From Girardia tigrina (lineage: Eukaryota), in the NCBI GenBank assembly GCA_001938485.1, contig MQRK01251261.1, positions 1-50,615 on the forward strand: 50,615 nucleotides of DNA. The letters run 5' to 3'. How positions within the stretch are numbered: the first letter of the stretch is position 1; every line of letters starts with the position of its first letter. The notes beneath the pieces were generated by a model. It saw only the letters and a list, made by a program, of their open reading frames with translations, was not told where the DNA came from and searched no databases. A program made the position numbers and the translations under genes. Shown in pieces: positions 1 to 50,615 of this stretch.

Positions 1-111
1 GGGGGGGGTTGTGTGTCGAATGCCCATTTTCCCCCTACTAAAAAACACTATTACAATTAAAACTTTTTAATGTTTTTATATTATATCAAGACATCAAAAA
101 ATAACAATGTT

Positions 112-1138
112 TAATTCAATATTATTTCGCAACGTGCCAATCTTTTTATATAACTGAACATATGTCGATAAAAATTGTTACAGTCTTCACGTGCTATATT
201 CCTGGCTGCACTTTCAATCAAGGCAAGAACCTCATCCTCACTTCGTGGACTTCCTGGTCTGACTAACTTATTCCATTTTGCAAACCGATTTTCGATAGGA
301 TTTAGGAGCGGTGAAAAGGGGGCAGGTAGAGTAATTTATGACCTTTATTTTTTATCAGTTATTTAATTCCCGTGACTTATGGAACTGAACATTATCCATT
401 ATCAGTACCACAGAAAAAATCCCCCTTGTCTCAAACATTTCTAATAACGATTTTAAAGCATTATAAAATTTTTATAAATTTTATGGCGATGTGGAAATTT
501 AAAATCAAAATGCCATTTTCTACTCATTGTTAAACAAACAGATAAAGTCCTGGCTCTCAGAGATGGAACTGCGAAAACCGATCATGCTCCCACGGGAGAT
601 CTTCCATATTTTGATCTCGTAGAAACAATAAAGCCAGCTTCATCCAAAAAAATATTTTGAATCATCAGTTGCCGCCAATGTCATAACATCATTTCTACGC
701 TCCAGAATCATATGAATTTATTTGAAACTGTTTGCGAAATTTTAAAGATATCGATCAACTGTTGATTTTACAACAACATTAAACACTGAAAGACATTTTT
801 CTTTTAACATTTTTAACGTTAAAGTACAATCCTCGTCAACCCATTGAAGCAAAATTTTTTGTTCGTCGGAAAGTGCTTTTCTCCGTACTTCGCCTCTACC
901 TTTTCACTCGATATTCTCGCTATTTTTATATTTGTTTATAACTGCATAAATAACTGGCGTTCTAAACCCTAAAATTCCTGCAATTTGCGAGGGTGAGTTC
1001 CGATTAGCATACACATCGACGATTCTCTTTCTAGCTTCATTTGATATAAATTGGTTTTTAGTCATAGGGAATTTAAATTAACAATTATTTTATTTCAAAA
1101 TTGACTGGGAAATTTTCAAAATAACGTTGGAAACACTG
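112..1138 (-). mobile_element. IS630/Tc1-like (DDE_3) transposon, frameshifted transposase
   Basis: Minus-strand pieces MTKNQFISNEARKRIVDVY (HTH, ATG at about 1065), IFLDEAGF, VLIMDNVQFHKSR, SPLLNPIENRFAKW; possible TA|CAGTG end at 1138. Confidence 0.8.
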
Positions 1139-3389
1139 TAAGATGAATAAAAATATAACCCTAACCATAAACATATGATATTGATGTAGGCCAGTACGGA
1201 AGCAAGGCCAAGAACAGTATTTAAACCATTTTATTTTCTCTCGTGTAATATTAACGAGCGTCGAACATTATAATGAAGTAAAATCTTATAGAAAACTGAC
1301 TTTAGAATCAGGAATTATGTCTGCATTTAGATGAATCTTAATTCGAGAATCGTCGATATCAATATTCTGACAGTAACAAGAACCTTTAATTGCAATTAGA
1401 GACACTAAAATTGTAATTTAAAATGTTTAAATCAATTTAAGTAATTAATTTTTTTACAAAATATTACCGAAAAAAACGTATAATTGCATATTTGGAGTTA
1501 ATTGAAAATGATACAAACAAACAATCTGAAGGTCATTCGAATGTAAAGAAGAATTATAATTCGCAAATGGTGATCCAAAAGAAATAGTGAACGGCACCAA
1601 TTTTTATATTTGTATATTTTTTATATTTACTTATGAAATTTTGAAATTTTGGAAAAATTTTATTTAAGCAACATTAAAAAATAATTTTATCTTTAGTAAT
1701 TAAAATGAAATATTATTCTTAGTTTTTAAAAATTTTTAGCGAAAGTGGGAAAATTATGATTTAAAATAAAGATTGAAAGTATTTAACACCTGAAAGACAT
1801 GAAACCACTGAAACATGTCATCATATAATACAACAATTAGGTTTTTGTATCATAATGAAACAGACCAATTAAGAACTTTTATATAAATTATACTGGATTT
1901 CAAGATGTCGCTGAATCAAACATCAGCAGGTTAGACCTCGACAAACGAAGAGCAAATTATTCATAGACCCCAAATGATGCAATATACTTGTTAAGTAAAG
2001 TCATAAACCCGCAGACATGCAATCAAACCTACAAGCATTCCTGAACGACCATAGATTCCATTGAGAACCCTCAATTGAAAAGGTAGTCGTGCAACATGAA
2101 TTTACATACACCATAGCCTGTTATTTCAAATACCAAAATGGTCAAACAGTTACATCTGCAAACAGTTACTAATCTAAGTCAGCATATGCAGATGCTCGAA
2201 CAGGCCAATCGGCAATATTTCTAATTATGCTGCAGTCAATGGCTGATAACATTCCTACAAGTCAACATACATGCATGATTAAAACTCTACAGAGACCATT
2301 TATAAATACAGATGACAATTCAGTGGCAAACTCACAGCCAAAATAAAATTTTCTAATTCTATATATTCCATGCTACGATATTGTATCATCACTAATATCC
2401 ACCATTATCCACAGAGAAGGATTGCGTGTGTTCCGGGTTTCCGCGGTTCGATTTTCCGAGGAGCGGGGTACAAGGGAGCGGCAATGATGCGTTATTTTAT
2501 TTAATTTTATCTATTTAAAGTATGTGTAATTTTAGCTTTTAGTCATTTTATTTTATTATATTTTATTCTCATTATATAGTTATTTCATTGCCTATTAATT
2601 GTAATTTTCTTAATCGTTACATACATCTTGTATCACTATGAGGAGTTAATTTAAATTTGCATTTAGCCAAAATAGTTTATTATTTTTTTTAATTTGAAAG
2701 TTTTTAAAAAAGAAAATAAATACAAAAGTTTTACAATTAAAAATGATATAATAAAGAAAACCATCAAAAATTAAATACTTATTTAAAAATACAAAAAATG
2801 TGTTCAGTTATAACACTTCATATATTTTAATAAAAGTTTCGAAATAAATTATAATAAATTTTAAAATAAGTTTTTAAATAAATTTTAAGAAATAATTTTG
2901 TTAAATAAAAGGCTTATGATAAATTTAAATTAATTAGTTTAGGATAAAATTAAATATTTTTAGTTGTAATTTAAAAAGTATTTTATTAATTTAAAGTTTT
3001 AAAATTTATTAAATTTTTAAAAAATTGAATTCGAAGAAAAATTTAGTCGATTAATTTTGGCTAAATAAGTGAATTAAAAAGAAATTTGTTTAATTATATG
3101 AATTATGGTTATTAATACAATTTTGATGTTAAATTATGAATATGATTCTAGCGATAATAAAAATGGCATAAACGCTACTTATAATCACAACTCTATATTT
3201 TTAATTTACTCATAAATTTACGAATTTTGTCTAATTTATTCTTATCGTTTATTTTTACAATCTACGATTTCGATTTATAAGTAATTTCTTTATAACAAGT
3301 TGCTAGTTATTTTACGATCTTATGGTTGTTGGTCAAATGTGTTAATATCGTAATTGTTTCTTTTATCTTTGCTTTATAATTACTTCACT

Positions 3390-4305
3390 TGTCGGTCACG
3401 GGGTTGTGCTCTACACCTACTATGCCCTTTTATGAATATATAATATGTTACGCTGGAGATCCTGAGCAATCCGATAACGCCGCCACCCCACACGCCAGGA
3501 GCCTTTGAAAGGAGAATGAGTTGGTCATAGTCTAGGTCGACTATAACCAGTGTGTGTAGATAGGCTCCAGAGTAGGTGGAGCGATTGACGAAATTGGGAG
3601 GCCTGTTACACTACGCGTCTGTGGCCGGAGAGGTTGAGACTGACTGTGAGCTGAAAAAATCAAATTAATTAAAACCAAAAACCCCGAGAAGACTATAAAA
3701 GCTCATCTGAAGGCAATAGAAGCCGGGAAAAGAGGTCCAGACGAAGATTGCTGGTAGTGGAATACCCATAATCCTGAGAGAAGGTGGCAAGTGTTAACGT
3801 AGACCCTTGAGAAACCCCTGAAAAGTAAAATAAAGTTGAAATTAATTAAGAGAATTAATTAAAAACAAACCATAATCCGATTGCCAGACAGCTGTGTAGG
3901 TGGATTCCGGGTCGTCCTGGGTAGGAGATAATTAAATAAGGACATTTTTATGATATGCTTACCAGAACTGCACAGTCCACTTGAATGCCGGTACAGTCGC
4001 GGAGATTGAGAGGCCAGTCCTCAAGAATCAGGTGGGGGCCGCATGAAGCGATACAGTGGCATAATTACCTAAATTATAAAATAATCAGATAAACAACTGA
4101 TAAACGTCTGACATCCCAGAATAAATCTTACCGACCCAGGTAAACCTGCTGTCAGAGCAACATGATAAGCCGGTGAGAGGATTACCCGAACTGCAATCAT
4201 AAATCAGTGAAAAACCCCGTATCCTGTCCTCGATAAGCCAATATAATATAAATACCCGGCACACCGAACACCACACACGCACACCACACTTCACATACAT
4301 TTATA
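3390..4305 (-). ncRNA. Putative multi-exon spliced transcript (lncRNA or decayed small gene)
   Basis: GC-rich blocks separated by AT-rich GT-AG segments at 4191-4255, 4069-4131, 3917-3962, 3818-3870 and 3651-3682; TATAAAT at 4299-4305; no long ATG-initiated ORF after splicing. Confidence 0.5.
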
Positions 4306-5156
4306 ATTCAGTTTATTATACAAGATTTTAAGAGAAGTTTCCATTTTTGGAACGGAGCGATTTTTTATTGGGAACGCTAAGTCGGATTTTGGAACGAGCC
4401 TACTATTTACATTTTGACGATTGAGCCCGAGATCATTTGCAATTGCGAATTTATTTGGAGGTATGTTTCCGTTAGATTTTATTATGTTTAGGAATTTTAT
4501 TATCGTTAATTAAATGTTATATTTTATTATATTATGAATTTTATTATTGATAATTAAATGCATTATTTAATTTTGTATTTCAATGTGTCGTTTTGGTTAT
4601 TAATATATGTTTTCGATTGCAATGGCTCCTCGATTTTAATGAATAAGCTCGGTTGCATAACCACCCATGGTGATGCGGTGAAAGGCATGGGCTTTCGAGA
4701 TGTATCGGTCCGATATTTATTGACGGAGGTTATGATAGTCGGACCTGTTGTGTCACGGTTAGGCGGACAAAAGAGGCCGCGTAAGAGTAAGGAGATTATA
4801 ATAAGGAGAGCAGACATGAGAATGGATTCCCAGAACCATCATGAGGTGGGAGTCGGAGTGTCCATTATAGATTAAGTTGTACAGGTTGTGTAAATGGTGT
4901 AAATATACCTTGCTAGCCCATTTCTTTCGCCCGTGAATTTCGATGAAGTATTTATTTCGTTTATTTATTTTTTTTTGTTTTTGTGTTTTGTTTTTTTTGT
5001 TATTATATAATTACATAATAATCAATATAAATAAAATTCAGCTGCGTGAATAAAGTTGCGTAATCATATAATATTAAGGAAAGTCAAATAATAATAAGTA
5101 TTAAAGGGTAATGATAATATTCATAAATCTAAAGACGAATATAATTATAATCAAGG

Positions 5157-5198
<42 letters not shown>

Positions 5199-5439
5199 AA
5201 ATTGCTTAAACACAAAATATTTCTAATTACATTTGTTTATTTATTCTCCTAAAGAATTAACGGAATTTGAAATTCGGAAGCTAAGAATTGTTCAAATTGT
5301 ATTATAATTCTTCTAATTTCAACTTGATGTTTATGTTTTATTAGCTGCTTTTATTAACGTTTTACCGTTTTCATACAATATGCATTCCAATGGTTATCCA
5401 ACAATCATTATTGGGGAAGAATAATTTTCGGAAATATAC

Positions 5440-5990
5440 ATATCGATATGTATATCGATAGATTGAGTATATGACAGTAAATAGGATTGTGATAACAGTT
5501 CGAACGAACGTAATTGTCCGAAATTTACTTGTGATTTAACGAAGTTTGCTTATCCAAATTCAAACCAATGTTTTGAGGGATATTAACATTGCGATGATAG
5601 TTTGGATGATAGCGATGAAGTTTATCGTAGTAAACTATGTGACAGAAGGACACAGTACGATTGTAAAATTGGTGGAAATACATCGCGTATTCCAGTCGAA
5701 AGTGTTTGCAATAAAGGTGTGAGATGCTTGAATAAACCGAATTGTTCAATCGATATATGTGATGCTCGAGAGGAAAAAGAAAAGTGCAGTCATAAATGCA
5801 TTAATACTTTTGCTTGTGCTTGTCCATCGGGAATGATGTTGAACGAGGATCAAAGAACGTGTAAATAGAGTATATAAAATTTGATAATAACTGAGGAATA
5901 GCAATGTAGGTTAGTAATTACATTTGATAGAGTTATTTGGTAGTTTTCTGAAAATCGATAGTATAATGCACGACAAATAAGTGATGATGA
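5440..5990 (+). pseudogene. LDL-receptor-related (LRP-like) gene fragment: LDLa repeats plus EGF
   Basis: DCDNSSNERNCPKFTCDLTKF...*HCDDSLDDSDE...CSHKCINTFACACPSGMMLNEDQRTCK*; stops, lost cysteines and deletions. Confidence 0.7.
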
Positions 5991-7249
5991 TAATTATCGA
6001 TATGTAAATACTAGCGTGAAATAGACCGATGAGTCTTAACCTAGTGTACTAATTTAAAATGTTCTATAATGATTCAGAAGCATTAAATTCAGAAGTATAA
6101 AGTACTAAATGAACTGTAAATAAAATCGATGTCAACAGTTAATGAAGAGTGATTTCTCTAAACATCCGAACAGTAATAGTATATTCTAATGGAGATTTTT
6201 CGGTATCGAGACGTTTAATAACGAGTCGAGTATTTGAACCCTAGTTATCTTTCTTGAATATGCATCAATTTAAATAGGGAGAAATCGAACTTCAATAACA
6301 TATATTCTGTCTGTAAGAAGTAAGAACGAACAAGGTTATTGTAAAACCTTTATTCGTCGTTAATTTCAAATAAAGGCTTTACAAGCGAAACAAAATAAAA
6401 TAATGTAGATAACAAATGAAACTATATTAATTAATTAACAAACAAATTCAAAAGAAATAAACACAGACCATAAAAAATAACTTCCAGTGAAAAAGATTGA
6501 GTTGGGAATTGACATTGGATGCTAATAGGGAAACAATTGTTTTCTGAAGCAGCTTATCTCTGTATTATCTCTGAAAATCCACTAATCCATTGCGTATTGA
6601 TTTTTTTATTTTAGTATATTTTTTTATATTATATTATTTATATTATAATAAATAAAATTTCAAATCATGCTTGACGAATAGATTAATAAAATAGAAGCAT
6701 CTTCGTCTATCTCATTTTGAAAGCAGAATTTCAGCAAACAATTTATAAATATTTACAATCTTCTTTTTCATCAAGATAACTCTTTGAAACACTATTACTC
6801 TTTCAGCAGCATTCAAGCAGCATATTCCTATTCGAAATCAGCAAAGAGAAACGTAAGATTTTTCCCTGCTTTCGACATTGAACTCTTTATTCGATACTTT
6901 CGTCAGAGACAATTTTCTTTCCTTTTTAATAATTCTTGAACAGGAAGAATATCAATAAAAAGTACATTTTCAGAAATAGAATCCCGTTAGTTTTTGCAAA
7001 ATAAATAAATAAATAAACAAACATTCGAAAGCACAATCAACCATGAAAATACATACATCAAACACGAAATAAACATCAGAACACTCGAAAGTAAACACCA
7101 AGGTCAAAAAGCACACAAATAAAGTAATCACACAGTGTCAGTAGTAGGGCACTACAGTTATGAACTTAATATTAAATGAAAAGAAACGAAAAATATAAGC
7201 CGTGTCAAATATTAACAAATCGTGCGAGGTTTAAGGTTATGTAAAGTAA

Positions 7250-7600
7250 ATAATTTCGACTTCATGAATTGTTTCCCCTGCAAATCTTCATTATCTGAGA
7301 TGAAAGACTGTTTACTCTTTATGGCCCATAATCAAGACATGAGTCTCAAGAGTGGAAGTTGCCAGGGGAAGGGTGTTCGAAGAAGATGCGATCATCAACC
7401 TCTCACAAAAAAGCTCTTATGCTCACCACTTTTTGGGATGCAAATGGAATGATCCTTGCTGATTTTGCGGAAGCTGGTGTTCGTATCAACAGTGAATACT
7501 ACTCCCGGCTCGTGCTACAGGCCAGAAAGCTGAGAAGGAAGAGCAGAGTTTGTGAGTTATATTATTTGCACCACAATACACCCATCCACATCTGGTCAAA
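7250..7600 (+). mobile_element. mariner transposase fragment
   Basis: KKALMLTTFWDANGMILADF...INSEYY...LYYLHHNTPIH; same family as 32570-33554. Confidence 0.85.
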
Positions 7601-7830
7601 GTAATTTTCAGCCGGCTTCGAATAAAAGATTTCTTGACACGCTTTCTCCACTTCATCAAACCATTCGAATCGGCGGCCATTAGAAAGTGTTGCATTGAGT
7701 GGAAAAGGCCATAATCTGACGGAACACCGTCAGGACAGTAGGCTGGTTGTGGCAGAACCACAACTTTTGTTCTTGTGTGCCTGAACGCATGTGTCGCCGT
7801 GTGAAAGAAGTTTAGCATGCTAAGTGAGGT
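7601..7830 (-). mobile_element. mariner transposase C-terminal fragment (different family)
   Basis: VLPQPAYCPDGVPSDYGLFHSMQHFL, a decayed HPPYSPDLAPSDY.LF motif. Confidence 0.8.
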
Positions 7831-8990
7831 ACAAATTCCTATTGAAATAAATTATTCTCTATATTTCATGTCTTTTTTCTCATTATTCAATTAAAACGGC
7901 CCACATTGTACGAATCTTGTAAATAAAGTTAAGATTAAAGTTTCGATATAATTAGATCTAACCATATCCTGTGAACATCGAGCTAACTTACCGGTTCCCA
8001 TATCTGTTAAATGCTCCTCGAACCCGTTGGCTCTCCTAATTCTGCACTGGTTGCAGATGATGGAGACGCACTTCACAATAGCATTAAGAGAATGTGAAGT
8101 TGTCGAGGTTAGTAATCCTATTGAACATTGTCATCTTTGATGACTGGAAGCTCAGAACGAACAGTGTTAAGCATATCGACCCTGAAGTGCTAATTTAGTA
8201 ACAATTTTCTTTCAATTTTTAAAACAAACTGACCATACCTCATCAAATATAAATTAATGTATGTATGCATTTATGTGTGTCCTGCATAGACTCAGAAACT
8301 ATCACTCCTATTGCAACCAAACTTCGAACAACTATTGTAATTAACAACTATTTATATGATTTTATAAAATTCTACAACTGAATTTTATCAGTATTGATTT
8401 TATTTGCAAATGATCATTTATTATTGAATTTATTTTCAAACAAGTAGAATATTCAATCAAAGTTTTCTCCCTTATGATCCTCCAATTTAAGGTAAGGTTC
8501 TCACATAAAGATAGGGTTAAATTTTTACACTAGCTTCGTTTAGGATGTACGATGTTACTTCGAATTCCTGATATAATATCTGCCTACATTGAAAATATTA
8601 CTAAGCCGAGAAGCATCCTTCTAGGTTTTTGTAGATCTCAATAATGTAACCAACTTAATAATTCACTACATGAACATAAAAAAACTAATTTTATGGCCTC
8701 TGAAATTAATCAACTAAGTATATCAATCAAAACTAAATGAACTCGTACATTTAATACTTACCTTCTTGATTAAAATATTTCTAACAGGCTCAACTACACA
8801 TATATCACAAACACTTGTCCTTGAAAGTGATGTGTTATGCAATTAATGATTTCCCAAAACATACTGATAACTTTTAACAATAATAGTTTCTGAACTCGAC
8901 CGATCTTTTGCAACTGATTCAACATCTATTGAGCAATGCTTAGTGTTCATTAAGTCATCTCCATTACTCGTACTAATGGTGTTTCAACAA

Positions 8991-9489
8991 GGGGCCATCC
9001 ATTTATTATATACACAAAAAAGTTAATATTTTAACCCCCCTCCTCCCCCCATTGCACCCTGTACATTTTGAACTACCATAAGCACATACAAATTGAGTCT
9101 CGAACCACCATTTTTATACAATGTTCTAAATTTCTTCCAACAAACCCTGTATCATAACAAATGCTGGCTGTGTGTATTATATGCAAAATCCCCTATATTA
9201 TTAGAGTAAAGCGAAAAGGAACAGAACAACAACAATATGCGTCAGGGAATCTTACAATTCCAACTCTATATTTTTACACCAACATTTAATTCTTTATTAG
9301 ATTTTATATTCCACCTTTGTTGATAGAATGATGGTGTGTTCACAGAGCAGAAAAATAAAAAGATGTTTTTAAGAAAACCATTGCATGTTTACATATTTAA
9401 TAATTACCCACCCCCATACGCAAAATCTTTTAAATTTAAACACCAATCCCCTCCCCCTTCAGTGCGTACATAATATATGGATGGTCCCC
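8991..9489. mobile_element. PIF/Harbinger-type MITE
   Basis: Imperfect TIRs GGGGCCATCCATTTATTATATACAC / GTGCGTACATAATATATGGATGGTCCCC with subterminal C-tracts; TSD unclear. Confidence 0.7.
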
Positions 9490-9869
9490 AACTCTTTTCG
9501 AATCATCATTAAGCAGTCTTAAACATTAATTAACGCAACAGAGGTACATAATGACATATTAAAGAAAAGCTGATTTTTATTCTTATAGTATTAAAACGGG
9601 GTTTATTAGTCAAGCTGTGAGCCAGAATGATGCAAGTTTTCGAAATGGATCCCAATAAAATGAGACAATTACAACTTTTAAAAACATTGAATATATTTGA
9701 CAAGGGAGCAGGCCTTTTTGGTAGTAAAAAAATGAGTAAAAATATGTAGTAAAAATGAGTATGTAAAGTTTTATAAAATTTATTCATTGACAATGAGAAT
9801 AAGTTGGTAAGTTATATTTTCCCGCCCGGATATCATGTCTTTACAAAGTGAAAAAATGAAAACTACTCG

Positions 9870-10901
9870 TCATCCAATTTCGATTTCTTTGCTCACATTA
9901 ATTTGAGACATTCGTTTTAAAGCTGTTGCCATTAAACCCAAACATCTCCATCTTAACCGAGATATAGAATCATACAATTCTTCGTTTTCCACAGCTACAT
10001 AATGTGAATTGTCAGTCCGAATGATTTGCTCTTTGAACCAAACATGCTTTAACGCCTTATCAAGATTGATTCTGTCTGCCGGTCTGATTTTTAAAAGGTA
10101 AGAAACTAAATCTTTCGCCGCCTGAGAAATCGTGTCCCAAGTTGGACTGGAAAATTTATATTCTCCTCGAATTATTTTCGATCTGATTTCTGTATCGTCA
10201 CGAGTTGTCGAATAAAACGGAGCAAAACCACACAAAAGAATATAAGCCATCACACCTATACTCCATATATCGACTTCCGGTCCATACCCTTTTCTATCTC
10301 GACGATTTAATAACAATTCCGGAGCCGAATAGTCCAACGTTCCGCAATTCGTCATCATAAACTCACTTGCTTCTCGTGATAAACCGAAATCAGTTAATAG
10401 AATAATTGAATCTTTTTCTTTAGTTTTAAACAAAATATTTTCCGGCTTCAAGTCCCGATGAACGAATCCACACTGGTGCATATGTTGCACAGCTGACAGA
10501 ATCTGTTCTAAAATCCGCGCTGCATCTTTTTCGGCAAAACGTTTTGTACTTATAATCCTATCGAACAGATCTCCACCTTCAGCTAAATCCATTATCAAAT
10601 AAACCTCGTTTTTATCTTCAATGACTTCGATTAACTTAACGATATTCGTGTGATTTAAACTTTGCATTACTCGCGCTTCTCTCATCATCATTCGTTTGAT
10701 TTTTTTATCCCGTTCTTGTGGCGAAGAAGCTTTAGCGAAAAACGGTTTGGCTTTATCGACTCGTTTAATGGCGACATAAATATCGTTTTTGGGGTCCCTT
10801 CCTTTCAACACTTCACAAAATCCACCTTTACCCAATTCTTCAATTATCTTATAACGGGAATTTTCAGGAAAGGTTTTCTTCTTACTTTCCGATTTCGACA
10901 T
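9870..10901 (-). CDS. Intronless Ser/Thr protein kinase, CAMK group (CaMKI-like)
   Basis: Intact 343-aa ORF: [49 protein letters not shown]; C-terminal basic amphipathic [17 protein letters not shown] resembles the CaMKI calmodulin-binding helix. Confidence 0.92.
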
Positions 10902-11252
10902 TTATTTTCTTTTCTATTGAAATAATTCGTTTTTGGATATTAAATCATACAACTCGACATTGGGGCTTTCAAATGGTTATTAAACCCAATTAATATTTCA
11001 ATATTTAATTAATCGAATCAATTAAAATAATTTAATCAATAAATATTTTAATAAAAAAAACTATTGTTTTTCATATTTTTATTAAAAAATAATTTGAAAC
11101 ATGAGAATTAATGAAACAAATTAATGATGCAATATTACAAATAGAAAAATATTAAATAATAATAATAATAATAACTGTTATTTACAAAATCACAATTTTG
11201 AATGGTTACATATTATTTTCTTATTTCCAGTTCTCTTTTTTTATAAACTTTA

Positions 11253-11527
11253 CTACTTCAACCAAGCGAAGCGGGAATCACCCTGTGGAATTTGCGGACC
11301 ATAACAACCTTGTCCTAGAAGTGGTTGTGGTCGAAGATTTGGATATTGAGAACGCACAGCATTCAAAGGTTGTCCTTGGACATTGTTGTTATTAATCTTA
11401 GTGTTATTTGAATATTTTTCTCTAATTTCTTTAGTTTTTTTCCGATGGTAGCAATAAACAATTATTATCAATATAACTCCTAAACAGATAATTGGAACAA
11501 GAAGATATTTTAACATGTTTGAACGAT
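11253..11527 (-). CDS. Ser: Jagged/Serrate last exon (TM helix and intracellular domain)
   Basis: [33 protein letters not shown]...FAWLK*; tttcag acceptor in phase 1; AATAAA at 11078-11083 (minus). Confidence 0.85.
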
Positions 11528-14500
11528 CTGAAAATAAATATAAATTAAACTAGAAACAACTGAATTATTAAAATAAAATAACACAAGAAATGCGAGATGC
11601 TAATATACTTAATATATTTAATATTACTAAATCAAACATTAAATCAAACGTTCTATGTCAATACACAAAAGGGGGATTGTTTCCAACAGACCGGTCCGAA
11701 AGAAGGACAGAGAAAAGCCTAAGACTCAAATATGAGCCGCCTGGAGGCAAAAGTGTTACACTACCAACATCGAAATTCGTCAAATGCGTTCTTCATTGAT
11801 AAAAATTGAACATATTAGAAGTTTGTTAATTTTCATTTCACTGATCGAGATTTAAATAATTTTAAATTTAAAATAGATATGCAAAATATTAAATCTATAT
11901 ACAATTTAAATATTTAAAATTGAAGTTGAATTTTATTTATTATTTGTTTTAAATATTTAAAAATGTTTTTTAATTACTTAAATAATTAACATTGTTTTAA
12001 TTATAGGCTGTGTCGTAAAAAAAACGGCATTTTTTTAAATACGTGTATTAATATAAACACTATAAATACTCCCCTCCTTTCTCCAGAATAGATCGTAGGT
12101 CCAAACAAATATTTTCAACAGCACCTTTCATCCGCTCTCCATGAAATGTCGGCAAGTGGAGTCAAAGGAATTCCTCCAATTTTTACGATAAATTCTTCAA
12201 TTCTTACGACTATACGATGATTCAGAGAAAACGCCGTTTTTTACGACATAGCCTATATTTAAACTTAACCCCTTACCGCACAGTGGATCACATATGATCC
12301 AAAATAATTTTTTATAATGTTATTACTATAAGTTCAAAGCTTGCCATGTATGAATCAAACTGTTTGTTTGGATATTCTATATGAAAAAATCATTTTTTTT
12401 CAAAATAAAAAATACATATATCTTTATTTCTATTTTCCTATTGTAAACTGCATTTACTTAAATTAAAAATATTATTTTTAATTATTAAAAAAATATTTTA
12501 AAACAACTATTGTTGTTTTAATATTCAGAATTATCAAATAATAAACTTTCAAAAATCCTGTTTTATTGTTCTTTTAATAATCGATGGATGAAATTTACAA
12601 TGGTATCAGAACTGGTTCGCTCGATTGCAACCAAAGTACCTACAAAACTGCCGCAATACTTCGATGCGGCGGACATGTGGTTTCGACAAGTCGAGACCGT
12701 TTTCAAATTGTCCAAGATCTCCAGTGAAACGACGAAATTCCTTCACGTCACTGCCAGTCTTCCACAATCCATTCTCATGGAGTTTCAAGTATACTTCAAT
12801 ACCGAATCGGCAACACCGTATACGGATCTCCTTCAAGCAATAATCCGGAGTCGCAGACAACCATCATCAGATCACATTGATGAGCTTTTCTCCGCTAACG
12901 GCATGGGCGACCGACGTCCGTCGGAGCACCTATGGATTCTACAGCGTCATCGTGCTCAACTTGGACCGATTTCCGAAGACGATCAAATTCTACGGAACGC
13001 CTTCCTGCGGCCACTTCCGATTGACATCAGGAAACACCTCATCGCAAAGGGAACCAAAACTTATCACACCTAGCCTCTCTCGCGGATGATCTACTCCGGG
13101 TTAAACAACCCAACTTTATAAATGTCGCGGAAACAAATCCTTTCCTAGCCCAAATTTTAGAAAGTCACGGATGAAATAAATCAGCTCAAAAGGAGAATAG
13201 CCAAAAGCGAAAACCAAGACCAGACAGTCATGTGCTATTATCACCGTAAATTTGGTCACAAAGCACAGAAATGTCTCAAACCATGCAACTGGAACGAACA
13301 CAAATCTTCGGGAAAAGTCAAAGGTTCGACGTGAAACAGGTAGTGTCGAACCACACAAAACCACCGGATCAGGTATCCTTAATTTTTACTGTTCCAGCCA
13401 CCACAAACAACAAGGTACTTCACTTTCTCGTCGACACGGGTACCGACATAAGCATCCTACCCTACAGCCTATTCCAACCCAGCGGCGGATCGGAAACTCA
13501 GAAGCTCCTGACGCCAAATTGGCAGGATATCCCTACCTACGGGAGACATACGATCGAATTCCAGTTCACAGGAATACAAAAAAATTCAAGTGGAGCTTTA
13601 TACTGGCCGACGTCCAGAGACCGATTTTAGGATCAGACTTCCTTGCTCACGAGGACATCACTGTAAACTGCAAAAGAAATCAAATCTCAACAAGAAACCA
13701 AACTATCTCGGGATCAACGAAGACATGCCACAGGGTTACGCTCTCAGCAACCGAGGTCACACTGGCATTGCGAATAGAAACAAACGGTCCTGCAATCGCC
13801 CAGAAACCAAGGAGAATTGGGAATCACATTCTCAGCACAATCCGCGAGGAATTCGATCGCCTATTAGCAGAAGGCACAAATAGAAGAAGCACGAGCTCCT
13901 GGTATGAGAATGAGTTCGGTTATTTTAATAGGATCTCGGTATCTCAATTCTCCTGGAAGATTAGATAAGGGTTTCTCGTCCATCAGATGACCATAATTAT
14001 ACATTAAATCGATGTGTTTCATTTCAATTCTCGTTTCACTAGGACCGTCGAGTCTTCAGTAATAAAAAGAGTAATTACTTTTACCAAATTTTTACGAACA
14101 CCTTCATTAGTTTCAAATTAACACACTTTATTCAATAAATCACAACGTTAATAACGTAAATCGGATAATAAATCGATTATTTGAATTTTGTTTTCTTTTT
14201 AAAGCTTTGATTGATTTAAACAAAGAGACCAATTTTCTTGCTGGCAAAAGAGTTGATGATTTTGTCGAAATCAATTTTCTTCACTAGCTCTTGTTCGATG
14301 GACGAAATTGCCAGATTAGTGAGCCGTAAATTAGTCATCGTTGATCTCAAATAGTTTTTTTATCAATTTAAGCTTCGAAAAACTAACCTACATGTTGCCA
14401 CACTCATCCCATTTCTCAGGAAGATGCGAATCAAGATTACGATGTTCGGAACTGAATCATCCAGTCGATACTTTCTGATGAAACTCAGCTGCTCGACAGG

Positions 14501-15333
14501 TTATTTGCTTCGAAAGTTCAGAGGCTTATTGCGAAACTTCGACAAACCGTTGAAGCCTCTTTCGTTCTAGATAAAATTCTTCTTTATCAATGTAGTCGGG
14601 AGCCCTATTAAGATTGACGTGGATTTCAGGGTCAAACAGTTGGAAAGGTTATAAAAAAACTCGTATTTATCTGCCAGATCATAAAGCTGCTCGAATCTAT
14701 GGGTTAGTGTCTGAACAATGTGGTCCTAGGAAGAATAAATTTTCCATCGTGGTTCGTTCATATGCGTTAATCCGGTATCTTCATATATTTCACCTATAGG
14801 AATCAGATTTTGATACCCAGGCATCACATTTTTGTAACATTTTGCTGCCCCTTGCCAAAAATGCGTACCAGATGCCCGCACCTGCCGCACCACCCCAGCT
14901 ACGCTACTGGTAGTTCCATTAAGTTTTATTGTCATTGTTTTATAAGATAAATTATTAGATTCCTATATTATCTGCTATGATAGATTTTAGTTGTCTTGTT
15001 CTAATGAAACATTCTTTATACAAAGAGAAAACGAGCTTGCTGTGACGAAACCCTTTTTCTTTTTACTCCACCAACTAGAGCAGCGGTTCACAACCTGGGG
15101 TAAGCGTACCCAAAAAAAGTATTATGGCGGAAAATGCAATTCAAATCTAGCCTAAAAACTCTAAAGAATCTTTAAACACATTGCAAATGATTATTTTCGT
15201 ATATTAAAATAATTAAATAATAGGAAATAGTACCGTATTCTGATTTTTTAAACACATTTCTAAGGGCAAAATACTCGTCTTGGAAGTAAATACATTTCTA
15301 TATCTGAAATTAATAAATGATTTCTTATTTGTT

Positions 15334-15386
<53 letters not shown>

Positions 15387-18300
15387 TCAGGTGCAAAAGT
15401 TTGTGAACGCTTGTTTCTATACTGCTTTTTTGTTGTTGCACTGCATGTTTGTGTATTCTTTGTTAAGTATACATAAACCATTTAAATGATTAAATGCATA
15501 TTTTATTTTTATTACTTTTCAAGTTATAAATTTTCATTATTTATTTTAGAATCATGCCTGTCCGCGACAAGGAACTAACAACAAAATAGAGTGCAGCAGT
15601 TTTGGCATTGCAGAAGCATGGTGTTTCTTATCGACAAATAGCTATAACTCTTAATGTTTCTCTTGGATTTGTGTGTCAGACTGTTCAGAGAAAAAGGGAG
15701 ACTGGTTCCTTATGTTCAAGATCTCGATCTGGCCGTGCTTTTGTTAGTATAATTGCAGTTGGGTGCAAAAGACAATTTAATAACAAGCGTTCACAAACTT
15801 TTGCACCTGACTGTATATATATATAAATGTGTGTGTTAGGGGTACCCACTAAGTAAACAATCAGGTAGAGGGTTACTCGAATGAAAAAAGGTTGGGAACC
15901 GCTGAACTAGAGTAAGGGTGTTATAAAATAAAATAATTTTAATTTTCAAATTTCCTATTTTATAAAAAACATGAGTTTAATGTTTATCAAATTTTTAATT
16001 TTTCAAATGACTTAAATTATTTTTTGACAAAATCAAATATATTAAATTCTTTTAAATTTATTTTACCAACCTGCTGAGTCAGAGTTTACCAACAAAGTTT
16101 CTACCCGTATTTCAGTTAGTCCAGAGAACAAGGTAGCATTGACTTTGACAATTTCAACAACATTTTCAGCGATTTGATCACTCAAGTAATGGGCAAAAGG
16201 TCTAAGGGTTTGAGTACTTTTAAGGGGGTACATTTTGTCCGACAAAGCATAAATTGCGACCTGTTTGTATAAATCAGTTTTAATTGACATCAATTTGTAA
16301 TTAAATAACAAACAACCATACATATTTGATAAAAATATAATTTTATTATAGTTATAGTTTTATAAAAATTCTTTTCTTCAAGAAAATATATTTTCATTAA
16401 AAATAAATTTTTTAAAATATTAGGTTGTTCGATATGAAATGGGTCAAAATTAAAGTAAAAGGTAAATCGATTTTTTTTAAATAATAACATTTTATTTTTA
16501 ATCAAAATATCCCCCCATGTTGTCAACACACTGTTGCCATTTCAATGGTAACACATTTAACCCTTTAGTATAAAACACTGNNNNNNNNNNNNNNNNNNNN
16601 NNNNNNNNNNNNNNNNNNNNNNNNNNNNNNNNNNNNNNNNNNNNNNNNNNNNNNNNNNNNNNNNNNNNNNNNNNNNNNNNNNNNNNNNNNNNNNNNNNNN
16701 NNNNNNNNNNNNNNNNNNNNNNNNNNNNNNNNNNNNNNNNNNNNNNNNNNNNNNNNNNNNNNNNNNNNNNNNNNNNNNNNNNNNNNNNNNNNNNNNNNNN
16801 NNNNNNNNNNNNNNNNNNNNNNNNNNNNNNNNNNNNNNNNNNNNNNNNNNNNNNNNNNNNNNNNNNNNNNNNNNNNNNNNNNNNNNNNNNNNNNNNNNNN
16901 NNNNNNNNNNNNNNNNNNNNNNNNNNNNNNNNNNNNNNNNNNNNNNNNNNNNNNNNNNNNNNNNNNNNNNNNNNNNNNNNNNNNNNNNNNNNNNNNNNNN
17001 NNNNNNNNNNNNNNNNNNNNNNNNNNNNNNNNNNNNNNNNNNNNNNNNNNNNNNNNNNNNNNNNNNNNNNNNNNNNNNNNNNNNNNNNNNNNNNNNNNNN
17101 NNNNNNNNNNNNNNNNNNNNNNNNNNNNNNNNNNNNNNNNNNNNNNNNNNNNNNNNNNNNNNNNNNNNNNNNNNNNNNNNNNNNNNNNNNNNNNNNNNNN
17201 NNNNNNNNNNNNNNNNNNNNNNNNNNNNNNNNNNNNNNNNNNNNNNNNNNNNNNNNNNNNNNNNNNNNNNNNNNNNNNNNNNNNNNNNNNNNNNNNNNNN
17301 NNNNNNNNNNNNNNNNNNNNNNNNNNNNNNNNNNNNNNNNNNNNNNNNNNNNNNNNNNNNNNNNNNNNNNNNNNNNNNNNNNNNNNNNNNNNNNNNNNNN
17401 NNNNNNNNNNNNNNNNNNNNNNNNNNNNNNNNNNNNNNNNNNNNNNNNNNNNNNNNNNNNNNNNNNNNNNNNNNNNNNNNNNNNNNNNNNNNNNNNNNNN
17501 NNNNNNNNNNNNNNNNNNNNNNNNNNNNNNNNNNNNNNNNNNTCTGTCAAGAAATACCTTATTTATTTTCATACGATAGTTCAAAGTTAAGTTATACGCG
17601 ATTGAAATGTAAGGTGTGAAGTTTGACCCGTTTCATATCGAACAACCTAATAATTAAAATTTAAACTAAATATCTAAAAATCATGTCCTAAATTAACCTT
17701 TAGTTTACTAGGGTGCTTTGAAAATTTAGAGAAATGAACTCAAAGTGGTCGCATTAGGTTAAATAAAATATGCTCAATATTTGATATGAACTGTCATATG
17801 TAAAAATGTCAAATTTGACATTATCATGTCCAAAGTAAAACCTTCTAACCACTTTAAATGAATAAAACTGAAATTCTCAATCTTATCAAATCAGTTTTGA
17901 AAAAACTTGGAAGGAGAAAGAAATTCATAATTATAAGAAGATTTCCATCATACATTGGTGACGGAATTTAAACATGGTTATGAGAGCAAGAAGAAAACCT
18001 TCACTAGGAACTAACAAAACTTCCTCAAAACCTAAAATCGCCGAAAAGACAACGATAAGGGTACACAGCATCATCAATTAAATGTCTCCCCGAAATCGTA
18101 ATGGGTATAGATATCTCTAATGAAAGAAAATTTCCATTCCTAACTGTCGAAATAGGAATAAAAAAGATTCGCAAGGATTTATTAAAATGCATATTGTCAT
18201 TGGATCAAAACTTTCGAACAAAAACGCCTAGATCATTCCAACTCAAATAAAACCAATTTTGTTTAAAGATTTGTTAGAATATATGAAACTTGGGTTCTCT

Positions 18301-21300
18301 TTTATACCCATGATACCAAGAAGCAATATTAAGAGCGGTGATTTCTGGATTCTCCACTGACCAATAAGACAATGTCTGTGAAATCAACTGGAAAGGGTTT
18401 GGCGTCAATATTTTAGGATGTTAATGGAATATTAATTATTGACTATTTTACCAAAGACCAAACAATAGATAGTGTATGTTACGCCACGTCTTTAGATGAG
18501 GAGGATAAAAAAATCATGAAATAAGACCTGGATAACGTAAAAAAGGTAATCTACATATCTATGCAAATGTGGTAATCGCAATGAATAAATTTATTACTGT
18601 GAGGAATATTTTTGAATGGTGCTTATTGTGTGTTATTTGGTCTGTTGTTTTAGGATTAAGTTTCTCCAACCCAGATAGAAGATTGATATCTTAAATATTT
18701 TAAAACGTCGAGTTGTTTAATCAATTATTAAAAGTTAAATAATCACTTTAAAATTAAACTAATATTTCATAAATAATATTTGAATGAATTTTTTAGAGTA
18801 ATGTAAGCTCAGTGTACAACTTGGTATTAAAGACTTTTTAATCTTAGAATTCTTCTCAATTTTACCCACCATTTTTTCGTCCATGGGTAAATTAATTTAC
18901 AATTTCCTTCCTCCTCAACTATAAATATAACATTTGGATGAATTGAATACATGTAATTTAGAAACGGAAAACATGTTCATGAGATTTAAAGACAAGAAGA
19001 ACATCATCAGCATATCTTTAATATAACATCGGGTTATTTCCTGCATTCAACTCTATTTTACTGTCAACGGTAGAAAGAAAATTGAAAATGTTAGTGCTAA
19101 TTGTGAGCTCATTGCGACCTCCTTTGTTCGTCTATACCATGTACCATTAAACAAAAGTGTACATCTAATGTAGGAAATCATTCAGACTCTTATGTTCTAA
19201 GTGATTAGTTCGCCAAAGATCACAACACAATTCACTAGTTTCTTGTAACGCAACATTGGTAAACAGACTTGATACGACGACAGAACCAATAAATCCATCA
19301 TTTAATTGAATTTGAATTTAGTTATGGAATTTACAAAATCAAAACTATTGTGACAAGTGAAATTCTCTGGAATAAGAAGTTCCGATTTCATATCTAAATA
19401 TTTTGCCATATTATACTGTGAAGTGCGAATCATAGAAAGAGCCTGACGCATCAAAATTCCATCTTGATGAACTTTCGTAGGTCGATATAATTTGATTGAT
19501 TATGGAAGAGAAACACGCAGAGCATCATAAACATTTTTTCGCATTATGGTAATCTCTAACGGGTTCTTATTAACAGTGAAGAGAGAGACTTATCCTCTTT
19601 TACAGGAGGTAATTACCAATTCTTTTCAATATTTCACAATTTTAAAAAATTGAGAACAATTTAAAAATTTATTCACTTAACTAAATTAAATTTTTTTTAT
19701 TTAAAAATTATTTTATTTGAATTTATTGAAATTTTAATTTCTAACAATAATGTCCCTAAAATATCTGCTTCTATGTCAGAAATGTTTCATGTTACGTAAA
19801 GCAAATATTGTTACTGTACACTAAAGCTAATCCAGATCAATATTCTCCAGGAAAATCTGCCGGATTAACAGGAATAAGGATTAGACGCAAGGATCACAGA
19901 TTGTAAATGCCACGTTACATTCGTTCTTGTTAGCAAAAATTTCTATTATCGAATTGAAAAGCTAAGAAAAAGAAATTTGTATAATTGATAATTTATTTAG
20001 ATATCCTCAACCGTCATCTTCGGATGTAATTCAAAAGGAGAAGAAAATTTTTTAACCAGAAGAGCTAATGACTACAAAGAATGTAGAAACAGAATATCCT
20101 TTAAATGCTCCTATGAAAGTCGGGAATAAAAAATATACCATAAAGGATTGTATCACAGGGTTAAGAAAAGTTATTATTTGGTGAACTATGTTAGAAAAAT
20201 AGGATAAAAAAATAAAAATAAATAAGATAATAATGTTATAATTTAATGATAATATTAAATAACGAACTATACGTAACTAATTACAGAGTTTTCAAGGGTA
20301 TTTCACAATGAATGTCGAAAAATCCAGGATAACAAAAGAACAAAATAAAGAAGAATAGACAAAATTTGGGTTTTTTTTAAAACTCGGATGCAGATTTAGG
20401 CTGGGATGGACGAATTGAGTTATTTATTTTGTTCGATACTAAAAATTGTACGCTCATGTATTGGGAGCTTTGTGATATTTTTCGTAATTGTCGAAGAGAT
20501 AAGCTATAAGAACTCAGCTCTTGATTGAGTTAATTCATGAATGGACATATTAAGAGAATTTTGCGTGCTACTGGTTTTTGATAACCAAAAGCAATTCTGG
20601 TATTGATTAATTTAAAAATTTTCTATAATTTTTAATAATCAATATCTCTTAATATATATACATATATATATATAAGATATATATATATATATATATATAT
20701 ATNNNNNNNNNNNNNNNNNNNNNNNNNNNNNNNNNNNNNNNNNNNNNNNNNNNNNNNNNNNNNNNNNNNNNNNNNNNNNNNNNNNNNNNNNNNNNNNNNN
20801 NNNNNNNNNNNNNNTATATATATATATATATAGGGTTGTCAACTAAGGTTTTTTCCGAAAATAACAAAAACTATCACATAAAATGTCCAATCATTCATCA
20901 TCATCAGCCAAGTGTTCAACATAGCAACCATTATTGTCAATGCAACTTTGCCAACGTCCTGGCAACTTATTGATACCATTCTCGAAGAAGGATCCGGCCT
21001 TGGTGTTCAACCAATCCTGAAGTTTCTCCTGAACCTCCTCAGAAGATGCATAGTTCTGACCTCTCAAAGCTCTTTTCATTGGTGAAAATAGATAGTAGTC
21101 TGAAGGAGCCAGATGCGGCGAATAGGGGGGATGTGGTAGGATGTTTAGATGCATTTCGGCAATATTGGCCTGGGTGAGATGTGCCGTATGTGGACATGCG
21201 TTGTCCTGAAGAAGGTACAGAAAACCGCCCGTGGTTTTCCATCGTCGTTTCACCAGAATAGCTGTCTTCAGCTTTTCGAGCAAACTGCAGTAGTATGTTG

Positions 21301-24300
21301 CCGTCATGATTTTTCCATTTTCTAACACATCCATCAAGATCACACCTTTCGAATCCCAGAAGACGCTAGCCAGATGCTTCCTCGTAGTTAACCTCACTTC
21401 GGAATCTGTAGCAGGATCATCGCGACTTCCACGCAAAGATTTGGGAGTGTATGAGGAGGTATTCTCCCAGAATACCCACATCTCATCCACAGTCACTATA
21501 CGGTGCAGGAAATTGTTGCTGCGGTACATAACAAGCAGTTTTTCACACACAGACATTCTCTTTTCCTTAGCAGTTTCTGTTAAAACATGTGGAACTCACA
21601 CGTTGGCGAGGTAACGTTTGTTCATTTTCATGAGATTCTGACGCACTGCTTCGTTGGTAATTCCGTTTTCTTGGCCAATGAATCTCGTTGTGGCAAATTT
21701 GTTTTCCTCCAGAATTCGTTCTATATCTGCAGCCACCTCATAAGAAGGTCGCCCACTGCGAACTTTTTCATTTACCTCGAAGTATTTATATATATTGCTC
21801 TGGGCTAACCATCTGGAAGCGGTAGCTTGGAGAATTGCTCCGCGTGGAGTACTGGTCCAGAGTAAAGAAATGATGTCCTGAGGTATCACAAGGTTTTTGA
21901 GACATCTTTTGACATAGTCAATTTATTTATAATGGTTTAATGAAAGAGACCGTGTATCTCTATCAATTTTTATAAAATTTAAATAAGCTATTTGGTATTT
22001 CCATTCAGACTTAATTACCAATATTAGTTCAAATAACACTCTCTTTCAATAACTATCAAAACGTTTTCACAATATCTTGTAATTATCAATTATGAAATCA
22101 CATTTCATATATTCAACAATATTACTCTTATTCTCTTTTCGTTATTATTCTTCAATTTTTTGACAGACTAAACCATGGAAAAAACTCCTGAAGCTTTTAC
22201 AGCAAAGTACTCTGATTCCTTAGCGTAAATCCTTTAAAGGAAGATATTGATTTACAAATACCTTCTAACGAGACTTGAAATCTCTCATAGAATCAAAAAG
22301 AAATCAACATTTTAATTATAAAAATGTCCTTTTCCAATATATTATACAAGTTTACCCAAAGTCAGACAACATTTTTATCGAGATCCTTGTCTGAGAATAA
22401 GCTGAAATCCAAAAGACAATGTATATAATAATACATTCATTATGAACGTTACTGGACGCTTTAATTAAGTCTTTATCATTTATGTTCAAATAGCTGACAG
22501 TCACATACAATTACTATTTCTAAGCTAAACATAATGTTCGACAAAATAGAGAAAAATTCTTCAACTACTATTGGAGCGCGTACATCAATTGGTGTTTTCC
22601 CGAAGCTGCTAAAATATGGCTGGTGTAGTATTGCGGTAAATCTATCACGGTTTTTAAGGTTTCCAGCAGGGTGTAACCTAAGAAAATGTGGGTGTACAAT
22701 ATAACATTTATTTTTCTCAAAAATGTTTACATCAAAAATGCACACTGCCTTTAAAGAGTTAAGAACAAAATAATGTCTTATAATTATTAAATAAGTATGC
22801 AATTATAAATACAAGTGTGGGAGCTTGTATGTGCGAGAGGGAGAGAGAGTGGTTGGAATAGCAGTGTGTATATTTTTTAATGAACCAATGCTTTACCTAT
22901 AAATAGCCAAATTTTTGGGTGTACATCTACAAAAGCTGAGTGTACATTTTACACCAAAAATGGCCTTAAAAACCCTGAATCTATGTGTTAAGCCAAACCA
23001 AAATTCAGTAGTATAAAAGATTAAAATCCGGTATCTCAGTGGAGAAAACATGTTCACAACATTTGAAAATAATTCCGTCTTCACACGTTCAGCTAAGCTA
23101 CGAGTTTGCTCAAATCTATCGATGAACCTTGCAGTCATTGTTATTGAAAATAAGTCTCACTAATCCATGCTACTTGTTAAACTTTTATTTCGCAATTGGG
23201 TTTTGCTTCGATGAATAATAAGATTGAAAATTTAAATTAGAATTACTTGGTGCATTTCGACAGCATCAGCAAAAAGTTGTATATCCAGTCAATTATCCTG
23301 ATATACTACCAATACAATGATGAAATATTTAATCATTTTCATAGGATTTGGTGGTAAAATATGTTCAACATATTTTCAGAGTTTGGTCCTAAAACAAATG
23401 TTGTATGAATTTAGGGATACCTTATAAAAGCATTTTGACAGTTATTAGAATAGACAGTTATTTTGTATCGTTATTATTTTGTATTGTTACCTGTGATGAG
23501 AAATGGATCCTGTATGATAACCGACGTCGATCTGCACAGTGGTTGGACAAAGATGAAGTACCGAAACACTTTCCAAAACTGAAACTAACACCCCGTAAGG
23601 TTATGGTGACAGTTTGGTGGTGTGATGCTGGAATCATCCACTATAGTTCTTGAATCCAGGTGAAACAATCACAGCGGAGAGGTACTGTCATGAAATTGAT
23701 GAAATGCATAAAAAATTGAAAACCCTTTGTCCGGGATTGGTCAATCGAAAAAGTCACATCCTTCTTCATGATAACGCTAGACCTCATATTTCAAAAGTGA
23801 CTCTTCAAAGCTTAATAAGTATGGCTATGAAACCCTGCTTCATCCACCACATTCACCAGACCTCTCGCCAACGGACTTCTACTTTTTCAGGCATTTGTAC
23901 AACTTCCTACGTGAAAAAATTTTCAAAAACCAAAAGGATGCTCAAAATGCCTTCCAAGAATTCGTCGCTTCGAGAACCGATGCATTTTATGCTGGTGGAA
24001 TAAAACAACTTGTTTCTCGTTGGCAAAAATGTATTGATGCCAACGGTTCATACTTTGATTAATAAACTTTTGTTTCTGTGAATTTGCACGTCTTTGAAGT
24101 TTGTGTCCCAAAACCGCCATTATTTTTCGACCAACCTAATATAGAGTGGTCATAAAAAAACCGCCAAATTTAAAAAAATTTAACTATTTTTATTCGGTAA
24201 CATTTATATCACATTTTCCATAAATGTAAATTTATTACTTTATTATAATTTATTAGGTTGGAAACTATGAAACGGGCGTTTTTTGTTTAATCTGTGTTCA

Positions 24301-27300
24301 TCTGCGATATTTCAATATTTCAATAATTCAATATTTTTATTTACAAAGTTTAAAGGTATTCTCCTTACTCATTTTGTAAAGTTTTTTTTGTGTTGGTATC
24401 CCATTTTTATTTTATTTTTATCCTAAACCAGATGGAAACGAAACGCGATTTGCATCTACTCTTTTTGTACGAGTTTAAATTAAATCGTACTGTAGCTCAA
24501 GCTTCAAGAAATATTAATCAGACATTTGGAGATGGATCAACCAATGAAAAAATGCTCGATATTGGTTCCAAAAATTTCGTTCTGGGAATTTGAGTATCGT
24601 TAATGAGCCTCGAGGTAGACCACCGACACATATTGATTATGAAGAATTAAGGACAACTGTGGAATCCGATCCACACATAACTATTCGAAAACTTGGGTCC
24701 AAACTGAGAACTAGTCATACAGCTGTGTTAAAACATTTGCGTGCAATAAATAAAGTAAAAAATGGATTCATATTTGCAACACGAATTGACGGAACTGCAG
24801 ATGATCGACCGCAAAAGCAAGTGCGTATCTTTATTATTTCGCAATACTCGGTTGCCATTTTTACACCAAATCATCACTTGTGATGAAAAGTGGATTTTGT
24901 ATGACAATCGAAAACGATCAAGCCAATGGGTAAATAAGAATACACCACCAGGACACACCTCGAAACCGATATTTCATCAAGAAAAATTATGCTCACCATA
25001 TGGTGGAATGCCCAAGGAGTGATCCATTATTTCTTTCTACAACCAGGATAAACTATAACAGCGATATCTTATTGTCGTGAAATTGATGTCATGCATGAGA
25101 AACTTTAAAGAAACAACCAGCATTGCTCCAACGGCAAGGCCTCATTTTATTGCACGATAACGCAAGAAACCATAAAGCTTCGATTACTGTTGACAAATTA
25201 AATTCTTTACAATATGAAATTTTACTGCATCCTCCATATTCACCTGATATTTCACCGACCGATTACTACCTTTTTCGCAATTATGAATTATTTTTAAGAG
25301 AAAAAAATACAATAACCAAAATAATTGTATTTATAAATATTGGTATCCCAATATTATAAAAGACTTTGAATTGTTTATTAACTCAAAAATAAGGATTTTT
25401 TTCAAAAAGGCATATATGATTTGCCCAATCGTTGGCAAAAAGTCGTAGATTCCAATGTGAATTATTTTAATCGAATAAAATAAATAATGGGAAAATTAGC
25501 GCTTTTCGTTTTTTATTTTCATTCAACGCCCGTTTCATAGTTTCCAACCTAATATTAATACATATGTTCAAAATGACTTCCTTTTTCTTCATGATACTAT
25601 CTTAACATTCTACTTTAAGCTTATGTTGACGCCTGAATTGTAAGTGGTATAATGTTATTCAATGTTCCTAGAACGATGAATTTCAGTTCATTAATTGTGT
25701 TTATGTGGTGATAATATTCCTTTGTCTCTGACTGTAAAAAAACTAAAGATTCAATAATCCAGCACATTAACATCTGAACTGTCGAGTACCTATTTATTAT
25801 TTCACTAAATTCACGACATGTGTCATTCTTAACAAAACTTCACCAGGGGCTAAAATATTCATAAACAGTATATCACACGTGTAAAGTCTGGTACACAATA
25901 AAATCGATTTCTTTATTTCAACTTCCAGGTTTTCTAATGATTGAACTATTTTTTAAAATAAATTGCACAATTTTGCTAGCGAACCACACTCCCTAAACGA
26001 TTAACTTTTTAGGGTGCTTAATTTTTAATTCACCTTATATTTAAAGGTTTTTCCTTCTCAATGCTACAAGGTCCTTTACAATGATCAGTTTCAAAAGACA
26101 GTTGACCAGAATTTTTTCGATGGCGACTTTAATTTCTCATATCTTAATATTCCTGTTTTCCAGCTACATTTTCAATTATTTTTTTTTGTAAAATGGAGAG
26201 TTTTGATTGATGTTGATGGACATGATATAAAATAAATTGGTAACTTCTGCTAGCAAGTCTCTTTAATTTTAAAAAGAAGATTTTGATTAGGTAGAGTAAC
26301 ATATATAAATCATAGTTCAAATTTAATAACATCATTGATGATAGGGTTTTGGTCTCGGTAAAGTTCCGTCTTTTTGCTGTCATATGAAACGCCTATAATA
26401 TGAATCTATTAAAAGTTTGTCAATTAAAAGCCTTAAAATTTCTAATTTTAGAATGTTGGGAGCGTTCATAAAATATAAAATTTTTGAATCTTATCAAATT
26501 ATTAAATAAACAATAATTACATTCCGTAAAATATTGTTATAAATATGTTAAAATAAGATTTTCAGAATTTTAATGTAATTTTCTATTTAATGTAAAAAAT
26601 TAATTTAAGTAAGAAATAAAATAAATTTTACGGTAGGGTTATTAAAAGATTTATATAAATATTTATTATAAACTAAAAAAAGTTAATTTCAAATTTGATG
26701 AAAATATTTAATTGAAATAAAATAAAAAGTTTGATATTTATTTGCGAAATAAAAGTAAACTAAACTATTTTCGTAACTTTTAAAACAAAGTAGATTAAAA
26801 ATGTAATTATAATTTTGTTTTGGAAATGGTAATTGGAATTAAAAAAAATAATAATCGTAAAACAAATAAATCGATGTAATGAAAAATGCGATTTTAATTT
26901 TATTTTGGAAAATGTAATTGAGAAACAGGTAAATTTAAATGTACCATAAAATTGAAAAATTAATAAAAGACGCAACAAAATCTTTGTGACAAAATTTTAA
27001 TTCACTAAATTTTTTTATAAAAAAATATAGAATTTTAATTTGTAAAAAAATGTACTAACCATATTTTTATTTATATCTATTTTTATTTATATTGGTTGTG
27101 TAAAAAGAAAGTGCAAAAGTTCCTCAAAAAAAATATTTGTTTAAAAAATTCAATTTGTTATAGAAATAAATTTTTGTGTTCATGATAATGTCTTTTGAGC
27201 AAGAACCCAATAGAGAATATTGAAAAATTGTATATTATTTGAAAGATTTTAACAAAATGAAAACAATGAGTATGTGATCTTTTTTATTTAGGTTATATTT

Positions 27301-30300
27301 GACTTAAAATCTTATTAAAATTGGAATTTTATTGGAAACTTAAGAAGAACAAGATATATAAAATTGTTATGTTTCTTACTTTATTATTTTAATGAATAAA
27401 AGAAAACTAACATTGATAGTCGTAGATTTGAGACTGTTTATATCACAGCTGATTCTTAAAGATTTACCACGAGAATCATTTTGATACTGTTTGACAGATG
27501 GTAAGGTTTTTATGTTATCACAAATGTCATCAACAGTCACTCCAATAGGAACGTTTGATTTTTTAAAATCAAGAAGTATTTGGGCACAGTAATTATTTTT
27601 TTGATTGGTGTTTGGTTGGCAATCACGGGGAGTTTCCTCTGGCCAAGAAACTCCGAGAAAAGAATTTTCATTTTTAGTACAAATTCCTTTTTGAATACAC
27701 GGTGGAACGAAACAACGATTTACATGGAAAGGCAAAGGAACACAGTTTTCTCCATTCTTACATGCATAGGGATCGTCACTTCCACTTGCTTTCAGACAGT
27801 TCCAGACCCCACAAACGATCTGCAAAAGGAATACATTTAAAATTTGGATTTGATTAAAATTCAGTTAAAAAATTTAGAATGTATTCAATAATAGATCTAA
27901 GGGTTTAAATACTTTTAAGGATGGTAATTTTATTTTAATTAATTAGAATCACATTGTTTTGTGTGACCACCAAACGTCTTTCATTTCATTTATTCATATT
28001 TAACCCTTAAATGCATAATTTTTCATTTTTAAATACAAATTTAATGTATTTGAAAGTGTTGCACCAAGCTGTAAAATTTTACCAGTTAAAAAAGTGAACG
28101 GCCATATCTTGAAAGTTTGCGTTCAAAAACTAAGATAAATATTTTTAGCACCTACTAAAAGTTAAAAATACTGTGTTTGAATTACCGCTTAGAAATTATG
28201 TAAGGAAGAAAACACTGATGTACATATACATCATTATGCATTTAAGGGTTAATGATACATGATACTTTATGTATGTGTTTGCTCTGTTAGTGTGTGAATG
28301 CAATGTAGAACAAGAAAGCTAAATAGTTTGTGAAATTTAACTATTGAATTTTCTTTGTTATAAATAAATATAAATTAACCGTTGTTAGAATCAATTATAC
28401 TTAACGTATAGCAATTATTCGAGTAATTATTCGAGTATAATTTATATTTTAAAGTACAGCATAAGATATTTAAAAACATTAAAAATATTAAATCTTTTCA
28501 AATCTTCATATTAAAATTTAAATAAAATAAATAGTTTTAATTAAGTTTTGAATTAATTAAATGTTCTTTTTTTACATAAAATAATTTTTAAATAAAATTA
28601 ATATGTAAATAAAAATTAATACTAAAACTACAAATTTGAACTCTAAAAATAAAATCAGAAAATAATGAAAAATTTGTTCGAATAATTGTTTATTAACAAA
28701 CATTAACTAAAAGTTATCAATTTGGAACGATGTCGAATGACGACAGTTTTGCTGAGAGTTGTCCAAAAGACAATTCTGATTGTAATGAAAATAAAAGTTT
28801 GAAAACCCATGTTGGTGTTCTTAATAAAACGAATGTCAGTTAATCACTAATTATCTAACGAAAGTTTTGCGGAATACATAAATCTAGAGGTATGCGTATC
28901 TATAGCTTGGCGGAGGACTTAATTTGAGATTATTCAGATCTTCGATAGAAAGATTTACTCTTTTTTCGATAGGAAAAAGATTCTGCTATTCTGGATTGAA
29001 TAATGCATTGTGCTTTTAGTCGGAAAGGTTGCGGAGCTTTGTATTTTAGTATCCTTAGATTCTCTTCTTCAACATTTTTATAGGCATTTGTTTTTTGATT
29101 TTTTTATTTAATATAATTTTTATTGCATAAAAATTATGATAATCCTTATATTTTATTTCTGTTCTTTCTTTGTCTCTCCTTTCATAGTAATAGCTCTCAT
29201 AGCTTTCATAGCCCTTCTCTCAAAGATTCAGGGCTACAAGTTGAGAGGAGATAAATCAGGGTAAGAATATCGTAGAAACATAAAACCAGAAGTAAGTCTT
29301 ATTTATTGCTCTTTATTCTTTTACTAAAGTCTCTTTGATTACTCAGATAAACTGAGAAACAGTTAAATCTAATTTTGACTTTTGAATACGCTATATATAA
29401 ATTAAACACATCTTAAAACTTCAAATGATTTTATAAATCATAAATGACTTTCTTACTAACATTTTTACAAGATACTTTTCCATGATGACAACTACAATTT
29501 TGACAATTATACGACCATGTTTCTCCACTATCAAAAGTTCGCTCATGAAATACACATGATGGAGGTTGTGGAGATTCATTGTTCAACATCTGGTCACAAA
29601 GCACATTACTTCTTCCTTCTGGACACCGGCATTCAAACCCATCTATTCTGTCCACACAAACTGCTCCGTAAGCGCACGGATGAGATATGCAATCATCAAT
29701 ATCTTAATAATAACGTAAATTACATAATTAAAATATAATGTTTTTACTTAATTGACAGTTAGTACCATAAAAGCCTTTTGAACAGTTACATCGGTAAGAA
29801 TTGATCATGTCGATGCATTTTCCACCATTAAAGCTTGAAAAATATTTTTAAATTTATACAAATGAAAAAGCTCGTAAATTTATGAATAAAAAATAAGTTC
29901 GTAATTTCAGAAATTATATTTATTCAACACTCACCATGGGTCGGGATTGCACTCATTTATGTTAATTTCACATTCTCTCCCTTCATAACCTGCTGGACAG
30001 AGGCAAGTGGGTTCATTATGACCTTGAGGTACACAAACGCCACCGTTTTTACAGAAAGATTTTAAAATACAAGGGGTCGAGGATGGATTTAGAAACTGGC
30101 ATACTGACCCTGACCACCCAGGTTTGCATTGACATGTAAATCCGTTCATATGCGTCACGTCAGGTTTACATATTCCGTCATTTAAACAAGCATTAACATT
30201 ACATGCTGAGTTTCTCGGTAAGTGACAAAGTCGACCTCCCCAATATAGGGGACATTCACAATTGAAATCAATAAAAGTCCCCGTAGCTACTTCTTTACAT

Positions 30301-33300
30301 TTCCCATTGTTTATACACGGATTCGGATTGCAAAATTCCATTTCTAAAATTTATGAATTGTTTAAATTACGATATTTTAAATTAATCCAAAATCAAAGTT
30401 AAATTTAACTAAAAAGAAAGCAGTACGAAAGCCTTTCTTTGCTGGACATTAAACTAAATGAGTCAGTTATGAAACCGATATTGAATCATCTTTTCCGATA
30501 AGCTGTTTTTGAGTCGTAAACATTTTATTGTAGAGGGTTACGCGATTCATTGTCATAAAATGATTTTCCGATTTAAACTACGCAAAGGTTGGCAAAAAGT
30601 AGTAACAAGTTTTCTCTAAGCGTTGTCTTACAATATGGACCTTTACGAACTTAGGAAATCTTTCCAGTAAATACTTAAAAAAACTTTCTTATCTTCGTTC
30701 GAAAATTGTCAACCACTGTTCTTAGACAATGTTACAAAGCCATGGTTTTTCCAATCAATTTAATGGCAAAACTAAATTTAATAGCATAATCCAATAAGTT
30801 TCGATAAATTTTTGTTTTGAAAAACTTCGTTCTACTACCACAACTGTCACCGATAAAGTTAAAAAATAAAAATATTGCCATAATTTTACAGAAACTATTA
30901 GTTGTATAATAAATTAAAAGTATTTCAGTAACTTTTCTTTTCCATGAGTATAAAAAAGAACCGATTGTAGCTGTAAGTAGCGTTTATGCCACTTTCATTT
31001 TTATCAAATTCAGAACTCATAATTTAACACTACAATTTATTAATATTACAACAATTCACATATTTAAACAAATTTTTCTGTAATTTAATTATCTCGTCAC
31101 AAATTAATCTATTAAATTCTTTTAGATTCAATTTTTAAAATCTTGCAAATTTATTAAATAATTTTCACATTAAAACTAAAAATTTATTTAAAATTGTTTC
31201 ATAACTTATATTAAAATATATAAATTGTTATGACTGAAAAAATATTTTTATTTATAAATGATTTTCTTATCATTTTTAATTTTAAGATATTTAATAGATA
31301 CATTAAAAACATATTTTTTATTTTTAAATACGCATTTAATTTGTTTATGATTTTCTTTTATTATATCATTTTTAATTTTTAAAATATTTAAAAAAACACA
31401 TTAAAGACATATTTTATTTTTAAATAAATAATATTTTATTTAAATTATTTAATTAATTTATTTTTTAATAGTTGCTTTATTATATCATTTTTAATTTTAA
31501 AATATTTAATAAGCATTTTAACATTAAAATATTTTAACTTTTAAATTAAAAAAATAATAAATTATTTTGGCGAGATTCAAATTTAAATTAACACCTCATA
31601 GTAGCAATGTGGTCTGGTGAACGTCAATTCGATATTTTTGAAAAATAATTTGGTAAAAGCTTTGTGAGATATAATTAATAACTTAATGATAATTTATAAA
31701 TAAACTAACTAAATTAAACTACAAATAATGATGGTTCAAGAATACTTTTAAGAAAACTCTCTATTTAGAATTTACAATTTAGATCAATTAAAATATGTCA
31801 TTAAATGTGACATATTTAAATTTTGTTTGAATAATCGAAAAAAGCGAGTATTTAATTTTAATTGTTGGATGGTAATAAATAATTTTTAAAGTATTTGCGT
31901 TATTCTTAATAAGCTCTCTAAAAAATAGATTATTGATTATTATTATAGTTATAATTGTTGTATTTTAGTACCTGTATACAAGATGACAATTTATGTGTTT
32001 CAATACAAACGATCGATTTGTGATTTTGAGTGCAGTATTTTGTTTTTTGAAGGAACGAATCACCTGTAGATGTTTTTATAAAAACGAAATATGATTCTAG
32101 TGGAAGAATTATTAAATATTTAGAGAAACACTAAAATATTCATAGTAAAGCATTTTCGATTAACCTTTGTACAAATACGACCTCATACAAAATCATGATA
32201 AGAAAATATTAAAAAAGTACTAATTCTTTTGTGATAATAAAGAACCCTTAGAAATAAAAAGATATATGAAGATATTCTTTTTCAGGAAATCAAAGTAATA
32301 AAATAAAAGTCGTGAGACTAATTTAGAAATAATAATAGTAATAATTGATACATACATATTTTAACTTCAATAAAATAAAGGGACAATAGTGTCTCGTCCA
32401 CAGTGATAATATTATCAATGAAATGATCTTCAAAATTGGCCCTTATCTGCAGATTCTTCAAGCAGCATTCTAAATGTCGTTGTCGCATTTCATTTATTGT
32501 ATTTTGTTTTAATAATCCATTATTGTGAAAGTCAATTTTTGCGAATATTCGATAAATGCCACTGAAAATTATTTAAATACCATGGGGTTATTCTCTTTCT
32601 GAAAGGAAAAAATAGAGAAGAAATTCTTTCTGAACTGAAAGCTGTTTACCAACAAGAGTGCCAATCCACAAAAAAATATCATTGGTTCAATTACTTTCAG
32701 AGTGGTAGACGAAGAAAGATCTGAACACCCTCGGAAATTGATAAAAACATAATGCAAAACCTACAGACAATCGTACAAAACGAGAGAAGAATAACGATGA
32801 GAATGCTAAAAACCCATCTAAATGTGAGCAAAGGCACTCTGCGTACTTTCCTAAATGAAAGTGGTATTCGAAAACGATGTTCCTATTTTGCGTCACTCTT
32901 CTTAACGATGGAAATGCAACAACGACATTTAGAATGATGCTTGAAGAATCTGCTGATAAGGGCCAATTTTGAAGATCGTTTCATTGATAATATCATCACT
33001 GTGGACAAGACACTATTGTCCCTTTATGTCCTCAAATCTAAAAGAGAATCGCAAGAATGGAAACTTCTAAGAGAAAGTACTTTATTGAAAATACAGTCCT
33101 CAACATTTCACGAAAAGTCTCTCCTGCTGACGGTGTTTTGGGATGCCAATATTCGGACTGACTTTGATGAATCAAGCATGAAGATCAATAGTTTTTACTG
33201 CTCCAACATCCTGCAGCAAGCAAGAAAGACACGACACAAGAGCAGAGTGTGTGATATCTATTATTTACACGATAATACTCTCATCCACACCAGCAGCGTT

Positions 33301-36300
33301 TCCATGGCCACAATTGAGCGTTGCGGACTCAATTTGCTCCTCCATCGACCATACAGTTCAGATTTCCGATTTCAGTTTCCTCCTATTTTTTCCTATTTAA
33401 GAAGCATTTAAGAGGCCAAGTGTTTACCAATAAACATAATTTGAGAGCCGCCGTAGAGAGTTTTCTGTGGGAGAAACCTCTAGAAATCTTCAAAAACCTC
33501 GTTATTCAGTTGGAAAATTGTGTCAGTGTACAAGGACATTATTTTGAGAAATGATGCCTTTGTATCATGCTTGTTCTAAGTACAAAGTGTTGTTTTGATA
33601 TTTTAAGTCTTTCAATATTAGTCTCACGATTTATTGAACGCATGACGTAAAAGAAATTTAATGTAAAACTCACATATACCAAAACAAAAAAAATTGAAAC
33701 ATCTTTTATAAAAAAATTGTAGTAACTAAGTTTTAGGTTAGTAAAAGTTAAATCTATCAAAATATTTACGGGTATGTTTTTTAAATGGCGAAAATTTCAA
33801 ACGTTAAATATGTGTTTTAATGAAAATAATCATTTATTATATTAAAATACTTACTATTTTCACATCTTTTCCCATGAAATCCGTAATCACAAATGCATTC
33901 GAAGTCATTAATCCCATCGATGCAAATGCCATTATTTTCACAAGAGTTGTAGGTACAGTCGTTAATATTAATTTCGCAGGATGGACCCTCAAACCCTGGC
34001 ATACAACGACACATAAACTCAAATTTTCCTTTAGATAAACATGTTCCATATTTTCCACAGTAATGATGTTTAATTTCACTAGAATTTATCATTTGAGGAA
34101 TGGCACATGCATCATAGGCAGTTTCACATGATTCTTTGCCACAATAAGGACGAGGATGTTCGCAGCGTTTTCCCCAAAAACCACTTTGGCAAAGGCAATA
34201 AAAATCCTGTTCAATCGTATAACAGTACGCACTATTTAAACATGGATTAGGACTACATCCAGTTTTGAAAATCTAAATTTGTAGATTTTATAATGAACGA
34301 ATTTGGAGTTAAAATTACTTCGCAATTATTTCCAGAATATTCTTTTTTACACTTACAAATGTATCCAGTTTTTGTTCTTTGACAAACACCTCCGTTTTTG
34401 CAAGGTTTGTTCTCGCACGCAATATTTATTTCACAATCTTTCCCATTAAACCCAGCTTTACAAGTACATTGATAATCGTTGATTAAATCCTGTTGTTTAA
34501 AAAACCAGTTAAAGGTAAATCTTTAATAAAAACTTAAGAACATTGTTTATTGTATTAAAATTTATGAAGATTGTGAGTAAAATTGGTGTTTTTTGTAAGT
34601 TGTTTGGTATGTCGTATTTAGGATTGTGTTTCTCCCACCCAGATGGAAGATTGAGATGTTGAATATTTTAAACCGACGGATTATTCGGACAATTTTGAAA
34701 TATAAATAACAACTTTAAATTAAATTAATATAATTTAATCAATAAATATATAATAATATTTTAATAGTAGATTGTAATGTAAAGATTTATTTAATCATAA
34801 ATAAAGTATTTAAAATGAATTAAAATATTTTTGAAAATAATTTAAAATTAGTAAGTAAGGAATTGTAATTTAAATTTGTTCAAATAATTAGATGTTTAGA
34901 AATAGAATTAAAATTTATCAATCAATAATGATATATTACTAAGAAAGTATTGTGGAGAATTGTCATGGGGGCAATTCGAGTTGCTATGTCAAAAAAGGAA
35001 TTAGAAATCATATTAGTGTTCTTAATAAAGATGAAGCAGAAAATAAAAAAATTCCGATGAATAAGTTTGGAAATAATAGTTGTATTCAGAATTATTATAT
35101 TCTGAAGTCTGATCTTAAATCAAGATGGTGCTAGTAACTTACTGCAACAATGGAAGGATATAATAGTTCATTACACCAGAGATTAATCATCCTTTTCTTT
35201 TAATAAAAGAAACAAAAGAATTAACTTTTATTCTAAATGACAATGAATAACAAACAAAGTAATGTTCTTGATAAAAAGGAAGATTAATGAAGCACTCATG
35301 GTCGTATGTGGATTTTTCATATTTTTGGAAAAGTCGAGAACCCATATTTTTGAAGGTTGTCATAGAATTAAAAATTCTTCGTGATTATTGACTCGTCTTA
35401 GCTAATCAAATTAGTCTATCTTATTTAGTATAGCCTATCTTTTAAGAATGAGTATCCTTTAATTTCTAACATTTCTAACCTATTTTAATAGACTCAATTC
35501 TAGTACAGTTATATGTCCAAATGTTTTTTTATATAATATTCTGTGAAGCTAGCTGTTGAATTTACTATAGTAATCTAAAAGTTTTCTTTTATAAATTAGT
35601 AAATAAAACGAATTAAATAATTTAAGAAATAATATAAAAATAGCAAAAGAACGAATATGTTTTATCACAATAAAAAGGATAATAAAGGGATATTACTAGA
35701 AACTAATAATAAATACATTTTAGTTACTTTTTACTATCAGATATTACAGATAGAATATCCAAGTCAATACCAGATACCTGGTTGAAATACGGTGAGGATA
35801 TGAAACCTCTGACTCTCAATGAAATCCACTTAATTTTAGCCTTCACATCAAATCCAAAACAATCTAAAATCTCATCGAAACAACTCGACTGAAATATTTG
35901 ATAAAACGGCGATCTGAGAGAACAGTGTGTTCTCTCAACTGTACCAGGTTTGACACTGGTGACATTCAGTTTAATAACACATTCGGTCAGTGCAAGACAA
36001 TCACACACCCAAAAAATATTTTTTTTGAATTTCTTCTTCATATATCGCTCACAAAATTTTTAGTTTGCGAGAATTGAATTGATTACATTTAGTGTATTTT
36101 TACTTATTTTCTATTATTTATGAAATAAATTCATTTGCCTGAATGATTTATTGGTAAAATGATTTTTATTTACTTTGAAGTCCCTTATTATGTGTAAATG
36201 TAATACATGGTGTTGATTTACCTAATGATGGATTTTTTTATCTCGAAACACTTCGTCTTCTTTCTATCCCTTGTACATAGATTTGTATAAAAATTTTGCT

Positions 36301-39300
36301 TTTTGATTTTGATATATTAGGGGTACCCAAATGTTATGTCGTTTTTTTGATATATTTTTCTAAATCGTTTAACTGCCGCCTACATTATTTTGACTATACC
36401 ATTTTTATTTATTAATTTCAGTTAGTGTATTAACTTTGATTTGTGCCTATTTTTAGATAAAATGTCATATGATTTTATTGATGAAATAGACAAATTGGAT
36501 GAGTCACATTTGCGTCATTGTATACTTTTTCAATTTGACCACGGTTTAAAGGCAACAGAGGCCACCTATGGCATAAATAAAGTATATCCGAAATCTCTGA
36601 CTGTGCGCAAATGTCAGCGATGGTTTGCCAAATTCAAGGGAGGCAAGAAAGATTTAGAAGNNNNNNNNNNNNNNNNNNNNNNNNNNNNNNNNNNNNNNNN
36701 NNNNNNNNNNNNNNNNNNNNNNNNNNNNNNNNNNNNNNNNNNNNNNNNNNNNNNNNNNNNNNNNNNNNNNNNNNNNNNNNNNNNNNNNNNNNNNNNNNNN
36801 NNNNNNNNNNNNNNNNNNNNNNNNNNNNNNNNNNNNNNNNNNNNNNNNNNNNNNNNNNNNNNNNNNNNNNNNNNNNNNNNNNNNNNNNNNNNNNNNNNNN
36901 NNNNNNNNNNNNNNNNNNNNNNNNNNNNNNNNNNNNNNNNNNNNNNNNNNNNNNNNNNNNNNNNNNNNNNNNNNNNNNNNNNNNNNNNNNNNNNNNNNNN
37001 NNNNNNNNNNNNNNNNNNNNNNNNNNNNNNNNNNNNNNNNNNNNNNNNNNNNNNNNNNNNNNNNNNNNNNNNNNNNNNNNNNNNNNNNNNNNNNNNNNNN
37101 NNNNNNNNNNNNNNNNNNNNNNNNNNNNNNNNNNNNNNNNNNNNNNNNNNNNNNNNNNNNNNNNNNNNNNNNNNNNNNNNNNNNNNNNNNNNNNNNNNNN
37201 NNNNNNNNNNNNNNNNNNNNNNNNNNNNNNNNNNNNNNNNNNNNNNNNNNNNNNNNNNNNNNNNNNNNNNNNNNNNNNNNNNNNNNNNNNNNNNNNNNNN
37301 NNNNNNNNNNNNNNNNNNNNNNNNNNNNNNNNNNNNNNNNNNNNNNNNNNNNNNNNNNNNNNNNNNNNNNNNNNNNNNNNNNNNNNNNNNNNNNNNNNNN
37401 NNNNNNNNNNNNNNNNNNNNNNNNNNNNNNNNNNNNNNNNNNNNNNNNNNNNNNNNNNNNNNNNNNNNNNNNNNNNNNNNNNNNNNNNNNNNNNNNNNNN
37501 NNNNNNNNNNNNNNNNNNNNNNNNNNNNNNNNNNNNNNNNNNNNNNGTCATCGATTGCGATGGGGACTATTTTTCTGATTAAATAAATGTTTTATATGGT
37601 TTTATTTTTGTTTCTAAAAATCAATAAAAAACGACATAACATTTGGGTACCCCTAATATATATACTGTAGCAGTCAAAAATATTTGCATATGGTGTTTTT
37701 TTAGTATAATTTTTCTAGGCGATGTGTTTCAAATAGAAATTTTATCAGGTAATTTTGATGATACTAGCGACGTTTTAACACATAAAGTCAGAACTTTTTA
37801 TCGACACCAATTTATTACCGAAAATTAACAAAATATCGAAAATCAACGAAAATAACATGTTGCAAATAAACATTATTTTCACAAACTTAACAGTTTTATA
37901 ATCAATAATTAGAGTATGAATCCACGAGAATAACTTAATATAATGTGGGGAAACCATTGACTTGTTAACTGCTGCGGATCTTTACGACACTGAGTTAATC
38001 AGCTTTAGAATTCAGTTAGTGGTGATCTCATTCCACTTTTGCTCAATTTGGGTGAATTTGTGATCTATATTTAATGCTTTGAGTCCATGAGATTTTATTC
38101 ATATCTTCTCCATGAGATGTTCAATTAGATTGAGACCAGGAGGCTGGGAAGGCCATTTCAGTATATTCACTCTTCTCTGTCAGAACCAGTCCGAGATGAA
38201 GACAGATGTATGCTTCGGGTCGTTGTCTTGTTGGAATATCCAACAAAAAACCATCAAATACCTTGGATGGGAAAGCATAAGAGCCTACCAAATGTCCTTA
38301 ACGACGTAACTGTCCATAGTGTTACGAATTTAAATGTGGGTGCAGATGCCGGTTGATGGAGAAACAACCCTCACCATTTAATTGCCTCCACCATGTTTGA
38401 CGGTGCAGAGTTGATAGACGGATTTAATCAATCTCAGGATATCTAATATACATCATTCTATCCAACCCGAAGAAACGACAAGAAGACTAATTCGAGAAGA
38501 GCACCCTTTTCCAGTTTACAGATGTCCAACGGAGATGATTCGTGGCGAATTTGACTCTGATTACCCAATTCTTCATATAAATCAGTGGCTTCTTAGTGGG
38601 ACATTTTTCAAACCGTTCGGCAGAGCAAAGTCTGCACTGTACAGTCGATAAAGACAGCTTAATACCGTACGTTGTGTCCATTTTTCTCTTTATGTACAAC
38701 ATATATAGAAGATGGTTGGTCTTGGACGTACTAGCAATGCTGGAATCTGCTCTATGTGTGATCCTTCGACATCGGACAGAACGAGACAGGATCTCGTCGT
38801 GTTATTAAGACTTGTAACGATATAGTATGTACATTATTGTTTTTCTAGAGACTCTGAACTGCTTGCAAAGATCATGGATAAAAATATCGATGAAACAACC
38901 ATCATAAATAACCTTGCAGACGTCGGCGGAGAGCTCACGAAACTTAATAAAAATAACAAAAAATATCACGAATTTAGGTCAAAACTTGAAAAATAAAATA
39001 TGTAAAATAAAAATATTTCGACTGATCCCTGAGTTAGGAATTTCGTGGTACACATACGGTATTCCAGAAACAAACGATAAACTAAAAATCAAAATGCGTT
39101 GCCATCAAAAATGGAAAGAATCAGTTTGAAAACCTTTATTCAGTGAAAGTTTTATTAAAAAAAACATGATGTGCAAATAATTTTGACCGCTACTGTATAT
39201 CATACCTTGAAAATGCACTCTATATGGTTGTCCTGTTATTATCATTATCATTATTATTATTACTGTCCTCTTTTATAAAAAAAAACTAATTAATACTAAT

Positions 39301-42237
39301 TTTACTTTACAAACTCCATCGTTTCGGCAAGGATTCCTTTCACATTCATTTATTTCTTGAACAAAAAATAATTAAATATTTTAATGTAAATAGTGAATAC
39401 CTTTATCACAGTATTTTCCCGTCCATCCATCTTGACAATTACATTTATAATCTCCAAGCGCTGTGGACTGTATTTGGCAATCCTTTACGTTTTGACAAAG
39501 TGATTTTTCACAAGGATCAGTGATATGACATTCAGATCCCTTAAAACCTGGTGGACAAGAGCATTTGTAAAATCCATTTTCATCTTTTTCACATTGACCA
39601 CCGTTTTGACAGAAATTATGATTACAAGTAGTAGTGTCTAAAAGAAGTAAAAGAATTTAAATACCTTAATAACAAAAAATTTAAAGTTCGTTTAAAAAAG
39701 ATTTCTTTTAAGAATTTATGAATTTTCATGTAATGGGTGCAACGCTACATACATTGGAGAGACGTGTCGTCATTTCTGTAAACGGATTCAAGAGCATGGA
39801 CGATTGGGTAATGGGAGTAATATTGCTGGACATATTAAGGGTTGTAAGTCGGAGGTGAAAACAACTAATTTTAAAATATTGTGCAGTAATTTTAAAAATT
39901 ACTGGGAAAGAGTTACTTGTGAAGCATTATTTATTAAATCACGTAATCCGTCCATGAATGTCCAAACAAGTCTCTCTTCCAATTTGTTGAAAATATTTAA
40001 TTAGTTATTACGCAAGATGTTTGCATAATCATCAATTTGCTATATATTAGACAGCGAAATTGTCGTTAATTCAGCCTGAAGATGGTGGAAAATCCACCGA
40101 AATATATTGCAATAAAATTTGAGTTTAATGGCGTTCTTAATTATAAAATTTTGCCATTATTTTTTAAATTTCTTTTTAAGAATTGGTAAAAATTATATTT
40201 CTCAAATATTTATGTAAATCTAGGAAGAACTTTTCAAAAGAAAATAACGTCATCCATCTTCTTCTAATTAAGTGAGACTGGAAAAACCTCGGTTGTTGTA
40301 ATAATTGTAAAGGAATAAAATCACAGTAAATAATACATATTAAATTTAAGGATCTGAAAAAAACAAGCCATAAACTTTGTAAAACCTTTATTTTACATTT
40401 TTTTTGTATTAAATTTTGACAATGGATTTTCTCTTTTTTGACTTAATCGGCATGGAAAATTTTTAACTTTTTTATTACATTTTATAATTTATTATTTATA
40501 ATTTATTTTTTATTACATTATATTTGGATGTTGTGTTACCATATGAAACTAAAATAATTTATTGTAAGTTTTTTTCCAAATTGAATTTTCCATTTTGCTC
40601 TGCATATTTTCTTTTTTTATTGTTTATTGTAAAAATTTGTCTTTTTAGTTAATATCGATTTTATTACAAAGAATAATTATTTTTTTAATGTATTAGTTTT
40701 ACTAAATGAAAATTCATTATGCGTACATTCGATAAAATTCACATTTGTCTAAGATAAAAAAAACCCGAAATTCGAAGCAAAAATGAATATGGCAAAAGTT
40801 TTCGCTGCGCGACAAAAGTTGATTTCAGAAAAGCCAATTTCGTCTCCGCATACGAAAGAGATCCCACTACGGACTTTCAAATTCCCAATGAATCAATACA
40901 ATCCAAATTTACCCCTCGCACAAGGGTTGAGCACAGTACCCAATAATACGCATGTAAGTGTGGAACGATCGACCCGGCGATCAAATCTACCGATCACCCA
41001 GGTGGAAATTCTGTTCGGGTTATTTGATTTGCCCCATCATTCAGAATCGAACCACAATATACTTAAAGAAAGCTTATGGATATTTATTATTCTTCAAGTA
41101 CACCAAATTCAGTTTTGTTTTAGAGAATCTTTTTCTTGCGTTATGGATGAACATAATAATATAATATTTCATACAATATTTTATAATTTAATGATAAAAT
41201 CAGAAACAAGTCTAAAATTAATTATTATGGACAAGTTTTGTTTAGAAAAATTTCAATATTAATTACGGTTTATTGCTTTATCAAGTGAGAATTTACGGCA
41301 AAACTAACCGAAGCGTTTTCTTTTCGCGGAGGATGAGACTAAGTAAGCCTAAATCTAATCAAAAATTCCATCAATGTTTGTAATGAATTGTGACAGCCAA
41401 ACTGAGTTACTTACGAGAACAGGACCCCCCCTCGCACTGGCTATTAGAAGAGTGTCATATTACTCAGTTTCAGCCTCAAAGACATTAGCAATCAATTCTA
41501 TTTTTTCCTCATGAAAACGAATGTAATAAATCTTCAATCTAATTGGTACAATGTCTCAATTTGGATAAGAAAATGATAAAAAGTCTTTTTTTCTGATAGC
41601 AATAAACTAATAAACTCGAGATAAAATTTTTTATGAATATCAAAATATTCCAAAATTTTAACGGAATATATATTGTCAAAATAATATAAAAAAGACACTT
41701 TAAAAATAAAAACAAAGGAATAAATATTAAAAAAAGGAAAAGTTTTGATATTAATGATTTTATTTTTACTTTAAAATAATAATAACTAATATTATTTGTT
41801 TTTATATTGTTTTAACAAAACATAAGAGAACATTATTTGTCAGTTTGACGTGAAAGTTCAGACCGATATTCCAGCGTGTCAGAACACGTTAAATAATTCG
41901 AAACTAGTAAATCAACAAAAATTAAAATTTTTATATCCATTCTTTATGCAGACAGAACTCTATTTTGCCAACAAAGTTTTTAAAATTAAAAAAAATTAAT
42001 TAAAAAACACATTAAAAATCAATATAAACTAATTTTAATTTATAAGTAGATTTCTTGCATTTAATATTGTTCGGGAAATCCGAATTTTCCGTTTTTTCCC
42101 ATTTTGGGATCTTAAAAAGTTTTTTTCGAACAAATTTTTACATAATCGTTTATTGTCATCGAGAATGAGTAAGTGTGCGCAGTTTGAAGAAAATCGATTG
42201 AGTAGAAGTCCTTCAAAAATAGGTTTCTAAATTTTAT

Positions 42238-42281
<44 letters not shown>

Positions 42282-45200
42282 NNNNNNNNNNNNNNNNNNN
42301 NNNNNNNNNNNNNNNNNNNNNNNNNNNNNNNNNNNNNNNNNNNNNNNNNNNNNNNNNNNNNNNNNNNNNNNNNNNNNNNNNNNNNNNNNNNNNNNNNNNN
42401 NNNNNNNNNNNNNNNNNNNNNNNNNNNNNNNNNNNNNNNNNATAATGCTTCACAAGTAACTCTTTCCCAATAATTTTTAAAATTACTGCACAATATTTTA
42501 AAATTAGTTGTTTTCACCTCCGATTTACAACCATTCATATGTCCAGCAATATTACTCCCATTACCTAATTCACGAAAAGCAAACTCATCAAGACTATCAT
42601 GGTTACTGATGGTACAAGAGCGGGCGCAGCGATTTTGTGGCTGCGGCACGCCGGCGACGGGGAGCGAACATCTGGTCGGGAGTCACATTTAAAAATTTTA
42701 CCTCGAGACTGGGGTTGATGACGATCGGGAGAATTGCCTTTTTTTCTTTCTCAATCTTCAGCAAAATGCCACCTCGATTTTTCGATATGATCGGAACTTT
42801 CAAATTGGTATTAATTTCGATCAACTTCTTAATCCACCGATCCCACGAGTCGATCTCTTGGACAAACGGTTCCAATTCCTTTTCTATTAAGTACCATTTT
42901 CCCAACTCTATGTCTAATTTATCTAACAACGACTCATTCAAATCTCGAGAATACAAAAGATATTCATAATGTTCATTGATAATCTTATGATCACAAAAAC
43001 ATTTCCGCATAATCTCTCGAATTCGATTACGTGAAATGAATATAGATTCTTCCATTTGTTCTAATCTAAGCTTCTCTAATTGACGAACTTCTTTTTTTTA
43101 AAAATCGATAGTCTTGTAACTGAATTTATTAGAAGAATCTGAAATATTGACAATTGACTGATGGCAAAGGGATAACGATTTAGACAGAATCTTAAATCTC
43201 TCTTGGAGTCTCACACATCCGTCGATATTGTTTTGATATTCCCCTTTCAGTGATTTAATCAAACAGTCACACTGACTCAAAAAATCATTCGACAAAGGCA
43301 CAAAATTTGAATCGAAAAACAACTCCAAAAAAATTCTCCCGCTCGAAATTTTATTTAAACGAATAACCAGAAAGCACTCGACAACATTATCGCAATTGGC
43401 CTTGAGTATCGGCATCACGGAAACAAGACAATTTTTTAAATCAAATTCCTCAAACATCACAACAAAATTCTTTCAACGCGAAAATAGAAAAAAAAATGTC
43501 GGACCAACAATTCTCAACAAAGATTTATATTTCAAAAATTTCGCCAAATTAATTAATTTGAACGATTAAAACAAATCGTTGAAATACCGCATTTTTCGGT
43601 GACAAAAATAAAATTAAATCAGATCACGACCGAATATTTTCGGTAAACAAAAAAAATCATTTTTTGTCATAAAAAAATGTCAATACCAGATTGGCCGATC
43701 TATTTTTAGATCGGCCAATCATGGGTCATCTATTTATAGATGATTTTCGATTGACAACAGATGCGATATCTATTTTGAATTTCCGATATATTAAGACCCT
43801 GTGATGCATTTATGGAAAGTTCAGCATTATTAACGAATTCGGATTTCATTTCATTTATGTCATCGAATGTGTCACACAAATGATTAGTGTCATCGGTTTG
43901 ACCATCCTTGTTGATACTCGTATTCGTTTGTATGAAAACATGACATTTTGGCTTGAGCTTAGCAGTGCGCTTCAAGTCAACATTGTCAGTCGGTCCAATG
44001 TCATAATCACTGTCGTTATCATTCAATAAATATGTGGTCATATTTTTGTAATTTTCAACTATTCTCTGTTGATCGCATATCAGCATAGATTTATTATATC
44101 TTTCACACTGAAACTCGGACCTTAAATGAAGCTCAGATAACTGTATCATAACTGTATCACAAGGAGGGTTACTGCTCAAGTCACTAGAATCAATGCCATG
44201 TTCAGTTGAAGATTTGTTAGACAATATGTTTTTAAAAGCTTTTCTCAATTCTGTGTCTAACAGAAGGTCGTTCTCGTACCAGTATCCCTCATCGACCAGC
44301 GTTGGAATTCACCGCTCATTTCCCTCAAATCGCCCATCAATTCGTCTCTATCGATGTCATTCGGCTCATTGTCACACATTTCTCTCCGTTTGATATTTGA
44401 CTATTATCTTTTTCCATCGGTGTTTTATTGGACAGAGAAAATATTTTTTTTTAAATGAAAGCCCATCGCGAAACAGTTACCACTATTACATTTCCAGAGA
44501 TCACAACATGGATCAATTGTTTCTATCAATGAGACATTGGTGAAAAGACTTGCAATGTTAAAAGAAACCACGAATTCATTTTTATTACCCAAATCAAAGT
44601 TAGAAATAAATTCAACAAATTCAAAGCTATCTTTACACTGGACCTCAGAGGAAATCAAACGTTTTAATTTCGAATCCAAAAATTTTGCAATAAAGTATTG
44701 AGATGATGATAATAATTTTCAACGGAAATTTTATCAGAAAAAGATCAAGTATTTATATTTATATCAACTTTTTTATTAAAATTTTGTTAGAGTTTCAAAT
44801 AAAATAGTGGTCTAATTTGTGCTTTAACCCTTATTCCATGCACAAAACCTTGATAATTTGCATCATCAACCAACATTATTCGAAAAGATATATGAATCAA
44901 GAAATAACTAATCAGACCGTATTTCTTTTAATTTTATTAAAATATTTTATTGATATTAATTTATTATTTGTTATCATAAGCAAATTATTTGTAGAAATGT
45001 ACAAGGGATATTGTTTAGTTTTATTGTTATAATTTCCATTTTTCAAAAATCTTTTTTTTTAATATTTAAAAATGGTTACAATGGTAGATTAAGATTTTGC
45101 TGATGATGTTAACAATAAGCCTGCTCAACTAGGGTTAAGGTGTACTATTAGTATTAACAACATCAATATGATTTTTCAAACAAAAGGACCTCCATTGTTA

Positions 45201-48045
45201 TGAAAAAAAATATTCGAAAGGCTTTCGATATTCGACATTTTTCTTGATCAATATATTTCTGAATTGATACTAATTTTTCAATAAATGAAAAAGTTTTATT
45301 AATAATAATTAATTAAAAAGATTCTAATTGGTTAAAATTAAATCTAAACATTTTATAAAAAAGTACCAATTAAATTAATAAATTAAATTATAAATTGCAT
45401 TAAAAATTAAATATTACATTCGAAAATTATTTTGAATCTTTTTACTTTAAAATTACATTAAATTATTTTTAATTAGTAAGAATCAAAGAAAATATCAATC
45501 ATCCATCTGTGTAGGAGAGGCACAATCCGAATCAACATTCTACATGCACAATATCAATATACAATTCAAAACATTCCTCACAATTAGTAAGGTGTAAAAT
45601 ACAAAAAAATCTTTTATCGAATTTAAAAGGATAAAAGCAAAAACAAAAAATAAATACCTATATCACAAGTTTTTCCGGTGTATCCATTAAAGCATGAACA
45701 ATGGAAACCATTATTTTTTCTGAAACATTTTCCTTGTATGCAAGGTTTTGGTGAACAAGGATCTTAATAAAAATAACATTCCATTAATAGTTACAATATT
45801 ATTTTTATTAAATAATAATTATCATATGAGATGTAAGAAAATTTAGAAATTTTTATTATTAAAGTTACATTTTTTCAATCTAAAAAAACCAGTTTTATAT
45901 TTTTATTTTATCATTATTCAAACTTTATGAATAAGAATTATAAAATAATATTGATAATTTAAATACTCATTCAGATTATCATAAGAGTTGTGAAGAAGGA
46001 CAATATGCTGATTCTCTTTACAACCTCCAAACAAATAAAAAATTAACGAATAGAATTTATATAAAATTCTTTAATGAATTTAAAAAAGGCATATTTGAAA
46101 AAGTTCCGAACTTAGTTACAAGACAAGGAAATCATAGATCGTGTGTGATTACAGTATTCAAGCTCGCTACGCCATTCAGGTACCTGCGTTTCTCAATGAT
46201 CGATTTCGATGTCACATAGTTCATCTTGGGCATAGTTTCTCAACATGACATTGAAATTGCCATCACAAAACCTTGAACTTGCTACACCAGATAACTAAGT
46301 GTGGTAAGTAACCAAGTTCCATGTAGCTCAATGACGGTACTGGAATAATGAAGAATTTTTCCGAAGAATTATAACAAAGAAGTTTGGAGGAAGCTTTTCG
46401 AAGCATAACTCCAGATATGTCCAGGAAGATGTCAAGGAGAACATGGAGATACCTGGATCTCTGTGTATATACTGTGTAAGGATACACAAACATCCCGGAC
46501 GTACTTTACATAGATGTGTTTTGATTGATTCTGTAAAGAATGTTTTCATCTTTCCATCATCCTTTTGAAAATTTAAAGTAATCTACCATCAATGAAAATT
46601 TGATGAAAAAATTGACTATAATTACTGAGAAGTTCATGTCGGACACTCCCGACACGAACGTGGGGTGCGGGGCGGCCCCCGCGGTAACCTGAGGCGAAGA
46701 CACCGTTGTTGTAGTTGAGGCGACGTTGACTGAAGCGTTTTCGTTTATTTTCGTTTTACATCACCGCCATTTATTCACATTTTCAATCAGTCCGTTCACA
46801 TTTTTTTGCGTTATTTTTGTTATAAAAAAAGTTTTATTTTTAATTCTTTTCTTTTTTTTAATTTACTACAATTACTATTAACCTAATCATGAGATTTTTA
46901 AGACATGCTTAAACTTACTGATAACAGACCAAATAAATAGAGGTATATTTTTTATGTCAGTGCACAGTATATTCACCCTAGAAGCATAGCTTGTGTTTTC
47001 CACCATGTTTCTCAATCAGCATTTTGAACTCAGAATGTCTTTCAATCCAAAGATTTTTGAAGCACGTTTTTTTAGAAATTCTTATAATTTATATTTTTAA
47101 GATTTGAAAAAAATTTGCTATCATTACAATTTTATTCTCCTTTTGATTTTCATTCTTACACTCTATTCGACTTTTTTATTCCTATCACGGACTCCAGTCC
47201 AAAAACTCGGAATTCTTTTGAATATTTTATCACATATAAATGTAAGAATAAAGTGTAGCTCAATTCGTTTTAGTGCGTTTCCAGGAGACCAACGTCCTGG
47301 CTCCCAGATGGGTGGGGTCAACATTTGCTTCCGGATCCGCCGGGAGTCATGCCAGACAGAGCGCTCATTATACACGTACTTTAATGAAGCTAACAATAAA
47401 TAAATTATTTAAATTAAAAAATATGATTTTTATCTGGTTGATAAACATATACCTTCATGTTTTATTTTAAATCGAAATCTTTGACAGTATCCCAACTATA
47501 TATATTTTTTGCAAAGAGTTAATTTTTTTTGGATCGAATAAAGTTTTAAAATCAAAAGTAAAAAATGTTTTTAATAAAATTAACCAAATAATATGAAATT
47601 AACAGTTATTAATTAATAATTATTACCTTTTTCACAATTTCGACCACTAATGCCAGACGGACAAATGCAAACGTAAGGAGGATTTTGGGTCGGATCATTT
47701 TCACAAATTCCTTCATTTTTACATGGATTTTCTCGAGCACAATAGTTTAAACCTAAAGAACTATTTTTAGAGTCTTACTACAAATCATTTTTACTTTGGT
47801 CACAGAAAGGACCACCCCAATTATTCTCGCAATGACAAGTCCATGGAGAATCAATACAAGTTCCGTGTTTACAACCTGGATACTTTATACACTCGTCACA
47901 AAATGTACCTTTCCAACCGTCACGACAGCTGAAATAAAAGGTTATGAATGATTTGAATTAAGTTAAAATATGTCGTAAAATTACGTGCATTCATTTGGTT
48001 GAAGACAGTATCCATGTACCCTATGGCATCCAGGTTTGCATATCG
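11253..48045 (-). CDS. Ser: Jagged/Serrate Notch ligand, 14 coding exons in window (5' exons outside window)
   Basis: Spliced exons 47985-48045, 47795-47928, 47627-47752, 45658-45762, 39401-39637, 39306-39355, 34319-34489, 33855-34272, 29935-30343, 29748-29833, 29461-29702, 27412-27819, 16071-16260 and 11253-11527 all have GT-AG boundaries and join in phase. The product has DOS EGF1-2, 16 EGF repeats with the Serrate/Jagged insertion in EGF10, vWC, a cysteine-rich juxtamembrane region, a TM helix and a cytoplasmic tail. Confidence 0.93.
12004..12255 (-). mobile_element. Tc1/mariner deletion derivative (MITE)
   Basis: TIR TAGGCTRTGTCGTAAAAAA(AA)CGGC at both ends, TA flanks; residual transposase tail [12 protein letters not shown]. 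Confidence 0.8.
12269..12560. mobile_element. piggyBac-like terminal fragment (one end only)
   Basis: TTAA followed by CCCCTTACCGCACAGT and the palindrome GGATCAcataTGATCC; no matching second end found. Confidence 0.45.
12588..13905 (+). mobile_element. Ty3/gypsy LTR retrotransposon remnant (gag, protease, start of RT), frameshifted and truncated
   Basis: gag KLPQY..WFRQVE; CHCC knuckle [20 protein letters not shown]; protease FLVDTG and PILGSDFL; RT start [14 protein letters not shown]...SSW; PBS-like TGGTATCAGAA at 12601 after TACA. Confidence 0.9.
14210..14909 (-). mobile_element. hAT transposon remnant (C-terminal dimerisation domain plus one TIR)
   Basis: [50 protein letters not shown]; CAGTAGCGTAGC terminus at 14909. 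Confidence 0.8.
15081..15904. mobile_element. hAT (Charlie/Buster-type) MITE
   Basis: TIR CAGCGGTTCMCAACCT; perfect 8-bp TSD AACTAGAG at 15073-15080 and 15905-15912. Confidence 0.9.
15384..15813 (+). mobile_element. Internally deleted Tc1 element nested in the hAT MITE
   Basis: 32-bp perfect TIR CAGTCAGGTGCAAAAGTTTGTGAACGCTTGTT inside a (TA)n tract; [21 protein letters not shown]...SRSGR. Confidence 0.92.
16071..16260 (-). CDS. Ser: Jagged/Serrate exon (membrane-proximal ectodomain)
   Basis: VAIYALSDK...[18 protein letters not shown], resembling JAG1 'HVAIS...AEVRV'; aaacag / gttggt; phases fit. Confidence 0.85.
16420..17650 (-). mobile_element. Full-length mariner (interior is an assembly gap)
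   Basis: TIR TTAGGTTGTTCGATATGAAAYGGGTCAAA, TA TSD, 1231 bp; C-terminus [25 protein letters not shown]. Confidence 0.92.
17900..18570 (+). mobile_element. Degraded mariner transposase
   Basis: Frameshifted [32 protein letters not shown]. Confidence 0.65.
18810..19620 (-). mobile_element. Penelope-like element RT fragment
   Basis: [20 protein letters not shown]; [20 protein letters not shown]; [10 protein letters not shown]; [12 protein letters not shown]. Confidence 0.85.
20831..21915 (-). mobile_element. mariner (DD34D) with near-intact, frameshifted transposase
   Basis: [22 protein letters not shown]-34-SDYYLF; one TIR-like end TAGGGTTGTCAACTAAGGTTTTTTCCG next to (TA)n. Confidence 0.92.
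22450..23400 (-). mobile_element. Highly degraded hAT-like transposase remnant
   Basis: [23 protein letters not shown] resembles the hAT S..VER.FS motif; interrupted by a MITE. Confidence 0.4.
22646..22977. mobile_element. MITE with 7-bp TSD (P-element-like)
   Basis: 14-bp TIR CASGGTTTTTAAGG; TSD AATCTAT at 22639-22645 and 22978-22984. Confidence 0.75.
23480..24139 (+). mobile_element. mariner (cecropia/Hsmar1-like) 3' half
   Basis: [56 protein letters not shown]; right TIR ending CCAACCTAA|TA. Confidence 0.92.
24142..26038 (-). mobile_element. Older degraded Tc1/mariner (rosa/maT-like) element hosting the 24253-25552 mariner
   Basis: Transposase tail KGSHFEHMY* at about 25556-25585; ends only loosely match. 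Confidence 0.4.
24253..25552 (+). mobile_element. Full-length mariner, frameshifted transposase
   Basis: Perfect 28-bp TIR TTAGGTTGGAAACTATGAAACGGGCGTT, TA TSD, 1300 bp; [33 protein letters not shown]. Confidence 0.95.
27412..27819 (-). CDS. Ser: Jagged/Serrate exon (cysteine-rich/juxtamembrane region)
   Basis: IVCGVWNCL...RCFVPPC...[19 protein letters not shown]...[12 protein letters not shown]...TTIN; ttgcag / gttagt. Confidence 0.9.
28004..28248. mobile_element. piggyBac MITE
   Basis: 16-bp TIR CCCTTAAATGCATAAT; TTAA TSD on both sides. Confidence 0.9.
29461..29702 (-). CDS. Ser: Jagged/Serrate exon (EGF16 and vWC)
   Basis: [26 protein letters not shown]...[33 protein letters not shown]; attaag / gttagt. 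Confidence 0.92.
29748..29833 (-). CDS. Ser: Jagged/Serrate exon (EGF15, C-terminal part)
   Basis: [28 protein letters not shown]; ttcaag / gtaaaa; 86 nt. Confidence 0.9.
29935..30343 (-). CDS. Ser: Jagged/Serrate exon (EGF12-15)
   Basis: ORF-track 29931..30341 EGF repeats; ttttag acceptor, gtgagt donor. Confidence 0.93.
30730..30900 (-). mobile_element. hAT dimerisation-domain remnant
   Basis: [21 protein letters not shown] resembles PVT.AS.ERSFSKLK.IKTY. Confidence 0.6.
31255..31545. repeat. Degenerate tandem repeat, about 3 units of 100-120 bp
   Basis: TATCATTTTTAATTTT..A.ATATTTAA...ACATTAAA recurs near 31268, 31364 and 31483. Confidence 0.65.
32570..33554 (+). mobile_element. Degraded mariner transposase
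   Basis: [43 protein letters not shown]; stops and frameshifts. Confidence 0.9.
33855..34272 (-). CDS. Ser: Jagged/Serrate exon (EGF9-11, including the interrupted EGF10)
   Basis: [13 protein letters not shown]...[39 protein letters not shown]...[10 protein letters not shown]...CEN; atttag / gtaagt. Confidence 0.93.
34319..34489 (-). CDS. Ser: Jagged/Serrate exon (EGF7-8)
   Basis: [36 protein letters not shown]...YSGNNCE; caacag / gtaatt. Confidence 0.92.
34560..35460 (+). repeat. Dispersed repeat, probable PLE 5' leader and N-terminal ORF remnant
   Basis: GGATTGTGTTTCTCCCACCCAGATGGAAGATTGA also near 18653 (+) and 45498-45532 (-); AGAAATCATATTAGTGTTCTTAATAAA also near 28800 (+) and 45150-45180 (-). 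Confidence 0.6.
36317..37656 (+). mobile_element. Full-length mariner (interior is an assembly gap)
   Basis: Perfect TIR TTAGGGGTACCCAAATGTTATGTCGTTTTTT, TA TSD, 1340 bp; [10 protein letters not shown]...CQRWFAKFK...[11 protein letters not shown]. Confidence 0.93.
37665..39195 (-). mobile_element. Tc1 element, degraded transposase
   Basis: Imperfect TIR CAGTAGCGGTCAAAATTATTTGCACA with TA flanks; [38 protein letters not shown]. Confidence 0.9.
39306..39355 (-). CDS. Ser: Jagged/Serrate exon (EGF7, N-terminal half)
   Basis: [16 protein letters not shown]; ttcaag acceptor, gtaaaa donor; phase fits both neighbours. Confidence 0.88.
39401..39637 (-). CDS. Ser: Jagged/Serrate exon (EGF5-6)
   Basis: [47 protein letters not shown]...[12 protein letters not shown]; ttttag / gtattc. 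Confidence 0.92.
39717..40167 (+). mobile_element. 5'-truncated Penelope-like element (GIY-YIG end plus 3' UTR)
   Basis: [27 protein letters not shown]...[15 protein letters not shown]...IFN*; flanked by the direct repeat ATTTCTTTT(T)AAGAATT (39701-39716 / 40168-40184). Confidence 0.92.
40071..40113 (+). ncRNA. Minimal type-I hammerhead ribozyme (PLE-associated)
   Basis: CUGAAGA-U-GGUGGA(aaa)UCCACC-GAAA-UAUAUU: both core boxes, 6-bp stem II, palindromic AAUAUAUU stem III; stem I weak. Confidence 0.72.
42050..42572 (-). mobile_element. Penelope-like element: GIY-YIG end, gap, (TA)n, then a probable ORF N-terminal piece
   Basis: 42442-42572 is near-identical (inverted) to 39804-39930; 42050-42200 aligns with 50390-50530. 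Confidence 0.8.
42603..43460 (-). pseudogene. Orphan 285-codon frame, probably helical/coiled-coil, interrupted by one TAA
   Basis: ORFs 43098-43460 and 42603-43055 are in the same frame and the linker after TAA ([14 protein letters not shown]) is open. Confidence 0.5.
44425..45600 (-). mobile_element. Penelope-like element 5' part (leader, N-terminus, RT start), internally deleted
   Basis: [15 protein letters not shown]...[26 protein letters not shown] at 44425-44700; upstream leader shared with the 18590, 28730 and 34560 copies. Confidence 0.7.
45658..45762 (-). CDS. Ser: Jagged/Serrate exon (EGF4)
   Basis: [34 protein letters not shown]; attaag acceptor, gtattt donor. Confidence 0.88.
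   Translation of the reverse strand: MLVHQNLAYKENVSEKIMVSIVHALMDTPEKLVI
46140..46512 (+). mobile_element. Tc1/mariner (rosa/DD41D-like) transposase 3' fragment
   Basis: [15 protein letters not shown] (a decayed WPPRSPDLTTPD..LW) and [21 protein letters not shown]. Confidence 0.65.
47627..47752 (-). CDS. Ser: Jagged/Serrate exon (EGF3)
   Basis: [41 protein letters not shown]; ctttag / gtaata. Confidence 0.92.
47795..47928 (-). CDS. Ser: Jagged/Serrate exon (EGF1-2/DOS)
   Basis: [44 protein letters not shown]; tttcag / gtaaaa. Confidence 0.92.
47985..48045 (-). CDS. Ser: Jagged/Serrate exon (EGF1/DOS)
   Basis: [19 protein letters not shown]; tttcag acceptor, gtaatt donor; 61 nt. Confidence 0.9.
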
Positions 48046-48849
48046 CTGAAATTATTACGTTTGTAAGATTGATAATGTTAAAAGTAGATATTTTAATTTC
48101 TAATATTAAATTATCAATATTTTAATATTATATCATATATCATATATTTATTAAATATGGTTTAATTAAAAATCACAAAAATCTCCTAAAAATTGTTTGA
48201 ATATTCAGAAATATTCAGAAATTGTTATAAAATACATTTTGGAAATTTTAACGCTTTTTTAGAAATAAATTCCATTTTTATTCCTTAATTATTCCTTAGT
48301 TTTATTTTTTTATAAAAATAACGATGTACAAGCTTGATATCGACTACTAAAAGACTTGAGTGTTATTTGAAAAGCGGATGACGGTACAGAAAGGTTATTA
48401 ACAAAACCTCTTTAACCTCTCAACCGACTAATTTTATTCAAATAAATGGTCAAAAACAGAGCAATTTTAGCTGAAAGTTTCTTTATTTGGCTTGGGAAAC
48501 AGATAACATACCAATTTTCGGGGAATTGAAGATTTCAGAGTCATTATTCTCAGAGTTGAACCATTTCAAAGCCATAGTTTGTGTAGAATTACAGGAAAAG
48601 TACATTCTTCGAAGATTATATTGAAACAATGGTTACAATTATAGTCGAATAAAATAAAATAAAAAATTCAAATATTAAAGGAATTTGAGTATTTTACTTT
48701 TGAAAATACATCAGTGCTGTTTTCAGCTTCTGTTTTCCTTTCAAAAATTGAAAAAAAAATAAAATTTTTCATGGGAATCAATTTAGAGTATATAAAAGAT
48801 GTGTTGATGATTTATTTTATTTTAAAATCAAGCCGATGTATTTTCATTT

Positions 48850-49850
48850 TTAAATTTTATGAATTCGTACGCCAAATACTGCTTTTACCTTTGAAAATGA
48901 AACGAAAAAGTCATACCTTTCTGAATTTTTAGTTGAAAGAAAATTCCTTAATTAAGAGACTTGAATTTATAGAGAGCAAACTGATACCCGTTAATATATT
49001 TCACCGGACAGTTTTTGTGAACTGAAATATAAACAGAAATATTACCGACTTAATATATCGCTCGTGGTAGTTGTCTTAACTTTTCTAAAATCTGTCGGCA
49101 GTATTAATAAAATAAGTTCCTTGTTAAATCAAAATGGTTATTCTAAATATGTTCTTGACAAACTAATAAAAGAAGCAGTGTATAAAATACATATGAATGA
49201 TAGTTCTAAAAATCAGAGTTTTGTTTTTCCTGATGGTTCTAAGCAAGAAATTAAAGTGACGTAAATATTATGGAGAAATATTGATTAATTGTAAATTATT
49301 CTGATTGATTTAACAACTTTTAAAATGCGTTGTTAAAAGCAACGATTTGTGCAATAAATTTAAAAATTAAATCACTATCTCATAAAATTCAAAATATGCT
49401 AGTTAATAAATCTATTACTCTTTTAACACTGTTCTGATATTGTTTATGAATATAAATTTAATTAGTGCTAGAGACTGAAAGTCATATCTGTAAACGAACT
49501 CAAGGACATTGTCAAAAAGAGAGTAAGAGTCATATTGCAGAACATAGGAAAAATGTGTTATTAATATTAATAATTTAGATTCCATAAAAACATTTAATAG
49601 TTATTGGGAGAGTGTCGTGTGAAGCATTGTTAAATATGTTGCGTTGACCTAAAATCAAAGTTGAAACGGCAGCCTCAACCATCTTATTCAGAGTTGTAAT
49701 TAGCGTGATTTCACGCAATCGTGAATTTTTTTGTTAGTTATAATCATACGATTCATCAGTGACCAGAAGAATACGATTGATCCGTTAAAATATATTGTTT
49801 GTAAAAAAATATTTGAAAATGAATGAGTTATTATTATAAAATTTTGCTCC
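48850..49850 (+). mobile_element. Degraded Penelope-like element (RT end, thumb, GIY-YIG, 3' UTR)
   Basis: FTFENE..PFLNFLVER; INKISSLLNQNGYS; SYWESVVCEAL-like remnant; 3' UTR similar to 40005-40160. Confidence 0.75.
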
Positions 49851-50029
49851 GGATTGAAATTTAAATTTAATTTCCATTTAAAAATTTTTTTTGAATTATT
49901 ATTTTTAATTGTTTAATTATTCAATAAATAGAAAAATTACATATTTATATGTGGGTTATAATAAATGTAAATATTTATTCTTTTATTTTGATATTCTATC
50001 AGTCAGTTCAAACGGTTTTCAGAAAGGTT

Positions 50030-50615
50030 TTCGAGAGACCCGTTTGCACATTAATTCTAGGATCTAGAGATCTGACATAAAGGCCACCCTTTCCCAATAG
50101 TTTTTAAAACGAGTACACAAAATTTTAAAATCATTTATGTTTATATTTTGGTTCGAATTACAACCCTTTCTGTGTTCTGCAATATTACTCGCACCTACAT
50201 TACGACCATGTTCTTGGATTCTCCTACAGAGATCACTGGACGTCTCTCCAATGTATGTGGCATTACACCCATTACATGTAAATTTATGTACGAGATCGTA
50301 ACATAATCCAAATAGGGTTGGAGATTTATTACAAAATACATTTTGCATTTTATATGTTTGTGATATTAGTTTTTTATAAGTAGATCTTTTTCAATTAATA
50401 TTGTTCAGGAACTTCGAATTTTCCGTTTCTTTCCTTTATGAGACCTTAAAAAGTTTTTTTTGATCAAATTTTTAGATTATCATATATTGTGATCGCAAAT
50501 GAGTAAGTGTGCAAAGTTTGAAGAAAATTGTGACAAAATTTCAAGTTGAAATATGTAAAGATATCCTGGGATATACATTAGATGCTCAAAGCTATGGTCG
50601 CTGTATAGAGCATCT
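50030..50615 (-). mobile_element. Penelope-like element remnant with GIY-YIG endonuclease
   Basis: [29 protein letters not shown]...[15 protein letters not shown]. Confidence 0.9.

Follow-up and report, generated by a model that had tools for sequence, protein, structure and literature searches.

TART is reportedly the source of spliced antisense transcripts, according to the paper devoted to that element. Non-coding, multiply spliced antisense transcripts of Drosophila HeT-A, and also of TART, are described in the accessible parts of PMC2615633 and PMC3235214, which present both as telomeric non-LTR elements and the RNAs as shown by RACE; the text available of PMC2615633 calls the purpose of spliced antisense retrotransposon RNA 'elusive'. 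Retroviral 3′ LTRs also give antisense RNAs, namely BLV AS1/AS2, HTLV-1 hbz and HIV-1 Ast, and as far as the accessible portion of PMC10186651 goes, these start in the 3′ LTR and extend into the viral body, AS1/AS2 being spliced and probably non-coding and HBZ being coding. Among planarian elements, Burro/GYPSM1 has an internal region of up to 25 kb, a polyprotein of ~5000 amino acids and env between gag and pol (PMC6431247, accessible part), and the gypsy LTR elements of planarians are major targets of piRNAs whose activation depends on the tissue (PMC8532177, accessible part). Our literature search, with most subscription papers and the primary Burro paper outside its reach, returned no account of a gypsy U3 with antisense micro-introns. 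The locus described here makes it easy to ask why antisense RNAs of retrotransposons are spliced, its predicted introns being short and modular, conserved across dozens of diverged LTR families and packed into less than 1 kb.

The locus lies in a window of 50,615 nucleotides from Girardia tigrina (contig MQRK01251261.1). A sequence-only reading had proposed, on the minus strand of positions 3390-4305, a six-exon, GC-rich spliced unit with no intact ORF, and had left three options for it: a spliced non-coding RNA, a recently disabled orphan gene or an intron-bearing LTR unit of a mobile element. We find no host gene here: the stretch belongs to a right-truncated solo LTR of a Ty3/gypsy-type family and forms its U3 (promoter) end. 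The third option is therefore borne out by LTR ends, target duplications, polypurine tract (PPT) and PBS-like flanks, the first survives as the best reading of the product, and the orphan gene is abandoned in view of the dispersed repeat, its LTR-end borders and the lack of purifying selection on the frame. On balance, we favour the view that the reverse strand of this U3 encodes a spliced, non-coding antisense RNA from a bidirectional LTR promoter, with a structured motif near the LTR edge. Like the HeT-A and TART RNAs, in so far as the accessible accounts describe them, this mostly predicted RNA would be an antisense, ORF-less, multi-intron transcript at a retrotransposon promoter region, and its splice sites are better kept than their fast-changing surroundings. 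Unlike those elements, the carrier is the U3 of a dispersed gypsy-type LTR, with micro-introns of 40-70 nt in swappable modules and a conserved hairpin. With BLV AS1/AS2 it would share the use of an LTR as a bidirectional promoter, whereas up to five predicted introns lie here wholly within the U3, and of an invertebrate retrotransposon, which sets the locus apart from the retroviral RNAs in the part of PMC10186651 available. By analogy, we are inclined to think that the antisense RNA would work like the HeT-A/TART and BLV RNAs while belonging to neither family.

Comparison of copy number, termini and target duplications, which had been suggested as a check, revealed a high-copy repeat with a common sharp end at 3446 and 4-bp target duplications. 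LTR status follows from the TGT..ACA ends together with these duplications, the PPT and a common PBS-like junction. A genome search with positions 2400-5100 gave at least 44 matches (40 scored of 4054 first-look candidates) that start near 3446 and, where long, are 89-97% identical; a further search (40 scored of 572 first-look candidates) likewise identified a dispersed repeat. The genomic copies place the left border abruptly at TGTTAC (3446), so that positions 3390-3445 are flanking DNA outside the repeat and the unit does not extend to 3390 as had been drawn. Over the U3, the window copy shares 95% identity with the copies closest to it. Complete LTR copies measure 1.6-5 kb and have TGT..ACA ends. 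A 4-bp target duplication was seen in nine of 11 complete solo copies (14 paired ends, minus two that are 3′ LTRs and one nested start), a tally taken from other copies since the right end of the window copy is missing and outside the window.

The window LTR (3446-7304, plus strand) is a decayed family member, an ordinary carrier of an unusual but reproducible feature. It runs through 5033, resumes after an internal deletion of ~0.75 kb near 5030, is interrupted by a nested insertion at 6340-7156 and breaks at 7304, with ~600 bp of its 3′ end missing. A short solo LTR at 3446-5015 with a TATTA duplication was considered and rejected, as other copies continue past 5015. The nested insertion is an unrelated high-copy repeat of 817 bp with TGT..ACA ends and a 5-bp target duplication, probably the solo LTR of another group. 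At 5500-5865 (plus strand) the LTR contains a coding fragment resembling LDL-receptor-A domains, as judged by eye, and EGF domains (cEGF, E=3.9e-5; FXa_inhibition, E=2.4e-4; both under the Pfam cut-offs), which is broken in the window copy and spans 130 stop-free codons in two other copies. Nine loci (L050-L056, L059 and L062) have a common left flank of at least 0.7 kb, reflecting either one LTR insertion multiplied with host sequence or assembly haplotypes.

Left LTR ends, including junctions into U3 relatives of the window copy, are preceded by a common internal sequence ending in a purine tract, and the exact pattern of PPT plus LTR start returned 88 junctions versus one in the control. 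Sixteen right LTR ends are followed by one common internal flank that starts with a TGG-containing, PBS-like 18-20-mer; we take this to resemble a tRNA-Pro site, no tRNA having been matched. An alternative PBS search requiring TGG within 5 nt of the LTR end was discarded, its 12 hits having mostly unrelated flanks. In one relative with the same PPT (L153), the same strand encodes RVT_1 (reverse transcriptase, E 2.5e-12) followed by RT_RNaseH_2 (RNase H, E 4e-13); a protease-like stretch was recognised by eye only, and no integrase was seen in this relative. PPT, PBS-like junctions and the strand of reverse transcriptase and RNase H together establish that the LTR reads on the plus strand, that the stretch is its U3 and that the proposed unit is antisense. 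From its PPT-proximal edge to just past the TATA box, a U3-like region can tentatively be delimited at 3446-4270 (plus strand) as the variable, modular 5′ part of the LTR; subfamilies swap sequence at ~4270-4280.

The right end of this type of LTR and the PBS-like site also occur in an element (L144) that is decayed or non-autonomous, because its internal region of ~7.5 kb has no long ORFs. In L153, the 3′ LTR is directly preceded by an ORF of 454 codons (L153:7367-8728) that has a hydrophobic tail, and a similar long ORF is present in L155 and L158; a Pfam search of these ORFs gave no match, and we call them env-like by position and hydrophobic C-terminal stretch only. A MATH-like ORF near one relative was set aside because it is 12 kb distant. 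The family is akin to Burro/GYPSM1, as the available part of PMC6431247 describes it, in its long LTRs, its gypsy-type reverse transcriptase and RNase H in a relative and its captured extra domains. It differs in having internal regions of ~7.5-8 kb, in that no giant polyprotein was seen in this fragmented assembly, where longer relatives may be missed, and in the position of the env-like ORF, which directly precedes the 3′ LTR and does not lie between gag and pol. These features do not support placing the family in Burro. Several right LTR ends have a purine run of their own just before the terminal ACA (for example L022:5995-6043), and ~40 nt inside the conserved right LTR end there is a TGGGGGCTC word that resembles the beginning of the PBS-like site.

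All five GT..AG segments of the sequence-only reading are present on the minus strand, at 4191-4255 (intron 1, 65 nt), 4069-4131 (intron 2, 63 nt), 3917-3962 (intron 3, 46 nt), 3818-3870 (intron 4, 53 nt) and 3651-3682 (intron 5, 32 nt). They contain 17-35% GC versus 47-58% in the blocks between. The likeness to host micro-introns also stood: those of the EGF-repeat (Jagged-like) gene in the window measure 42-63 nt and have similar donors (GTAAT, GTAAA, GTATT and GTACT), matching the antisense segments in size and style. What remains of the original observation is the segments, the composition, the open frame and introns 2-4; introns 1 and 5 as drawn are doubtful, the TATAAAT promoter lacks support, and the border at 3390 does not remain.

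In the 25 other copies compared, introns 2-4 retain their GT and AG ends in 111 of the 119 cases covered. The two ends are retained in 13/13 and 17/17 covering copies for intron 2, in 19/21 and 22/22 for intron 3 and in 21/22 and 19/24 for intron 4. As predictions, introns 2-4 therefore hold up beyond chance. The acceptor of the 32-nt intron 5 is kept in all 25 copies, but its donor in only 18; 24 of the 25 have a donor lying 24 nt farther upstream, which is broken in the window copy. Most likely, the 32-nt segment is the 3′ part of a predicted intron of 56 nt (3651-3706). Intron 1 is doubtful, its 'donor' at 4255 being the reverse complement of the TATAAATAC TATA box of the LTR on the plus strand (4247-4255); a TATAAATA-like box on that strand ends the U3 in ~19 of 24 representatives, with or without an antisense acceptor after it. 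The minus-strand TATAAAT at 4299-4305, proposed as promoter, occurs in only three of seven aligned copies. The six-exon model, its first exon and its TATA box are unsupported. In several families the sense TATA box (window 4247-4255 and homologues) lies within a short inverted repeat, and two-directionality is possible. Neither an antisense start site nor a poly(A) signal was identified, and AATAAA is not significantly depleted on the antisense strand (3 versus 5.6 ± 2.1).

The splice signals were then counted across the clade with a fixed rule (GT donor class, length 40-70 nt, at least 66% AT, T-tract, AG), which calls only two of the window's own segments. Applied to 24 U3 representatives, about one per U3 type and drawn from 95 deduplicated candidate starts, the rule found 49 antisense micro-introns versus one sense, with at least one in 23 of the 24; 26-36 of the 49 are non-redundant. 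Two hundred shuffles within 10-40-nt windows averaged 8.5-9.5 calls with a maximum of 18, and antisense density was 2.85 per kb versus a background of 0.52 per kb. The rest of the LTR has 2-4 sense-strand calls per 3-4 kb, near background. Since the rule was written after seeing this first set, it was applied to held-out LTRs, comprising 40 more of the 88 PPT junctions. A minimum of 250 usable bases left 34 of them, and removal of redundancy 32; the check is a partial one, as the 40 include no fewer than four that are near-identical to LTRs examined before. The 32 gave 37 antisense versus three sense calls, with at least one in 26 of them (shuffles 10.9 ± 3.0, maximum 18).

Intron 4 represents a clade-wide type. 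A TTAATTAA-bearing GT..AG segment of 44-63 nt is found in 20 of the 24 representatives, compared with 6 of 24 in a looser sense-strand control, and recurs in held-out LTRs; ten different donor hexamers occur among 21 introns of this type, and length is mostly 48-56 nt. The U3s of sister subfamilies and families are mosaics that often have no alignable sequence, yet they have a common minus-strand layout. A composition-only boundary test, which is noisy and weaker, placed GT plus AG at 17 of 35 blocks versus 6 of 35 on the opposite strand (11/25 versus 5/25 after redundancy removal). Judged by their signals, canonical antisense splice sites are kept across subfamilies and in U3s of unrelated sequence.

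A check for covarying structure among copies, likewise suggested earlier, uncovered a conserved hairpin with an 11-bp stem and a 6-nt loop at 3522-3549 on the minus strand. Across families it lies ~30-190 nt from the LTR edge, and in the window its fold z is -2.8 on the minus strand versus -0.3 on the plus strand. Over 20 families, 90.5% of cells are paired and 21 are compensatory (two-sided), a level reached by none of 500 shuffles, a control open to inflation by relatedness of the families; the number of pairs with two-sided change (four) is not above shuffles. Its core was found in 36 of 40 held-out LTRs, two of which have compensatory inner-stem changes. The G-U pairs that are fixed within families speak for the minus strand (18/18, 7/7 and 6/7 copies; in two related families minus only), and single-copy wobble pairs split roughly evenly between strands. 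An Rfam search of 3300-7400 returned two chance-level hits, none in the U3, and no gathering-score match for the hairpin. The hairpin may also act on minus-strand DNA as reverse transcription proceeds. A word rich in A/T and resembling TATTTAAA lies 5-6 nt upstream of the hairpin (minus strand, window ~3553-3562; alignment A2) and is partly conserved in many families.

Ten runs, all with small word shares, offered contigs, all of them unstranded; five runs were used, and X5, X6 and X8-X10 were left out. One contig of run X2, which is only guessed to be RNA, skips 3916-3962 (depth 7.55, 49 letters on the short side); this joint equals intron 3 plus one differing letter beside the junction. Exact probes for a genomic copy lacking intron 3 or intron 5 found none. 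The contig is a hint of splicing in vivo. Most contigs are unspliced, and several in all four runs on the window cross the introns. On a second U3 type, likewise in four runs, contigs cross unspliced with no joint at four predicted introns, and the joints seen match genomic length variants rather than predicted introns. Such unspliced cover is expected under either reading because the U3 is also part of the 3′ end of sense RNA and solo LTRs can lie in pre-mRNA; the unstranded contigs may be sense RNA, pre-mRNA or DNA. A further joint at 4017-4062 (X2 and X3) was read as a subfamily variant, given its non-canonical ends and replacement letters.

According to the reading we favour, the LTR promoter would fire both ways, and the antisense RNA would start near it and run outward through the U3. 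The introns would outlast retrotransposition since they are never spliced from the sense RNA that is packaged, and selection would keep them because it is important for the element that the divergent RNA be spliced. Splicing would most likely stabilise the antisense RNA and tune sense-promoter output or silencing; the GC-rich 'exons', which are rich in words resembling what we take to be ETS, Fox and GATA sites, as an enhancer should be, may double as enhancer modules, and the hairpin may act as a 3′-end or protein-binding signal. If so, the U3 would act as an enhancer and also at the RNA level, through splicing and a structured motif, and new host transcripts could start from the spliced, outward-facing leaders that solo LTRs provide. 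It is possible, though we hold it to be unlikely, that the clade keeps efficiently spliced antisense micro-introns and a 3′ hairpin as an anti-silencing device, in which a divergent transcript dressed as host mRNA is spared by piRNA/siRNA pathways and boosts the sense promoter. In that case solo LTRs, in their thousands, would also seed the genome with preformed spliced 5′ leaders.

Alternatively, the U3 could be an enhancer/promoter array only, made up by turns of GC-rich blocks that bind factors and AT-rich TTAATTAA/Fox blocks. The GT-AG ends would then be relics or there by chance, and the hairpin would be a DNA palindrome or would work on minus-strand DNA in the course of reverse transcription. 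Several U3 words are indeed enriched: TTAATTAA occurs 55 times versus two expected, TGTTTA 43 versus 13.5 and CAGGATG 20+10 versus about one each. The mostly unspliced contigs and the weaker composition-only test speak for this explanation as well. We nevertheless regard it as rather unlikely, since local-composition shuffles account for only between one fifth and one third of the introns counted in either set, intron length stays in the host range while the donor sequence changes, one contig is spliced, and compensatory changes in held-out LTRs extend to the inner stem.

The antisense unit might instead be a spliced, fast-evolving accessory gene that encodes a short protein, has an HBZ-like layout and is decayed in most copies. 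The ATG-less open frame reads as the sequence-only reading gave it and spans two junctions, and in one of 24 representatives in-silico intron removal yields a 131-codon ATG frame (0/100 shuffles), with two others at p 0.02-0.04. The conserved spliced ORF that had been sought among copies did not emerge: from substitutions common to at least two copies, pN/pS is 0.67, 1.0 and 1.62 in three spliced frames, the value of 1.0 belonging to the frame first noted, and thus gives no sign of purifying selection. Exon lengths differ between subfamilies by non-multiples of three, frameshifting exon indels are common to copies, tblastx of the U3s added no pair beyond blastn and showed no strand preference (26 versus 25), and six-frame Pfam searches of the U3 gave no match. 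By these comparative measures the antisense strand appears to hold no conserved protein; a short-lived peptide may exist in some lineages, and a protein-coding explanation is distinctly unlikely.

More doubtful still is that the U3 modules are captured host-gene fragments in reverse orientation, introns included. The EGF-like coding fragment in the same LTR and the mosaic nature of the U3s would fit such an origin, but the order of TTAATTAA intron, hairpin and TATA box is constant across ~20 families, and the exon blocks carry common LTR words without coding signal. A host lncRNA or recently disabled orphan gene, for which the exon/intron-like composition might argue, has a negligible chance of being correct and is refuted as to origin by the high-copy repeat with its LTR ends, target duplications, PPT and PBS-like flanks. 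Elsewhere in the window, positions 9870-10901 (minus strand) hold an intron-less ORF of 343 codons that by eye is like a calcium/calmodulin-dependent protein kinase and is possibly a retrocopy, and fragments of another gypsy-like gag/protease region were recognised by eye at 12522-13968 (plus strand).
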